From positions 75,370 through 139,369 of the forward strand of contig CAYNTF010000003.1 of NCBI GenBank assembly GCA_964400145.1: a DNA stretch of 64,000 nucleotides, read 5' to 3'. The translations under genes and the position numbers were made by a program. This document shows, piece after piece, positions 1 through 64,000 of the stretch. This stretch comes from an uncultured Lachnospiraceae bacterium. Lineage in GTDB: Bacteria; Bacillota; Clostridia; Christensenellales; UBA1242. Position 1 is the stretch's first letter, and each line of letters starts with the position of its first letter. The notes under the pieces are model-generated. The model saw nothing but the letters and a program-made list of their open reading frames with translations, was not told where the DNA came from and did no database searches.

Positions 1-1641
1 GAGTTCCCCACCTGTTGGAAAATCTGGACCTTTGATTATCTTCATCATATTGTCAAGACTGATCCGCGGATTGTCGATATACGCAACAACGCCGTCAATC
101 ACTTCGCCAAGATTGTGAGGCGGAATGTTTGTGGCAACACCAACTGCAATACCCGAAGTTCCATTGACCAAAAGATTTGGAAAACGCCCCGGAAGCACAT
201 CAGGTTCTTTCAAAGTGTCGTCAAAGTTAAGCCCCCAACGCACAGTGTCCTTTTCTAAATCACGAAGCAACTCCATTGCAAGCGGAGTCATGCGCGCTTC
301 GGTGTATCTCATTGCCGCCGCGCTATCTCCGTCCACCGACCCGAAGTTTCCATGCCCATCAACAAGCGGTGCACGCAAAATGAAATCTTGCGACATGCGC
401 ACCATGGCGTCATAGACAGAAGAGTCGCCGTGCGGATGATATTTACCCATGCAATCACCGACGATTCTGGCTGATTTTCTGTATGGTTTATCAGGAGTCA
501 ACCCAAGTTCCAGCATGGAATATAAAATTCTTCTTTGCACAGGTTTCAATCCGTCTTCAACACGCGGAAGCGCTCTGTCAAGCACAACATGTTCGGTGTA
601 TGGAATCATGGAATCGTGTAAAACTTCTTCAAGCGGTTTATACAAAATTCCATTCCCGCCGTAATATCCACCCACTGAATTTCCATCGCCGTGAATGTTG
701 TCGTCGTGAGTATGCATTTCCTCGTTTTGAGAAAATGTCATTTTTTCATTCAAATTTTCTTGTTTTCTGTCTTCTTTCATTTTTTCCTCTGGATTTTTTT
801 GTTTTAAATTTTCATTTTTTTGTTTTATATTCTCTTCGTCATCTTCTTCGGTGTCTTCTTCGTTTTCATCAAGATTTTCTTCTTCATATTCGTAACGATG
901 ATTTTGATAATCGTTCATATCAATTTCGATACTTTTTAAATATTTCTGATAAATCTTTTGATATTTCTCTGAATTTTCTTCTTCAACTTGCTCGTCTATA
1001 TCGTCATTTTCATCGCCATCATCATTGATGTTTATATCTTCATTCTTTTCATCTTTTTTGTCATTTTTTTTAGTTTTTTCATCGTTTTTTATTGATTTTT
1101 CTGTATTTTCATCATTTTTTTCGGGTTTTTCTTCAATTTTGATGTCAATTTCGTCATTTTCAATGTGATTTACATCAACATCTTCGTCTTTCTCGTTAAA
1201 TTTCTCTTCAAATTCTGTGATTTCTGTGTCATTTTGCTCGTTTTTTATCTCATTTTCATATATTTTTTCACTTTTTTCTTCATTTTTTTCGATTTTTTCG
1301 TGATTTATTTGATTTTTTTCATGATTTAGTTCGGTTGTTTCATAATTTTCTCTTTCGTTTTGTCGTTCATAAAAATCATTCTTTTTTTCTTCCGAATTTT
1401 TGTTTTCAGTCAAATTTTCAAGATTTTTTTCAATCTCATTTTGTCGAGTTATGCTTTGCGATATTTCTTTCTTTTCTTCCTTCTGTTCTTCCAAACTCCA
1501 AATGTCCAACTGCCCCTTTGCAACGCTGTGGTCTTCTTCAACTTTTTCTTCGTCTTGTTCTGGAAGCAAAAGTTCGTCATAGCATATTTGCCCAGGAATT
1601 GGCTCTATTGGCTCTCTGTCATCGAATTCATCATCTATCAT
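1..1641 (-). CDS. Type IIA topoisomerase subunit A (GyrA/ParC-type), 5' part, runs off the left edge; carries a ~320-codon acidic low-complexity N-terminal extension
   Basis: Hand translation of the minus strand from ATG 1641 (GAGGG 7 nt upstream) is open down to nt 1. Below ~nt 640 it reads [29 protein letters not shown]...[22 protein letters not shown]...[15 protein letters not shown]. It lies directly downstream of the B-subunit gene. Confidence 0.9.
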
Positions 1642-1699
1642 TCAAACGCCCTCGACTTTTTTTATTTTCAATCACATTCTTGAAAAAACTTCGAAAAAA

Positions 1700-3652
1700 T
1701 CAAATCTTTTTATATTCTTTCATAAACATATCTTCTTTGTCAAAGTTTGCATGCTCTGAAATATATGCCTTTCTCTCTTCAATCGCATCGCCCATGAGTG
1801 TGGTTATCATCTTCTCCGCTTGTGCTGCGTCTTCAATGGTCACCTGAATGAGTGTTCTGTTTTCTGGGTCCATGGTTGTTTCCCAAAGTTGTTCTGGATT
1901 CATTTCGCCAAGACCTTTATATCTCTGAATCATGTAACCCTTCCCCGCGCTTGCAACTGCTTCGGCAAGTTCAGCGTCGGAATAAACATATTTTTCATAA
2001 TCTTTTTTATACACCTTATAAAGCGGTGGAAGCCCAATGAAGACATGCCCGTCGGTGATGAGTTGTTTCATATATCGATAGAAGAAAGTCAGCAAAATTG
2101 CACGAATATGCGCGCCGTCTTGGTCGGCATCGGACAAGATGATCACCTTGTTATATCTCAATGTGGACAAATCAAAATCTTCTCCAAAACCTGTGTCAAG
2201 CGCCGAGATGATTGTTCTTATCTCTTCGTTGGCAAGCACTTGGTCAACTCTCTTCTTTTCAACATTAAGCGGTTTTCCGCGAAGTGGCAAAATGGCTTGA
2301 TATCTTCGATCTCTCCCCTGCTTTGCACTTCCGCCAGCCGAATCACCTTCCACGATGAACAATTCGTTCTTTGTTCTGTCGCGTGATGTGGAAGATGCAA
2401 GTTTTCCCACCAAATTGAAGTTCTCCGCATTGTTCTTTGCACGCGTTAACTCTTTGGCTTTTTTGGCTGCAATTCTCACTCTCGCCGCTTGCTTTGCTTT
2501 CTCAACGATAACTTCTGCCATTGTCGAATTTTGCTTTTCAGCAAGCAAACGCCCAAGTTCTTGCAGTGTCAGGGCTTCAACTTCGGTTCTGGCTTCTGGA
2601 TTTCCAAGTTTTGTTTTGGTCTGCCCTTCAAACTGCACATTATTCATCTTCAAATTGATGACCGTCACAAGCCCTTCACGAAAATCCTCGCCAAGCAAAT
2701 TTGGTTCTTTATCTTTCAAAAAGTTGTTGGAGCGCGCATAGTCGTTAAACGCTTTTGTGAAGGCACTCTTGAAACCAATCTCATGCATTCCACCTTCGGT
2801 TGTTGGAATGTTGTTGACATATGAGAATGTGTTTTCTGTGTAACTGTCGGTGGAGATGAAAGCCACTTCCAAATCAATAATCTTGGTCTGCGCATGGAAG
2901 AACATTGGAGTTTTGAAAAGCGGACTTTTTCCTTCAACAAGGTAGGAAACAAAATCGACCGTTCCGCCTTCGTAATGAAATTGGTCTTCCACGCCCGTTC
3001 TTAAATCTTTGACAACAATTCTCAAACCTTTGTTCAAAAATGCAAGTTCGCGCGCTCTTCTGGAAATCACTTCATAGTTAAACGACTGCTTTCCAAAAAC
3101 CCTGTCATCTGGCAAGAATGTGACAGATGTTCCGCTGGCATCACTTTCGCCGATTTCCTTTAATGGCGCTTTGGCAATACCGCTGTGAATTTTGCCTATT
3201 TCGTCTTCATATGAATGAAATTCGATAAAATATTTTTTTCCATCCTTGCACACTGTGACATTGCACCACCTTGACAATGCGTTGGTAACCGAAGCGCCCA
3301 CGCCGTGCAAACCACCTGAGAACTTATAGTTTTCGTTGTTAAACTTTCCGCCAGCATGCAAAGTTGTGTAGACAACTTCCACCCCGCTTTTGCGAAGAGT
3401 TGGATGCATATCAACAGGAATTCCTCGACCATTATCTTCAACGGTGGCACTGCCATCTTGATTTAATGTGATTCGAATTGTGTCGCCATGCCCATTGGAA
3501 ATTTCATCAATGGCGTTATCAACAATTTCCCACAAAATATGGTGAAACCCGCGCGCACTTGTTGTGCCGATATACATACCCGGACGCAATCTCACTGCAT
3601 CCAATCCATCCAACACGACAATATCTTTTGATTTGTATTCTTTCTCTGACAT
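1700..3652 (-). CDS. Type IIA topoisomerase subunit B (GyrB/ParE-type)
   Basis: ORF 1700..3679. MSEKEY start at 3652 has GGAG 6 nt upstream. Motifs LDGLDAVRLRPGMYIG, EIVDNAIDE, Toprim EGDSAGG and PLRGK. Confidence 0.95.
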   Translation of the reverse strand: MSEKEYKSKDIVVLDGLDAVRLRPGMYIGTTSARGFHHILWEIVDNAIDEISNGHGDTIRITLNQDGSATVEDNGRGIPVDMHPTLRKSGVEVVYTTLHAGGKFNNENYKFSGGLHGVGASVTNALSRWCNVTVCKDGKKYFIEFHSYEDEIGKIHSGIAKAPLKEIGESDASGTSVTFLPDDRVFGKQSFNYEVISRRARELAFLNKGLRIVVKDLRTGVEDQFHYEGGTVDFVSYLVEGKSPLFKTPMFFHAQTKIIDLEVAFISTDSYTENTFSYVNNIPTTEGGMHEIGFKSAFTKAFNDYARSNNFLKDKEPNLLGEDFREGLVTVINLKMNNVQFEGQTKTKLGNPEARTEVEALTLQELGRLLAEKQNSTMAEVIVEKAKQAARVRIAAKKAKELTRAKNNAENFNLVGKLASSTSRDRTKNELFIVEGDSAGGSAKQGRDRRYQAILPLRGKPLNVEKKRVDQVLANEEIRTIISALDTGFGEDFDLSTLRYNKVIILSDADQDGAHIRAILLTFFYRYMKQLITDGHVFIGLPPLYKVYKKDYEKYVYSDAELAEAVASAGKGYMIQRYKGLGEMNPEQLWETTMDPENRTLIQVTIEDAAQAEKMITTLMGDAIEERKAYISEHANFDKEDMFMKEYKKI

Positions 3653-3782
3653 ATTCGCTCCAAAAAAATAGATTTTCACTATATTTTAACACAAAAATCA
3701 ATTTTATTAAAACAAAAATGCGCATTTTTAACAAATTTTAGCAAATGAAATTATTTTATTGCAACCATAAAATAAAAAATTA

Positions 3783-3816
3783 AAAAAAATAAAAAGGCGG
3801 ACTTGAAGCCCGCTTG
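3783..3816 (-). terminator. Rho-independent terminator after plsC
   Basis: GGCGG/CCGCT stem followed by a T-run on the minus strand. Confidence 0.6.
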
Positions 3817-3873
3817 CTTTTTGCTCGCAACAATTTTTTTTAGCGACGACCGACAAAATTAATATGTCAGAAT

Positions 3874-4461
3874 TTATTTTTCTTCTCTCAGTTCAAGCAT
3901 CTTTTCACGAATAATTTGGTTGGCGCGTTCCAAAGTTTCTTCGTCAAGTTTGACGCCATAAAACTGTGAAAGTTCATATGGCTGTCCGATGTGATAGACG
4001 CTTCGGTGAAAAAGTTTGGGTTTCTTTTCAATCCAAATTGGCACAATCGGTGTTTTTGTTTTTATTGCAATCAGTGCCAGCCCGCTTTTTATCTCGCCCA
4101 GCACTTCGTTTTCATTTTTAAGCCTTGTGCCTTCTGGAAAAATGAAAAGTTGTTTGTTTTCCTTCAAAGCCTTCATGCATTGTTTTATGGCGTTGATGTC
4201 GTTGGCGTCGCGGTCAATTTCAATTCCGCCCAGATATCGCAGAATTGCTCCAAAAAATTTGTTCTTGAAAAGTTCCTTTTTTGCCAAAATCTTAACTTTT
4301 TTGCGTGTGTGCAAAAGATATAACACAATATCCCAATTTGAGCGATGATTTGCTGACAAAATCGCCTTCCCTTTTGGCAAATTTTTCTTTCCGATGATTT
4401 TGGTTGGATGCATGATTGAAAGTGGAATCCAAAGCAACGCTTTCAAAAGTTTATAGAACAT
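3874..4461 (-). CDS. plsC: 1-acyl-sn-glycerol-3-phosphate acyltransferase
   Basis: NHRSNWD (HX4D) and FPEGTR motifs. Start placed at MFYKLL; an upstream in-frame ATG at 4533 is also possible. Confidence 0.85.
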   Translation of the reverse strand: MFYKLLKALLWIPLSIMHPTKIIGKKNLPKGKAILSANHRSNWDIVLYLLHTRKKVKILAKKELFKNKFFGAILRYLGGIEIDRDANDINAIKQCMKALKENKQLFIFPEGTRLKNENEVLGEIKSGLALIAIKTKTPIVPIWIEKKPKLFHRSVYHIGQPYELSQFYGVKLDEETLERANQIIREKMLELREEK

Positions 4462-4691
4462 CAATCTCAACTCTCCCAGATATTTTTTCCATAAATATTT
4501 TTTATAACTATATGTGCCCCTATATGTGACCACATGATTATGTGGACTTATGTTGTGATATGATTATGTTGTAAATATAGTTATATAGTTATATGAATTA
4601 GATATAAATTTATTTGCCCGTATCATATCAGTTTAACTATATCATTATATCAGTTTAATTTCAAAAAAATCAATCTATTGTGAAATTAAAC

Positions 4692-5897
4692 TCACCTTTT
4701 ATCAAAATTTTTTGCACAAGAAACCGCTTCCGCCCAGCATATTTGCAAATTGAAACCGCCTGTCAGAGCGTCAACATCCAACACTTCACCCAAGAAATAA
4801 AGTCCGCTGACAAGTTTACTTTCAAAAGTTTTTGGATTGATTTGCGAAAGTTCCACTCCGCCACTTGTCACAATGCCCGCATCCAAGTCATAGAGTCCGC
4901 CAAAGTGAAGCGGAAATTCTTTAAGATTTTTGACAATCTTCTCTCGTTCTTCCTTGGTTATGGAATTTATCTTTTTCTCGCCATCAAGACCAATTTTTTT
5001 GACAAAAACTTCTGCAACCGCTTTTGGAAGAAGTCCGCGCATAACCGATTTCAATTCCTTATTCTTCGCTCCGTCAAAATCGCGCAAAAGACGATTTTCC
5101 AACTGCTTTGTTGAAAGCGCTGGCTTGAAATCAAGCGACAACTCCACTTCTCTCGCGCGATTGACAAAACTTGAAGTTGTCAACACAATCGGCCCCGTGA
5201 TTCCACAATCAGTGAACATCATCTCGCCAAAAAATTCTTTCTTTTTGCCGTCAAAATTCACTTTCAGCGAAACATTTTTAAGCGACACTCCTTGAAGAGA
5301 AGAAACATCATCTTTAAGCTTGATTGGACAAAGCGCCGGCACGATTGGCACAATCTTATGCCCAAAATTCTGAGCAAATTTATAACCGCTTCCGTCACTT
5401 CCTGTCGACGAATAACTCTTCCCGCCCGTTGCAACAACAACCTTATCAAACTCAAACTTATGTTCATCGGTTGTCAAGAGAAATTTGGCGCCCAATTTCT
5501 CAATCTTTTTCACATTTTGCTTAAAACAAAATTTAACATCACGGCAGTGTTCTTTCAAAACTTTGATGACATCACTCGACTTGTCGCTCTCGGGAAAAAC
5601 ACGATTTCCACGCTCCAACTTTGTTCTCAGCCCCAATTCTTCAAAGAAGTTGACCGTATCTTGACTTGTGAAATTATAAATTGCCGAGCGCACAAATTTT
5701 TCGCCACACACAACAGATTGCAAAAACTCATCCGGCGGACACAAATTTGTGAGATTGCATCTCCCCTTGCCTGTTATGTAAAGTTTCTTTCCAGCCTTTT
5801 CATTATGGTCAAGCACAGTGACATCATGCCCGCTCTTAGTCAAAAGCCCAGCCACCATAAGCCCGCTTGCGCCACCACCAACAACTGCAACTTTCAT
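4692..5897 (-). CDS. HI0933/BaiN-family NAD(P)/FAD-dependent oxidoreductase
   Basis: N-terminal VVGGGASG dinucleotide fold and TGKGRCNLTN motif; ~400 aa. Confidence 0.8.
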   Translation of the reverse strand: MKVAVVGGGASGLMVAGLLTKSGHDVTVLDHNEKAGKKLYITGKGRCNLTNLCPPDEFLQSVVCGEKFVRSAIYNFTSQDTVNFFEELGLRTKLERGNRVFPESDKSSDVIKVLKEHCRDVKFCFKQNVKKIEKLGAKFLLTTDEHKFEFDKVVVATGGKSYSSTGSDGSGYKFAQNFGHKIVPIVPALCPIKLKDDVSSLQGVSLKNVSLKVNFDGKKKEFFGEMMFTDCGITGPIVLTTSSFVNRAREVELSLDFKPALSTKQLENRLLRDFDGAKNKELKSVMRGLLPKAVAEVFVKKIGLDGEKKINSITKEEREKIVKNLKEFPLHFGGLYDLDAGIVTSGGVELSQINPKTFESKLVSGLYFLGEVLDVDALTGGFNLQICWAEAVSCAKNFDKR

Positions 5898-5962
5898 TTT
5901 TTATCTCTTCCTTTATTCAATGCTCTCATCATCAACAGCAAGTTCAGGATCATCTTCTCTCC

Positions 5963-6664
5963 TTAATTCCTGAAACTTTCAATCTCTTCTTGACTCATTG
6001 GCTTGGTCTTTCCGCGCGAAAGTCCGCCAAGACGAACATTCCCAATGCGCACTCTCTTCAAAAGAACAATCGTTCGCCCTATGCAATCAAACATTCTGCG
6101 CACTTGGTGATTTTGCCCTTCGTCAATACAAACAGAAAGTTTGGTGTTCCGTCCGTCAAAACTCAAAAACTTAACTTTCGCTTTTGGCATTCTCACGCCA
6201 TTTTCCACAACGCCGTTTCGAAGAACAGCAAGTTCGCTTTCCTTCATTTCACCTTCAACTGTGACTTGATATTCCTTTTCAAAGTGAAATTTTGGATGCG
6301 TCACAAGATTGGCAAACTCGCCGTCATTGGTCAAAAAAATCAATCCTTCGGTGTTATAATCCAGCCTGCCCACATGCACAAGTCTTTCGTCACAATCCAC
6401 CAAATCAAAGATGGTTTTTCTACCCTTTTCGTCCTTTCTGGTGCAAGCATAGCCCTTTGGTTTGTTTAATTTCAGATAGACGAATTCTTTTGGCATGACC
6501 ACATTTTGTCCGTCCACTTTGACAACATCTTTTTTCTCGTTTATGGTCGTGCCAAGTTCGTTGACAATTTTTCCATTGACCATAACGCGTCCAGAAGATA
6601 TGATTTCGTCACATTTTCTTCTTGAAGCCACTCCGCAAAGTGCCAGAAATTTGTTTAATCTCAT
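5963..6664 (-). CDS. rluB: rRNA pseudouridine synthase, RsuA/RluB family
   Basis: S4 domain at MRLNKFLA..GVASRR; GRLDYNTEGL catalytic motif. Confidence 0.85.
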   Translation of the reverse strand: MRLNKFLALCGVASRRKCDEIISSGRVMVNGKIVNELGTTINEKKDVVKVDGQNVVMPKEFVYLKLNKPKGYACTRKDEKGRKTIFDLVDCDERLVHVGRLDYNTEGLIFLTNDGEFANLVTHPKFHFEKEYQVTVEGEMKESELAVLRNGVVENGVRMPKAKVKFLSFDGRNTKLSVCIDEGQNHQVRRMFDCIGRTIVLLKRVRIGNVRLGGLSRGKTKPMSQEEIESFRN

Positions 6665-6783
6665 AAAAAAATCCTTTTTGCAAATTTATCAAAAAGTCAA
6701 TCAGCAAGAAGGATTTAAAAAGATTTTCAATCAAGTTGTTTCAACATCCAGCGCAACGGCACAAAGATGCGTCAACAACTCCT

Positions 6784-7956
6784 TTATTCATCAAGCGGTT
6801 CAACCGCCCAATTATTGAAGAAATCGCCCATTCTTTGCCAAATTGACTTAGGTTTGATTTCTTCTATTGTATAAATTTTTTCGGAAAATAGCAAGTCATT
6901 ATTCAAAAATATTTCAACTTTTCCAATTTCTGTGCCTTTTTCCAGCGGAGCTTCCACGCTTTGCGGATAGGTGTAGACAATTTTGATGTTTTCCAATTCG
7001 CTGTCAGTGAGCGGATAGACAAAACTTTCTTTGGTTCCAATTTTAGCGCTTTCCACTCGCCCGTCAACAACTTCAATCGTTTGGTTGTAGTCATAAAGTT
7101 CGGTTAAATCGTGAAGTTTGAAATTCTCTGCGCACTCTTGAAGCATGCTGGCACTTTCTGGAAACATAGGTCCACAATTAAGAACCACGCAAACAATTCT
7201 CATTCCGTCCTTTTCAATCGCAGAAACAAGACAGCGTCCCGCATCGTCTGTGAAGCCTGTTTTCACGCCTATGCACCCGTCAAGCGTGAAAAGAAGTTTG
7301 TTTTTGTTTTTCAAATATCTGTTTTCACCGTCGCCTTTTGTGATTTTGATGTTTTTTGTGCCGACAATCTCTCTGAAAGTGTCATTTTCCAACGCATAGG
7401 CAGTTATCAGCGCCAAGTCATAAGCGGTGGTGTAATGCCCGTCAGCGTCAAGCCCGTGCGTGTTGGCAAAGTGAGAATTTTCCGCCCCAATTTTACGCGC
7501 CAAATCATTCATCATCGTCACAAATTCGCTTGTCGAGCCAGCAACATGTTCAGCGATTGCCACAGAAGCGTCATTTCCAGAAATTAGCATCAAGGCATAC
7601 AAAAGGTCGCGCGTGGAATAGACATCGCCTTGTCGAAGATAGAGCGAAGTTCCCGGCACTCCAACTGCTTTTGGCGAAATTTCAAATTTTTCGTCAAGGT
7701 CAGTGCAATTTTCAAGCGCCGTGATTGCCGTCATAATTTTTGTCGTGCTTGCCATTGGAAGTTTTGCGTTTTCGTTGACAGCAAAAAGTTTTCGTTTTGT
7801 GGAAGTTTCAATCACCGCACAACCCTTTGCGGAAGTGTATAGATTGAGAGCGCTTGCGTTTAAACTGTATGTATTTGCAACTCCAAAAAAAAGGAAAATA
7901 GCACAGAAAGACAATATCACAAAAATCGAAAAAACCTTATTAATTCTCATCGACAT
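6784..7956 (-). CDS. D-alanyl-D-alanine carboxypeptidase (peptidase S11)
   Basis: Signal/TM segment, ASTTK (SxxK), SGND and KTG motifs. Start uncertain (7998, 7956 or 7950). Confidence 0.85.
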   Translation of the reverse strand: MSMRINKVFSIFVILSFCAIFLFFGVANTYSLNASALNLYTSAKGCAVIETSTKRKLFAVNENAKLPMASTTKIMTAITALENCTDLDEKFEISPKAVGVPGTSLYLRQGDVYSTRDLLYALMLISGNDASVAIAEHVAGSTSEFVTMMNDLARKIGAENSHFANTHGLDADGHYTTAYDLALITAYALENDTFREIVGTKNIKITKGDGENRYLKNKNKLLFTLDGCIGVKTGFTDDAGRCLVSAIEKDGMRIVCVVLNCGPMFPESASMLQECAENFKLHDLTELYDYNQTIEVVDGRVESAKIGTKESFVYPLTDSELENIKIVYTYPQSVEAPLEKGTEIGKVEIFLNNDLLFSEKIYTIEEIKPKSIWQRMGDFFNNWAVEPLDE

Positions 7957-8365
7957 TTTCTCCACCTTTTTCTTCTTTTTGTTTTTTATCTTTTTCAAGT
8001 TTTTGAAGAAGAGAATTGAACATATTTAAAACTGTTTGATAGAGAGATTTATTCTCCACATTAACAAAATCCACATCGCCATCAGAAGTCAAAATAAGAA
8101 ATCCAACAGGAGAAACACTCATCCCGCCTGAACTTCCACCTGTCATCGGAAAATGATTTCCAACCCGTCTTGCAGAAAGGTCGGCATATTCTCCGCCACC
8201 AACAACAAAGCCCACAGTCACTTTTGAAATTGGAATGATTGTTGTGCCGTCGGGCGCTTGAATGCTCTCGCCAACAATCGTGCTGGAATCGACAATCGTC
8301 TTGATTTTTTCCATGGCATTTGCAATCATGTCGTTGATTGAAGTTGAGTTTGTGTATACTCTCAT
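7940..8365 (-). CDS. ytfJ: Sporulation protein YtfJ/GerW
   Basis: PISKVTVGFVVGGGEY ... GGSGGGMSVSPVGFLIL. AGGAG precedes MRVYTN. Confidence 0.85.
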   Translation of the reverse strand: MRVYTNSTSINDMIANAMEKIKTIVDSSTIVGESIQAPDGTTIIPISKVTVGFVVGGGEYADLSARRVGNHFPMTGGSSGGMSVSPVGFLILTSDGDVDFVNVENKSLYQTVLNMFNSLLQKLEKDKKQKEEKGGENVDEN

Positions 8366-8447
8366 AACATCTCCTTTTTTTCGCTTATTGTGTTTTGCAT
8401 TGCATACTACCACAACATATTGTGTGGTATGCAACATAATACACCAC

Positions 8448-9092
8448 TTATTGCGTATTTTGTTTCTTTGTTAATATGAGCGAAAGAATAAAAGAATATA
8501 CAACATCAAAAAAAGAAATTGAAAGTGCCACCCTTCCTGCAATCTCGCTTTGCGGTTTGTTGTATGAAACCGTGTCGTAGATACAAAAGGATGCAGTCGG
8601 TTTTTTACTCTTCACAAAAAGACAAATGTAGGTGAAAATTTGATTGAGAAGTCCGCAAATCATGGCACTTTGAAAAGCGTCGCCCGTGCCAATGTTATAA
8701 AAAACCAAACATTTTTTAAGTCGTATTTTATCTTTGATTTGTCTGCCAAATTCTTCAATAAGAGCAAACTGCGGGCTGGAAAATTCCAACGCTTGCCGTT
8801 TTGTTTCTTTCTTGTTTTGAAGTTCAATATACTTTCCATGAAAGGAAACGATGAAATATAATATGTTGATTTTAAAAACAAAAATGGCAATCACCCCGCG
8901 ATTATACATCGGATTAAACGAAATGCGCACTTCAAAGAAAACAGGAAAAACAAGCAGTATGATGAACACTGCTGGAATTATGTAATAGAGTGAAATTTGC
9001 CAATCCATGTTTAATATTTTGTTTAAAATACTCAAAAAAATACGGAGCCGAAAAATCTTGTCCACTCCGCCTTTTTGTTTGTTGTTTTTCAC
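8448..9092 (-). CDS. ytfI: DUF2953 (YtfI-like) membrane protein
   Basis: Sits immediately upstream of ytfJ as in Bacillus; N-terminal TM segment; size fits. Start uncertain. Confidence 0.5.
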   Translation of the reverse strand: MKNNKQKGGVDKIFRLRIFLSILNKILNMDWQISLYYIIPAVFIILLVFPVFFEVRISFNPMYNRGVIAIFVFKINILYFIVSFHGKYIELQNKKETKRQALEFSSPQFALIEEFGRQIKDKIRLKKCLVFYNIGTGDAFQSAMICGLLNQIFTYICLFVKSKKPTASFCIYDTVSYNKPQSEIAGRVALSISFFDVVYSFILSLILTKKQNTQ

Positions 9093-10300
9093 TTTTTGTT
9101 TTTCATGGCATATCTGACAACTTTGTTGACATTTTGATAATTTATGTGAATGTTTATGCCAAAATAGTCCGCATAAGGTTGTTTCATAATCAACTGATAA
9201 ATCTCTTTGAAGGCATCTTTTTTGAGCGCTTTAAGTCCACTTTGAATTTCCGTCAACCGATTTGGATTTTCCATAAGAAAGTTCAATTTCTTTGTCAAGT
9301 CGTTCATATTTTTGAAACTCATGCACAAGCCTTTGTCTTCCAAATACTTTATGTTATATTTCTCTTGGCTTGGAAGTTTTTTCGTGGCAAGAAGTGGCAA
9401 CCCTTTGTTTATGCTTTCGGTCGTCGACAAACCACCGCCTTTTCCAACTAAACAATCGCAAGCACTCATGATGACATCAATTTCTTTTGAAAAGCCGATA
9501 TTTTGGATGATAAAATTGTTTGGACATCTTACAATTTTTCTGTCAATTTTCTGCTTGGTTTTCGCATCGTTGCCGTTCACAACAACAATTTGCACTTCCT
9601 TTTTTATTCTCTTCAACAAAGATTTCAAAATTTTGTAAGCCCCCGATGTTCCACCACCGAAAAGAATAAGAATTGTGAACACATCTTGCTTCAAACCCAA
9701 TTTTTCTTTGGCAATTCGCTTGTCAATTTTCTCGTTAAACTTCTCTGAAACAGGAAGACCTGTGCAAATCAGGTTTTCACTTTTAAAACCTCTGTCAATC
9801 AACTCCGCTTTGAATTTTTCTTCTGTCAGAGTGAGCAAGTCCACCCCGCCGATATTCGTTTCCCAAAACGGCGAGATGACATAGTCCAACATACACGCAA
9901 TGTTCACACTCGGCAATTTATACACCCGTCGCAAGTTCGCCAGCACCGTTCCACAAGCGTAGTGAGTGGCATATATAACATCTGGCTGAAAGTCATAGAT
10001 AATCTTCAACAAAAAGCCGTGAACTTTTCTGACAAATTTCTGGCACAGGCAATTTTTGTCATCTTTATAACTCTTCCGCTTATATTTGTTGTAAAAATGG
10101 TTAAAAAATGGAAGAAGATATTTCACCGAAAGAAAATACCCTTCATTCTGCTCCCAAGCAATAAATTTAAGTTTGGCGTCCTTGAAAATGTCCACCACTC
10201 TAACTTCGCAACCCGCCTTCTCCAACCTGTCTTTCATGGCATACGCAGCCGAATTGTGTCCATTCCCCGCCGTCACAGTTAAAATCAAAATCTTTTTCAC
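9089..10300 (-). CDS. MGDG-synthase/UgtP-like diacylglycerol glycosyltransferase (GT28)
   Basis: KKILILTVTAGNGHNSAA N-terminal motif. GTG start at 10300 chosen because the longer ORF overlaps the divergent gene. Confidence 0.75.
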   Translation of the reverse strand: MKKILILTVTAGNGHNSAAYAMKDRLEKAGCEVRVVDIFKDAKLKFIAWEQNEGYFLSVKYLLPFFNHFYNKYKRKSYKDDKNCLCQKFVRKVHGFLLKIIYDFQPDVIYATHYACGTVLANLRRVYKLPSVNIACMLDYVISPFWETNIGGVDLLTLTEEKFKAELIDRGFKSENLICTGLPVSEKFNEKIDKRIAKEKLGLKQDVFTILILFGGGTSGAYKILKSLLKRIKKEVQIVVVNGNDAKTKQKIDRKIVRCPNNFIIQNIGFSKEIDVIMSACDCLVGKGGGLSTTESINKGLPLLATKKLPSQEKYNIKYLEDKGLCMSFKNMNDLTKKLNFLMENPNRLTEIQSGLKALKKDAFKEIYQLIMKQPYADYFGINIHINYQNVNKVVRYAMKNKK

Positions 10301-10426
10301 CCCTTTATTATAACATTTTTTTTGATTTTGACAAATATTTTTAAAATTTGTTATGAAATATTTTTTATTTGAGTTAAAATAGACATGGAAAACATAAAAA
10401 AATCTTAAAAATGGAAAGGAGTGACA

Positions 10427-11977
10427 ATGAAAACAAAGACAAAAGAAAAAACACAACAAGCAAAAGGCGGAAAGTCATCAAGCGCAAAAAACGCGCAGAA
10501 AGTTTGTTTTGATAACGAACTGTATCTCAAACTTCAAAGCGAAAACATTGCCAAGAGAATAAAGAAGTTTCACAATAAACTGTATCTCGAATTTGGTGGC
10601 AAAATTTTCGACGACTTGCATGCTTCAAGAGTTTTGCCTGGTTTTGACCCAAACATAAAAATCAAACTTCTTCAAAAATTGAAAGATAAGACAGAAATCA
10701 TCTTTTGCATAAGTTCCAACGACATCGAAAAGAACAGAATTCGTGCTGACCTTGGGCTTTCGTATGACAACGAAGTTCTGCGCCTTGTGGACAATCTGCG
10801 AAGTCTGGGACTGTATATTTCTGCATTCGTCATCACATTGTATAAAGGTCAACAAAGCGCCACAAAGTTCGGCAAGAAATTGGAACAGCGTGGCGAACGC
10901 GTCTATTTCCACCAATACACAAAAGGCTATCCAAACGATGTTGAAACGATTGTTTCAGACGAAGGCTATGGCGCCAATCCGTTTGTGGAAACCACTCGCC
11001 CGCTGGTTGTTGTCACCGCGCCTGGCGCATCAAGCGGAAAACTTGCAACCTGTTTGTGCCAACTTTATCACGAATATAAGCGTGGCACAAAAGCAGGCTA
11101 TGCGAAGTTTGAAACCTTTCCTGTTTGGAATTTGCCACTCAAACACCCTGTGAACATCGCCTATGAAGCCGCCACGGCAGATTTATATGATGTCAACCAA
11201 ATCGACCAATATCACTTCAATGCCTACGGCAAACTTGCTGTCAACTTCAACCGCGACATCGCCGTATTTCCTGTTTTGCAGAACATTCTGACCAAAATCA
11301 CCGGCAAGGAAGTGTATAAATCGCCGACCGACATGGGCGTGAATATGGTGGCGTCGGCAATCATTGACGACAAAATTGCGCAAGAATACGCCCGAAAAGA
11401 AATTCTGCGAAGATATTATCGCGCCGAATGCGATTACAGACGCGGACAATGCACTTTTGAAACCCTTGAGCGCAACAAATCACTTGTCGCCGAATCGGAC
11501 GCAAAAAACAGTTTGAAAAAAGTGGTTGAAACCGCCAAGGAAACCTCCAAAACAAGTGGCTATCCTTGCGTGGCGCTGGAACTTCCAAATGGAAAAATTG
11601 TGACGGGTAAAACGAAAAAGATTGTTTCAGCATCTGCCGCCGTTGTTCTGAACGCCATTCGAACATTGGCTGGACTTGGCGATGATTTTGATGTCATCAC
11701 AGACGATGTTCTGCTCCCGATTGTCACATATCGCACAAAAGTTTTGAAAGAAAACAACAGCGTTCTGACTTTGGACGATGTTTTGGTGGCACTTTCCATT
11801 TGCACAAGCAAAAATGAGAAAGCAAAGCGCGCATTGGCGGAGATTGAAAAATTGCGTGGTTGCGATGCGCACTGCACATACATTTTGTCAAGCGCCGAAG
11901 AACAAACACTCAAAAAACTTGGCATAAACATCACCTGCGAACCAGTCTTTTTGAACTCAAACTTGTTTGAAGGTTAA
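10427..11977 (+). CDS. DUF1846 (UPF0371) family protein
   Basis: ~515 aa; LYLEFGGKIFDDLHASRVLPGFDPN signature. AAGGAG precedes ATG 10427. Confidence 0.8.
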   Translation: MKTKTKEKTQQAKGGKSSSAKNAQKVCFDNELYLKLQSENIAKRIKKFHNKLYLEFGGKIFDDLHASRVLPGFDPNIKIKLLQKLKDKTEIIFCISSNDIEKNRIRADLGLSYDNEVLRLVDNLRSLGLYISAFVITLYKGQQSATKFGKKLEQRGERVYFHQYTKGYPNDVETIVSDEGYGANPFVETTRPLVVVTAPGASSGKLATCLCQLYHEYKRGTKAGYAKFETFPVWNLPLKHPVNIAYEAATADLYDVNQIDQYHFNAYGKLAVNFNRDIAVFPVLQNILTKITGKEVYKSPTDMGVNMVASAIIDDKIAQEYARKEILRRYYRAECDYRRGQCTFETLERNKSLVAESDAKNSLKKVVETAKETSKTSGYPCVALELPNGKIVTGKTKKIVSASAAVVLNAIRTLAGLGDDFDVITDDVLLPIVTYRTKVLKENNSVLTLDDVLVALSICTSKNEKAKRALAEIEKLRGCDAHCTYILSSAEEQTLKKLGINITCEPVFLNSNLFEG

Positions 11978-12045
11978 GAGAAAAATTGAGAGAAAAAAGA
12001 TTGAAAAAGATTTGTTTTTTAAAGATAAAAAAAGATCAAGAAAGA

Positions 12046-12084
12046 TTAAAAAAACCTTAACGACAAGTTAAGGTTTTTCTTTTC
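12046..12084. terminator. Bidirectional terminator between convergent genes
   Basis: AACCTTAAC/GTTAAGGTT 9-bp stem flanked by A-run and T-run. Confidence 0.7.
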
Positions 12085-12130
12085 TAAAAATTTTAAAATT
12101 TTAATCTGACAATCTCAATTTTTTGAAAAA

Positions 12131-13453
12131 TCAAGCCACTTGGTCAAACTCGTCACCGTTTTCAAGGTCAATGTTGTCTTCGTCATCAAATGTTCCAGCG
12201 CCTTCAACAATCTTCTCGGTCAAATAGCCACCTTCACCTGTGTGCGCTCTTGTTGCGTCAACATAATTGCTGTCAAAGGCAACATCACCAACCAAACTTG
12301 TGCAGTTATAGAACATATTTGTGCTGTCAGTCACTCTTGCAGTTGACCAACCTGTTCCCACATAAATTACTGTAAGAGTCTGACAATTATAAAACATCCT
12401 ACCCATATTTGTCACTCTGCTGGTGTTCCAACTTGACAGGTCTAATTCAGAGAGCTTTAAACAACGATAAAACATCATTTCCATGTTAACAACATTTCTT
12501 GTGTTCCAATTTGAAACATCAACATTTGTCAAATTTGTGCAATTACAAAACATATACTGCATATATTCCGCATTGCTGGTGTTCCAATTTGAAACATCAA
12601 CAGTTTCAATCGGAGTGCTATAAAACATAGCAACAAAATATATCACATTGCTCACATCCCAATTTGCAACATTTATTTCTGCTAATGACTGGCAAGCTTC
12701 AAACATACTCTGCATTCTTATCACTCTACCTACATTCCACTTTGAAACATCAAGTGTGTTTAGCAAGGTGCAACTATAAAACATCCAACCCATGTTAGTC
12801 ACATTGCTCACATCCCATTCTGAAACATCAAGAGTTGTCAGCAATCCGCAGTTATAAAACATATAACTCATATCCGTCACTTTGCTTGTATCAAAGCCAG
12901 AAACATCAAGTGTTGTCAAAGAATCGCAACCATAGAACATATAACTCATGTTTGTAACATTCTTTGTGTTGAAATTGTTCAGAACAATTTCTTCAACGGA
13001 TGCAAAATTATAGAATGCATATGACATGTCAGCATTCACAACAATATCTTTGGTTGAAAGGATATAGATTGTTGTTTCGTCATTGTCTGTAACGCGGTAT
13101 AACCCAATTTGTGCGCCGTTCCAAACATAACTTTCCGCTTCTTGCCCTTCCAAAACATTCACTCCGTTTTCGGTGTATGTGTATTCGCCGTCTTCGGTTT
13201 GGGTATACTCACCACTTTCGTCTTTGTCATAATAATCAAAGACAATTCTTGTCACTGTTTCGTTTTCTTCTTGATAATTCTCGTTATTTTTCAGCAATGT
13301 GTTCAAGTCTTGTCCGCTTGTTATGTCTGTTTTCTCCCCGCTTGAAAGATAAATTGGAAGAAAGATTGCCAGAAACAGAACTGCCACCACTGCCACAACC
13401 GATGCCGTGATAATCGCCACCTTCTTCTTTTTGTTTGTTTCATTTTCAGCCAT
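12131..13453 (-). CDS. DUF285/BspA-like leucine-rich-repeat surface protein, N-terminal TM anchor (paralog 1)
   Basis: Repeated ~25-aa units of the form NVTNMSYMFYGCxSLTTLDVSxWDxS. KKKK followed by a hydrophobic anchor. AAGGAGGT RBS. Confidence 0.85.
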   Translation of the reverse strand: MAENETNKKKKVAIITASVVAVVAVLFLAIFLPIYLSSGEKTDITSGQDLNTLLKNNENYQEENETVTRIVFDYYDKDESGEYTQTEDGEYTYTENGVNVLEGQEAESYVWNGAQIGLYRVTDNDETTIYILSTKDIVVNADMSYAFYNFASVEEIVLNNFNTKNVTNMSYMFYGCDSLTTLDVSGFDTSKVTDMSYMFYNCGLLTTLDVSEWDVSNVTNMGWMFYSCTLLNTLDVSKWNVGRVIRMQSMFEACQSLAEINVANWDVSNVIYFVAMFYSTPIETVDVSNWNTSNAEYMQYMFCNCTNLTNVDVSNWNTRNVVNMEMMFYRCLKLSELDLSSWNTSRVTNMGRMFYNCQTLTVIYVGTGWSTARVTDSTNMFYNCTSLVGDVAFDSNYVDATRAHTGEGGYLTEKIVEGAGTFDDEDNIDLENGDEFDQVA

Positions 13454-13518
13454 TTTTTAATAACCTCCTTTTTATATTTTTTCTTTTGGCTTTTTAAGTT
13501 TTTTCCAAACTCAGTGAC

Positions 13519-13545
13519 ATTATAGCATGCGGGGGGGGAACGCAA
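13519..13545 (-). promoter_or_regulatory. Extended -10 promoter with a C8 tract in the spacer: TTGCGT-T-C8-GCATGC-TATAAT
   Basis: Read directly from the minus strand. G8 at 13531-13538 on the + strand; TGC-TATAAT at 13527-13519; 15-bp spacer. Confidence 0.65.
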
Positions 13546-13582
13546 GCATTTTTAAAAATTTTCAGAAAAATTTTTAAAAATG
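13546..13582. repeat. AT-rich near-perfect 17-bp inverted repeat abutting the -35
   Basis: GCATTTTTAAAAATTTTC-AG-AAAAATTTTTAAAAATG. The same element recurs at 52285-52322. Confidence 0.7.
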
Positions 13583-13710
13583 TTGCTTTTTTTGCCAAAA
13601 TCAGCCCAAAATTGACCAAAATTCGCCCATTTTGCCCAAAAATTCACAAAAAAAATGTGAATTTAAACTCAATGAAATTCATAAAAAATTGAAAATTCGC
13701 CGTTCCAAAC

Positions 13711-13745
13711 AAAAAAAAAGACTATAATTTTTATAGCCTTTTTTA
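13711..13745 (-). terminator. Terminator for the 13841..14104 gene
   Basis: GGCTATAA/TTATAGTC stem (one mismatch) then T9 on the minus strand. Confidence 0.55.
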
Positions 13746-13762
13746 ATCAAATGTCTTTATAT

Positions 13763-13818
13763 ATGATTTTGTTAATCTTATCAACCTAATACATGATTTT
13801 GTTAATCTTATCAACCTA
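13763..13818. repeat. Tandem direct repeat, 2 copies with a 30-bp period
   Basis: ATGATTTTGTTAATCTTATCAACCTA at 13763-13788 and 13793-13818, 26/26 identical. Confidence 0.9.
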
Positions 13819-13840
13819 TTCAAAATCAAACTTGAAATTC

Positions 13841-14104
13841 TTATCTTTCTTTTTCTTCTTGTCGACTCTTAATCTCTTCTTTGGTATCATACATCCCTTT
13901 TGTCAAGATATACGCACTCGACGACAGAAGCCCGCCGTAATACCCGCCAATAATCATCCCCTTGGCAACTTCATATCTTTGTTCATTGTTCGAACTGTTT
14001 TGGTTCGCAACAAGCCATGTCAAACCCGCCGAACCTGTCACAAACCCAAAAATCGCCACACAAGCAAAACATTTTAAAATCTTCTTATAAATCTTTCCTT
14101 TCAT
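13841..14104 (-). CDS. Small membrane protein, unknown function
   Basis: AAGGAG 8 nt before MKGKIYKK; two hydrophobic segments; own terminator. Confidence 0.5.
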   Translation of the reverse strand: MKGKIYKKILKCFACVAIFGFVTGSAGLTWLVANQNSSNNEQRYEVAKGMIIGGYYGGLLSSSAYILTKGMYDTKEEIKSRQEEKER

Positions 14105-14211
14105 CTCACGCGCTCCTTTTTCTTTATAACATCCAAGATTATACCACACAAGCAAATGTCTGTCAAGGTTGATTTCAAATTTTTCAAATGATTTTCAGTG
14201 TTTTTTCCTTT

Positions 14212-14940
14212 CTATTTTGAAATGAAATAGTGCCAGAAAAGTGGCAACATGCTTTCATTTGCCGTCACCATGAATTGCACCTGATATGATGGCTCGTTTC
14301 CGCCAACAAAGTGCTTCAGCCGTCGAGCAACTCCGTTTGCGCTGTCAAAAATTTCCACTCCCCGCCCAAAAATATCTTGAAATATCTCCTTCACAGCCAA
14401 ATAATGCGTGCAACCAAGCACAACTCCTTTCATTGATTGCTTAACTTCGGCAATATCGTTTTTCAAACTGTCTTTCAAGCACTGCAAATCATCCAAGTGA
14501 GCGTCTATATCGCTTGCCAGCGTCGGCATTGCTTTCAAAATCAGATTTGGCGTTTTGTTTATCAAAACATTGTGCTTGATTGTCACTTCTGTTGCCAAAA
14601 CCAAGATTTCTTTTGCGTCATATTTTTCCAGCGCTGGCTTGACGGCTGGAACTGTTCCAATGAAAGTTATGTTTGGAAAAACTTTTCGACAGACATCAAT
14701 ACAAGTGCAAGTGAGTGTGTTGCACGCCAGAATGACAATCTCAAATGGAAAAAATGTGTGTATGTCACGCAAATTTTTTAATGTGATTTCTTGCAACTCT
14801 CGCTTGCTTTTGTTGCCATATGGAAGATTTTTGTTATCGCAAAACATCAGAAAGTTGCACCCGCCCACCACGCTGACGCACTCTTTGAGTATGTTTATGC
14901 CCCCGCTTCCGCTGTCGATTAAAAGAACATTTTTCATCAT
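14212..14940 (-). CDS. murI: Glutamate racemase
   Basis: DSGSGG, ILACNTLT and GCTHY motifs. Confidence 0.85.
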   Translation of the reverse strand: MMKNVLLIDSGSGGINILKECVSVVGGCNFLMFCDNKNLPYGNKSKRELQEITLKNLRDIHTFFPFEIVILACNTLTCTCIDVCRKVFPNITFIGTVPAVKPALEKYDAKEILVLATEVTIKHNVLINKTPNLILKAMPTLASDIDAHLDDLQCLKDSLKNDIAEVKQSMKGVVLGCTHYLAVKEIFQDIFGRGVEIFDSANGVARRLKHFVGGNEPSYQVQFMVTANESMLPLFWHYFISK

Positions 14941-15050
14941 TCATATATATGCGGAAATCAAAATAACTTGCGTTTTTCAACTTTAATTTTAAATGTTTTA
15001 ACGCGCTTAACAAAACTGTGGTTCGTTTTTAGCACATATATGCGAATATA

Positions 15051-15797
15051 TCAAATCAGTGTGTCGATGACCTCTGCGACCAACCCAGACAGAAATTCAA
15101 TTTTCTCTTCCACATCTTTTTCTGCCAAGACAATCTCCTTTTTTTCGCCCAATGATGCGGAAGAAATCATCATCGGAACGCCCAAAGCAAAACACGGCAC
15201 ATTGAGAGTGGATTTGTTTATCGGCATTCCAAAATTGTTCATGGCACTGCCCGGCGTCAGTCCTGCGTCGTTGAATTGTATCGAAGTCCCCAGCCGAGAT
15301 AGCGTCTTTGTTGCAAGGCTATCAAACAAAAAGACCGCCGAAATGTCAAACGCTTCAACGACAAGTCGGATGATATCGCACGCGTTCAAACCTGTGTTGG
15401 CAAAAACATTTGGCATAATTTTGAAAACTCTATTTTTCTTCTTAAACGGCATTATGGTGATTTTCTCAACCGTTCTCACGCCGAAACTGTCCGCCATAAC
15501 CGCCGGATTGCCAATGCCAACAAAAAGAATTCGTCCACTTTTCGTAATTTTTTGTTCCTTAAACAAAAATTTTAAACGATAGGTGAGTTCTGTCTGCAAA
15601 ATTTCTCTGTGTTCTTCCATCAAAAGAGAAAGATTTGGCGCGTTTATGATGAAATAATGCCCCTTTTCAAAATCTTTTATCCGCCTGTTTTGATTGACAA
15701 AAAGTTTGCTTGCCGTGACGCCAAACTTCCCCAAATTGACAGTTTCATAGCCAAAAGCGGACAAATCTTCTCCACTTTCATCAATTAAATCGCTCAT
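15051..15797 (-). CDS. gpr: Germination protease-like endopeptidase (GPR, peptidase A25), short form
   Basis: ILFVGIGNPAVMADSFG ... DAGLTPGS ... ALGVPMM. Divergent from rpsT, as in Bacillus. Confidence 0.65.
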   Translation of the reverse strand: MSDLIDESGEDLSAFGYETVNLGKFGVTASKLFVNQNRRIKDFEKGHYFIINAPNLSLLMEEHREILQTELTYRLKFLFKEQKITKSGRILFVGIGNPAVMADSFGVRTVEKITIMPFKKKNRVFKIMPNVFANTGLNACDIIRLVVEAFDISAVFLFDSLATKTLSRLGTSIQFNDAGLTPGSAMNNFGMPINKSTLNVPCFALGVPMMISSASLGEKKEIVLAEKDVEEKIEFLSGLVAEVIDTLI

Positions 15798-15833
15798 AAT
15801 TCAAATATTGCCAAAAAAATATTGAAAAATAAG

Positions 15834-15862
15834 TTGATTTTTTAAAAAAAGTGTGCTATAAT
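15834..15862 (+). promoter_or_regulatory. rpsT promoter: TTGATT-17-TATAAT with a TGC extended -10
   Basis: Spacing counted directly; lies 35 nt upstream of the rpsT ATG. Confidence 0.6.
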
Positions 15863-15896
15863 GTGCAAGTTAGAGATTATCACAAGGAGAAAACAC

Positions 15897-16163
15897 ATGG
15901 CAAACATCAAATCAGCAAAGAAAAGAGTGTTAATTGAAAAAGAGAGAAGGGCAAGAAACAATTCCGTTAAGTCTGAAATCAAAACTTACATCAAAAAGTT
16001 TAAGGCTGACCTTGCACAAGATGTTGCAAAAGCGGAAGAATCATACAAAATTGCCGTTTCCAAACTTGATGCAGCGGCAAGAGAAGGTGTCATTCACCAA
16101 AATTCTGCTGACCGTAAAAAAGCACACTTTGCAAAAATGTTAGACGACGCTAAAAAAGCATAA
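15897..16163 (+). CDS. rpsT: 30S ribosomal protein S20
   Basis: MANIKSAKKR... with AGGAGA RBS. Confidence 0.95.
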   Translation: MANIKSAKKRVLIEKERRARNNSVKSEIKTYIKKFKADLAQDVAKAEESYKIAVSKLDAAAREGVIHQNSADRKKAHFAKMLDDAKKA

Positions 16164-16320
16164 GCGCCGGTTCTTTTTGCGAGTTATTTTCGGTTCTGTC
16201 AACTTATCAATCAACAAGCACATCTTCTGATGTGCTTTTTTGTTGCACTTTAACCATTTTAATTTATCACTTAATGTCATTTTGTTGCTCACCTGCCTTT
16301 TCATATGTTATAATATCCAC

Positions 16321-16980
16321 ATGATTAAGATAACAAAAAATTGGGCGAATTTGTTGAGTGGTGAATTTGAAAAACCTTATTTCAAAGAATTGCAAGCGTT
16401 TTTGGAAGAAGAATATTCCACTCGCACAATCTATCCACCTATGGAAAATATATTTTCGGCACTCAACGCCACAAAATATGAAGATGTCAAGGTGGTCATA
16501 ATTGGGCAAGACCCATATCATGAACCTAACCAAGCGCATGGCTTGGCATTTTCGGTGCAAGACGGCATCACTTTGCCACCTTCGTTGGAAAACATATACA
16601 AAGAAATTGAGTCCGACCTTGGCATAACTTGCGAAAAATCTGGAAATCTCATTCGCTGGGCAAAACAAGGTGTGCTTCTTCTGAACACTTCTCTCACCGT
16701 CCGTCGCGGACAAGCGAACTCTCATCGCGGTAAAGGCTGGGAAATTTTCACTGAACGCATCATTGAACTCCTTTCAAAGCGCTCCGACCCGATGGTTTTC
16801 ATGCTTTGGGGGTCAAACGCACAGGCATTCATACCAAAAATTGCTGGTCAACATTTGGTACTCAAAGCCCCGCACCCAAGCCCACTCTCTGCCTATCGCG
16901 GTTTTTTCGGATGCCACCATTTTTCAAAGGCAAACGAATTTTTGGCAGAACACGGGAAAACGCCGATTGATTGGCATTAA
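16321..16980 (+). CDS. ung: Uracil-DNA glycosylase
   Basis: GQDPYH and HPSPLS motifs; start at MIKITKNW. Confidence 0.95.
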   Translation: MIKITKNWANLLSGEFEKPYFKELQAFLEEEYSTRTIYPPMENIFSALNATKYEDVKVVIIGQDPYHEPNQAHGLAFSVQDGITLPPSLENIYKEIESDLGITCEKSGNLIRWAKQGVLLLNTSLTVRRGQANSHRGKGWEIFTERIIELLSKRSDPMVFMLWGSNAQAFIPKIAGQHLVLKAPHPSPLSAYRGFFGCHHFSKANEFLAEHGKTPIDWH

Positions 16981-17167
16981 TTTTTCCGTTAAATATTTCT
17001 TTAATTCATATTTTTTTGAACTTTTTTGTGTCCGATTTTTAGCACTTTTAGCGCTCGTTCAAAAGCAAAGTCAGTTGAAAACAATTTATTATGTCGAGTT
17101 TTGAAGACCTTAGTAAATCGTTGGAGTTGTTTCACTTTCTTGCAATAAATCATTTCCGTCACTGTCG

Positions 17168-17977
17168 TCACGCTCTTTTTCGCGTTTCGCGTTTTCTTAT
17201 CGGCACAATCTTGTCGTTCTCTTTGTCTTCAATCTCTTCAACAGACTTTCGCAACGCTTCCATAAGATTGGCAATCGCCTTTGGTTTTTCGCTTTTGACA
17301 ACCTGAATTTTTTGTCCAGCAATCTTGTTGTTTATGGCTTCCATGACGCGCTCTTTATACTCATTTTTATAATCTTTTATATCAAAGTTTTTGGTCATAT
17401 TTTCGATGAGTTTTACGGCAAGTTCCAACTCTTCTTTTTTGACATTTTCTTCTGGTTTATCAACAGGATTTTCTTGAACTTCGTCAGCAAAATGCAGTTT
17501 GGACGCCACAAGTCTGCCATCAATAACCCTGACGGCAAGCAAACATTCACTTGTGCCCAAAACTGCTTTGGCAATGCCAACTTTTTTCTCGTTTGAAAGC
17601 GCCTTAACAAGAAGAGCATAGGCATTTTTTGCACCTGCTGGCTGAACATAATAAGAATCTTCATAGAAAATCGGGTCAATTTCGTCAAGTTTGGAAAATT
17701 GTAAGATTTCAATGTTTTCATCTTTCTTACTTTTCAATTTTTCAAATTCTTCTTTTGTCAAAACCACATATTTGTCTTTTTCATATTCATACCCCTTCAC
17801 AATATCTTCCTGCGAAATTTTCGCTGGACAATCTTCGCAAGTTTTTTGATATTTAATTCTCTGCCCCGTCTTTTTGTGAATCAAATTGAAGCCGATATCA
17901 GCGTTCTTCGTGCATGAGTGAAGTGTGACGGGAATATAAACCAAACCAAATTGTATAGCCGTCTTAATTTTTGCCAT
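17168..17977 (-). CDS. ku: Ku DNA end-binding protein (NHEJ)
   Basis: MAKIKTAIQFGLVYIPVTLH..., typical bacterial Ku of ~270 aa with a basic C-terminal tail. Confidence 0.9.
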   Translation of the reverse strand: MAKIKTAIQFGLVYIPVTLHSCTKNADIGFNLIHKKTGQRIKYQKTCEDCPAKISQEDIVKGYEYEKDKYVVLTKEEFEKLKSKKDENIEILQFSKLDEIDPIFYEDSYYVQPAGAKNAYALLVKALSNEKKVGIAKAVLGTSECLLAVRVIDGRLVASKLHFADEVQENPVDKPEENVKKEELELAVKLIENMTKNFDIKDYKNEYKERVMEAINNKIAGQKIQVVKSEKPKAIANLMEALRKSVEEIEDKENDKIVPIRKRETRKRA

Positions 17978-18180
17978 AATATATCTCCTTGCCCTTATTA
18001 TGTGCAAAATTACATACAAAATGAGAAAATTTCTTTAAAAATACGCAAAATACTTAAAAATTTTTAAATATCTTTTTATATTATTAAAAAATGTTTGGAA
18101 GTTTTCCTTGTCTTGTGCTAGAATTAAACAAGAAACACATCGAAATCAACTTTTTGTCATTCATTTTGGAGGGAAGTATT

Positions 18181-19368
18181 ATGGTAATAACCCTTGTAAC
18201 CGACCAATTCTATCAAAACAATCACGGAACATCAATTTCTGCGCAAAGATTTTACGATGGACTCATAAAGCGTGGTCATATTGTGAGAGTGTTGTCGATC
18301 GACGATGAAAGCAACACAATCTATGCCTTGAAAGAAAGATATTTTGGCAAACCAATAAACAAAATCATCAATTCACAAGGGTTTCAGTTTGCAAAACCAA
18401 GCCCTGAAATAATCAAAAAAGCAGTTGAAGGTGCGGATATCGTGCATGTTTATATGCCGTTCAAACTTGGATATAAGACGATTGAAATTTGCCGTCAAAT
18501 GAATATTCCTTGCACTGCGGGATTTCATCTCGTGCCTGAAAACATAACTTTCACGCTGTATATGGAAGATTTTCACCTGCTTAACAATTCTCTGTGGAGA
18601 AGGTTCCATAACTCTACATACAGATATATTCAACATATTCACTGCCCGTCTGTTATGGTGGCAAAACAAGTTGAAAAGCATAATATTCACTCCAATTTGC
18701 ATGTTATATCAAATGGCTATAACGACTTTTTTAAGGTGAAAGAAGAAGAAAAACCAAAAATTTTTGATAACAAGATTGTCATCACTTTTGTTGGAAGATT
18801 TTCGCGCGAAAAACGCCATGATTTAATTATCAAAGCAGTCAATGCCAGCAAATATCGTGACCAAATTCAACTCGTCTTTGGCGGAAAAGGTCCAATGAAA
18901 AAACATATCATGAAAATGTCCAAGCGCCTGCCAAACTATCCTGTTTTCGGTTTCTTCACCAAAGAACAACTTTGCTCGCTGTTCAACTGTGCCGATTTAT
19001 ACATCCACCCTGCCGACATTGAAGTGGAAGGAATGAGTTGTTTGGAAGCAATCGCGTGCGGTTGCGTGCCGATTGTGTCAAACAGCACAAAGAGTGCCAC
19101 CCCGCAATTTACAACCCATGAACAAAGCATTTTTGAGCATGGAAATTTCCATGATTTAGCGAAGAAGATTGATTGGTGGATTGAACATCCTGACGAGATG
19201 AAAGCACAACGAGAGATAATTGCAAAACATGCAGAGAAGTTCAAGTTGGAGCGAAGCATGGATTTTTACATCAAAATGTTTGAAGATGCCATCAAAGATT
19301 GGGACAACACCTATGACGGCAAATCAAAGAACGCCCCAAAAACAAAAATAATCAACAACTATCAATAA
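18181..19368 (+). CDS. Glycosyltransferase family 4 (glycolipid-synthase-like)
   Basis: GGAGGG RBS; FVGRFSREK ... EGMSCLEAIACGCVPIV (EX7E region). Confidence 0.8.
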   Translation: MVITLVTDQFYQNNHGTSISAQRFYDGLIKRGHIVRVLSIDDESNTIYALKERYFGKPINKIINSQGFQFAKPSPEIIKKAVEGADIVHVYMPFKLGYKTIEICRQMNIPCTAGFHLVPENITFTLYMEDFHLLNNSLWRRFHNSTYRYIQHIHCPSVMVAKQVEKHNIHSNLHVISNGYNDFFKVKEEEKPKIFDNKIVITFVGRFSREKRHDLIIKAVNASKYRDQIQLVFGGKGPMKKHIMKMSKRLPNYPVFGFFTKEQLCSLFNCADLYIHPADIEVEGMSCLEAIACGCVPIVSNSTKSATPQFTTHEQSIFEHGNFHDLAKKIDWWIEHPDEMKAQREIIAKHAEKFKLERSMDFYIKMFEDAIKDWDNTYDGKSKNAPKTKIINNYQ

Positions 19369-19527
19369 TTCAAATTCATTCACAATCAAATAAAAATCAA
19401 AAAAATACATAACAAATTGGCTAAAAATTTGAACTAACAATAACAAAAATCATTTGTGCTAACAAAAAGATTGCCAGAATTATAAAACTACAATAAAATA
19501 AAGAATGCGTAAAACCTGTCTAAACAA

Positions 19528-19564
19528 TAAAAAATGATGTCAAAAAACAGACATCATTTTTTTG
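19528..19564. terminator. Bidirectional terminator
   Basis: AATGATGTC/GACATCATT stem, with T7 on the + strand. Confidence 0.65.
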
Positions 19565-19627
19565 TTGAAAGAATAATCTCAAGCTTTATTGTTTTTGTTC
19601 TGTGCCCTAAATTCAGTTATCTCAAAA

Positions 19628-19795
19628 TCATCTTTCTCTTTCATCGACGCTTTGCAAACGCGTTCTTCGTGGCAACTTGTTTGAATTATCTTTTTTCTCG
19701 GCAAGTTCCGCGCGCACTCTGCGCTCCGCATATATTTTATAACAACTTGTTCTTGAAATTTCTCCCAAATCTTTTTCAAATTCTTCTTTTTTCAT
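19628..19795 (-). CDS. Small helix-turn-helix-like protein (56 aa as read, or ~72 aa ending at 19579 if an A-run is one base shorter)
   Basis: GGAGGG 7 nt before the ATG; LGEISRTSCYKIYAE resembles an HTH. The continuing ORF 19579..19779 is in another frame, with the frames joining at A6 (19691-19696). Confidence 0.35.
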   Translation of the reverse strand: MKKEEFEKDLGEISRTSCYKIYAERRVRAELAEKKDNSNKLPRRTRLQSVDERER

Positions 19796-19896
19796 ATTTC
19801 CCTCCAACAGTGGCATTATATCACAGCGAACTGCATTTGTCAAGTTCAAAATGTTATGCTTAAATGTTGTTGTTCAGTATATTTTTGCTTGGGATG

Positions 19897-21357
19897 TTAC
19901 ACACCTATCAACACGCTTCCGTCAATCCATGATTGGAAAAAACTTTCCAAATTTGTTGACGCCGTTTTCGAAAAACTTTCTATCAATTTTTCTGCTGATG
20001 AGTTTTCAAATGCGTATTCTTCAAAATAATTTTTCAGGCAAGCAAAAAATTTTCGGTCGCTCATCATACTTCGCAAACTGTCGAACAAAAGCATACCTTT
20101 TGTGTATGTGATGTTCACATACTCTGGCTCAGTGGCGTATTCACTCAAATTTCTGTTCATGCTTTCATCCAACTGACCATATATACTTTTGAAAATGCGC
20201 ACAAAGTTTTGATAAGTTGCCATGGCGTTTTGCATGATTGTGTCATATTCCAACCCATACTCCGCGTTGATTTCAAAGAAGAGCGCACAAGAATATTCCG
20301 TCAGCCCCTCGTCAATCCAAGCGTCTGTATACTCATTGTTTCCCACAACGCCATACCACCACTGATGAGCAATCTCATGAACAATGACATAAACAATCGT
20401 TTCTTCGTCCGCCAAGTCGTCGGCAATCATGACAAGATTTGGATATTCCATTCCACCAAAACAGAAATCATTTTTGACAACTGAAAGTTGCGAATACGGA
20501 TATTCCCCAAAAAGTTCGCTGAATGTTTCCACCGCCATGACTGCCGTTTCAAGATGCGCTTGCGCATTCTCATCGTCATAATAAAAATAATTTATTTCCA
20601 CATCTCCCACGGTTGCCGTGAGCACTTCAAATTTTTCGCTTAAAACAAAGCAAAAATCCCGAACATTCTCCGCCTTGCAGACTGTTGTCTTTGTGCTTCC
20701 ATCGTCTGTCGTTGAAGTTTGTTCCCCCGTTGAAGCAAGAATGAAATTGTTTGGATAAATTATCGTCACATCAAAGTTTGCCACATCACTATAAAACGGG
20801 TCGCCATTCGTTGCAAAGTCATTCATGACAAACCCGTCATCATAGACGCACGCGATTGGAAAAAAGTTTCCAAAATTCACCGTGCTGTCGCCATAGCCCA
20901 AACGATGCCGAATGTTTGCCAAATTGACAGTGTATTCCATTGCAATCGTTATGGTTTCGTTTGGATAAAGATTTGAAGGCAATTTGACGGTCAAAACACT
21001 TCCACTTTCATTGATTTCATATTCCGCATCAGCGCCATCAATTTGTATGCTGGCAAACTCTATGTTGCCATAACTTTCGCCGTTGGGATAAGCCTTGACC
21101 GTATATGAAGTTGAAACCACCTTCTTTCCCTCTGCAAATGCATTTGGATATAAAAAGAAACAAACTTCACTCAACGAATTTTCACTGTCGTTGACATAAC
21201 ACACTTCTTGCATACAATCAAGATTTTTGTTCTCATCATCATATGTCGCCACAATGGTGTAAGAGTTCAAAATTTCATTTTCAGTTGTTGCACAACCAAA
21301 AACAAAAAGCGGAATTGCAAACAAAATCACAGCAAAAAGGCAAATCATTTTCTTCAT
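19897..21357 (-). CDS. M1-family zinc metallopeptidase, lipoprotein
   Basis: Lipobox LFVFGC; HEIAHQWWYG ... WIDEGLTEY (HEXXH-18-E). Confidence 0.85.
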   Translation of the reverse strand: MKKMICLFAVILFAIPLFVFGCATTENEILNSYTIVATYDDENKNLDCMQEVCYVNDSENSLSEVCFFLYPNAFAEGKKVVSTSYTVKAYPNGESYGNIEFASIQIDGADAEYEINESGSVLTVKLPSNLYPNETITIAMEYTVNLANIRHRLGYGDSTVNFGNFFPIACVYDDGFVMNDFATNGDPFYSDVANFDVTIIYPNNFILASTGEQTSTTDDGSTKTTVCKAENVRDFCFVLSEKFEVLTATVGDVEINYFYYDDENAQAHLETAVMAVETFSELFGEYPYSQLSVVKNDFCFGGMEYPNLVMIADDLADEETIVYVIVHEIAHQWWYGVVGNNEYTDAWIDEGLTEYSCALFFEINAEYGLEYDTIMQNAMATYQNFVRIFKSIYGQLDESMNRNLSEYATEPEYVNITYTKGMLLFDSLRSMMSDRKFFACLKNYFEEYAFENSSAEKLIESFSKTASTNLESFFQSWIDGSVLIGV

Positions 21358-21717
21358 TTTTTACTCCATTTTCGCAAAAAATCAACTTTTTTTCGATTTT
21401 TTTCGCATTTTTTTAATTTTTTTCAAATTTTTTTTGATTTTTTCTTATTTTTTGTTATTAATAAAATTCCTGATTTTTTTTCATATTTATATTTTTCTTT
21501 TTAATGGTTTTTTGTTTTTTTTCTTTCAGGTTAAGCTTATCGATTTTTCTAATTGTAGGTTCAAATCGTTTGATTTTTTATTGTTAAAATTTTGCAACTG
21601 ACAAAGCAATGTTTTTGACAAAACTATTCTATTCACTGCATAATCAAAACATTCGCGCCAAAAAGTTTGTCAAATTTTGTTTTTTGTGTTAATATATTCT
21701 TTGAAAAGGAGTTACTT

Positions 21718-23166
21718 ATGGCTTTTTGCAAATTCTCTGTGGACATGCTGGCAAACAACACAACTTCTGTGGACAACATTTTTATAAACAACTATCTCCC
21801 CTACGCCGACTCCGAAGCGGTGAAGGTCTATCTCTATGGGCTTTATAAATGCCAAGACTCCAACGCTTCCGACAACACATTGGAGCATTTTTCCAAAGAG
21901 CTTCATTTGGACGAAGAGAAAATTCAAAAGCATTTTGAATATTGGCAAGAGCAAGGGCTGGTGCAAATTTTAAATGTCATTCCATTTGAAGTGAGATATC
22001 TTCCACTCAGCGATGTCATTTCGAACACGAAAAAATATAATGAAAAACGATACGCAAACTTCAATGCTCAAGCGCAAGAAATTTTGCATGGACGAATGAT
22101 AACACCGAATGAATATCGCGAGTATTATGACATCATTGAAAGACTGCACATGAAAAAAGAAGCCCTGCTTTTGACCATTGATTATTGCGTCAAAACAAAA
22201 GGCGAAAATGTTGGATATCCATACATCATCACCGTCGCAAAAAATTGGATAAGTCAGGGACTTACAACCGAGCAACAAATCAAAGACAAGATTGTGGAGA
22301 TGGACATATTAAGTTCCAACATCGGCGACCTTATGAAAGTTCTTGGGCTGAAACAAATGTTCTCTATGGATGAATATGAACTCTACAAAAAATGGGTGGT
22401 CAAAGAAGGCTTTGACGAAGAGGTTGTCATCTATGTGGCAAAGAAGATGAAGAAAAAGTCAAAGAATTATATTTTTGAAGCGATTGACAGAGAATTGGAC
22501 AGACTATACTCTCAAAAACTCTTCACACTTGAAGAAATCAAAAATTTTGATGAGAACAGAGAAAAATTGAACCAAATTGCACGCGCTCTTGTGAAAAATT
22601 TGGGTCTATATTACGAAAATATAGAGCCCGTTGTGGACAATTATGTTTTCTCTTGGCTTAACACGGGCTTTTCGGAAAGTATGTTGGAGCAAATTTCCAC
22701 TTATTGTTTCAAAACAAATGTCCGCACCCTTGAAGGAATGAATAAAGTGTTGGCAAAATTCCATAAACTCGGCATTCTCACTGAAAAAAGTTTGAATGAA
22801 TATTTTGCCGAAGTGATATCTGTCGACAAAAAAATCAAGGATATTTTGGAAAATATCGGTCTGTCACGCAATGTCAACCAATTTGACCGCGATAAATACA
22901 AAATTTGGAAAGAATCTTGGGCAATGCCCGACGATGTGATTGAATACGCCTGCACCCTTTCTGTCGGAAAAGACCAACCTATGCAATATCTTGGCGGAAT
23001 TCTCTCTTCTTTTCATGACAAGAACATCAGAACAGTGCAAGATGCCAAAAATTCATTTGATATAGTCAATCAAAAGACCAAAAAATCAGATTTTTCAACA
23101 GGCAGAAGTTACACAAAAGAAGAAATGAACGCACTTTTTCAATCGATTGATGAAATTGAAATTTAG
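21718..23166 (+). CDS. DnaD-domain replication initiation/membrane attachment protein (Firmicute DnaB-like)
   Basis: DnaD/DnaB_2-like repeats (YPYIITVAKNWISQGL); immediately upstream of dnaI. Confidence 0.7.
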   Translation: MAFCKFSVDMLANNTTSVDNIFINNYLPYADSEAVKVYLYGLYKCQDSNASDNTLEHFSKELHLDEEKIQKHFEYWQEQGLVQILNVIPFEVRYLPLSDVISNTKKYNEKRYANFNAQAQEILHGRMITPNEYREYYDIIERLHMKKEALLLTIDYCVKTKGENVGYPYIITVAKNWISQGLTTEQQIKDKIVEMDILSSNIGDLMKVLGLKQMFSMDEYELYKKWVVKEGFDEEVVIYVAKKMKKKSKNYIFEAIDRELDRLYSQKLFTLEEIKNFDENREKLNQIARALVKNLGLYYENIEPVVDNYVFSWLNTGFSESMLEQISTYCFKTNVRTLEGMNKVLAKFHKLGILTEKSLNEYFAEVISVDKKIKDILENIGLSRNVNQFDRDKYKIWKESWAMPDDVIEYACTLSVGKDQPMQYLGGILSSFHDKNIRTVQDAKNSFDIVNQKTKKSDFSTGRSYTKEEMNALFQSIDEIEI

Positions 23167-23329
23167 ATGAAATTTACGAAAAAATAAGTTCTCAAAAAGA
23201 ATGATATAAATAACTAAATTTGCCAAAACAATTAGTTTGCAAAGAAAACAAAGAAAAATGCAACTTTTTTACCTTTTTTTGACAATTTTTGTGAGAAAAA
23301 TTAAGAAAATAAAATCAGGAGATGGCGTG

Positions 23330-24211
23330 ATGAAGCAAGACACAATACAAAAGGCGTTAAATATCATATCAGAGCGAAAGCGCAGTGCAAACAGTGCCTA
23401 CGAAGAAAAGATTGCGCCTTTATATTCAAATAAAAAATTTGTCGAAACTGAAAAAGAGTATAAACGACAAATGATTGAAAACGCGCGCAAAGAAAGTTAT
23501 GGCGAAAAAGTGGACAGAAGCGCCGAACTGAAACTTAAAGCAAACTTGGAACAAATGAAGAACAATCTCAAACCAAACTATTATTGCCAACTTTGCAACG
23601 ACGAAGGCTTTAAAAATGGAGAGATGTGTGTTTGTCTGAAAAAAGAAATTTCCAACATTCTTCTGAAAGAAAGTGGCTTTGAGAAATTAGAAAATTTTGC
23701 TGATTCAACTGTAACCGCTGGCGACATTGCGCCTGTCTATCACCTTATGCAAAAATGGTGCGCAAGCGACTTTAAGAAAAATTTGATTTATCTCGCCGGA
23801 CCAACAGGTGTGGGAAAGACCTATCTCATTCGTTGCATGGCAAATGCCCTGATTGAGCGTGGACTTATGGTCAAAATTGCCACCGCCTACCAAATCAATC
23901 AAGACTTCAAAGATTTTAACAAAAGTTTTGATGATGAACTTTTGAAAAAGTATACCGACATTGAAGTGTTGTTCATTGATGACCTTGGGGCAGAACCGCA
24001 ATATCGCAATGTGACGGTTGAGTTTTTCTATCTTCTTATAAATGAGCGCAAGACAAAAAAGTTGCCGACAATAATCACCAGCAACTTGGATATGGGAGAT
24101 TTGCGCGACCGATATAATGAACGCATATACTCCCGCATTGCCGACCGCGAAACATCAATCACGATATATCTGGACGGCGATGACAAGCGCATAAAGCAAA
24201 GAAAGTCATAG
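23330..24211 (+). CDS. dnaI: Helicase loader DnaI (IstB-like AAA+)
   Basis: N-terminal Cys cluster CQLCNDEG..CVC; Walker A GPTGVGKT; Walker B LFIDDLG. Confidence 0.85.
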   Translation: MKQDTIQKALNIISERKRSANSAYEEKIAPLYSNKKFVETEKEYKRQMIENARKESYGEKVDRSAELKLKANLEQMKNNLKPNYYCQLCNDEGFKNGEMCVCLKKEISNILLKESGFEKLENFADSTVTAGDIAPVYHLMQKWCASDFKKNLIYLAGPTGVGKTYLIRCMANALIERGLMVKIATAYQINQDFKDFNKSFDDELLKKYTDIEVLFIDDLGAEPQYRNVTVEFFYLLINERKTKKLPTIITSNLDMGDLRDRYNERIYSRIADRETSITIYLDGDDKRIKQRKS

Positions 24212-24417
24212 GGCGCAAAATTGAAAAGTCCGATAAATCAAGCAATATATCAAAAAACATAAAAAGATAAGCGATAACAACCGATTTTAATCTTATTATT
24301 TAATCTTAATTTTAATTTGATTTTTCAAGTTTAAAATTTTAATAAGTTAAAATCTGAATTTTTAATCTAAATCTTTAATCTAAGTCTTTGCACAAACCAG
24401 TGCAAAAACTTATTTTT

Positions 24418-25035
24418 CTATCTGCTTAAAAATTTTGTCCAAATCTTAATCACCTTGTCCTGCGTCTTTTTGTCGTTATCCTCACCGTGACCAGAGTGCA
24501 TGATTGTGTAATCTTCATTCAACAAAACTTCCAAACTTTGTTTCATTTGGATTTTGTTTCCGCCATATAAATCCACTCGTCCCATATCTCGCCCCAGCAA
24601 AATATCCCCGACAAAAATTTCATTGTCAATTTCATAAATCATATCGCCCTTGCTGTGCCCGCCAAGTTGTTTATATTTGATTTTAAAATCCCCCAAAACA
24701 AACTCCCCGTCACCAGAAAGAAAGACAAAATTTTGAAAATTTTTTATTTCAAAGAAAAGTCCTTCAAAGTCGGTGGAATAGTTTTTCTTATGGTCGGCAA
24801 GATATTCTTTTGCCATTTCACTTGCATAAACTTTTGTGTTCAAAGTTTTTGCATAATCGTCAGAATAAACCGCATGGTCAAAATGCCCATGTGTCAAAAG
24901 CACTCCAACAACTTTCTTTCCTTTGAGATGTCGCTGAATTTCAGAAGGCTCAACACCGCAGTCAACAATAAGTGCCTGATCACCTTTTTCCAAAACAAAA
25001 ACATTGCTATCATAAAAATCGCTCACAAGACGCAT
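24418..25035 (-). CDS. MBL-fold metallo-hydrolase
   Basis: THGHFDH motif; ~205 aa. Confidence 0.85.
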   Translation of the reverse strand: MRLVSDFYDSNVFVLEKGDQALIVDCGVEPSEIQRHLKGKKVVGVLLTHGHFDHAVYSDDYAKTLNTKVYASEMAKEYLADHKKNYSTDFEGLFFEIKNFQNFVFLSGDGEFVLGDFKIKYKQLGGHSKGDMIYEIDNEIFVGDILLGRDMGRVDLYGGNKIQMKQSLEVLLNEDYTIMHSGHGEDNDKKTQDKVIKIWTKFLSR

Positions 25036-25159
25036 TTTTCACCTCTGATAGAAATTGTATCCCTTTTTTGAAATAAAAGTCAAGAAAAAACAAAAAACTT
25101 TACAAATAAAAATCCACCACTTAAATAAAAAAACACCTTTGCGGCGTTATTTTTTCATT

Positions 25160-25233
25160 TGGCAGGGGTGGAAGGAATCGAACCCTCCTCTGGAGTTTTG
25201 GAGACTCTTATTCTACCGATGAACTACACCCCT
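25160..25233 (-). tRNA. trnW: tRNA-Trp (anticodon CCA), CCA encoded
   Basis: Hand-folded cloverleaf: AGGGGTG acceptor, CTCCAAA anticodon loop, GAGGG-TTCGATT-CCTTC T-arm. Confidence 0.9.
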
Positions 25234-25282
25234 AAATCAGTGCAAGACAGGCAATTTCACATTATGTTTTGCACGCAGTGTT

Positions 25283-25311
25283 ATTTTACTATAATTTTAA
25301 AAATATGTCAA
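25283..25311 (-). promoter_or_regulatory. tRNA-Trp promoter: TTGACA-17-TAAAAT
   Basis: Spacing counted directly; ~50 nt upstream of the tRNA. Confidence 0.55.
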
Positions 25312-25543
25312 TTATTTTTCGTTAAATCGTCAAATAATCTCAATCTTTGGCAATAGTTTTAATAAAATTTTGCTAGAAAGATGCAATTTTTACTTAAAAT
25401 CGCGATTTTATTTATGATTTTGACACTTTCCTAAGCAAAAGTTTATATAAATTGAAGAAAAATAAAAATCAAATGTTAATTAAGATAATAATTCAATCAA
25501 AAATGTGAAAAATATTAATAATATTGTGAATATAAAAACCGAA

Positions 25544-25576
25544 TAAAAAACACCTTAACTTTTTGTTGTTAAGGCG
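25544..25576 (-). terminator. Terminator after the DUF378 gene
   Basis: CGCCTTAAC/GTTAAGGTG stem then a T-run on the minus strand. Confidence 0.65.
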
Positions 25577-25606
25577 TTTTATTATTTCTCAAAATTTTTG
25601 AAAAAA

Positions 25607-25849
25607 TTATCTATTTTCGCTTTCTTTCTTGTATTTGCAACCCAAGTCCAGCATACCGCGAGAGATGATTGGTGAGATAATTAACCAAATTGCTGCAAGC
25701 AAAATGAGCACATAGATGGCAATCGCCCAACCATTGCGATAAGCCCCGCAAATCCAAGTGACAAGATTGAAGTCAAAAATGCCAACAAGCCCCCAATTTA
25801 ACGCACCAATCAGTGTCAAGACATAAGCGATGTAGTTTGCAATAATCAT
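25607..25849 (-). CDS. DUF378 small membrane protein
   Basis: LIGALNWGLVGIFDFNLV signature. Confidence 0.8.
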   Translation of the reverse strand: MIIANYIAYVLTLIGALNWGLVGIFDFNLVTWICGAYRNGWAIAIYVLILLAAIWLIISPIISRGMLDLGCKYKKESENR

Positions 25850-25942
25850 AAAAACACCTCCTTATAAGGAAGTATCTTCATTTTAAACAAAAAAATTCAA
25901 AAAAACCATAAAATATATTGTTTTTTAAAAAGAATTGACATT

Positions 25943-26773
25943 TTACTTGTAATAAGCCCCAACATTATTGTTGCGCCAATCTTTGTCAACCTTGACAAAA
26001 AGTTTGAGCACGCACTTCTTTTCAAGCAGATGTTCGGCATATTCTCTTGCCGATTTGCCAATCTTTTTCAAATTCTCACCGCCCTTGCCAATGATTATCC
26101 CTTTGTGCTGCTCGCGCTCGCAAATAATAAGCGCGTCAATTTGAACTCTTTCTTCGCTCTCTTCAAATTTTTCAATCACCACAGCCACACCATGTGGAAT
26201 TTCTTGATCCAAAAGTTCCAACAAAGCCCCGCGTATTTTTTCGCTTATCAAAAATGCAACACTTCTGTCTGTATATAAGTCTTCTTCAAAAATAGGTTCG
26301 CGATTTGGCAGTTTTTCAATGATTTTTTTCAGCAAATCGTCAACATTTTCGCCCGTTTTTACCGAAATTTTATGTGAGTTTTCAAGATTTTCAACTTGCT
26401 TTTTATCCAATTTGGTTTGAACTAAAATCAAATTATCTTCAACTTTCTCTTTCAAAGTTTGGATATACTCCCGTTCTTCGTCATCAATCTTCTTGCTTCC
26501 ATCAACAAGATAAAGCACAACATCTGCGCCAGCAATGGCACTGCGGACATTCTTCATCATAAATTTATCCAAATTGTTTTTGCTGTGATGAATGCCCGGC
26601 GTGTCCACAAAAATAATTTGATAATCAGCGTCACTTTTTATTCCCAATATGGAATTTCTTGTCGTTTGACGCCTGTGAGATATGATTGCCACTTCTTCGC
26701 CAACCAAAAAATTGACAAGACTGCTCTTGCCAGCATTTGACCTTCCCAAAACTGCAACATACCCACATTTCAT
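25943..26773 (-). CDS. era: GTPase Era
   Basis: GRSNAGKSSL, DTPG, and a KH domain at the C-terminus. ATGA overlap with the ybeY stop. Confidence 0.95.
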   Translation of the reverse strand: MKCGYVAVLGRSNAGKSSLVNFLVGEEVAIISHRRQTTRNSILGIKSDADYQIIFVDTPGIHHSKNNLDKFMMKNVRSAIAGADVVLYLVDGSKKIDDEEREYIQTLKEKVEDNLILVQTKLDKKQVENLENSHKISVKTGENVDDLLKKIIEKLPNREPIFEEDLYTDRSVAFLISEKIRGALLELLDQEIPHGVAVVIEKFEESEERVQIDALIICEREQHKGIIIGKGGENLKKIGKSAREYAEHLLEKKCVLKLFVKVDKDWRNNNVGAYYK

Positions 26774-27231
26774 CTTGTCACTCCACACCTTGTCAAAATT
26801 TCTTCCGCAGTTTTTTGCATGATTTTTTCATCTTGTTTTTCAACATGGTCATATCCCAAAAGGTGCAAAACTCCGTGAAGCGCCAAAAAACAAATCTCTC
26901 TTCTCAAATCATGTCCAAACTCTTTTGCCTGACTTTTTGCCACGCTTTTGCATATCACAACATCACCCAAAAACAAGGTATCGTCAAAAATTTCTTTTGA
27001 AAACTCGCTTAATTTTTGGTCAGCCTTTTTGTCTAAATTTGGAAAAGACAACACATCTGTGACTTTGTCAACGCCCCTAAATTTCAAATTTAATTTTTGA
27101 ATTTCTTGTTCGCTGACAAAATTGATTGAAACACTCACGCGCGAAAAATCTTCGCCCAAAACTTCGCTGGCAACATTCATAATTTTTTCAAACTTCTTTC
27201 GATAAGGAAAGATTTTGCCTTCAATAATCAT
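26770..27231 (-). CDS. ybeY: rRNA maturation RNase YbeY
   Basis: HGVLHLLGYDH motif. Confidence 0.95.
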   Translation of the reverse strand: MIIEGKIFPYRKKFEKIMNVASEVLGEDFSRVSVSINFVSEQEIQKLNLKFRGVDKVTDVLSFPNLDKKADQKLSEFSKEIFDDTLFLGDVVICKSVAKSQAKEFGHDLRREICFLALHGVLHLLGYDHVEKQDEKIMQKTAEEILTRCGVTR

Positions 27232-27243
27232 CTTTTCTCCCGT

Positions 27244-28377
27244 TCAACCACTGTAAGTTGTGGCAATACTTTCTTCCGTGACAATGCAATAGTTGACAAT
27301 CGTAACACCTGCAATGTGACGAATTGTGTAATACTCTTCTTTTATTGTATCACAATCTTCAACATTTTCCAAAGCATTTTCCCGCGCTTTTTCAATATAC
27401 TCATCTTTAACATCTTCGAAGTCCGTAACGATAACATTTTCCGTGAGTTCATAAATATAAGTTTTTCGAATTTTAAACGGAAGAAATAAATTTTCGACCA
27501 AGTTCACTTCTTCATACTCCACTTCATACATTTGAAAATCAAAATCTTCCTTGAAAGAATAAATTGTCAGCCCAAAAAGAGTGATTTCGTTTTGCACGGC
27601 AACATTCCCTGTTCTTTTCACTTCAATATATGTTTCATAGTGGTCAGCACTTCCTTCGTTATAGACATCCGCAACAATTTCTGCTTCTGCCTCCACCATT
27701 TTTATTGTGCCCGAAGTGTCGATTGTGTAAGGTTCAACAAGCACATCGCCCGCCTGCACAAAATCGCCCACTTTCACACATAAAGTGCCAGAAATAAGGT
27801 TAATTTGCGTTATTTTTCCACTTTTTTGTGCAACAAGTGGGGCAAAATCTCCATACATCTCTTCTGGAAGCAATTTTTCTTTGATATTGATAACCAGCGT
27901 CTGCCCTTTGATTATGCAGGACGCCAAACTTATCTCAGAAAAATTTTCCACCAAAGCCAATTCAATTTCATCAGTGTCGATTTTGCTCTTCACGGTTGAA
28001 TAATTGTCCTTGATGAAGTCGACAATTTCGCCACTTGACAACCTGTCCACCCCTTGCACATCAAACTGGATAACAAATTGATTTTGAACAAAATAGAAAA
28101 TGGAAAAAAGCACCACTGCAACAATAAGGCCATAGCATGTCAACATTTTTCTGATGCAACAAAAAAGCCCGTCATGAGTGACAGATTCCACCTTAATGCC
28201 CCTATTTTTCAATATTTTCAGCACTTTTTTATGCTCAAAATATGAACATTTGAACGATGAATTTGTTTTTGATTTGCGTTCAACTTCAAAAAGGGTGACA
28301 CTTTTGGAAATTTCATTGAGCAGTTTTTCTTGATTTAGTCCTGAAATTTGAAATTTGCTTTCATTTTTCCATTTCAT
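27244..28377 (-). CDS. yqfD: Sporulation protein YqfD
   Basis: ~375 aa with a central TM segment. TAATG overlap with the yqfC stop; gene order matches Bacillus. Confidence 0.8.
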   Translation of the reverse strand: MKWKNESKFQISGLNQEKLLNEISKSVTLFEVERKSKTNSSFKCSYFEHKKVLKILKNRGIKVESVTHDGLFCCIRKMLTCYGLIVAVVLFSIFYFVQNQFVIQFDVQGVDRLSSGEIVDFIKDNYSTVKSKIDTDEIELALVENFSEISLASCIIKGQTLVINIKEKLLPEEMYGDFAPLVAQKSGKITQINLISGTLCVKVGDFVQAGDVLVEPYTIDTSGTIKMVEAEAEIVADVYNEGSADHYETYIEVKRTGNVAVQNEITLFGLTIYSFKEDFDFQMYEVEYEEVNLVENLFLPFKIRKTYIYELTENVIVTDFEDVKDEYIEKARENALENVEDCDTIKEEYYTIRHIAGVTIVNYCIVTEESIATTYSG

Positions 28378-28640
28378 TAAATCTGTTCCACCTTCCTTAT
28401 TTGTCCACAAATTTTTATTGTGTTATCCGAAAGTTCGGACAAAATCATGTCCTGTCCTTCAACCAAAATCACTGCCTTTTTGACCTTGAACGAGATAAGT
28501 TCTTTTGAAAGTGTCACAAGCCCCAAGTGCCCTTCCACATACAAAAGATGCCCAGAGATGTTGATTAAATTGAACCCATTCAAGTCCAAGCCTTTCGGGT
28601 TTTTTATATTTTCTTTGACTTCATCTAAAAAATTGAACAT
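28377..28640 (-). CDS. yqfC: Sporulation protein YqfC
   Basis: ~87 aa; LYVEGHLGLVTLSKELISF... Start at MFNFLDEV. Confidence 0.8.
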   Translation of the reverse strand: MFNFLDEVKENIKNPKGLDLNGFNLINISGHLLYVEGHLGLVTLSKELISFKVKKAVILVEGQDMILSELSDNTIKICGQIRKVEQI

Positions 28641-28743
28641 TCCAACCACCCAAAATATTGTATGACGATTGAATTTTATAAATGAAAAAAGATGCACATG
28701 AAAGTTTGTGCATCTTTGCAAAGCAGAAATTTTAAAGCACCGC

Positions 28744-29511
28744 TTAATCTTCGTCATCAAAATTTCTTCGTTTCATAATTTCATCAAACAACACACTTCG
28801 AACATTTGGCGGATAGGCTTTCAGCATTTTGTCAATCTCTTTCAAATCCAAATCCTTGATTTCATCAAAATCGAAATTGCCCGTTTTGCGCTTGGACTCA
28901 TCACGATAGTCATTTTCATTTTCTTCATCAATATCACTGTCCGATTCATCATCGAAATCGTCAAACAAATCGTCGGGTTCAAAATCTTTATCGTTGTGAA
29001 GGAAATCATCAAATTTATGATTTTTCATATTCTTGTAATATTTTTCCAAATCATCATAATCTTGCCCATCATCTTCATCATAATCGTTTTCATCATATTT
29101 ATCTTCAAAATCTTGTTCAAATTCTTCATCGTCTTGGTTGTCATCTTGTTCATATTCATCTTGCTCTTCATCGTCAAGTTTCAGATTTTTTCTTAAAAAC
29201 TTTTTATATTCGTCGGCTTTTTTGTTAAGTTCATTCTCTTCATGGCGAAAATTTTGCGAAAATGGAAAAAAACGAGATTTTGTCTTGTTTTTTTCTTCCA
29301 AATTGGACTCTTCAAGCGAAAAATTTTCAAGTTGCGCGTCAACATAATTCTCTTTTTCTTCCTGTTCAATTTCTTTTTCAACTTGTTGCATCTTCAATTT
29401 TTGTTCTTCACAAAACTTTTTGTAGCGCCTTTTATTTTTTAAATTATTTAGCACAAAAAACAAAGTCAGACCCACAAAAACTATGACAATCGCAACACAA
29501 TACAAAATCAT
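28744..29511 (-). CDS. Membrane-anchored, extremely acidic low-complexity protein, unknown function
   Basis: N-terminal TM segment, then a D/E/K/N-rich sequence. Occupies the yqfB position between floA and yqfC. Confidence 0.6.
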   Translation of the reverse strand: MILYCVAIVIVFVGLTLFFVLNNLKNKRRYKKFCEEQKLKMQQVEKEIEQEEKENYVDAQLENFSLEESNLEEKNKTKSRFFPFSQNFRHEENELNKKADEYKKFLRKNLKLDDEEQDEYEQDDNQDDEEFEQDFEDKYDENDYDEDDGQDYDDLEKYYKNMKNHKFDDFLHNDKDFEPDDLFDDFDDESDSDIDEENENDYRDESKRKTGNFDFDEIKDLDLKEIDKMLKAYPPNVRSVLFDEIMKRRNFDDED

Positions 29512-29523
29512 ACAACCTCCAAA

Positions 29524-30519
29524 TCACATATCGTCGTCATCGTCGCTGTTCTTATTATTTCCCATCAACCGCCTTCTCATCTCGGTGTCCGCTTGCAAGT
29601 TCTGTAATTTGTAATAATCAAGCACATCTTTGATTTTCCCTTCTTCAATCGCTTTAACAATCGCTTTTGGCACTTCGGCTTCTTCTTCCACCACCTTGAT
29701 GCGCGCCCTTTCTGCCCTTGCTTTCATCTCTTGTTCTTCCGCCAAGGCAGTGAGTCTTCGTTGTTCCAATCTGTTTGCGGTCAAAATTCGTTGTTTTTCA
29801 ATTTCGTCTTTTTCGATCGCAAAACCCCTGTTTTTTCCCAAGTCAATGTCAATGACATCTGCGGAAACAAGTTCATATTTCGAATCTTCGTCGATTGTTG
29901 CATCAAAAATCGCTTTATCCAAAAGTTCCGGTCGAGATATCAACTCTTTCGCTCTTGCAGTGTTTGAAATTTTTGTCACGACCGCTTCAACTGCGCGCGC
30001 GGAAATTGTTTCTTCTGTCACACCGCCAAGAAAATTTTTGATTTTAACTTTAAGCGTCAATGAAACTTTGACATTTATTTCAAAATTATCTTGCGCCACG
30101 GCAGTCACAAGAGGAAGTTCGATAATTTTTGGATTTATACATTCGCGCACAACAGCAAGCACATCAAGCCCTGCAATATCAATCGCCTTAACAAAGTTGA
30201 AGTCAAAATTCAGTTTTGCCGTCTTTGCCGCATTCAAACCATCCACAATTTTGACAGGTCTGCCACCACTTGCAGAAACCACTTCCAAATCATAGAGTGT
30301 CACCCCAAGATGAGATTTTTTTGCAGTGATGTAAGCCGAAACAATTTCGTCAACATTTTCCTTGCGCATTTTCATGGAAATCAGTTTGAAAATTGAAATA
30401 TAACACCCCGAAAAAAGCGCTGTGAAATAAGTTTTTCGTGGCAACAAAATGATAAGAACGACCAGAAAAACCAACACAAGACCCGCAAAAACAACTCCGA
30501 TAATCCCACCTATGCTCAT
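29524..30519 (-). CDS. floA: Flotillin-like protein FloA (UPF0365/YqfA)
   Basis: N-terminal TM segment plus the conserved FTALFSG...ISMKMR region; ~330 aa. Confidence 0.9.
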   Translation of the reverse strand: MSIGGIIGVVFAGLVLVFLVVLIILLPRKTYFTALFSGCYISIFKLISMKMRKENVDEIVSAYITAKKSHLGVTLYDLEVVSASGGRPVKIVDGLNAAKTAKLNFDFNFVKAIDIAGLDVLAVVRECINPKIIELPLVTAVAQDNFEINVKVSLTLKVKIKNFLGGVTEETISARAVEAVVTKISNTARAKELISRPELLDKAIFDATIDEDSKYELVSADVIDIDLGKNRGFAIEKDEIEKQRILTANRLEQRRLTALAEEQEMKARAERARIKVVEEEAEVPKAIVKAIEEGKIKDVLDYYKLQNLQADTEMRRRLMGNNKNSDDDDDM

Positions 30520-30623
30520 ACTTTCTCCTCATAAACATTGTAGCACACTTTTGTCAGTTTGTCCATACCCTACCACAAAAATAATGAAAAATATCGATCT
30601 AAAAAATTTAAAAATCATATAAA

Positions 30624-30658
30624 AAAATAAAAAAAAGAAAGTGACAAACCCACTTTCT
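30624..30658 (-). terminator. Terminator after the 665-aa lipoprotein gene
   Basis: GAAAGTG/CACTTTC stem plus a long T-run on the minus strand. Confidence 0.65.
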
Positions 30659-30681
30659 TCAATATTATTTTTTATTTATTT

Positions 30682-32679
30682 TTAAACTGTGGCTTGTGCC
30701 AACATTTGATAAATTGCGACTTTGAAATCATAATTTTGGACTTTGCCTTTTTCTTTGTCAATGTCAAAAAAGATTTCAATATAATCACATTCACCTAAAA
30801 ACTTTTCATAATTCAAAGTGCCATAAAAACCATAAGTCGACGACTCGTTGAGCATATAATACTCTCTCGCACTGCTTCCCGCCGTTATGAGCATACTTTT
30901 ATACTCACTGTCATCGTCGTCAATGCCTGTGCTGTTGGCATACGGGTCTATTGCACTGTTTCCAATATCTTTTTTAAATTCGCTCAAAATAAATCCATCG
31001 CCAATCTCATAATCTGTGCCGGTTCCAGTGTCACTGAAAGTCACAAAATGCGCTTCATAACTTTCTTCATAATCACTGCTGGTGTTATCTGTTGGAAGAG
31101 GTTCATAATCAATGGTTATTGACACAACATAATCTCCTTCACCGTTGTTTATCAAACCCGTCGAAGAGTTATAGTATCTCAATCCCACATTGATTGTTAT
31201 TGATTTACCATAATTTATGCCCTCAGGGTCATCTTCATCATAATATTCAAACACCAACCAAAGGTCACCAATCGCCTTTCCATAATCTTCTTCATTTGGA
31301 TATATGATGATGCTTTGATATTCCGCTGCTGGAATATACGCAAAAATGTCATCATCCGAATTATCTATGAATGCCGGTCCAAAATAATTGCCTTCATAGT
31401 CAGTGATTTGCGATGCCAAAAACGCCTGATCCAACGCCAAAGGTTCGCCATCCGAACTTGTGCCGATTGGCGCTTTTTCGCAAGCATACTCAATGATATT
31501 GTTTATGATTGCATCATAGTTGCGATTGAATTGCAAATCGCCACTTGAATTGTGAACTCCGTTTTCATAGTATGCCACAGTAAACTCGCTCTGCATGTAT
31601 GCGTCTTCGCCGATAATCACATCTTTAATAAAATCTGCCACTTGCTTCTTGTTCTCTTCGGTCAAACCAACATATCCACCCAAAGCCTCATACAATTCTT
31701 TGACGCGCGCAAGTGCCGATTTTGTTTGCTCGTCCCCTTTTGAAACGGAAATAGGCTCATTTTCCCAACCGCCAACCAAGACATCCGTCACTTGTCCATT
31801 TTCGTCATACACAATCGTGAATTCAAAATATTTGGCATCGTCATCATAATCATAATAATCATATCCCAGCACAAACAAATAGACAGCATATTCCAACGCG
31901 TCTTGGAAATAGTTAACCGCATCCCCAATGTTGCCACTTTCAGTCAAGTTATAATAAGGCGAAATCCAATAATAGACATTGTCATTCTTATTGTTAACAT
32001 AGCCATCTTCACCATAAGTATAGAACTCCGAGAAAGAAGAAAGATCAATATCTACCTCATATATATGAAACCAATCATCATAGTCATCTCCTGAAAAACT
32101 GAAAGAATTCCCACTGTTTATAACATCTGAAGCTTTTAAAAATACAATTTCTTTGTCTTTGGCATCATTGGAGATTGTCCAATTCCAAGCACTGTTTGTG
32201 TCAATTTCAACAACGATACTTTCAAGATTGTCGTCAACATAAACCTTCTCAACTTGAGTGATTGTGTATCTCAAACTGTCATACAGATAGTATAATTGAT
32301 CATCATCACTTGTTTCGGAAGAATATGTGTAACCATTTGATGTGTCAAGACTTTTGTAACCATTTTCAAGATCTGTTTCTGTTGGATTATAAATGATTGC
32401 TCTCACATCTTCATCTGTTCGCGAAGTTACGCTGTCATCTTCGTATACATTATATAACAAATTCAAAACTTCTCTTGCGAATAAGTTATAATAATTTTCG
32501 GAATAAACATCAACTGCCTCAGCAAAATCATAGTCGGCAGGTTTTGAAAGCACTTTCACCCCTTCCATGGATAACTCTGAATCATCCAAAAGACTGCTTG
32601 GACCGCCGTCCACGCATCCAACAAAGAACAAAAACATAAAACAAAACAAGAATGAAAGAAATCTTTTTTTATTCTTCAT
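30682..32679 (-). CDS. Large acidic D/Y/E-rich lipoprotein, unknown function
   Basis: Signal peptide with lipobox FFVGC; no recognisable domain. Confidence 0.7.
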   Translation of the reverse strand: MKNKKRFLSFLFCFMFLFFVGCVDGGPSSLLDDSELSMEGVKVLSKPADYDFAEAVDVYSENYYNLFAREVLNLLYNVYEDDSVTSRTDEDVRAIIYNPTETDLENGYKSLDTSNGYTYSSETSDDDQLYYLYDSLRYTITQVEKVYVDDNLESIVVEIDTNSAWNWTISNDAKDKEIVFLKASDVINSGNSFSFSGDDYDDWFHIYEVDIDLSSFSEFYTYGEDGYVNNKNDNVYYWISPYYNLTESGNIGDAVNYFQDALEYAVYLFVLGYDYYDYDDDAKYFEFTIVYDENGQVTDVLVGGWENEPISVSKGDEQTKSALARVKELYEALGGYVGLTEENKKQVADFIKDVIIGEDAYMQSEFTVAYYENGVHNSSGDLQFNRNYDAIINNIIEYACEKAPIGTSSDGEPLALDQAFLASQITDYEGNYFGPAFIDNSDDDIFAYIPAAEYQSIIIYPNEEDYGKAIGDLWLVFEYYDEDDPEGINYGKSITINVGLRYYNSSTGLINNGEGDYVVSITIDYEPLPTDNTSSDYEESYEAHFVTFSDTGTGTDYEIGDGFILSEFKKDIGNSAIDPYANSTGIDDDDSEYKSMLITAGSSAREYYMLNESSTYGFYGTLNYEKFLGECDYIEIFFDIDKEKGKVQNYDFKVAIYQMLAQATV

Positions 32680-32701
32680 ATTTATATGATATCACAAAAG
32701 A

Positions 32702-32741
32702 CAAAAAAAAACAAGGAATTTTAACCATTCCTTGTCGTTTT
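32702..32741. terminator. Terminator between lipoprotein genes
   Basis: ACAAGGAAT/ATTCCTTGT 9-bp stem flanked by A-run and T-run. Confidence 0.7.
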
Positions 32742-32744
32742 TAT

Positions 32745-34223
32745 TTATTTTGTGTATCCTATTTCTTTCAAAAGCGAAGTTGAAGAATAAAGGCTTCGAT
32801 TTCCGTTGTCAATTTCTTTTGTTGAATATACAGAAGCTTCCCAATATTTTGTGTTGCTTATAATATTGGCAATGGCATTTTTCTCACCCAAATATATTGA
32901 TGAAGCAACCCCCATTTGCAAAAGTTGCATTTGCCCATCAATTTCCACCAAATAATATTGGTCCCAAGAAGCGACATATCCATAAGTTGAACTTGCGTAC
33001 ACACCAAAAACCGGAGTTTTGAAAGCGTAATAAATCTTATCAACAGTCACCCCAGCTTTTTCAAGCACTCTTTCAGTCAATGCTTCAAACTCTTCTTTAT
33101 GCTCACTTTCATAGTCGTCATCCAAAGTTGTATATTCAACTTCCTGAGTGCTCTTTGTTCTATATTTGGTTTTTTTCATTGAATTTAAAAACTCTTTAAA
33201 TTCTTTTTGAGTTTGATACTCTCCATTCGCAAAACCGGTATAAAGATCGTCATCACCTATATAAGAGTATCTATAATATGTGTCGTCAAGTTTATCTGTG
33301 CAATGTTTCACGATAGTGCCAAATCCAATCATGTCAACATCTGCGTCAATATACAAAACCTCGCTGATGTAATAACTATCATCTGACGCCCTTTCAGAAA
33401 GAATATCTCTTCCAAACTGGTTGTCACCTAATATCCAAGGCACAAGAACTTCATAAATCGCAGAAATGTTGAAAATATAGTTTCCATTTGAATCGATTTC
33501 ATAGATGTTTTCGCCCTCTGCTGTGTCTTCAATTTCTGGCAAATCAACAACTGTCGTTCCAATGTCGGTGATAACAATTTCTTCATCAGAGAAATTCAAC
33601 AACATCTCGCCATTGCTGATTTGCATTGTCACTGTTTCGCCGTCAATGGTTCCGGTCAATATGTTGTTGTTCGCATCGAATTCAGTCCAGTTGATGTCTT
33701 TAAGGTCTGAAACAATGATAGAAACAGCCGTCGAAATATCAAGTTGGTCTGTGGAATTTTTCTGCCATGCACCATTTTCATATGTTATTGCATAATTGAC
33801 GCCGTCTTCAAGAACATAATAAGCCACCACTCCATTGTCATCAACTTCCACCATATCGCCGTCAAAATTATATAATGCATAATCCCCCGAAGAACTTGTG
33901 ATGGAATATGTGAAATTGCCATTTTCCATGGAACTGATATAAGAATTCACTGTGGCAACCGCTTCATCTAAATTGTCGCTTTCATCAAGATTGCTATCCA
34001 CCATTTTTTCAGATTGTTCCTCCACCTTGTTTTGCTCTGATTCACTTTGTTCTGACTCGTTGTAGGTATCTTCTGGAACAGTTTGAACAATTTGAATATC
34101 GTCCGAATTTGACTCATCAACATTTGAACTTGCTTGGCTCCCACACCCCACAAATTCAAAAGCGCTCACAACGGCGATGCCAGATGAAATTGCAAACAAT
34201 GCGAATTTTTTAAGATTTTTCAT
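32745..34223 (-). CDS. Lipoprotein, unknown function (family member A)
   Basis: Lipobox EFVGC; GGGAGG 8-9 nt before the second ATG. Shares the DIGTTVVxLPE C-terminal motif with the two downstream paralogs. Confidence 0.7.
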   Translation of the reverse strand: MKNLKKFALFAISSGIAVVSAFEFVGCGSQASSNVDESNSDDIQIVQTVPEDTYNESEQSESEQNKVEEQSEKMVDSNLDESDNLDEAVATVNSYISSMENGNFTYSITSSSGDYALYNFDGDMVEVDDNGVVAYYVLEDGVNYAITYENGAWQKNSTDQLDISTAVSIIVSDLKDINWTEFDANNNILTGTIDGETVTMQISNGEMLLNFSDEEIVITDIGTTVVDLPEIEDTAEGENIYEIDSNGNYIFNISAIYEVLVPWILGDNQFGRDILSERASDDSYYISEVLYIDADVDMIGFGTIVKHCTDKLDDTYYRYSYIGDDDLYTGFANGEYQTQKEFKEFLNSMKKTKYRTKSTQEVEYTTLDDDYESEHKEEFEALTERVLEKAGVTVDKIYYAFKTPVFGVYASSTYGYVASWDQYYLVEIDGQMQLLQMGVASSIYLGEKNAIANIISNTKYWEASVYSTKEIDNGNRSLYSSTSLLKEIGYTK

Positions 34224-34252
34224 TTTCATATCCTCCCTTTTTGTTTTTATTC

Positions 34253-34281
34253 ATTTTATCACAAAATTTTAAAAAATACAA
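34253..34281 (-). promoter_or_regulatory. Promoter TTGTAT-17-(TGa)TAAAAT for the 32745..34223 gene
   Basis: Spacing counted directly; lies inside repeat copy A. Confidence 0.5.
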
Positions 34282-34394
34282 TAAATTTTTAAATATTTTT
34301 CAAAATTTTACAATATAATTTCATTTTCCAAAATTGAAGCAAACTTCTTCAAATTTGACAAACTTAATAACAAAATTCCATGTTAAAAACTTAA

Positions 34395-34427
34395 CAAAAA
34401 AGACAAGGGGCGTTAAAGCACCTTGTC
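34395..34427 (-). terminator. Terminator overlapping the stop codon of the 34413 gene
   Basis: GACAAGG/CCTTGTC stem enclosing the TAA stop, then T6 on the minus strand. Confidence 0.6.
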
Positions 34428-35093
34428 ATTTTCTGCAAGTTTAGCTGAAATTACATCTTCACTCGTGTTGTCAATAACATTCTCAGGCAATGTCACAATC
34501 GTTGTTCCAATGTCACTGAAAACATACAATCCACCTGGGGCTTTATAGTAAATTTCCCCATTCTCAATTTTAATATCACTAGAAAATCCGACCATACTAT
34601 TTCCTGATAACACACCTTCTTCTTGATCATATGAGAACCACTTAATTGTTTTTGCTAATATCATTGGATAGCTTCGTATATCATCTATAAGAGTTGCATT
34701 TTCCAAAATCCTACTACTCCAATAGCCATCATCATCCTTACGTATTTGATAAACCACACCATTTTCAGTGTAATAATAATAACTCTTTCCCAAATATGTG
34801 TATTCAACCAAATCGTTATCAAGTTTAAAATAGTACTCCAATTCTTGACTATCCGTATTATAACAAGTTAAAGTAAAATTGCTCCCTTCTTGAACAGCAA
34901 CCAAGCATTCAGTTACTTCTGCAACTGCATTTTCAAAAAGTTCTTCTTGCCCTTTTTCTTCTTCACTTTTGGACAAGCCACACCCAGCAAAAGCGAATGC
35001 TGTCGTCAAAGAAATTCCAGAAGCAAGCGCAAATGTGACAAATTGTTTAAGATTTTTAATTTTCCTATCCCCCCTTTTTTGTTTTTTATTCAT
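34413..35093 (-). CDS. Lipoprotein paralog P1; start codon uncertain (ATG 35093 or ATT 35060)
   Basis: Lipobox FAFAGC; ~50-60% identical by eye to P2. ATG 35093 overlaps the predicted -10 element. Confidence 0.6.
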   Translation of the reverse strand: MNKKQKRGDRKIKNLKQFVTFALASGISLTTAFAFAGCGLSKSEEEKGQEELFENAVAEVTECLVAVQEGSNFTLTCYNTDSQELEYYFKLDNDLVEYTYLGKSYYYYTENGVVYQIRKDDDGYWSSRILENATLIDDIRSYPMILAKTIKWFSYDQEEGVLSGNSMVGFSSDIKIENGEIYYKAPGGLYVFSDIGTTIVTLPENVIDNTSEDVISAKLAENDKVL

Positions 35094-35120
35094 TTTATCA
35101 CAAAACTTTAAAAAATACAA
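35092..35120 (-). promoter_or_regulatory. Promoter TTGTAT-17-(TGa)TAAAAT for P1
   Basis: Duplicate of the promoter at 34253-34281. Confidence 0.5.
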
Positions 35121-35233
35121 TAAATTTTTAAATATTTTTCAAAATTTTACAATATAATTTCATTTTCCAAAATTGAAGCAAACTTCTTCAAATTTGACAA
35201 ACTTAATAACAAAATTCCATGTTAAAAACTTAA

Positions 35234-35266
35234 CAAAAAAGACAAGGGGCGTTAAAGCACCTTGTC
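35234..35266 (-). terminator. Terminator overlapping the P2 stop codon
   Basis: Duplicate of the terminator at 34395-34427. Confidence 0.6.
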
Positions 35267-35896
35267 AGTTTCTGCAAGTTTAGTTGTTGAAATTTCATCT
35301 TCAGTCGTGTCGTCAATGACATTCTCAGGCAATGTCACAGTCGTTGTTCCAATGTCACTGAAAACACACAATCCACCTGGGGCTTTATAGTAAATTTCCC
35401 CATTATTTACACTCATTTGAATTGAATAGCCATCTTGTGTTCCTGACAATACATTTTCTTCTTCATTATATGACGACCAGTTAATTGTTTCTAATAATGT
35501 TGTTGAAAAAGTACGGAAAATTTCAATAAAATATGGGTCATCCATAATTTCAGTCTTCCAATATCCATCGTCATCCTGCGACATTTGATAAAGGATATCA
35601 TTTTCAGTGTAACAATATTTAAGATCACCTAAATATAGATACTCCACTAAATCACCATCAAATTTGAAATAATAGACCAGTCGATTATTAAGATATCTAG
35701 TATAAGTGAAATTATTCATTTCTTGAACAGCAGTCAAGCGTTCTGTTACTTCTTCAACCGCGTTTTCAAAAACTTCTTCTTGCCTTTTTTCTTCTTCACT
35801 CATGAACAACTCACACCCAGCAAAAGCGAATGCTGTGGTTAGAGAAATTCCGGAAGCAAGCGCAAGTGTGGCAAATTTTTTAAGATTTCCTTTCAT
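35252..35896 (-). CDS. Lipoprotein paralog P2
   Basis: Lipobox FAFAGC. A G7 run (35903-35909) acts as the SD, 6 nt before ATG 35896. Confidence 0.7.
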   Translation of the reverse strand: MKGNLKKFATLALASGISLTTAFAFAGCELFMSEEEKRQEEVFENAVEEVTERLTAVQEMNNFTYTRYLNNRLVYYFKFDGDLVEYLYLGDLKYCYTENDILYQMSQDDDGYWKTEIMDDPYFIEIFRTFSTTLLETINWSSYNEEENVLSGTQDGYSIQMSVNNGEIYYKAPGGLCVFSDIGTTTVTLPENVIDDTTEDEISTTKLAETDKVL

Positions 35897-35923
35897 AAAC
35901 ATCCCCCCCTTCTTCCTATGTCA

Positions 35924-35952
35924 ATTCTATCACAAATTTGCAAAATAATCAA
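35924..35952 (-). promoter_or_regulatory. Promoter TTGATT-17-(TGa)TAGAAT for P2
   Basis: Spacing counted directly. Confidence 0.5.
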
Positions 35953-36095
35953 CATTTTTTTCAATAAATTTTATAATTTTTTAAAAAATTTTCCAAAAAT
36001 ATGCCAAATTTCGCAAATTAAACCTAGTTTTTCAGGGAAATAATCGGTTTCTTAATCAAATTTACAATGTTAAATTTCGGTAAAATTGTTCAAAT

Positions 36096-36941
36096 TTAAC
36101 TTTCCGAACGCATAAAATAGAACAGATATTGCTGAGCATATCCAGAAAAGTTGCCAAATTCCGCAGTTAAATTTTTTCGAATTTGCTCCCTTGTCAAAGT
36201 ATTCTTCTCAGATTTAGGAGCATGACAATAAAACTTATAATACATTTTTTCAATCCAAGTGTCAACAGGAAAGACATCTCCACGCCCATATCCAAACAGA
36301 AGCACGCAGTCTGCAACTTTTGGACCAACCCCAGCGAGTGAAATAAGTTTATTCCTGAGTTCATTTGTTGACAGAGTTTGCCATTGCCAAAGAGTATTTT
36401 CGTCAACCTGTCTGAGCACTTTGAAAAGATATTTGTCGCGATATCCTGCACCGATATCAGCAAAAAACTTTTCGTCCACCGAGAGCAGTTGTTCACGAGT
36501 TGGAAAAGCGTGAAATTCACCCATATCGTCACCCAATCTTTCGCGCATACGCCCCAAAATCATTTGAATTCGTTTTATATTGTTATTAGCAGACACAATA
36601 AACGAAATCAGAGTTTCAAACAAATCTTGTTTCAAGATTCTTATTCCGTGCCCAAATTTTATCGGTTCAACCAAAATTTGATGTTTTCCCAGCAAATTTT
36701 TCAGTTTCCCATAATCAGTTTTTAAGTCAAAAAAGTTTTCAAAATAGAGCGGGTCATCTGTCAAAATTTCAAACCCATTTTTGTTTTCGTATATCTTTGC
36801 CATTTTATTTTTGGAAAGCACCTTCCAACAATTTTCTGCCTTTTCATATGAAAAAATTTGCCCACATTCCAAAATATGTGAAGGGACAAAATCTTCTTTT
36901 CCAAAAATCTCAATCTTGTTTGAACTTAAAGTATATTTCAT
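36096..36941 (-). CDS. ogg: HhH-GPD 8-oxoguanine DNA glycosylase/lyase (clostridial Ogg type)
   Basis: LAGVGPKVADCVLLFG...VFPVDTW motif; ~280 aa. Confidence 0.8.
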   Translation of the reverse strand: MKYTLSSNKIEIFGKEDFVPSHILECGQIFSYEKAENCWKVLSKNKMAKIYENKNGFEILTDDPLYFENFFDLKTDYGKLKNLLGKHQILVEPIKFGHGIRILKQDLFETLISFIVSANNNIKRIQMILGRMRERLGDDMGEFHAFPTREQLLSVDEKFFADIGAGYRDKYLFKVLRQVDENTLWQWQTLSTNELRNKLISLAGVGPKVADCVLLFGYGRGDVFPVDTWIEKMYYKFYCHAPKSEKNTLTREQIRKNLTAEFGNFSGYAQQYLFYFMRSES

Positions 36942-37046
36942 ACATCACCTTTTCGTTTTGTAACAAAAGCAACCTTCTCTGCACTGAAATCTTGCGAAAT
37001 CTGCACGAAGTTGTTGACTGTTCAACAGCATATCACAAAAGTCGCT

Positions 37047-37096
37047 AATCGCCGTGCTATAAACGACCACCAATCGCCGTGGTATAAACAATCACC
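37047..37096. repeat. Tandem 25-bp direct repeat, 2 copies, upstream of ogg
   Basis: AATCGCCGTGCTATAAACGACCACC followed by AATCGCCGTGGTATAAACAATCACC. Confidence 0.85.
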
Positions 37097-37132
37097 AGCC
37101 CCGTCGATTTGAAGAGTTGATTTGAAGATATG

Positions 37133-37152
37133 AAAAAAGGGCTATTTAGCCC
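37133..37152 (-). terminator. rpmA terminator
   Basis: GGGCT-AAAT-AGCCC stem-loop enclosing the stop codon, then T6. Confidence 0.65.
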
Positions 37153-37421
37153 TCTGCAATGACAGAAACAACATTTTTGCCGTTGCTTTTTTCAAAAACC
37201 ACTTTGCCATCTTTGAGTGCGAAAAGCGTGTAGTCCTTTCCAAGTCCAACATTTGTGCCTGGATACACCTTTGTGCCACGCTGTCTTAAAATGATTGAGC
37301 CTGCTGTGACAGTTTCGCCAGCGTAGGCTTTGACACCAAGACGCTTGCTTTGGCTATCTCTGCCGTTTTTGGTGCTTCCGCCACCCTTTTTATGAGCAAA
37401 AAGTTGTAAATTAACAAACAT
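37146..37421 (-). CDS. rpmA: 50S ribosomal protein L27 with cleavable N-terminal extension
   Basis: [23 protein letters not shown]... Confidence 0.95.
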
Positions 37422-37740
37422 CTTTTTTAACCTCCATTTTTACAAATTTTGAATATTCCTTTACAATACTTTCCAGTGTGATTTCCATGGTGCGAAGAAG
37501 ATTTTGAGCAATTTCGTTTTCAACATCATCAGCGTTCAGACGAACGGAGAGATATCCCTCTCGCATATCGCTTTCAACATCCAAATTCAAAACTTCTTTC
37601 AACCCGATGAGAGCCATTTGCGTTGCGGTCGAAATTGCCGAACAAACAATGTCGCTTCCTTCTTCCGCATAACCGCTGTGACCTTTCACTTGGAATGCAT
37701 AAATTTTGTTTTCTTTTTCAAAAATCAATATTTTTGTCAT
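37411..37740 (-). CDS. prp: Ribosomal-processing cysteine protease Prp
   Basis: [18 protein letters not shown] motif; located between rplU and rpmA. Confidence 0.9.
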
Positions 37741-37763
37741 AACAATCCATTCACTTTTGAAAA

Positions 37764-38072
37764 TTACATTTTTATTGAAACAATTTTAAGTTCAGTCCAT
37801 GGTTGTCTGTGACCTTGTTTCTTGCGTTCGTTTTTCTTTGGCTTATATTTGAAAACTACAATCTTTTCGCCTTTGCCGTGAGCAAGAACTTCTGCAACCA
37901 CTTCTGCATTCTTAACCGTAGGCGTTCCAGCAACTGTCTTATTCCCGTCAGAAACCAAGAGTGCTTCAAGAGAAATCTTTTCACCAACAGTTTTTTCAAG
38001 TTTTTCAACCTTGATAATGTCGTTTTCTGTGACATTATATTGCTTTCCGCCTGTTTGAATAACTGCAAACAT
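37764..38072 (-). CDS. rplU: 50S ribosomal protein L21
   Basis: MFAVIQTGGKQY... Confidence 0.95.
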   Translation of the reverse strand: MFAVIQTGGKQYNVTENDIIKVEKLEKTVGEKISLEALLVSDGNKTVAGTPTVKNAEVVAEVLAHGKGEKIVVFKYKPKKNERKKQGHRQPWTELKIVSIKM

Positions 38073-38200
38073 AATCTAACCTCCTCTAACCAAACTCGCT
38101 GTCGTTAGGTGGTGGCAAAGCCACTTTTTGACAAATTGATTTTATATTTGGTCACCACAATCGCGCATATTCGCAAAGTTTCTGCGACATTGCAAAACGC
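38073..38200 (-). ncRNA. Possible L21-operon leader
   Basis: Position upstream of rplU and a GTGGTG...CACCAC helix. Not compared to a covariance model. Confidence 0.3.
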
Positions 38201-38466
38201 TGTAAATTTTCGCTGTGATTTTCAAAAAAAATAATAAATCATTCTTTTGCGACCAATCGTTTTCGATAAACGAAACGACAAAAATCAAAATTCAAATTTT
38301 TCTTTGAACCCAACACATGCGGATACTTGCATAGTATACCAAAAAAGCGCGTCAATGTCAAGCATTTACGCAAAATATTCACCAATTTTTCTCCATTTTT
38401 TTCGGCAAAAGTTTTAGTCAAAATTACAAATTTACATTGTTAAAGCATCATCACAAAAAAGAGCTT

Positions 38467-39006
38467 CACTTATTAAAAACCTTGACTTCACAGTTGTCAA
38501 CTTCATAAACATTCAAATCTCCATTTTCAGGGAATCCATAAAAATAACAACAAGAAACTCTTGCAATGCCATTATGTGCGGCAACAAGAATGTTTTTGTC
38601 GGGATATTTCTTCAATATTTCGTCATAAAAACTTTTTACTCGGTTATAAGGTCGATTATAGTTTCCATTCCAGTCACATTCAAGTCAAGTTTCATTTCCC
38701 AAATTTTTGAGTAAAGAGTGTTATTTTCGTCAACAACACCCTCAAGCATTCCAAAGTTTCTCTCCTTTATTCTTTCGTCAAAAAGAAGCGCAACATCTTT
38801 GTGAAATCTTAAAATTTCTTTTGCTGTCTGCTTTGCTCTTTTCATAGGTGAACAAAAGCAAATATCAATCTTGACATCTTTCAATTTTTCAGCAATTTGC
38901 TTTGCTTGTTTCTTCCATTTTCATTCAATGGAACATCTTGATTGGAGCCTGAAATTATGAATTTCAAATTATCATTTGTTTGTCCGTGTCTTACAAAATA
39001 TATCAT
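38467..39006 (-). pseudogene. Histidine phosphatase (phosphoglycerate-mutase family) gene split over three frames
   Basis: MIYFVRHGQTNDN... stops at 38881. Continues as KQAKQIAEKLKDVKIDICFCSPMKRAKQTA in the next frame (ORF 38636..38884). The tail YNRVKSFYDEILKKYPDKNILVAAHNGIAR is in a third frame. Each junction fits a 1-nt loss in a short A-run or T-run. Confidence 0.8.
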
Positions 39007-39172
39007 TTCAAAAACCTATTTTTTATTTTTTTTGCGTTTAAAATTGCCATATATAAAGCATTATTGACAATTTTTATTATAAAAATTCTAATTCAGTTGA
39101 TATACACTCTTTTCGTTGCATTTTTTCTAAAATTTGATTTTTTATTTAATTTTTGCGAATTTTGGTGAAATT

Positions 39173-40072
39173 TTATCGAATTTTTTCAATAAATTTTTCA
39201 AAATAGTCAGGAAGTGGAACTTCAAATGTCATCTCTTTATTTGTTCTCGGATGTGTGAATGAAAGTTTGTATGCATGCAAAAGTTGCCCGTTCAAACCCT
39301 TAACTTCATGACCATACACCTTGTCCCCCACAACCGCGTGGTGAAGAAACTTGGCATGCACTCGAATTTGGTGGGTTCGCCCTGTTTGTAAAACAAACTC
39401 AACCAAGCAATATTTTTCAAACCTTTCAACCACCTTATAATCTGTCACAGCAAGTCTGCCAGAAGACTGCACACTCATCTTTTTTCGGTCTTTTGGGTCC
39501 CTTTTGATATATGTTTCCACACGCCCAGCGTCATCTTTCAAGTTACCTTCCAAAAGTGCCAGATAGTGACGATGACAAGTTCTCTCTTTTATTTGTTCCG
39601 CCAAACTTCTGTGAGCAAAATCGTTTTTTGCAATCACCAAAAGCCCGCTTGTGTCCTTATCCAATCTGTGAACAATCCCAGGTCTTAGACTGCCGTTTAT
39701 TCCGCTCAAATCTTTGACATGAAAAAGCAACGCATTGACAAGTGTTCCATGTTTTGTTGAAGAGCAAGGATGGACAACCAGTCCTTGCGGTTTGTTAACA
39801 ACGACAACATCTTGGTCTTCAAAAACAATGTCAAGCGGGATATTTTCGCCCGCTGTGGAAATTTTTTCTGGCTTCAAGATTGTCACTTCAATTTTCATGC
39901 CAACTTTCAAGTTAAGCCCCGCTTTCAAATCTGTGCAATCATTCACTTTAACAAGTTTATTTTCAATCAGGTTTTTAATGTGAGAGCGCGAAAAATCAGG
40001 AAAATTTTCCAAAAGAAAGACATCCAATCTTTTGCCAGCATTTTCATTTGTAACAACGAAATTATCAGTCAT
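39173..40072 (-). CDS. rluD: RluA/RluD-family pseudouridine synthase
   Basis: S4 domain; HRLDKDTSGLL motif. Start at MTDNFV overlaps the lspA stop. Confidence 0.9.
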   Translation of the reverse strand: MTDNFVVTNENAGKRLDVFLLENFPDFSRSHIKNLIENKLVKVNDCTDLKAGLNLKVGMKIEVTILKPEKISTAGENIPLDIVFEDQDVVVVNKPQGLVVHPCSSTKHGTLVNALLFHVKDLSGINGSLRPGIVHRLDKDTSGLLVIAKNDFAHRSLAEQIKERTCHRHYLALLEGNLKDDAGRVETYIKRDPKDRKKMSVQSSGRLAVTDYKVVERFEKYCLVEFVLQTGRTHQIRVHAKFLHHAVVGDKVYGHEVKGLNGQLLHAYKLSFTHPRTNKEMTFEVPLPDYFEKFIEKIR

Positions 40073-40733
40073 CTTCGTTTCCCTTCTTTTCTGTTTTGCG
40101 CTTGGATTTTTTTCGCTCCTTTTGCGCACTGGAATTGCCATTTATCTCTTCCTGATTGTCAACATCTTGCTCATCAAAATCTTGTTCGTCGGCATAATTT
40201 TCAATTTTTATTCCATTATTTTTCGAATTTTTGCTCAAAATTTTTGATTTTTTGCTTTCTTTAACAAAATAAATTATCAAATAAATGACAAAAATCACAA
40301 CGCCAATGCTCAAAAACACATCTGCGAAATTAAACACAGGAAAACTTTGCCAAAAATCGAACTGAATGAAGTCACGAACATAGCGAATCACAACACGGTC
40401 ATAGAGATTTCCCAAGCAACCTCCAACCAAAAATGCATAAGCAACCGTCAAAAGCCAAGTTTTATTTTTTTCTTTGACATAATAAAAAGTGAAAATGAAC
40501 AAAAACACAATGCTCATAACAATCAAGAAGACCTGTTTGCCAGATAAAACGCCCCATGCTGCCCCATCGTTGTATACCATTTTGAAGTTAAAAAGATACG
40601 GAATGATGGTGTAAATCTGTCCATATTCAAGATTTGCATCCAAAAGATATTTTGTCAATAAATCTATCAACAAAATAACCGAAATAATCGCCACAAGCAC
40701 ACAAATTTTGATTTTTGTTTCTTTTTTCATCAA
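40065..40733 (-). CDS. lspA: Signal peptidase II with a ~60-aa charged C-terminal tail
   Basis: NDGAAWG and FNFADV motifs. 222 aa, against the usual ~160. Confidence 0.9.
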   Translation of the reverse strand: MMKKETKIKICVLVAIISVILLIDLLTKYLLDANLEYGQIYTIIPYLFNFKMVYNDGAAWGVLSGKQVFLIVMSIVFLFIFTFYYVKEKNKTWLLTVAYAFLVGGCLGNLYDRVVIRYVRDFIQFDFWQSFPVFNFADVFLSIGVVIFVIYLIIYFVKESKKSKILSKNSKNNGIKIENYADEQDFDEQDVDNQEEINGNSSAQKERKKSKRKTEKKGNEDD

Positions 40734-40832
40734 TTTTCCCTAATTTTTGTTTATTTTAGCCAATTTTAAAACTATTTTTTATTTTTTTGTGAATTTTTTA
40801 TCTATTTTTGTCAATTTCTTCAATCTCAATAT

Positions 40833-41201
40833 TTAATCATCTTTTTCAATTTCCATGTTTTTTGGCAAAAAGATGTAGAGATTTTTGTCCACAAACTCGA
40901 TTTTTGCCCCCAAAACATCAATCACACCTTGATAATAATCCATAATTTTATTTTTTTCATACGAAGAACAAGCTCGAAAATCGATAAAAAATGGTGTGCT
41001 TTTCTTCAATAATTCAACTTTATCCTTACAATCTTCAAAAAATTCAGGATAAAAAACTCTCACCCCGTCAATTTCGTCTGGCAACTTTTTTGTAACTTTG
41101 AGATTATATGACGCCTTTTGAGTTGACTGTTTTTTCTTAACAACCTTCACATCGTCCGCTTCAAACCCAAAGATTTTATAAATATAATTCATTAAACCCA
41201 T
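40833..41201 (-). CDS. sepF: Cell division protein SepF-like (DUF552)
   Basis: Size and C-terminal domain pattern (VFYPEFFEDCKD...IDF...). Confidence 0.65.
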   Translation of the reverse strand: MGLMNYIYKIFGFEADDVKVVKKKQSTQKASYNLKVTKKLPDEIDGVRVFYPEFFEDCKDKVELLKKSTPFFIDFRACSSYEKNKIMDYYQGVIDVLGAKIEFVDKNLYIFLPKNMEIEKDD

Positions 41202-41316
41202 AAACGCACCTCAATTTTGAATAGTGTAACACAAAAATGCCAAAAATCAAAATGTTTTACAAATAAGTTTGCTTAAACAAAAAAAATGTGATAAAATAAA
41301 GTCGAAGGAGTGAAAA

Positions 41317-42735
41317 ATGGCAACAAAAAACAATAAAATTGAAAACAAATTGGAAAAAATTGCAAAAGTCAAAAACAAATGGTGTCTTTGTGATGAAAAA
41401 AGCAAGAAAGTGGTGTTTGACTTTGCGGAAAAATATAAATCTTTCATTTCAGACAACAAAACAGAGCGCGAATGTTTGGAATACGCTGTCAGCGAAGCAA
41501 AAAAACATGGATTCATAGATTTGAAAGATGCAATCAAAAAGAAAACAAAACTCAAGGCTGGCGACAAAGTCTATGCCGTCATTCAAGACAAGTCGATTGT
41601 GATGTTTGTGCTTGGCACGGACGATTTGGAAAAAGGCTTAAACATTCTTGGCGCACACATCGACAGTCCACGCCTTGATTTGAAGTCATCTCCGCTTTAT
41701 GAAAAAAATGGATTTTGTCTTTTTGACACGCATTATTACGGCGGAATAAAGAAATATCAATGGGTGACCATACCCCTTGCCATGCACGGCGTTGTGGTGA
41801 AAAAGGATGGCACAGTCATAAAAGTGAACATTGGCGAAAATGGAACCGACCCTGTTTTCTACATCTCCGACCTTCTCCCACATTTGAAAAAAGAGAAGTC
41901 AGCAGAAGAAGTCAGTGGCGAGCAGTTGGATGTTGTTGTTGGAAATATGTCTTTCAAGAACGAGAGCGAAAAGCGCGAGATTGTCATCGAAAATTTGCGC
42001 AAAATTCTTTCTTCTCACAACATTGAAGAGGATGATTTAATCAGCGCCGAACTTGAAATTGTCCCAGCGGGCAAAGCGCGCGACATGGGCTTGGATCGCT
42101 CAATGATTGTGGGCTATGGTCAAGATGACCGCTCGTGCGCCTACACATCCCTTCAAGCAATTTTCGAATGCGAAAAGCCAAAGCGCACCGCCGTTTGTCT
42201 TTTGGTGGACAAGGAAGAGATTGGAAGTTATGGCGCAACAGGAATGAAAAGTCGTTTCTTTGAAAATATGGTTGCGGAAGTTATCAATCTCATGGGCGAA
42301 TACAGCGGACTTAAACTCAAAAGATGTCTAAACAATTCCAACATGATTTCCAGCGATGTCACAGCGGGATATGACCCAACATGGGCGTCGTCATACAACA
42401 TTCAAACGGACGCATTTTTGGCGTGCGGACTCACATTCAACAAATACACCGGCGCTCGCGGAAAAAGCGGTTCGAACGACGCCTCGCCTGAATACATTGC
42501 CCAACTTCGCAAAATTTTGGACGACAACAACCTTTTCTATCAGTTCACCGAAATGGGTAAAGTTGACCAAGGTGGCGGTGGAACAATCGCCTACATTTTG
42601 GCGGAATATGGCATGAATGTCATCGACGCCGGCATTCCACTTCTTTCCATGCACGCACCATGGGAAGTTTCTTCGAAACTTGATGTTTATCACGCCTACC
42701 TTTTCTACAAAGCTTTTTTGAAAGATATGAAGTGA
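41317..42735 (+). CDS. M18-family aminopeptidase
   Basis: GAHIDSPRLDLK, DDRSCAY and MHAP... motifs; 472 aa. Confidence 0.75.
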   Translation: MATKNNKIENKLEKIAKVKNKWCLCDEKSKKVVFDFAEKYKSFISDNKTERECLEYAVSEAKKHGFIDLKDAIKKKTKLKAGDKVYAVIQDKSIVMFVLGTDDLEKGLNILGAHIDSPRLDLKSSPLYEKNGFCLFDTHYYGGIKKYQWVTIPLAMHGVVVKKDGTVIKVNIGENGTDPVFYISDLLPHLKKEKSAEEVSGEQLDVVVGNMSFKNESEKREIVIENLRKILSSHNIEEDDLISAELEIVPAGKARDMGLDRSMIVGYGQDDRSCAYTSLQAIFECEKPKRTAVCLLVDKEEIGSYGATGMKSRFFENMVAEVINLMGEYSGLKLKRCLNNSNMISSDVTAGYDPTWASSYNIQTDAFLACGLTFNKYTGARGKSGSNDASPEYIAQLRKILDDNNLFYQFTEMGKVDQGGGGTIAYILAEYGMNVIDAGIPLLSMHAPWEVSSKLDVYHAYLFYKAFLKDMK

Positions 42736-42901
42736 GATAGAAATCAAAATTTAATCTAAATTAAAAACATAAAAAATAAAATAAAAAATGAAATAGGGAA
42801 TGAAAAAGATAACTATAAAAACAAAATAAATCAAACAATTAAATCGCCTAAAAAACAGATTAAAACAAAAAAAGTGACATCAATTTGTCACTTTTTTTCG
42901 A

Positions 42902-43912
42902 TCAATCTTTATCTTTGCCGTCACGCTTTTCATTCACATGGAACTCTTCATCATAAAGTTTTCTGCTTCTTTCATTCAAAATATTTTTTTTATCAGGGAT
43001 TTCTCTCCCCAAAGCTTTCAATTCATTGCAAAATCTTTTCACTTCATTGTCATAAATGTAGGTAAAATCTTTATAAATCTTTCTTGTATCACGCGCTATT
43101 TTTTTAAATAAAGCATCTTCTTCATTTAACCCTTCTTGCTTTTCTCTCATTGAGTCAAGAAGTCCATCGCAAGCATGATTATAACATATTGTATAATTAT
43201 TTAAATTAATTGAGTCATCACAGGCGATAATATCAGAAATTCTGGCTTGACCATCTGGAAGTTCTGCCACTTCTGACAACCTAAGCATCAATTTGACACT
43301 TTCTGAAAACTCTGTGCTGATTTTAAGATATCTGAAAAGCTCCGGATCTTCCTTTACCATATCAAAAAGTTTTGTATCAAACCCGCTGTAACCATTATTA
43401 CCAGTTATATAAATTGTATCACTATGTTTAATTATCTCTTCTTTTTTGTCAGTAGTTTTCGAAACGGCGGTTTTTGGAGCAGCGTTTTTGTTTTGTTTAG
43501 CGCCGGCCGTTGCTGTCATCTCTATCAATTCATCAACACTTTGTGGAACTTTTTCCGTTGGCTTTTTCTCAACAACCTTTCCAAAAACTTCTTTGTCAAT
43601 ATCATCGTTGTAAAACTCAATAGAATTTAACTGACTTGCGATTTCAAGAATCATGTGATTTTCCTCTTTGGAAAATCTCTTTCCAGAGCGTGAGTTTTGA
43701 ATTTTGACATCCGAAAACTGTTGAGATAAGCGCTCAACATCCCGTCTTGTTTTAGCAATATTTTTTTCAATCTTTTGCTTTTGTTTATCGGTGAATTTTT
43801 GATTTATCGGTGAAAACATATCTTTGCTAAACATTTGGCTAACAGCAGCCAAATTATTCTTGCATTCATTCAATTTTGCATGTATGTTCGTCAATTTTTT
43901 AATTGTGTTCAT
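42902..43912 (-). CDS. Hypothetical protein, 336 aa; coiled-coil N-terminus; no signal peptide
   Basis: Long ORF; GGGGAAATG start context 8 nt after the upstream gene's stop. No motif I recognise. Confidence 0.7.
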   Translation of the reverse strand: MNTIKKLTNIHAKLNECKNNLAAVSQMFSKDMFSPINQKFTDKQKQKIEKNIAKTRRDVERLSQQFSDVKIQNSRSGKRFSKEENHMILEIASQLNSIEFYNDDIDKEVFGKVVEKKPTEKVPQSVDELIEMTATAGAKQNKNAAPKTAVSKTTDKKEEIIKHSDTIYITGNNGYSGFDTKLFDMVKEDPELFRYLKISTEFSESVKLMLRLSEVAELPDGQARISDIIACDDSINLNNYTICYNHACDGLLDSMREKQEGLNEEDALFKKIARDTRKIYKDFTYIYDNEVKRFCNELKALGREIPDKKNILNERSRKLYDEEFHVNEKRDGKDKD

Positions 43913-43920
43913 TTCCCCTC

Positions 43921-44445
43921 CTAGTCCCCGAGAGTTTTGCCATCACTAATTTTATAAGTGTGACTCATGATTGGTTTTGGTTCAGAATATTCTCTTTCGG
44001 TTGCATAATTCAAAAAAACTGAACCATATTCATCTGTTTGCATAACTTGCCTTTCAACATAATCGCTTTCACTGACATCCACCTTAATTTGCCCGTTGCT
44101 TAAAAGACCAAGTTTTTGGATAGTCTTGCCAAAATCCTCAACTTTTTTGCCTAATTTTGACATGAATTCATCTCGTGCACACGCATATGCACCATTTTCA
44201 AAAAAGAATTTTTCAACAAATTGCCTAAATGATGAATCATATTTGTTGAAAATCACTTCTTCAAGGTCTTCAAAAAGCCCAAAATTGTCATTCCAACTTC
44301 TTCTTCCAAACCTATTATCGCCTTCGATGGACATTTGAATGCAAATTGTGTTCCCATTTTGCTCTTTTGCAAGAGGGTTGGTTGAAGGCTTCATAAAGTC
44401 ACCTCCAATCTCAAAATCAAATTGGTCATGTGTTCTTGTATTCAT
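43921..44445 (-). CDS. Hypothetical protein, ~174 aa; no signal peptide
   Basis: GGAGGT 8 nt before ATG 44445 (MNTRTHDQ...). The ATG at 44460 is too close to the -10 element. Confidence 0.7.
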   Translation of the reverse strand: MNTRTHDQFDFEIGGDFMKPSTNPLAKEQNGNTICIQMSIEGDNRFGRRSWNDNFGLFEDLEEVIFNKYDSSFRQFVEKFFFENGAYACARDEFMSKLGKKVEDFGKTIQKLGLLSNGQIKVDVSESDYVERQVMQTDEYGSVFLNYATEREYSEPKPIMSHTYKISDGKTLGD

Positions 44446-44471
44446 TGTTTTTACCTCCATTATTTTTTGCC

Positions 44472-44500
44472 ATTATAGCACGGGGGGGGGAACTTGTCAA
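44472..44500 (-). promoter_or_regulatory. Perfect consensus promoter TTGACA-17-TGcTATAAT with a C9 tract in the spacer
   Basis: Minus strand reads TTGACA AGTT C9 GTGC TATAAT. G9 lies at 44482-44490 on the + strand. Confidence 0.75.
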
Positions 44501-44872
44501 GTATTTTTTTAAAAAAGTTTATTTTTTGTTTAATTTCACTATTTTTGTCAATTTTTTTTGATTTTGACAATTTTTTGGTTATGATTTTGGCAAGTTTTTG
44601 AATGTTTCTTACTTTTTTGTTTCTTTTCATTTTTTCTAAATTTTCGTTAACTTTCTTCATTTTAGCAATGTTTTGGCTAAACAAAAATTTAAACAATAAA
44701 AATATATAACAAAAAACAAGTCAAGAAATCACCTAAACAAACATAAAAACATAATAACATAATAAACAAAAAACAACTCACCAAATGTAAAACAAACCAA
44801 GTTCAAAACAACTTAACAAGGCGAAATAAAGAAGATAAAGAATAATTCGGAATAAAAATTTAAGTAAATATA

Positions 44873-44912
44873 ATAAAAAAAAGACCACCAGCGGAAAATG
44901 GTCTTTTTTTTG
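44873..44912. terminator. tuf terminator (bidirectional)
   Basis: AAGACCA/TGGTCTT stem flanked by A8 and T8. Confidence 0.75.
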
Positions 44913-44955
44913 TTTTATATTTTTTTGTTTATTGTCGTTGATTTCGTCAAACGAA

Positions 44956-46158
44956 TTATTCAATGATCGAAGAAACAACACCAGAACCAACTGTTCTGCC
45001 ACCTTCACGGATAGCGAAACGAAGTCCTTGTTCAATAGCGATTTCTTTGTTCAAAGTGATTGTCATTCTGACATTGTCACCTGGCATAACCATTTCAACG
45101 CCTTTTTCAAGTTCGATTGTTCCGGTTACATCAGTTGTTCTGAAATAGAATTGTGGTCTATATCCATTGAAGAATGGTGTGTGGCGCCCACCTTCTTCTT
45201 TCTTTAAAACATACACTTCGGCAGTGAATTTTGTGTGTGGGTGAATTGAGCCTGGCTTGCAAAGAACTTGTCCTCTTTCGATTTCTGTTCTTTGAATTCC
45301 ACGAAGAAGAATGCCGACATTGAATCCTGCGATACCTTCGTCAACAGTTTTTCTGAACATTTCAACGCCAGTTACAACTGTTTGCTTCTTTGCGCCCATA
45401 CCAACGATTTCAACAACATCGTTGATCTTAACCTTACCTCTTTCAATTCTTCCTGTTGCAACAGTTCCACGACCTGTGATTGTGAACACGTCTTCAACAG
45501 GCATAAGGAAAGGTTTGTCTGTATCTCTTTCTGGTTCTGGGATATAAGAATCCAAAGCGTCCAAAAGTTCTTGGATGCAAGTGCAAGATGGATCTGTTAC
45601 ATTTCCTGCTTGAGCAGCTTCCAAAGCTTTGAGAGCAGAACCTTTGATGATTGGAGTGTCATCCCCTGGGAATCCATATTCGCTCAAAAGTTCACGGATT
45701 TCCATTTCAACGAGGTCAAGAAGTTCTGGATCGTCAACTTGATCAGTTTTGTTCATGAACACAACGATGTATGGAACACCAACCTGTCTTGCAAGCAAGA
45801 TGTGTTCTCTTGTTTGAGGCATTGGACCATCAGTTGCGGCAACAACAAGGATGGCACCATCCATTTGAGCAGCACCTGTGATCATGTTCTTAACATAGTC
45901 GGCGTGTCCCGGGCAGTCAACGTGTGCATAGTGACGCTTGTCTGTTTGATACTCAACATGCGCTGTGTTGATTGTGATACCACGAGCCTTTTCTTCTGGC
46001 GCCTTATCAATTTCATCATATCTCATTTTTTGTGCATAACCCTTTGCAGCACTATACATAGTGATGGCAGCAGTGAGGGTTGTTTTACCGTGGTCAACGT
46101 GACCGATTGTGCCGACGTTAACGTGAGGTTTACTGTTATCATATTTACCTGTAGCCAT
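44956..46158 (-). CDS. tuf: Elongation factor Tu
   Basis: [14 protein letters not shown] and NKTD motifs; 400 aa. Confidence 0.98.
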
Positions 46159-46373
46159 TTTACTTTTTCTCCTTTTTCTTTTTATTGTCTACTATGACAT
46201 TTTATCATACTTTTTCAAAATCTCAAAACGATTTTGAGATATTTTTTTATTTTTTTTAAAAATTTGTCAAATTACTTTTCAAAAACATGCATGTTTCCAA
46301 AAAATATTTTGTTTTGCGCTATGTTTTGCTCTGGCACTCGACTCACAAAGCGCAAAAACACCGATTTGGCAGA

Positions 46374-48452
46374 TTATTTTGCTTCTTTCTTTCTCTGTCC
46401 AACGATGGTTTCTGCAATGTTCTTTGGAACTTCGGAATATTTCAAAAATTCCATTGTGAAAGTTCCGCGCCCCTGTGTTTGAGAACGAAGGTCGGTTGCA
46501 TAACCGAACATTTCTCCAAGTGGCACTTCGGCATTGACGATTTGAACGCCCGGTCTGGTTTCATTTCCTGTCAAGATTCCACGACGAGAAGTGAGATTGC
46601 CCATAACCGTTCCAAGATATTCGTCTGGAACTTCAACTTGCACTTTCATCACAGGTTCAAGAAGAACAGGATTTGCCTTCATTGCGCCGTCTTTAAACGC
46701 CATTGAACCGGCAATCTTGAACGCCATTTCGGAAGAGTCCACTTCGTGATATGACCCGTCGATGACAGTCACTTTGAAGTCAACAGTTTCATATCCAGCA
46801 ATGACACCATTCTTGCTTGCTTCTTGAATTCCGTTGTTGATTGGTTGGATGTATTCCTTTGGAATTGAACCACCAACGGTCTTGTCTTCAAATTGATAAC
46901 CCGTTCCTGCTGGCAATGGTTCGATGTCGATGATACAGTGACCGTATTGCCCCTTACCACCGCTTTGGCGGATGAACTTGCCTTCCGCTCTTGCAGGTTT
47001 GCGGATTGTTTCTTTGTATGCAACTTGTGGTTTGCCGACATTTGCTTCAACTTTGAATTCACGAAGAAGTCTGTCAACAATGATTTCAAGGTGAAGTTCG
47101 CCCATACCAGCGATGATTGTTTGACCTGTTTCTTGATCGGTGTATGTCTTGAAAGTTGGGTCTTCTTCTGCCAACTTGATGAGCGCAAGCACCATTTTTT
47201 CTTGCATAAGTTTGGTTTTTGGCTCGATTGACATGCTGATAACTGGGTCAGCGAAATCCATACTTTCCAACACGATTGGATGTTTTTCGTCGCAAAGAGT
47301 TTCACCTGTGATGGTGTCTTTCAAGCCGACGATGGCAGCGATGTCGCCCGCGCCAACTTCTTTGATTTCTTCTCTTTGGTTAGCGTGCATTCTGATAAGA
47401 CGACCAACACGCTCTTTTTCGCCCTTATTTGAGTTATAGACATAAGAACCAGCGGTCAATTTTCCAGAATATACGCGGAAGAATGCCAAACGCCCAACAA
47501 ATGGGTCTGTCATAATCTTGAACGCAAGTCCAGCAAGTGGAGCGTCTTCGCTTGGCGCTCTCGTTTCGGTTTCGCCAGTTTCTGGGTTTACGCCTTCAAT
47601 ATGGTCGATATCAAGTGGACTTGGAAGAAGTTCGACCATGGCGTCAAGGAGCATCTGAACGCCCTTGTTTTTGTATGAAGAACCGCAAAGCACAGGCACA
47701 ACAGCACGAGAAATTGTTGCTGCGCGAAGTGCTTTTTTAAGTTCGTCGATGGAGATTTCTTCTCCTTCAAAGAATTTTTCGAGCAAAGCATCATCTGTTT
47801 CAACAATCTTTTCAACCATTTCGTTGTGCATTTTTTCTGCTTTTGCCTTATATTCTTCTGGAATCTCAACGATATCAATCTTTGTTCCCAAGTCGTCTGC
47901 ATAGACTTCTGCTTTCATGGTCATAAGATCGATAATTCCGCTGAAAGTGTCCGCTTCGCCAATAGGCATTTGGATGGCAAGCGGATTTGTTTTCAATCTG
48001 TCTCTGATTGAGTCAATGCAACCATAGAAATCGGCAGCATCTCTGTCCATTTTGTTGACATAAATGATTGTTGGTACTTTATATTTTGACGATTGACGCC
48101 AAACTGTTTCTGTTTGAGGTTGAACTCTGTCGCGAGCAGAAAGCACAAGCACAGCACCATCAAGCACCTTCAAAGAGCGTTCAACTTCGACAGTGAAGTC
48201 CACGTGTCCCGGCGTGTCGATGATGTTGATTTTATGTCCTTTCCAATGGCAAGTTGTGCAGGCAGAAGTGATGGTGATTCCACGCTCTTGTTCTTGCGCC
48301 ATCCAGTCCATAGTGGCTTGACCGTCATGAACTTCACCGATTTTGTGATTTTTGCCGGTGTAGAACAAAATACGCTCTGTGGTTGTGGTTTTTCCTGCGT
48401 CAATGTGAGCCATAATGCCGACATTGCGCACCATAGTTAAATCGGTAACCAT
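46374..48452 (-). CDS. fusA: Elongation factor G
   Basis: [17 protein letters not shown] and NKMD motifs; 692 aa. Confidence 0.98.
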
Positions 48453-48472
48453 ATTTTTCTCCTTTTTAAAAT

Positions 48473-49033
48473 TTATTTGGTTTTTATACCATTATATTCA
48501 AGTATAGATTTGCTTTTACTTACATACTTATTATAATTATCCAAATATGTTCGTCCAAAAGCATTCGTCATCTCAGAAACAAAAGCATTTTGAGAAATCT
48601 CTTCTTGTTTTCGTTCTTCTTGAGAAGTTTGGAAATGTAAATTTCCTTTACTATCACTTTCCATAATAGGAAAATCTTGAGCAATCAAATTTTTATTCTG
48701 TTTATATGAACTATTAAGCAATAGATTTGTAAAGTGTAAATTATAATCGCTTATTGATACATAACCCACCTTCTGCTCTTCCATTGTTTTTTTGTTCAAT
48801 TTAATGATTTTTAACATTACTATTTTTTCATTTTTGCTGTAATCAACTCTTTTTATACATCCAGCAACTTTTTTATATTCATAATTCAAAATTTCATAGA
48901 ACATGCTGTCATACCATTCTTTTGGATAATGCATCTCCGTTGATTTTTTTGCAATATATTTAATATTGTCATCGTTTAGCAAGTCTAAATATCCATTGAT
49001 AAAATAATCTAAATGGTGATTTCTAACGGTCAT
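48473..49033 (-). CDS. Hypothetical 186-aa protein inserted between rpsG and fusA
   Basis: AAAGGAGAG 6 nt before the ATG; clean ORF. Much more AT-rich than its neighbours. No motif I recognise. Confidence 0.7.
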
Positions 49034-49209
49034 ATTTCTCTCCTTTAAAATTAATTCAAAAAAATTGCCTTATCTGTCAATTTGTATAGAATTATTGTCT
49101 TTAGAATGTGCTTTATGCCTATGAGTGTAGATTTTTTTGTAGTTTTTCTTTAACCTTTTGCTCGTGCAGCAAGTTGCCTTGCTTTTGCATCGCTATATGT
49201 TTTCATATA

Positions 49210-49683
49210 TTACCACTTATAGTGAGCGAACGCCTTGTTGGCTTCTGCCATTCTGTGCATTTCGTCGCGCTTTTTGATTGAAGCGCCTGTGTTGTTGTAT
49301 GCATCCATAAGTTCACCAGCAAGTTTTTCATTCATATTTCTCTCGCCTGTTCTCTTTCTTGCATTGTTGACAATCCAACGAATTGCAAGTGTTTGGCGTC
49401 TTTCTGGACGAATTTCCATAGGAACTTGGTATGTTGCACCGCCAACTCTGCGACCTTTTGTTTCAAGCATAGGCTTAACATTTTCAATCGCTGTCAGGCA
49501 GACATCAAGAGGTTCCAAACTTGTTTTTTCTTTTATAATGTCAAAAGAGCCATAAACAATTCTCTGTGCAAGACCTTTCTTTCCACTCATCATAATTTGA
49601 TTGATAAGTTTTGTGACAACTTTGTTTCCATAAATTGGGTCTGGCAAAACATCTCTTTTAACCGCACTATTTCTTCTTGGCAT
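49210..49683 (-). CDS. rpsG: 30S ribosomal protein S7
   Basis: [19 protein letters not shown]... Confidence 0.98.
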
Positions 49684-49817
49684 TGTTTTCTCCTTTTAAG
49701 CCACAATGGGCAACATGTGTTTGATTTTTGTTACGCAAACAAAAATCTGACATTTTCAATCTTTTCAAAAAATCATATCCTTGCAAATTTGATAATCAAG
49801 TTGCAAATGCGAAGGGT

Positions 49818-50198
49818 TTATTTTCCTGCTTTTGGTTTCTTTGCGCCATATTTTGAACGGCTTTGCTTTCTGTTTGCAACGCCAGCGGTGTCAAGAGTTC
49901 CGCGAATGATGTGATATCTCACACCTGGCAAGTCCTTAACACGCCCGCCACGAACAAGCACAACGCTGTGCTCTTGCAAATTGTGACCAATTCCAGGAAT
50001 GTAGCAAGTTCCTTCTTGATTGTTTGAAAGTTTCACTCTGGCAATCTTACGAAGCGCTGAGTTAGGCTTTTTTGGAGTGGCAGTTCTCACAGACAAGCAC
50101 ACGCCACGCTTTTGAGGGCACTCTTCAAGAAGTGGTGCTTTTTTCTTTTTTTCGAAAGATTTTCTTCCTTTTCTCACAAGTTGGTTGAATGTAGGCAT
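49818..50198 (-). CDS. rpsL: 30S ribosomal protein S12
   Basis: [12 protein letters not shown]...[10 protein letters not shown]... Confidence 0.98.
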
Positions 50199-50292
50199 TT
50201 TGTTCTCCTTTTAAGGCAATCATCTTTTGACGAACTGCCAAACTCGACTTTGTTTTAAATCGAAGTCACGATTTGTCTTTCGCTTATTTGTT

Positions 50293-50324
50293 AAAAACAA
50301 AAAAGGCACGATATATTTCGTGCC
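50293..50324 (-). terminator. Terminator/attenuator hairpin ~100 nt upstream of rpsL
   Basis: GGCACG-AAATATAT-CGTGCC then T6 on the minus strand. Confidence 0.55.
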
Positions 50325-50589
50325 ATGAAAAATGCTTTATCTTTCAAACATGAACAACACAATCACATTTCTGCGACTCCAAGAAAAACTTTCTTGAATC
50401 GGTGGAATTGGAATTTTTGCAACAGAACATCGTTTCAACCTATTATATAAGCGATAAGCCAAAACAAATCAAGATTGCACAAATTGTACCATTTTGGGCA
50501 CAGCCACCTGTTGTTTGTTTATGCTTAACCGTCAAGGTTTCCCCCGACAAATTCAAAGCATGGGTTTCCGACAACGAAACACATTTTGT

Positions 50590-50618
50590 ATTATAAACAT
50601 TTCGCCAATCGTTGTCAA
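50590..50618 (-). promoter_or_regulatory. Perfect consensus promoter TTGACA-17-TATAAT
   Basis: Spacing counted directly; ~385 nt upstream of the rpsL ATG. Confidence 0.65.
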
Positions 50619-50705
50619 GTGTTTTTATCAAGAAAATTAAGTTTTTTAAAAAACAATCTTTCAAGTGTGTTCAGTTTTTTGTGAGGACAAATAATGAGTG
50701 TCGAT

Positions 50706-52091
50706 TCAGTCATTGTCACCGTCAAGGTTGCCAGTGGCTTTTTCGCTGATGTCGGTCAAATAGCCATAAGCCTGCAACTCTTCTTTGTATCCAGCATAGG
50801 CGTATGTTTTGTTCGTGACACTTCCATTTTCAGTGAAATTTGGAAGAGATGTGCATCTAGAGAACATTGATGAATCAGTTTCAACCGCATCTGTTGACCA
50901 GCCTTCACCAACATAGATTGTTTCAAGGCTTGTGCAACCAGTGAACATACAATACATATTCGTCACTTTGCTGGTGTCAAAGCTTGAAATGTCTATTGAA
51001 GTCACATTTCCTAAACCTGCAAACATATATTCCATGTCTGTCACATCACTTGTGTTAAAATTCGACAAATCTAATTCTCCAGTTAAACCTGCCCAAGCAA
51101 ACATCCATTTCATATCTGTGGCACTGCTGGTGTTCCAATTTGAAAGAAAATCAATTCCTGTCAATTTAAAGCAGTTAAAAAACATACCATTAAATTCCTT
51201 CACATTGCTTACATCCCAATTTGATATATCACCAAAATTTGTTAACTTTTCACAAGTACCAAACATCCAACTCATGCTTGTCACACTGCTTACATCCCAA
51301 TTTGAAAGGTCAACTTCTTCCAAAGCGCTACAGCCACTGAACAAATTAAACATTTCTATCACATTGCTTGTATCCCACTTGGAAACATCAATAGTTGTCA
51401 AAGAACTGCAGTGGAGAAACAAAGACCCCATACTTGTCACATTACTCGTGTTCCAATTTGAAACATCAAGTTCGTCTAAAGATCTACAACCTGCAAACAT
51501 TGTCCACATGCTTGTCACATTGCTCACATCCCACTTGGAAACATCAAGCGTTGTCAAAGAACTGCAATTATAAAACATCCACCCCATATCTGTCACACTG
51601 CTTGTGTTGAAATTGTTGAAAGCAATCTCTTCAACGGATGTAAAATTATAGAATGAATATGATGCATCTTCATTTGCAACAATTTCTTCGGTTGAAAGGA
51701 TGTAGATTGTTGTGTCAACGCGATATAAGTCAATCTGTGTTTTGTTCCAAGTGTATGACTCCGCTGTTTGCCCTTCCAAAACATTTACATCATCTTCGGT
51801 GTAAGTATAGTTGCCATCCTCGGTTTGTGTATAGGCACCACTTTCGTCTTTGTCATAGTAGTCAAAAACAATTCTCTTCACTGTGGTGTCTTCCGCTGTG
51901 TAACTATCACTTTTTTTCAACAATGTGTTCAAAGTCGAACCGCTTGGCAAATTTGTGTTGTCTGTTTCACTTGATTTTTGAGTGAGATAGATTGGAAGAA
52001 AAATCGCCAGAAACAGAACCGCCACCACGCCTACAACTGACGCTGTGATGATTGCCACCTTTTTCTTTTTGTTTGTTTCATTTTCAGCCAT
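50706..52091 (-). CDS. DUF285/BspA-like leucine-rich-repeat surface protein (paralog 2)
   Basis: The same N-terminal ~170 aa as paralog 1 (MAENETNKKKKVAIITASVV...); divergent repeats of the form SVTDMGWMFYNCSSLTTLDVSKWDVSNVT. Confidence 0.85.
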   Translation of the reverse strand: MAENETNKKKKVAIITASVVGVVAVLFLAIFLPIYLTQKSSETDNTNLPSGSTLNTLLKKSDSYTAEDTTVKRIVFDYYDKDESGAYTQTEDGNYTYTEDDVNVLEGQTAESYTWNKTQIDLYRVDTTIYILSTEEIVANEDASYSFYNFTSVEEIAFNNFNTSSVTDMGWMFYNCSSLTTLDVSKWDVSNVTSMWTMFAGCRSLDELDVSNWNTSNVTSMGSLFLHCSSLTTIDVSKWDTSNVIEMFNLFSGCSALEEVDLSNWDVSSVTSMSWMFGTCEKLTNFGDISNWDVSNVKEFNGMFFNCFKLTGIDFLSNWNTSSATDMKWMFAWAGLTGELDLSNFNTSDVTDMEYMFAGLGNVTSIDISSFDTSKVTNMYCMFTGCTSLETIYVGEGWSTDAVETDSSMFSRCTSLPNFTENGSVTNKTYAYAGYKEELQAYGYLTDISEKATGNLDGDND

Positions 52092-52256
52092 TTTTTAATA
52101 ACCTCCCTTTAATATTTTTTCTTTTGGCTTTTTCATAGTTTTTGCATAACCAACCATATATATAAGTTCAATTTGTCAGTTTTCACTGATTTCAATCCGA
52201 CGCGCAGATTTCAAATCTTGACGAATTATATAGTCAGTTTTCGCAAACCCAATACC

Positions 52257-52284
52257 ATTGTAGCATGCGGGGGGGGGAAGGCAA
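52257..52284 (-). promoter_or_regulatory. Extended -10 promoter with a C9 tract in the spacer: TTGCCT-T-C9-GCATGC-TACAAT
   Basis: G9 at 52269-52277 on the + strand; 16-bp spacer. Confidence 0.6.
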
Positions 52285-52322
52285 GCATTTTTAAAAATTT
52301 TCAGAAAATTTTTTAAAAATGC
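52285..52322. repeat. AT-rich inverted repeat abutting the -35 (copy of 13546-13582)
   Basis: GCATTTTTAAAAATTTTC-A-GAAAATTTTTTAAAAATGC. Confidence 0.7.
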
Positions 52323-52517
52323 TTGTATTTTTCCAAAAAATCAGCCCAAAATTGACCAAAAATTGCTCATTTTGCCAAAAATTCATAAAAAAATGACAAA
52401 TTTTCGCTCATCATTTCTCAAAAAAATATCAAAAAAAGTTGTAAATTTAACAAAAAAAATGCCAATTCCTGCAAGAAATTGACATAAAAAATTTTACTTT
52501 TTTCAATTACACAAAAA

Positions 52518-54476
52518 TCACAGCGAAAATTTTTCGAAAAACTCGCTCTCATTCAAAATCGCAACTCCCAAACTCTTCGCTTTGTCAAGTTTGCTCCCCG
52601 CTTCTTCACCAGCAAGAACATAGGATGTATTTTTCGAAACTGACGACGCTGTTTTTCCGCCGTTCTCTTCAATAATCTTTGTCATCTCAGCGCGTGAATG
52701 GTTCGGCAATGTTCCCGTCAGCACAAAAGTCAGTCCAGAAAGTTTGCTCGATTTTGCTTCATCCACCTTTTCAATCTCCACGCCAACTTCAAAGAGTTTT
52801 TCAATCTCATCCAAGTTGTCTTGGTTCTTGAAAAAGTCCACTATGTTTTGCGCGATAATTTCTCCAACATCTTCAATCATGCACAACTGTTCACATGTGG
52901 CACTTTTGATTTGGTCAAGATTTTTGTATGTCTTTGTCAAATCTTTCGCCGTCTTGATGCCAACTTCGCTTATGCCCAGCGCGAACAAAAAGCGATAAAA
53001 TTCAATTTTTTTGCTTTTTTCAAGGCTTTTTATGCAATTTTCCGCCTTCTTTTCTGCAAATTTCTCCAAATTTACAAGTTGCTCTTTTGTCAGTTTGAAT
53101 AGGTCGGAATATTGGCGCAAGCCCAAATCGTCATAGAACTGAATTATGGTTTTCTCGCTTAAACCCTCAATATTGAACGCTTCGCGACTGACAAAATGCG
53201 TCAGCCTTGCAACAACTTGCTCTTTGCAACCGTCGTGATTTGGACAAAAAATGAGCGGTCCTTTCTTTATCAAAACACTTTCGCAACATGGGCAATTTTT
53301 TGGTTCATAAATTGGAAGTGAGTTGTCATATTTTTCCGCCAGCCCCAAAACTTCTGGAATAACTTCGTTTGAACGGCGGATGAAAACTCGGCTCTTCAAA
53401 AAGACATTCTTCTTTCTTATGTCTTCAATGTTGTTGAGTGTTGCACGGCTTATCGTTGCCCCCGCAAGTTCGACAGGCTCTAGGATTGCCGTTGGAGTCA
53501 CCTTTCCGCTTCTGCCCACTTGCCAAACAACATCTTCAAGCATGGTGGAAACTTCTTCGGCTTCAAACTTGAACGCTCTTGCCCACTTTGGAAATTTGTT
53601 GGTGTAACCAATCTCTTCACGCGGGCCAACTTCGTTGAGTTTGATGACAAGCCCGTCAATCATGACATCAAGGTCATTCTTCTTTTTATCGATTTCATCA
53701 ATGATTTTTTCCGCTTCTTCTTCCGTTTTAACCACCTTGAAAAAATCGCCTGTTTTGAAACCATTATCTTTCAAAAATTTGTTCATCTCTGCCTGTGTTT
53801 GAAATTTTTTGCCTTCCGATAACAAAACTGCATAGCAAAAATAATCAAGTTGCCTGCGCGCTGTTTCTTTTGGGTCAAGGTTTCGAATTGCGCCAGCAAC
53901 TCCATTTCTTGGGTTTTTAAGTGGTTCGCTTGCCGTTTTGTTATAACGCTTGAAACTTGAATTTGTCATCATACCTTCACCCTGCAAAATCAGACGGCTC
54001 TTGAAAGGAATTTCAAGCGGAACACTTCGAATTGTCTTAACCTGCTCTGTGACATCTTCGCCAATCTCGCCGTTTCCGCGAGTTGTGGCACAAACAAAAT
54101 GACCACCGTCATATTCTGTCACGATTGTCAAACCATCGAATTTATACTCCACGGCAAAGGTTGGATTTTTCACAAACTTTTTCATCTCAACGAAAAAATC
54201 TTTAAGTTCGTCAAAAGAGCGAACCTTGTTCATTGAATATAATCTCACTTCGTGTTTTTTCTTGACGAATTTCGAAAGAACATCCCCGCCCACGCGTTGA
54301 GTTGGTGAGTTTGGAAGAACAACACTTAACTCTTTTTCAAGGTCAACAAGTTCGTCATAGAGTTTGTCATATTCCTTGTCGGAAATGGTTGGATTATCAA
54401 GTTCGTAATAGTTGCGATTATGAATCAAAAGTTCGCTCACCAACGATTTCATCCTTTCAAGTTTTTTATTATCCAT
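52518..54476 (-). CDS. ligA: NAD-dependent DNA ligase
   Basis: EYKFDGL adenylation motif, Cys4 zinc finger, HhH and BRCT domains; 652 aa. Confidence 0.95.
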   Translation of the reverse strand: MDNKKLERMKSLVSELLIHNRNYYELDNPTISDKEYDKLYDELVDLEKELSVVLPNSPTQRVGGDVLSKFVKKKHEVRLYSMNKVRSFDELKDFFVEMKKFVKNPTFAVEYKFDGLTIVTEYDGGHFVCATTRGNGEIGEDVTEQVKTIRSVPLEIPFKSRLILQGEGMMTNSSFKRYNKTASEPLKNPRNGVAGAIRNLDPKETARRQLDYFCYAVLLSEGKKFQTQAEMNKFLKDNGFKTGDFFKVVKTEEEAEKIIDEIDKKKNDLDVMIDGLVIKLNEVGPREEIGYTNKFPKWARAFKFEAEEVSTMLEDVVWQVGRSGKVTPTAILEPVELAGATISRATLNNIEDIRKKNVFLKSRVFIRRSNEVIPEVLGLAEKYDNSLPIYEPKNCPCCESVLIKKGPLIFCPNHDGCKEQVVARLTHFVSREAFNIEGLSEKTIIQFYDDLGLRQYSDLFKLTKEQLVNLEKFAEKKAENCIKSLEKSKKIEFYRFLFALGISEVGIKTAKDLTKTYKNLDQIKSATCEQLCMIEDVGEIIAQNIVDFFKNQDNLDEIEKLFEVGVEIEKVDEAKSSKLSGLTFVLTGTLPNHSRAEMTKIIEENGGKTASSVSKNTSYVLAGEEAGSKLDKAKSLGVAILNESEFFEKFSL

Positions 54477-54779
54477 TTCGCCCTCTTTTTTGCTTTTTGC
54501 ATATTTTATTTTATATTTTTTTACTTTACATTTTCCTATTTTTGTAATTTTTATTTATTTTTAATATTTTTTTATTTTCGTATATTTTTCACTTTTTTTA
54601 TAAAAAATCGTGTTTTTTTGCGTTTTTTTTGCAAAAATTTTGATTTTTTTAAAGTTTTTTTCGATTTTTTTAATATTTTTCTATTTTTTGTTCTTTATTT
54701 TTTCTATTTTATTTTTCGGATTTATTGTATTTTTTCTTTATTAATTTTTTAAAAATTCAATTATTTTATTCTTTCAATT

Positions 54780-56915
54780 TCACTCAATTTTTTCAAGTTT
54801 TGCCATGTTAAGCATCAAACTCTTTTTTCCAAAATCTTCGAACTCAATGTCTGCCACAAGTCCGTCATCTGATATATCCACAATTCTTCCAACTCCAAAA
54901 CGATTATGCGAAATCACATCCCCAATTTCAAACCCCGAATCAAAATATTCATTTTCTTTTTCCGCTTGAACAAAGTCGCTTGAAATGATTTTTGTTTTCT
55001 TCTTGTCCACAATTCCAAGTTCGGACAAAAACCTGCTTGACGTTTGATAATTGTTCTTTCCATACATATATCTCTTTGCTGTGTGAGTGAGAAAGATTTG
55101 CTCTTCCGCCCGAGTGATTGCAACATACATCAATCGGCGTTCTTCTTCCATTTCGGCAGATGAATTTGTGGCGCGCGCAAGTGGAAAAATTCCTTCTTCA
55201 AGCCCAACCACAAACACAACCCTAAATTCCAGCCCCTTGACAGAATGAATTGTCGAAAGGGTCACAAAACCGTTTTCTTGAATTTGGTCGCTGTCGGTTT
55301 TGAGCATAACTTCCGCAAGGTATTCCGAAAGTGTGGCATCGTGATTGTCGTTTGAAAACTCTCGTACACCCGAGAGCAAACTGTCAATGTTTCCAAGTTT
55401 GTTTATTGATTCTTCATCCTTGCCCGCATATTCTTCTTCAATTCCAAACACCTGAACAACTTTTCTGACAAAGTCATAAAGCGGAATTTGATTGAGTTGT
55501 TTCTTCAAAATTTTGATGTTTTCAACAAATTTATCAAGTTTGGAATAATACTTTGAAAACTTAAAACGGTCACTTAAAAGATATTGCAAAAGTGGACTTT
55601 CCCCCGCTTCATTTTGCAAATTTGCTATTGCAACATCACCTATTCCACGCTTTGGAAAATTGATGATTTTAAGAAGCGAAATGTCATCTTTTTCATTGAC
55701 GAAAATGCTTAAATATGACAAAATCATCCGAATTTCAGCACGCTCATAGAACTTAAATCCACCATAGAGTTTGTATGGAATTTGAAGAGACATCAGCCCT
55801 TCTTCCAACGCTCTTGAAAGAGCATTCACACGCATAAGCACCGCAAAATCGCTGTAAGAAAAACCTTCTGCAACCAAGTCTTCAATGCGCCTTGCAACAA
55901 AAAGTGCTTCATCGCGCTCGTCAAATGCGGTGTAGACCACAGGCCCTTCGCCAGCATCCTTATCCGTCCACAACTTCTTTTCCAACCTTTCACGATTGTT
56001 GGATATGACATTGTTTGCCAGCGTCAAGATGTTTTTTGTCGAACGATAGTTGCGTTCAAGTTTAAAAACTTTAACATCTGAAAAATCATTTTTCAAATTG
56101 AAAATATTGTGAAAGTTTGCGCCCCGCCAAGAGTATATACACTGGTCCTCGTCCCCGACAACGAAAAGATTTCCATGCACACTTGCAAGAAGTTTGATAA
56201 GTTTATATTGCACCAAATTTGTGTCTTGAAATTCATCCACCAAAATATACTGAAAACGGTCGGAATAGTGAAAAAGCACATCTTTATAGTTGTGAAAAAG
56301 GAAGAGTGTTTTGTTTAACAAGTCATCAAAATCCAAAGCATTGTTTTTATGCAAATATTCTTCATACTCTTCGCAAATTTTTTGATAATCATTCAAATCT
56401 TTAAGATTTTGTCCAAACTCGCGAAGTGGTTGAAAATATTCGTCAAAATCAAGTCCCTTGTTTTTGATATTTTCCAAGTGGAACGAAACTTTTGACTTCT
56501 CATCTTCTTTTCGTTCGTGTTTTTTTAAAAGGTCTTTGATAATTTTATCTCTGTCATTTTCCGCAATTATTGTGAAATTTTTGTCAAATCCGTCAAGAAG
56601 CGAAATATTCTCCCGCAAAATTCTCACACACATGGAATGAAAAGTGGATATCCACATCGAGCAGTTGCACATCTTTGCAATGCGTTCTTTCATTTCATTT
56701 GTCGCTTTGTTGGTGAAAGTTATCGCCAAAATATTGAACGGCGAAACATTTTTCTCCTGAATGAGATAACATATGCGGTGCGTCAAAAGACGCGTCTTTC
56801 CACTTCCCGCACCCGCAGTGACAAGCACAACACCTTCGGTTTCAAAAAGTGCCTGTTTTTGCTCGTCATTCAAACTTTCAATCTCGTATCCGCCACTTCC
56901 ATTTCTGATATTCAT
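54780..56915 (-). CDS. pcrA: ATP-dependent DNA helicase PcrA/UvrD
   Basis: AGAGSGKTR, DEFQDT and helicase motifs. Upstream of ligA, as in Firmicutes. Confidence 0.95.
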   Translation of the reverse strand: MNIRNGSGGYEIESLNDEQKQALFETEGVVLVTAGAGSGKTRLLTHRICYLIQEKNVSPFNILAITFTNKATNEMKERIAKMCNCSMWISTFHSMCVRILRENISLLDGFDKNFTIIAENDRDKIIKDLLKKHERKEDEKSKVSFHLENIKNKGLDFDEYFQPLREFGQNLKDLNDYQKICEEYEEYLHKNNALDFDDLLNKTLFLFHNYKDVLFHYSDRFQYILVDEFQDTNLVQYKLIKLLASVHGNLFVVGDEDQCIYSWRGANFHNIFNLKNDFSDVKVFKLERNYRSTKNILTLANNVISNNRERLEKKLWTDKDAGEGPVVYTAFDERDEALFVARRIEDLVAEGFSYSDFAVLMRVNALSRALEEGLMSLQIPYKLYGGFKFYERAEIRMILSYLSIFVNEKDDISLLKIINFPKRGIGDVAIANLQNEAGESPLLQYLLSDRFKFSKYYSKLDKFVENIKILKKQLNQIPLYDFVRKVVQVFGIEEEYAGKDEESINKLGNIDSLLSGVREFSNDNHDATLSEYLAEVMLKTDSDQIQENGFVTLSTIHSVKGLEFRVVFVVGLEEGIFPLARATNSSAEMEEERRLMYVAITRAEEQIFLTHTAKRYMYGKNNYQTSSRFLSELGIVDKKKTKIISSDFVQAEKENEYFDSGFEIGDVISHNRFGVGRIVDISDDGLVADIEFEDFGKKSLMLNMAKLEKIE

Positions 56916-57225
56916 AACAATTATATTCTAACACATCAAACAAGAAATTACAAAAGAAAAACTCAAAATTAATTCATAAGAAAATCTAAATCAGTATGCA
57001 AAAACGCACCCGAAATTTCAGCGCTCGTCGCTCAAAGTGTCAATAATCTCTCCATTTTTAAAATTTGCGATAACGCCCTTTTATTTTTAAATATTTTCAA
57101 AAAAATATTTAAAAAAATAAGCAAAAGCAGGCAAAACAAAATTTTATTTCTCAACTTTATCTCAATTTTTATCAAATTTAACATTTTTCTAGAACAATTC
57201 ATATAACAAAAGCGAAGGAGTTGAC

Positions 57226-57825
57226 ATGGAAAATATTTTTAAAAATAAAAAAGGTTGGTTGACAGGACTTCTAATCGCCCTGATAGTTCTCACCGCCTTA
57301 AATTTTATAGTCACCATGATTGATTATGGCTCTCATTTGCAATCTGCGGAAAATTATGTTGTTTTAACAATCACAACAATCATCGAAATTCTGATATATT
57401 CTTTTGCGATATGTGCGTTGTTGAAAAATGATAATTTTTGGTGCAAAACATTGTTTATTATCGTTTTTTCATACATTTTTCTCAACTGTCTTTTGACATT
57501 TATAACCGCAATTTACTATTTTTCATATAACACAATTTATGTTTTTTATGGCATCGGACAAATCATTGACTGCCTGTTGGTTGTTGCAATCGGCGTGGTG
57601 TATTTGCTGACCAAATACGGAACAATCAAAAATGAAAGAGTTGTCAACATTCTGCTATACATTCGTCTGGTAATGATTTTAATCAATTTCATAATAGGCA
57701 TAATCATGATTGCACAAGATTATCTTAATTGGATAACAATCACAACATTTTTCATGGACGCCATTTTGACAATAATATATTTCCTAGCAATCAACGACCA
57801 TGCTCCAAAATCTTTGAACGGATAA
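57226..57825 (+). CDS. Polytopic membrane protein, unknown function
   Basis: GAAGGAG RBS; about 5-6 hydrophobic segments. Confidence 0.6.
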   Translation: MENIFKNKKGWLTGLLIALIVLTALNFIVTMIDYGSHLQSAENYVVLTITTIIEILIYSFAICALLKNDNFWCKTLFIIVFSYIFLNCLLTFITAIYYFSYNTIYVFYGIGQIIDCLLVVAIGVVYLLTKYGTIKNERVVNILLYIRLVMILINFIIGIIMIAQDYLNWITITTFFMDAILTIIYFLAINDHAPKSLNG

Positions 57826-57916
57826 TATAAAAAATAATTTGCATTTTTCTATGGCAATAAAAGTTTTTTAACAATCTTGAAATCTCAAATCATAAATCAG
57901 TAATAAATAAAAGAAT

Positions 57917-57944
57917 AAAAAATCCGAAAATAGTCGGATTTTTT
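57917..57944. terminator. Bidirectional terminator
   Basis: TCCGA/TCGGA stem flanked by A-run and T-run. Confidence 0.6.
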
Positions 57945-57949
57945 GCCTT

Positions 57950-58477
57950 TTAAAGCATTTTTTTATAAAAATTAGTGTCATTCCAATCTAAACATAATGG
58001 ATTTTTGTATATTTCAAAGCCATTATTCAATAGAACTTTGTTTGAGCCAACATTGTTAATATTACATTGAGCAATAACTTCTTTCATGTCAAATTCTTTT
58101 GCTCGCTCCAACAGCATTTTGACAAATTGTGAACAATAACCTTTTTTACGCTCACCTGGTCTTGTTTTATACCAAATATGTCCACGATGTTTACGCCAAA
58201 AATTAGTCATTTCAAGTATAAGTCCACCAATCACAACGGGTTTATTATCTGCAAAAAGAATATAGTTTTCACTTTTGGGATGCTCTTCACTATTATTGAA
58301 CCCATAAGCATATCTCATCATTTCAGCAATTTTTTCTTTAACTTTCTGCTTAGTCATGCCATTATATTCATTGTGCTGTTCAAATTCATCAACAACAGGG
58401 ATTTCTTGCAACATTTCATATACACCACAATCTTCATCAATCATCCATGTACGCAACTCTTGCAACTTATAATTCAT
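57950..58477 (-). CDS. GNAT-family N-acetyltransferase
   Basis: RKKGYCSQFVKMLLERAKE ... NINNVGSNKVLLNNGF, consistent with motif A/B topology. Confidence 0.75.
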   Translation of the reverse strand: MNYKLQELRTWMIDEDCGVYEMLQEIPVVDEFEQHNEYNGMTKQKVKEKIAEMMRYAYGFNNSEEHPKSENYILFADNKPVVIGGLILEMTNFWRKHRGHIWYKTRPGERKKGYCSQFVKMLLERAKEFDMKEVIAQCNINNVGSNKVLLNNGFEIYKNPLCLDWNDTNFYKKML

Positions 58478-58502
58478 AGAACATCTTTCCTTTCTAACTT
58501 AA

Positions 58503-58877
58503 TTATCCATTCGATTCAAGAAAGCTCTTTATATTTACTATTATTATAGACTTCACTTTTAATTCTGGTGGCAAATTTTCAGTTTCTTCAAATCTTTTTA
58601 TTTCTTCAAATAGCTCTCCCCTTTCGCAAATTTCTGCAACTCCTTCAATTTTATATTGTAAATCATCTTGCTCTGGAAAATAAACATTGATAAAACATTT
58701 ATTGTTATTTTTTATGTTTTCAATGCTTTTTTTCATTTGTATATTAGACAAAATAATTCTATCTTTTTCGATTCGACTAGGTATCACACATATACTTCTC
58801 GGAAAGCCATTTAAGCCGATAGTAGAAAAAATAACTTTTTCAATATTCTTAATATTTTGTACTTGATTTTCAGTCAT
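58503..58877 (-). CDS. Pyridoxamine-5'-phosphate-oxidase-like (FMN-binding split-barrel) protein
   Basis: Size and pattern only (IFSTIGLNGFPRSI...); GAGGAGGA RBS. Confidence 0.45.
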   Translation of the reverse strand: MTENQVQNIKNIEKVIFSTIGLNGFPRSICVIPSRIEKDRIILSNIQMKKSIENIKNNNKCFINVYFPEQDDLQYKIEGVAEICERGELFEEIKRFEETENLPPELKVKSIIIVNIKSFLESNG

Positions 58878-59044
58878 ATATCCTCCTCAACTTTCACTCC
58901 AATGCCCCACTTCGCAAGAGAGTTGCGACCAACTCGCCAGCATAAGCGCGAGTTGCGTTTGGTCGCAAAGATGAAAAAACAAGCGTTAAGCGAAGCTTTT
59001 TGGCACTTGTGACAAAAACGAGCCCACAGCGCAGTTTTTTCATT

Positions 59045-59130
<86 letters not shown>

Positions 59131-59387
59131 ATTTTGCATTCATAAAAGTCAATTTATGATATTTTCAAAATCCCCCACCACATATTGCTTTCAAATCAAT
59201 GCCATTTTGGGTTTTCGCACATTCATGCCAACTTATTCTTTTTCAACATTTATGTTTTCTTTCTCTTCCCGATTGAAATATTTTTAAAAAAATTGAGAAA
59301 AATTCTCAAAATTTTATAAATCAATCTATTAACCTAAAATTTAGGGGGTTAAGTGACACAAAATGTCAATTCACTTCGTGTCACTTC

Positions 59388-59462
59388 TGGAGGTACCACC
59401 CGGATTTGAACCGGGGAATAAAGGTTTTGCAGACCTTTGCCTTACCACTTGGCGATGGTACC
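59388..59462 (-). tRNA. trnC: tRNA-Cys (anticodon GCA), CCA encoded
   Basis: Hand-folded: AAGGT-CTGCAAA-ACCTT anticodon arm; discriminator T. Confidence 0.9.
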
Positions 59463-59485
59463 ACGCTTGAAAGGATGACATGTAA

Positions 59486-59514
59486 ACTATACCACATTAA
59501 AACAGTTTTGTCAA
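59486..59514 (-). promoter_or_regulatory. tRNA-Cys promoter: TTGACA-17-(TGg)TATAGT
   Basis: Spacing counted directly. Confidence 0.6.
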
Positions 59515-59678
59515 ATGTTTTTAAAATTAATTTGCTATTTTCAAATTTATTTTGAATTTTTTTTGATTTTTCAGGACTTTTATTCAAAAATTTCACTCAA
59601 ATTTTCTGTTATATCACCATATTATTTATTATATGCAAAATTTTTTATCAGTGTTTTTGAAAAAATATTGAAAAATGC

Positions 59679-59707
59679 TTGATTTTTTTCTTTAAATTTG
59701 TTATCAT
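59679..59707 (+). promoter_or_regulatory. tRNA-Gly promoter: TTGATT-17-TATCAT
   Basis: Spacing counted directly. Confidence 0.5.
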
Positions 59708-59730
59708 ATTGGAGTGCTTGATTGTTTCTT

Positions 59731-59805
59731 GCGGGAATGGCTTAGTGGTATAGCGCAGCCTTGCCAAGGCTGAGGTCGCGGGTTCGATCCCCGTTTCCCG
59801 CTCCA
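59731..59805 (+). tRNA. trnG: tRNA-Gly (anticodon GCC), CCA encoded
   Basis: GCGGGAA acceptor, CAGCC-TTGCCAA-GGCTG anticodon arm, GGTTCGATCC T-loop. Confidence 0.92.
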
Positions 59806-59841
59806 AAAAAACATCTTCGTTTGTGAAGATGTCTTTTTTTT
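59806..59841. terminator. Bidirectional terminator (tRNA-Gly / rmuC)
   Basis: ACATCTTC/GAAGATGT stem flanked by A7 and T9. Confidence 0.75.
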
Positions 59842-59859
59842 ATCAAAATATCAATCTCT

Positions 59860-61170
59860 TCATTCGCTGTCTGTGTCGGTCAAGTCTTCCAAGCCCAAAA
59901 CCTTCAAACTTTCTTTTGTGTCCAGACGCTCAACAGAGCGCAATTTGCTTGCAAGCAGTCGGCTTCGCGTGCCAACAAGCGTGTCAAAATCTTTGCTGGT
60001 GCGCTCGAACTGTCCGCGAATTTTGACAACGATATCATTAAATTTGTCAAATTCAGTTCTCACAGCACCCAAAATCTTCCAAACTTCGCCCGATTTTTTC
60101 TGTATGGCAAGTGTTTTGAAACCCATTTGCAGACTGTTCAACAGTGCAGACATGGTGGTCGGACCTGCAATGGTCACGCTGTATTTCTCTTGCAACTCTT
60201 CAATCAGTCCCATTTTGGCAACTTCGGCATAGAGCCCTTCAACAGGCAAAAACATTACGGCAAAATTGGTTGTTCTTGGTGGGCAAATGTATTTTTGATT
60301 AATGTCCTTTGCCATACCTTTGATTGTGGTTTTGAGTTGCTCCTTTTTCTGCTTGACTTGTTCAAACTCATTGTTTTCATACGCACTCTGCAAGTCGCCA
60401 TATACAGTGTATGGAAATTTGCTGTCAACAGGCAAATAGACAAACTCCCCTTCCGACTGCCCCGGAAGTTTGATGGCATACTCCACAGGCTCGTGACCTT
60501 CCCCTGTCACAAAGTTGGTTTCATATTGGTCTTTTGTCAACATTTGGTCGAAGATTGCACCAAGTTGAATTTCACCAAATATGCCCGTTGTTTTGACATT
60601 TGAAAGCATTTTAGTCAAATTGCCAACATCGCTGGCGATATTTTGCATTTCGCCCAAACTTTTGTAAACACTTTCAAGTTGATTGGAAAGCACTGCAAAA
60701 CTCTCTTTAAACCTGTCGTTGATGGTCTTGGACAATTTTTCGTCAACCGTTTCGCGCATCCTGTCAAGTTGGCGATTGTTGTCTTCTTGAAGAGATTTGA
60801 TGTGCGCGTCGTTGGAGCGCCTTATGTTCTCCAACTTTTCTTCTTGCATTTTGGAAATGTTCTGCATACGCTCGTCAAGTTGACCGATAAGTTCCATAAC
60901 CCGCTTTTCAAGTGATTGCGAATTTCCCGATAAATTTTCTTGAAAGGCTCTTAGTGTCTGCAAAACCGCTTCATTGTTCGCCCTTTGCGTTTCGCTTATA
61001 CTTTTGCTGATGAAGTCGACATTGTTGTTAAACGAATTTTTTATCTCTTCCTTATCCCTTACCGACAACTCGCTCCTGTTTCTCGTTTTCAAGCAAACGA
61101 AAATGCAAACAAGGCTCAAAAGAACGGATATCCCAACCAGCACGCACAAAATTATCATTTCAAAACTCAT
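59860..61170 (-). CDS. rmuC: DNA recombination protein RmuC
   Basis: N-terminal TM segment, long coiled coil, and a C-terminal RmuC nuclease-like domain (FAVMFLPVEGLY...). Confidence 0.85.
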   Translation of the reverse strand: MSFEMIILCVLVGISVLLSLVCIFVCLKTRNRSELSVRDKEEIKNSFNNNVDFISKSISETQRANNEAVLQTLRAFQENLSGNSQSLEKRVMELIGQLDERMQNISKMQEEKLENIRRSNDAHIKSLQEDNNRQLDRMRETVDEKLSKTINDRFKESFAVLSNQLESVYKSLGEMQNIASDVGNLTKMLSNVKTTGIFGEIQLGAIFDQMLTKDQYETNFVTGEGHEPVEYAIKLPGQSEGEFVYLPVDSKFPYTVYGDLQSAYENNEFEQVKQKKEQLKTTIKGMAKDINQKYICPPRTTNFAVMFLPVEGLYAEVAKMGLIEELQEKYSVTIAGPTTMSALLNSLQMGFKTLAIQKKSGEVWKILGAVRTEFDKFNDIVVKIRGQFERTSKDFDTLVGTRSRLLASKLRSVERLDTKESLKVLGLEDLTDTDSE

Positions 61171-61229
61171 TTTCTTCTCCTTTATTCATAATTGGAATTT
61201 TTATGAATTATATCATACAAATTATATCA

Positions 61230-61263
61230 TAAAAAAAGTGTTTTTCAAAAACAAAAAACACTT
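61230..61263 (-). terminator. Terminator after the DUF4097-like gene
   Basis: AGTGTTTTT/AAAAACACT stem then T7 on the minus strand. Confidence 0.6.
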
Positions 61264-61316
61264 CTAAATAATCAATTCAAGCAATTTGTTTGCCAAAATG
61301 TTTGTGGTTGTCAAAA

Positions 61317-62858
61317 TCAAACCAAATTGAAATAAATTGAGCCGTTGGTATAAATTGTCATTATTCCATTTGTGCCACTTTCATTGGCGTTTACTTCAAG
61401 CGGATTGTTTGAATCCCCCGACAAGTTTCCAATTTCAACATGAATTTTACTGCTGTTGCCATCAAGTTGATTTCTGTTTGCATCATACATCGTCGCTGTG
61501 AATTTTGCCGAACTTGTTATGTTGATTGTCACATTTCCGCTTGTGCTGTCAATGACCACACCAACAACACCTCCCGATGTTCCTGTGGCTGCTGAAACCG
61601 AACCGTTAAAGGTCAAAACGATGTTCCCTGAGCCATTTTGTATGTCGATAATTTCGTTGTTGCCGTCTGCGATTGTCAAATTGACAGAAAGTTTGCCACC
61701 ACTTCGGCTGTTGACTTCCACTTCGCCCATAACTTCGCCGACAGTCAAGTTTCCGTCATCTGCGTAAACAATCAAATCACCTGTGATTTTTGCAATATTC
61801 AAACTTGGCGCACTGTCGTCATCATCGGCATAAAAACTGAAATTGCCATATATCGCATTTCTCACTGTGATGTTTGGCGATATGACAGTGTTTATTGAGT
61901 CACCAAAGGACAGATTTCCGTAAACTTCTGTGAAAACATAGTTGCCTTGCTCGCACGAAGAGAACATTGTTGAATCTGCAACAAGATATCCAATGGCAAC
62001 ATTCCCCGTCTTGCAAGTGATTTCAACATCGTTTTCATTTGAATATGCGGATGCATCAACCTTCAAAATGTTTAAGTCTATCGTCCCTTTTTGTGTTTCA
62101 AAATACACAGGACAATCAACATCAAGACCTGTTCCTGTCTTGGTTTCTTCATTAGTGGTTGTTATTGTCACACTTTTTCTTGAAGTTATATCGCCACTTG
62201 TGGTTTTCAGCGAGATGTTTTTCAGCACATCTGTGTCCAACCTGTTTGTGATTGTTATATCCCCGCTTTCTGTTGTGACATCAACTGACTTTATTTTTGT
62301 CAGTTCTGTGTTCGTTCCCGCATTGAAAGAACCACCCAAATTCACAGACCCATCTGTTGTTATGATTTTGATGTTGATGTTTTCAAAATTTATATCACTG
62401 TTCTCTCGTGCATGCAAAACGATTGTCACGCTTTTGGAGAAATAAAGAAACCCTGTCGGTTCTGTGACCTCAACGGTCAATTTTTTGCCAGAACTTGAAA
62501 GTGTTGCCGTGTAACTGAACTGCACAGCATTGCTTGCCGCCGTGAAACCTTTTGCGCCATTTTTGATGAATATTCCGTCTTGCTTGTATGAATCGTTGTC
62601 ATCTTTTTCAATAATCACATCTGCGTATGAACATGTGATGTCAATTTCTTCCAATTCATCCCAATTTATTGTTGTGCCATTGCTGTCTTGCGTGCTTATC
62701 ACTTTTGTTTCATTGGAAGAAAAATATTGCAACCAAAGGACACTTTTGCCCGGATTAAAAATCATAATCACGACGCAAACCATAAACACCGCGAACAAAA
62801 CCAAAACAAACAATCCAAAATAGAAGAAAAACCCTTTTCTAATCTGTCCTTGTGGCAT
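61317..62858 (-). CDS. Membrane-anchored beta-helix repeat protein (DUF4097/putative adhesin-like)
   Basis: N-terminal TM segment; recurring SGDITI/GNVxI/GNLTV turns typical of DUF4097 repeats. Confidence 0.55.
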   Translation of the reverse strand: MPQGQIRKGFFFYFGLFVLVLFAVFMVCVVIMIFNPGKSVLWLQYFSSNETKVISTQDSNGTTINWDELEEIDITCSYADVIIEKDDNDSYKQDGIFIKNGAKGFTAASNAVQFSYTATLSSSGKKLTVEVTEPTGFLYFSKSVTIVLHARENSDINFENINIKIITTDGSVNLGGSFNAGTNTELTKIKSVDVTTESGDITITNRLDTDVLKNISLKTTSGDITSRKSVTITTTNEETKTGTGLDVDCPVYFETQKGTIDLNILKVDASAYSNENDVEITCKTGNVAIGYLVADSTMFSSCEQGNYVFTEVYGNLSFGDSINTVISPNITVRNAIYGNFSFYADDDDSAPSLNIAKITGDLIVYADDGNLTVGEVMGEVEVNSRSGGKLSVNLTIADGNNEIIDIQNGSGNIVLTFNGSVSAATGTSGGVVGVVIDSTSGNVTINITSSAKFTATMYDANRNQLDGNSSKIHVEIGNLSGDSNNPLEVNANESGTNGIMTIYTNGSIYFNLV

Positions 62859-63042
62859 ATGAACTCCTTTGACAACAATTTGATATATCTTTTTTGATAA
62901 ACTCGTTATAATTGTATTATATCAAAACGAAAAGAATTTGTCAAATGAATGCAAAAACAAAACAATTCTCCAAAAAACAATTCCAAAACAAAAATATTTT
63001 TATCAATTCAATCAATAAATTTGTCAATAAACAATTCAAAAA

Positions 63043-64000
63043 TCAATCCAAAATTGCTTTAATTCTGCGCACCCCGCTTGAAGAACTCTCTTCTTTGATA
63101 ATTTTCAAATGATGCAAATCTTTGGTGTTTTTCGCATGAGGTCCGCCACAAATTTCCTTAGAAACATCGCCCACAGAATAGACTTTCACAACTTGCCCAT
63201 ACTTACTCTCAAAAACGCCAACTGCACCGCTCTTTTTTGCATCAGCGACGCTCATTTCTTCGCAAGTGACAGGAATTTCACGCGCAATGGCATCATTGAC
63301 GAATTTTTCAAGTTCAGCAATCTCTTGCGGGGTCATCTTGTGGTCGAAATTAAAGTCAATTCGAAGTCGCTCTGGCGTGATGTTTGAACCCTTTTGCATA
63401 ACTTGCGAACCGAACATTTTTCGCAAGCCCGCCATAATCAAATGTGTTGCTGTGTGCAACTTTGCACTTTCGTAAGAACTGTCCGCAAGTCCACCCTTAA
63501 AGACGCCAGCCGACGCCGTTCGGCTTTTTTCTTGGTGCTCTTGAAATGCTTTTTTGAAACCTTCTTCGTCGACATCATATCCTCTTTCGCGTGCCAATTC
63601 TTTTGTCAACTCAAACGGAAAACCAAAGGTGTCATAAAGTCTGAAACAAGCCTTGCCAGAGATGATATTTTCCACAACTTCGCCCTTTTGTGAAGCAAAT
63701 GCCTTGTGTTTTTCAATGCCAGCGATGACCTTTTCAAATTCTTTATGTCCTTCTTCCAGCGCCTTGGAAAATTTTTCAACTTCGGCGTTAAGTTCTTCCT
63801 TAATCTTTTGTCTGTTTTTCTTTAAATCGGAATAATAATCTTGATATTCATCAACATACATATCCACAATATGCTCAAAGTTTGCTGTGTCAAAGCCGAT
63901 GTTTCGCGCACAGTTAACCGCCCTGCGAATAAATCTGCGCAAGATGTAACCCTGTCCAACATTGGATGGGGCCACTGCGCGATAATCCCCCAAAATGAAA
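63043..64000 (-). CDS. alaS: Alanine--tRNA ligase, 3' part (runs off the right edge)
   Basis: HTATHLIMAGLR ... CGGPH ... SSSSGVRRIKAI (editing domain). The ORF is open to nt 64000. Confidence 0.9.
   Translation of the reverse strand, partial: FILGDYRAVAPSNVGQGYILRRFIRRAVNCARNIGFDTANFEHIVDMYVDEYQDYYSDLKKNRQKIKEELNAEVEKFSKALEEGHKEFEKVIAGIEKHKAFASQKGEVVENIISGKACFRLYDTFGFPFELTKELARERGYDVDEEGFKKAFQEHQEKSRTASAGVFKGGLADSSYESAKLHTATHLIMAGLRKMFGSQVMQKGSNITPERLRIDFNFDHKMTPQEIAELEKFVNDAIAREIPVTCEEMSVADAKKSGAVGVFESKYGQVVKVYSVGDVSKEICGGPHAKNTKDLHHLKIIKEESSSSGVRRIKAILD

What the first reader, a model, noticed from the sequence alone, without database searches (positions are those of the whole stretch)
52257..52284. 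C9 tract in the promoter spacer of DUF285 surface-protein paralog 2 (spacer 16 bp)
The minus strand reads TTGCCT-T-CCCCCCCCC-GCATGC-TACAAT. This is homologous to the paralog-1 promoter but carries one more C and a TACAAT -10. Two paralogous surface genes with independently set tract lengths (C8 versus C9) is what a combinatorial phase-variation system looks like.
Basis: partly seen in the sequence, partly recalled or inferred. Interest (0 to 1): 0.65.

Follow-up and report, generated by a model that had tools for sequence, protein, structure and literature searches.

The report
Poly-C tract inside surface-protein gene promoter
A run of nine C's sits exactly between the two recognition boxes of the promoter of a surface-protein gene in an uncultured gut Clostridia bacterium, which is the classic design of a slippage-driven expression switch, but switching has not been observed.

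Summary
The minus strand 52284..52257 reads TTGCCT-T-C9-GCATGC-TACAAT: a 16-nt spacer and a TGn extended -10. It lies about 165 nt upstream of a 461-aa DUF285/PARCEL protein with an N-terminal membrane anchor.

- **Tract distribution:** The window has only three G/C runs of 8 or more (0.18 expected), and all three lie in -35/-10 spacers. They are paralog 1 (C8, spacer 15), paralog 2 (C9, spacer 16) and an unrelated orphan two-gene locus (C9, spacer 17, perfect consensus).
- **Promoter conservation:** The paralog promoter core differs by 3 substitutions plus one C in the tract over 64 nt. Four-fold sites in the genes differ at 34 of 93 (p=2e-6).
- **Sister species:** It lacks both C9 loci. In the same ligA-rpsL gap it carries two intragenic G9 tracts, each one G short of an open or coupled frame.

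The best reading is a transcriptional contingency switch of the porA/fetA/vlp kind. PARCEL genes with 5' repeat switches are already described in mycoplasmas, so this is a new member of a known kind.

No tract-length variation was seen. The only tract covered by several assemblies is C9 in all three, and those are the same strain.

The parts
52279..52284 (-). -35 hexamer TTGCCT of the paralog-2 promoter
   Evidence: Read and listed by the promoter scan. Its TTG is the end of the proximal palindrome arm.
52269..52277 (-). C9 homopolymer tract in the promoter spacer (G9 on the + strand)
   Evidence: It is one of only three G/C runs of 8 or more in the window (0.18 expected).
52257..52268 (-). 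GCATGC, whose TG-C forms a TGn extended -10 motif, followed by the -10 hexamer TACAAT (52262-52257)
   Evidence: one search reports 'TG_before_second: yes'. Paralog 1 has the same GCATGC followed by TATAAT.
52282..52325 (.). 44-bp A/T-rich palindrome (20-nt arms, 95% complementary, 4-nt centre) that abuts and overlaps the -35; a candidate operator or UP-like element
   Evidence: pair I1. It is conserved in paralog 1 (13547-13582, 16-nt arms, 100% complementary).
52326..52440 (-). Upstream region with T-tracts phased at about 11 bp (curved-DNA signature). It is homologous to the paralog-1 upstream region out to about 52393.
   Evidence: (86.6% identity over 157 nt).
52459..52485 (-). Terminator-like hairpin plus T-run after ligA, which isolates the paralog-2 transcription unit
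52141..52248 (-). 5'UTR segment containing a roughly 100-nt insertion specific to paralog 2. It folds into a long hairpin and carries a weak second promoter-like site (TTGGGT-16-TATAAT).
   Evidence: Alignment; fold (dG -32.3 kcal/mol, z = -3.0). The second promoter was read from the sequence and does not meet the scanner's rule.
52102..52107 (-). Shine-Dalgarno sequence GGGAGG, 10 nt upstream of the ATG
50706..52091 (-). Paralog 2 coding sequence: 461 aa, with an N-terminal KKKK plus hydrophobic anchor, a conserved N-domain, 8 PARCEL/DUF285 repeats and a conserved C-terminus
13519..13545 (-). Paralog-1 promoter TTGCGT-T-C8-GCATGC-TATAAT (tract 13531-13538, spacer 15)
   Evidence: It is not listed by the 16-18-nt scanner.
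12131..13453 (-). Paralog 1 coding sequence (440 aa, DUF285/PARCEL)
   Evidence: It is 57% identical in amino acids to paralog 2.
44472..44500 (-). Third poly-C promoter, TTGACA-AGTT-C9-GTGC-TATAAT (tract 44482-44490, spacer 17, 12 of 12 matches plus TG). It drives orphan genes 43921-44460 and 42902-43912.
   Evidence: The tract is C9 in Logan contigs from three samples.

Best explanation
The site is a sigma-A (sigma-70-type) promoter for a membrane-anchored PARCEL/DUF285 leucine-rich-repeat surface protein. Its -35/-10 spacer consists mostly of a hypermutable poly-C tract.

The proposed mechanism is slipped-strand mispairing during replication, which adds or removes a C. Each change alters the hexamer spacing (C8 = 15, C9 = 16, C10 = 17 nt) and rotates the palindrome and -35 relative to the -10 by about 34 degrees per base. 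Transcription is therefore set heritably but reversibly.

As assembled, paralog 2 (16 nt, TACAAT) would be in a reduced or intermediate state. Paralog 1 (15 nt) would be low or off. The unrelated orphan locus (17 nt, perfect consensus) would be fully on. Each paralog carries its own tract behind a shared promoter cassette, so a population could display different combinations of paralogs.

- Shown: the anatomy, the non-random placement of the tracts, the constraint on the cassette, and the surface-protein identity.
- Inferred: that the site is the active promoter, that the tract length changes at high frequency, and that tract length controls expression.
For: 1. The sequence is exact and includes an extended -10.
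2. Only three G/C runs of 8 or more occur in 64 kb, against 0.18 expected. All three lie in -35/-10 spacers, on the coding strand of the downstream gene. Two of them are evolutionarily independent: the paralog cassette and the third locus.
3. The G/C homopolymer census is discontinuous: 18, 1, 1, 1 and 2 for lengths 5 to 9.
4. The promoter core (palindrome to -10, 64 aligned nt) differs between paralogs by 3 substitutions, and its only gap is one C in the tract. By contrast, 34 of 93 four-fold sites in the coding sequences differ (Fisher p=2e-6). The cassette is therefore constrained while the tract has changed length.
5. The promoter has flanking features of a real, isolated promoter: a terminator after ligA, a 44-bp palindrome at the -35, T-tracts phased at 11 bp and a strong Shine-Dalgarno sequence.
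6. The product is a PARCEL/DUF285 protein with an N-terminal anchor. It belongs to a family of at least 7 paralogs with conserved ends and variable repeat numbers.
7. Both C9 loci are absent from a sister species (81-92% nucleotide identity). That species carries two G9 tracts in small ORFs in the same ligA-rpsL gap. One ORF becomes a full-length 107 aa at G10. The other leader ORF ends in an ATGA overlap with the next gene at G10. G/C tracts therefore mark accessory genes across the genus.
8. There is precedent. fetA and porA have spacer tracts (PMC5320596). PARCEL genes with 5' repeat contingency loci and combinatorial expression are described in Mycoplasma capricolum (PMC2996958). Campylobacter tracts equilibrate at G9-G10 and switch at 1e-4 to 1e-3 per division (PMC8355987).
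Against: - No length variation was observed at this tract. No second copy of the locus could be retrieved.
- The third-locus tract is C9 in all three Logan assemblies. They are 100% identical to the window, so they represent one strain at consensus level.
- The TGn extended -10 makes sigma-A promoters less dependent on the -35 and on spacing (established knowledge). The effect may therefore be graded rather than ON/OFF.
- The 5'UTR insertion specific to paralog 2 contains TTGGGT-16-TATAAT, a possible tract-independent promoter (read).
- The mismatch-repair status of the organism is unknown.
- A distant family member in another organism (P0148) has no tract and sits inside an operon. The tract is therefore not a family-wide trait.
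- The hexamer match by itself is not above chance.
Confidence: 0.55

Rival explanations
1. The promoter is real, but the poly-C run is an essentially static, inherited spacer element. The C8/C9 difference would be one old indel fixed after gene duplication. Expression of the paralogs would be set by ordinary regulation, for example a protein binding the 44-bp palindrome, and not by stochastic switching.
For: Three assemblies of the third locus agree on C9. Silent-site divergence between the paralogs is high (about 37%), so a single indel in the tract over that time is not many. The extended -10 reduces dependence on spacing. The conserved palindrome suggests conventional regulation.
Against: This reading does not explain why every G/C run of 8 or more in the window sits in a promoter spacer. 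It also does not explain why the sister species places G9 tracts where they break reading frames. G/C runs of 8-9 are intrinsically unstable in all bacteria studied (PMC8355987, PMC1891110). The three Logan assemblies are one strain, and consensus calls hide minority lengths.
Confidence: 0.25
2. Phase variation operates, but through activator or repressor phasing rather than -35/-10 spacing. The tract would set the distance and helical face between a regulator bound to the palindrome (centred about 53 bp upstream of the predicted start) and the extended -10, as in the Bordetella fim promoters.
For: The 20-nt-arm palindrome overlaps the -35 and is conserved in both paralogs. The -35 hexamers are weak (TTGCCT, TTGCGT) while the -10 carries a TGn extension.
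Against: The third poly-C promoter has no such palindrome and has a perfect TTGACA at 17 nt. No regulator gene lies next to either paralog. A/T-rich palindromes are common in this A/T-rich DNA (16 inverted pairs in 431 nt).
Confidence: 0.1
3. The C8-versus-C9 difference, or the lengths themselves, are an assembly or polishing artefact at homopolymers.
For: The source is a metagenome-assembled genome. Homopolymers of 8 or more are error-prone. Neither paralog tract could be checked in an independent assembly, because the Logan contigs stop at 13613 inside the shared cassette.
Against: The independent Logan assemblies are 100% identical to the window over 2.8, 2.4, 1.8, 1.8 and 1.0 kb and reproduce C9 at the third locus three times. 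An artefact could change a count by one, but it could not create three tracts placed precisely in promoter spacers.
Confidence: 0.07
4. The tract-bearing site is not the operative promoter of paralog 2. Transcription would start from the TTGGGT-16-TATAAT site inside the 5'UTR insertion specific to paralog 2, making the C9 tract irrelevant for this paralog.
For: A perfect TATAAT with a TTG-type -35 at 16 nt lies about 25 nt downstream of the main -10, and only in paralog 2.
Against: That site has only 3 of 6 matches in the -35 and no TG extension, and the scanner does not call it. The upstream cassette is conserved with paralog 1, which lacks the insertion.
Confidence: 0.1

Closest known systems
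Neisseria porA (poly-G) and fetA/frpB and opc (poly-C) promoter-spacer tracts
   Same: A G/C homopolymer lies between the -35 and -10 of a surface-protein gene. Tract length sets the hexamer spacing and so the transcription level (PMC5320596, citing van der Ende 1995 and Carson 2000).
   Different: Those are Gram-negative pathogens and single genes, not a paralog family sharing one promoter cassette. Their tracts are usually longer (10-14). Variation and its effect on expression are shown experimentally there and not here.
Mycoplasma hyorhinis vlp family (poly-A in the promoter spacer); from my own knowledge of Yogev, Citti and Wise
   Same: It is a multigene family of surface proteins with conserved 5' regions and leader sequences and variable repeat regions. 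Each gene sits behind its own homopolymer in the -35/-10 spacer, which gives combinatorial ON/OFF display.
   Different: The tract is poly-A rather than poly-C. The products are lipoproteins of a wall-less Mollicute and the genes are clustered. Here the host is a spore-former (germination protease), the genes are scattered, and the proteins have an N-terminal membrane anchor with no lipobox.
PARCEL/DUF285 contingency genes of Mycoplasma capricolum and the mycoides cluster (Wise 2006; Roske 2010, PMC2996958), and the M. agalactiae drp and spma families (PMC2824730)
   Same: The protein repeat family is the same (DUF285/TIGR02167). Homopolymeric or dinucleotide repeats lie in the 5' flank of some PARCEL ORFs, and combinatorial expression has been proposed. 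The spma genes each carry a poly-G tract in the 5' untranslated region.
   Different: The lineage is different (Clostridia rather than Mollicutes). The repeat is poly-C placed exactly in the spacer. The promoter cassette has a 44-bp palindrome. The N-terminal domain is different and is also found as a module in giant proteins.
Treponema pallidum tpr genes (poly-G upstream of paralogous surface-protein genes); from my own knowledge of Giacani 2007
   Same: It is a paralog family in which each gene has its own G/C homopolymer of about 7-12 nt near the promoter, and tract length correlates with transcription.
   Different: The tract position relative to the hexamers differs, and the organism and protein family are different.
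Bordetella pertussis fim2/fim3 poly-C promoters (PMC1891110 for homopolymer variation; mechanism from my own knowledge)
   Same: A poly-C tract lies between an upstream protein-binding site and the -10 of a surface-structure gene.
   Different: That system needs the BvgA activator and uses tracts of 13-15 C. No activator is identified here.

Membership tests
Transcriptional phase variation by a homopolymer in the promoter spacer (porA/fetA/vlp type) | A homopolymer long enough to slip (about 8 or more G/C) lies between recognisable -35 and -10 hexamers upstream of the gene | tested here: met
   TTGCCT-T-C9-GCATGC-TACAAT at 52284-52257. The terminator-isolated unit, Shine-Dalgarno sequence and coding sequence lie downstream.
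Transcriptional phase variation by a homopolymer in the promoter spacer (porA/fetA/vlp type) | Tract length varies reversibly within populations or between close strains | tested here: inconclusive
   No reads were available. No orthologous copy was found. The paralogous promoters differ by exactly one C. The third tract is C9 in three same-strain assemblies.
Transcriptional phase variation by a homopolymer in the promoter spacer (porA/fetA/vlp type) | Expression level depends on tract length | not testable with these tools
   This needs reporter fusions, transcript mapping, or metatranscriptomes stratified by tract length. The only evidence here is the inference from 15, 16 and 17-nt spacers. 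Paralog 1 falls outside the scanner's 16-18 window.
Transcriptional phase variation by a homopolymer in the promoter spacer (porA/fetA/vlp type) | The controlled gene is a contingency-type function (surface-exposed, accessory, variable between strains) | tested here: met
   The product is a DUF285/PARCEL repeat protein with an N-terminal anchor. The locus is absent from the sister species at the syntenic ligA-rpsL gap.
PARCEL / DUF285 (BspA-type LRR) surface proteins | Tandem repeats of about 25-26 aa that match DUF285/TIGR02167 above the curated cut-offs | tested here: met
   PF03382 scores 198 bits against a cut-off of 25. TIGR02167 scores 259 bits against a cut-off of 30, with 8 repeats. 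The DNA has a 78-nt repeat period.
PARCEL / DUF285 (BspA-type LRR) surface proteins | An export or anchoring signal | tested here: met
   MAENETNKKKKVAIITASVVGVVAVLFLAIFLPIYL has a positive cluster followed by a hydrophobic helix of about 22 residues. It is invariant across the 7 paralogs. There is no lipobox cysteine. No dedicated predictor was run.
Mycoplasma mycoides-cluster modular contingency cassette (Vmm/Vmc type) | A (TA)n dinucleotide repeat in the spacer, and a lipoprotein signal peptide | tested here: not met
   The repeat is poly-C and the N-terminus has no lipobox. The site works like this family but is not a member.
Invertible promoter (inverton) | Inverted repeats flanking the promoter, plus a nearby site-specific recombinase | tested here: not met
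   The only flanking pair (52170-52192 / 52380-52402) is 78% complementary, which is at the level of the other 15 chance pairs. No recombinase was found among the neighbouring genes scanned.

The most novel reading that the evidence does not exclude
A spore-forming gut Clostridia lineage may run a mycoplasma-style combinatorial surface-coat switch. At least seven PARCEL/DUF285 paralogs would each sit behind a shared curved-DNA and palindrome promoter cassette with an individually set poly-C spacer. This would be part of a genus-wide set of G/C-tract contingency loci: promoter-spacer tracts here, and frame-setting and translational-coupling G9 tracts in the sister species, concentrated in the same intergenic hot spots. 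It would show that repeat-based phase variation, not only invertible promoters, shapes surface display in commensal Firmicutes.
Probability: 0.35. Interest if true: 0.55.

Novelty: new member of a known kind. Interest (0 to 1): 0.4.

Why it matters
Phase variation through simple repeats has been worked out almost entirely in pathogens such as Neisseria, Haemophilus, Campylobacter, Helicobacter and the mycoplasmas. In gut commensals, attention has gone mostly to invertible promoters.

If these tracts switch, an uncultured spore-forming Clostridia lineage would be using the same low-cost mechanism to vary a family of leucine-rich-repeat surface proteins. That is relevant to immune or phage evasion and to host attachment.

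It would also matter for metagenomics. Homopolymer lengths in such genomes would be population variables rather than fixed characters. The claim can be tested directly with the existing reads. If the tracts are static, the finding reduces to an unusual but ordinary promoter spacer.

Tried and rejected
- **Promoter pattern scans.** I scanned for the promoter with a variable tract (TGCTTGCNTTCCCCCC N0-9 GCATGCTA). There were 0 hits in genome contigs and 0 in metagenome contigs.
- **Family-alignment scans.** Scanning both collections with the family alignment returned only distant relatives (34% and 36% identity) with no usable upstream DNA.
- **Exact-protein look-ups.** Look-ups for paralog 2, P0001, P0002, P0004, EF-G and LigA returned nothing. 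The window's own assembly appears not to be retrievable, so the other five paralog promoters could not be read.
- **N-terminal search.** A word-index search with the N-terminal 164 aa found nothing. The exhaustive HMMER search found 49 representatives. The one distant member I could fetch (P0148, three samples) has no tract and lies in an operon.
- **Logan contigs next to paralog 1.** These contigs end at 13613, 75 nt short of the tract, inside the shared cassette. No independent check of C8 was possible.
- **Inverton hypothesis.** I rejected it because the flanking inverted repeat is weak and at chance level, and no recombinase is nearby.
- **RNA families.** Rfam found no family in the 5'UTR; the window has only 4 tRNAs.
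- **Third-locus proteins.** Pfam, PHROGs, PADLOC, NCBIfam and PDB sequence searches gave nothing for the 179-aa and 336-aa proteins.
- **Sample origin.** A literature search for SRR7039257 returned nothing.
- **Sister-species tract.** The flanks of sister-species tract 1 (GCTTGC-C9-GCA on its minus strand) resemble the window promoter. No -10 follows and the similarity is too short, so I did not pursue it.

Full report
**Observation**

The minus strand from 52284 to 52257 reads TTGCCT-T-CCCCCCCCC-GCATGC-TACAAT. The tract is C9 at 52277-52269 and the spacer is 16 nt. The TG at 52265-52264 gives a TGn extended -10. The consensus scanner returns the same site (TTGCCT/16/TACAAT, 9 of 12, TG yes).

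The hexamer match alone is not significant: 8 promoter-like sites were found in the region against 6.3 in shuffles. The tract is significant. Runs of C8 or more occur at three places in the window, against 0.18 expected, and none of 100 shuffles reaches the observed count. G/C homopolymers number 18, 1, 1, 1 and 2 for lengths 5, 6, 7, 8 and 9. That is a clear break from a geometric decline.

**Three tracts, all in promoter spacers**

- Paralog 1 reads TTGCGT-T-C8-GCATGC-TATAAT at 13545-13519, with a 15-nt spacer. The 16-18-nt scanner therefore does not list it.
- Paralog 2 is the finding itself, with a 16-nt spacer.
- A third site, not mentioned in the finding, reads TTGACA-AGTT-C9-GTGC-TATAAT at 44500-44472. 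It has a 17-nt spacer, 12 of 12 hexamer matches and TG. It lies upstream of two orphan genes, 43921-44460 (179 aa) and 42902-43912 (336 aa).

In all three sites the C's are on the coding strand of the downstream gene, and a TGn motif precedes the -10. Promoter spacers make up roughly 1-2% of the sequence. Two evolutionarily independent placements (the paralog cassette and the third locus) are therefore very unlikely by chance. This last point is inference.

**The gene**

ORF 50706-52091 encodes a 461-aa protein that matches DUF285 (E=3.5e-59) and the PARCEL repeat model TIGR02167 with 8 repeats. Its N-terminus, MAENETNKKKKVAIITASVVGVVAVLFLAIFLPIYL, has a positive cluster followed by a hydrophobic helix and no lipobox. 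This predicts an N-in, C-out membrane anchor; I read this from the sequence and ran no predictor.

The closest database proteins are five further paralogs, 57-68% identical. One lies on a contig of the same length (168,436 bp) as the contig that carries the window's EF-G. Exact look-ups were attempted for three of the five (P0001, P0002, P0004) and failed, as they did for the window's EF-G and LigA. I infer that all five belong to the same assembly.

The seven proteins share nearly invariant N-terminal (about 170 aa) and C-terminal parts and differ in the number and sequence of repeats. The N-terminal domain is rare: 49 representatives among 1.84 billion. It also occurs as a repeated module in giant proteins.

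**The promoter cassette**

The upstream regions of paralogs 1 and 2 align for about 190 nt. From the palindrome through the -10 (64 aligned nt) there are 3 substitutions, and the only gap is one C in the tract. Within the coding sequences, 34 of 93 four-fold degenerate sites differ, including 8 of 19 in the first 40 codons, which are 97% identical at the protein level. Fisher's exact test gives p=2e-6. The cassette is therefore under constraint or homogenised, and the one length change it has sustained is in the tract.

Other features of the cassette:
- A 44-bp palindrome with 20-nt arms, 95% complementary, at 52282-52325. Its proximal arm ends in the TTG of the -35. It is conserved in paralog 1.
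- T-tracts phased at about 11 bp over 160 nt upstream, a curved-DNA signature.
- A terminator-like hairpin after ligA, which isolates the transcription unit.
- A GGGAGG Shine-Dalgarno sequence.

Paralog 2 alone has a roughly 100-nt insertion in its 5'UTR. It folds into a long hairpin (dG -32.3 kcal/mol, z -3.0) and has no Rfam match. It contains TTGGGT-16-TATAAT, a weak possible second promoter that the scanner does not call.

**Comparative evidence**

The organism is an uncultured Clostridia bacterium. This rests on the EF-G cluster name and on the germination protease and Ku genes in the window.

A sister species (GCA_964594865.1, locus L002) is syntenic at 81-92% nucleotide identity. It lacks both the paralog-2 locus (window 50626-52579) and the third locus (window 42733-44866). 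In the same ligA-rpsL gap it has different small genes with two G9 tracts inside reading frames. Simulating tract lengths shows that one ORF is truncated at 38 aa with G9 and becomes 107 aa at G10 or G7. The other is a leader ORF that at G10 or G7 ends in an ATGA overlap with the following 141-aa ORF. More distant relatives (L003-L005) have no G/C run of 7 or more in 10-22 kb. In this genus, G/C tracts of 8-9 therefore mark strain-specific accessory genes at recurrent intergenic positions, which is the pattern expected of contingency loci.

**What could not be shown**

No orthologous copy of the paralog-2 promoter exists in the searchable collections, and the other paralogs' DNA is not retrievable. 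Logan contigs from three runs (SRR7039257, SRR7039262 and SRR7039263) are 100% identical to the window and all carry C9 at the third locus. This argues against an assembly artefact. It says nothing about minority lengths, because the contigs are consensus sequences of one strain.

Contigs next to paralog 1 stop at 13613 inside the shared cassette. That is consistent with further copies of the cassette elsewhere in the genome, but it leaves C8 unverified. A distant family member (P0148) has no tract and sits in an operon, so the tract is specific to this lineage.

**Mechanism**

The best-supported explanation is transcriptional phase or "volume" variation by slipped-strand mispairing in the spacer. 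C8, C9 and C10 give spacers of 15, 16 and 17 nt. As assembled, paralog 1 is predicted low or off, paralog 2 intermediate (and weakened further by TACAAT), and the orphan locus fully on. These predictions come from established knowledge of sigma-70/sigma-A spacer dependence and were not tested here.

The observed lengths (8, 9, 9, and 9, 9 in the sister species) match the G9-G10 equilibrium reported for Campylobacter, where switching occurs at 1e-4 to 1.6e-3 per division (PMC8355987).

Caveats:
- The TGn extension reduces dependence on the -35.
- A possible second promoter exists in the 5'UTR insertion.
- The mismatch-repair status of the organism is unknown.

A variant of this explanation is that the tract phases a palindrome-bound regulator relative to the -10, as in Bordetella fim. 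The third locus lacks the palindrome, which argues that spacing alone is the common denominator.

**Comparison with known systems**

Spacer homopolymers controlling surface-protein genes are textbook in Neisseria (fetA poly-C, porA poly-G; PMC5320596). From my own knowledge, they also control the Mycoplasma hyorhinis vlp family, where each paralog has its own tract and display is combinatorial.

For this same protein repeat family, Roske et al. (PMC2996958) note homopolymeric or dinucleotide contingency loci in the 5' flanks of PARCEL ORFs in M. capricolum. They cite Wise et al. 2006 on combinatorial expression. The M. agalactiae spma genes each carry a poly-G tract in the 5'UTR (PMC2824730).

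The present case works like these systems, but it is not a member of the mycoplasma Vmm/Vmc cassette: it has no TA repeat and no lipoprotein signal. What is new is the host lineage (a spore-forming, uncultured Clostridia), the poly-C cassette with its palindrome, and the genus-level pattern of G/C tracts.

**Verdict**

The architecture and context fit a contingency switch, but neither switching nor independence has been demonstrated.
- Novelty: new member of a known kind.
- Interest is moderate (0.4).

Noticed in passing
window 44472-44500 (promoter), 43921-44460 and 42902-43912 (genes): This is a third poly-C promoter with perfect consensus (TTGACA, 17 nt including C9, TGn, TATAAT). It drives two orphan cytoplasmic-looking proteins (179 and 336 aa) with no Pfam, NCBIfam, PHROGs, PADLOC or PDB match. 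The whole 2.1-kb locus is absent from the sister species between tuf and the M18 peptidase gene. The tract is C9 in three Logan assemblies.
   Followed up: partly
L002 6984-7075 and 7533-7855 (sister species GCA_964594865.1, ligA-rpsL gap): Two G9 tracts (7007-7015 and 7598-7606) lie inside small ORFs. At G10 or G7 the second ORF becomes a 107-aa Cys-rich protein instead of 38 aa. At G10 or G7 the first leader ORF ends in an ATGA overlap with the 141-aa ORF at 7072, which suggests phase-variable translational coupling.
   Followed up: partly
window 52282-52325 and 13547-13582: A 44-bp A/T-rich palindrome (CAAGCATTTTTAAAAA...TTTTTAAAAATGCTTG) overlaps the -35 of both paralog promoters. It is a candidate operator for an unidentified dimeric regulator, or an UP-like element.
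   Followed up: partly
window 52141-52248: Paralog 2 alone has a roughly 100-nt insertion in its 5'UTR. It folds into a long hairpin (dG -32.3 kcal/mol, z -3.0), is flanked by a 10-nt direct repeat GAAAACTGAC (52175-52184 and 52233-52242), has no Rfam match and has no other copy in the window. It may be a small inserted element or an mRNA stabiliser or attenuator.
   Followed up: partly
window 35903-35909: A G7 run on the coding (minus) strand forms or abuts the Shine-Dalgarno sequence (GAAGGGGGGGATGTTTATG) of a predicted lipoprotein gene (35252-35902, signal peptide ending FAGC). It is the only other G/C run longer than 6 in the window and might tune translation.
   Followed up: no
window 13613 (ends of L007 and L008): Logan contigs from two samples both stop at exactly 13613, inside the upstream cassette shared by the paralogs. 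This implies that further near-identical copies of the cassette exist elsewhere in the genome.
   Followed up: no
window 48473-49033 (also L002 9419-9979): A 186-aa ORF with no family match is inserted between rpsG and fusA in the otherwise conserved str operon. It is present in the sister species and absent from the more distant relatives L003-L005.
   Followed up: no
window 13759-13818: A 30-nt direct repeat occurs twice at 96% identity (ATACATGATTTTGTTAATCTTATCAACCTA), upstream of the terminator that precedes the paralog-1 cassette.
   Followed up: no
(proteins P0137, P0139, P0140): The roughly 120-aa N-terminal domain of the paralogs (residues about 46-164) recurs 10-14 times in giant proteins of 5,300-7,400 aa from other metagenomes. 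It is therefore an independent extracellular module and not just a leader region.
   Followed up: no
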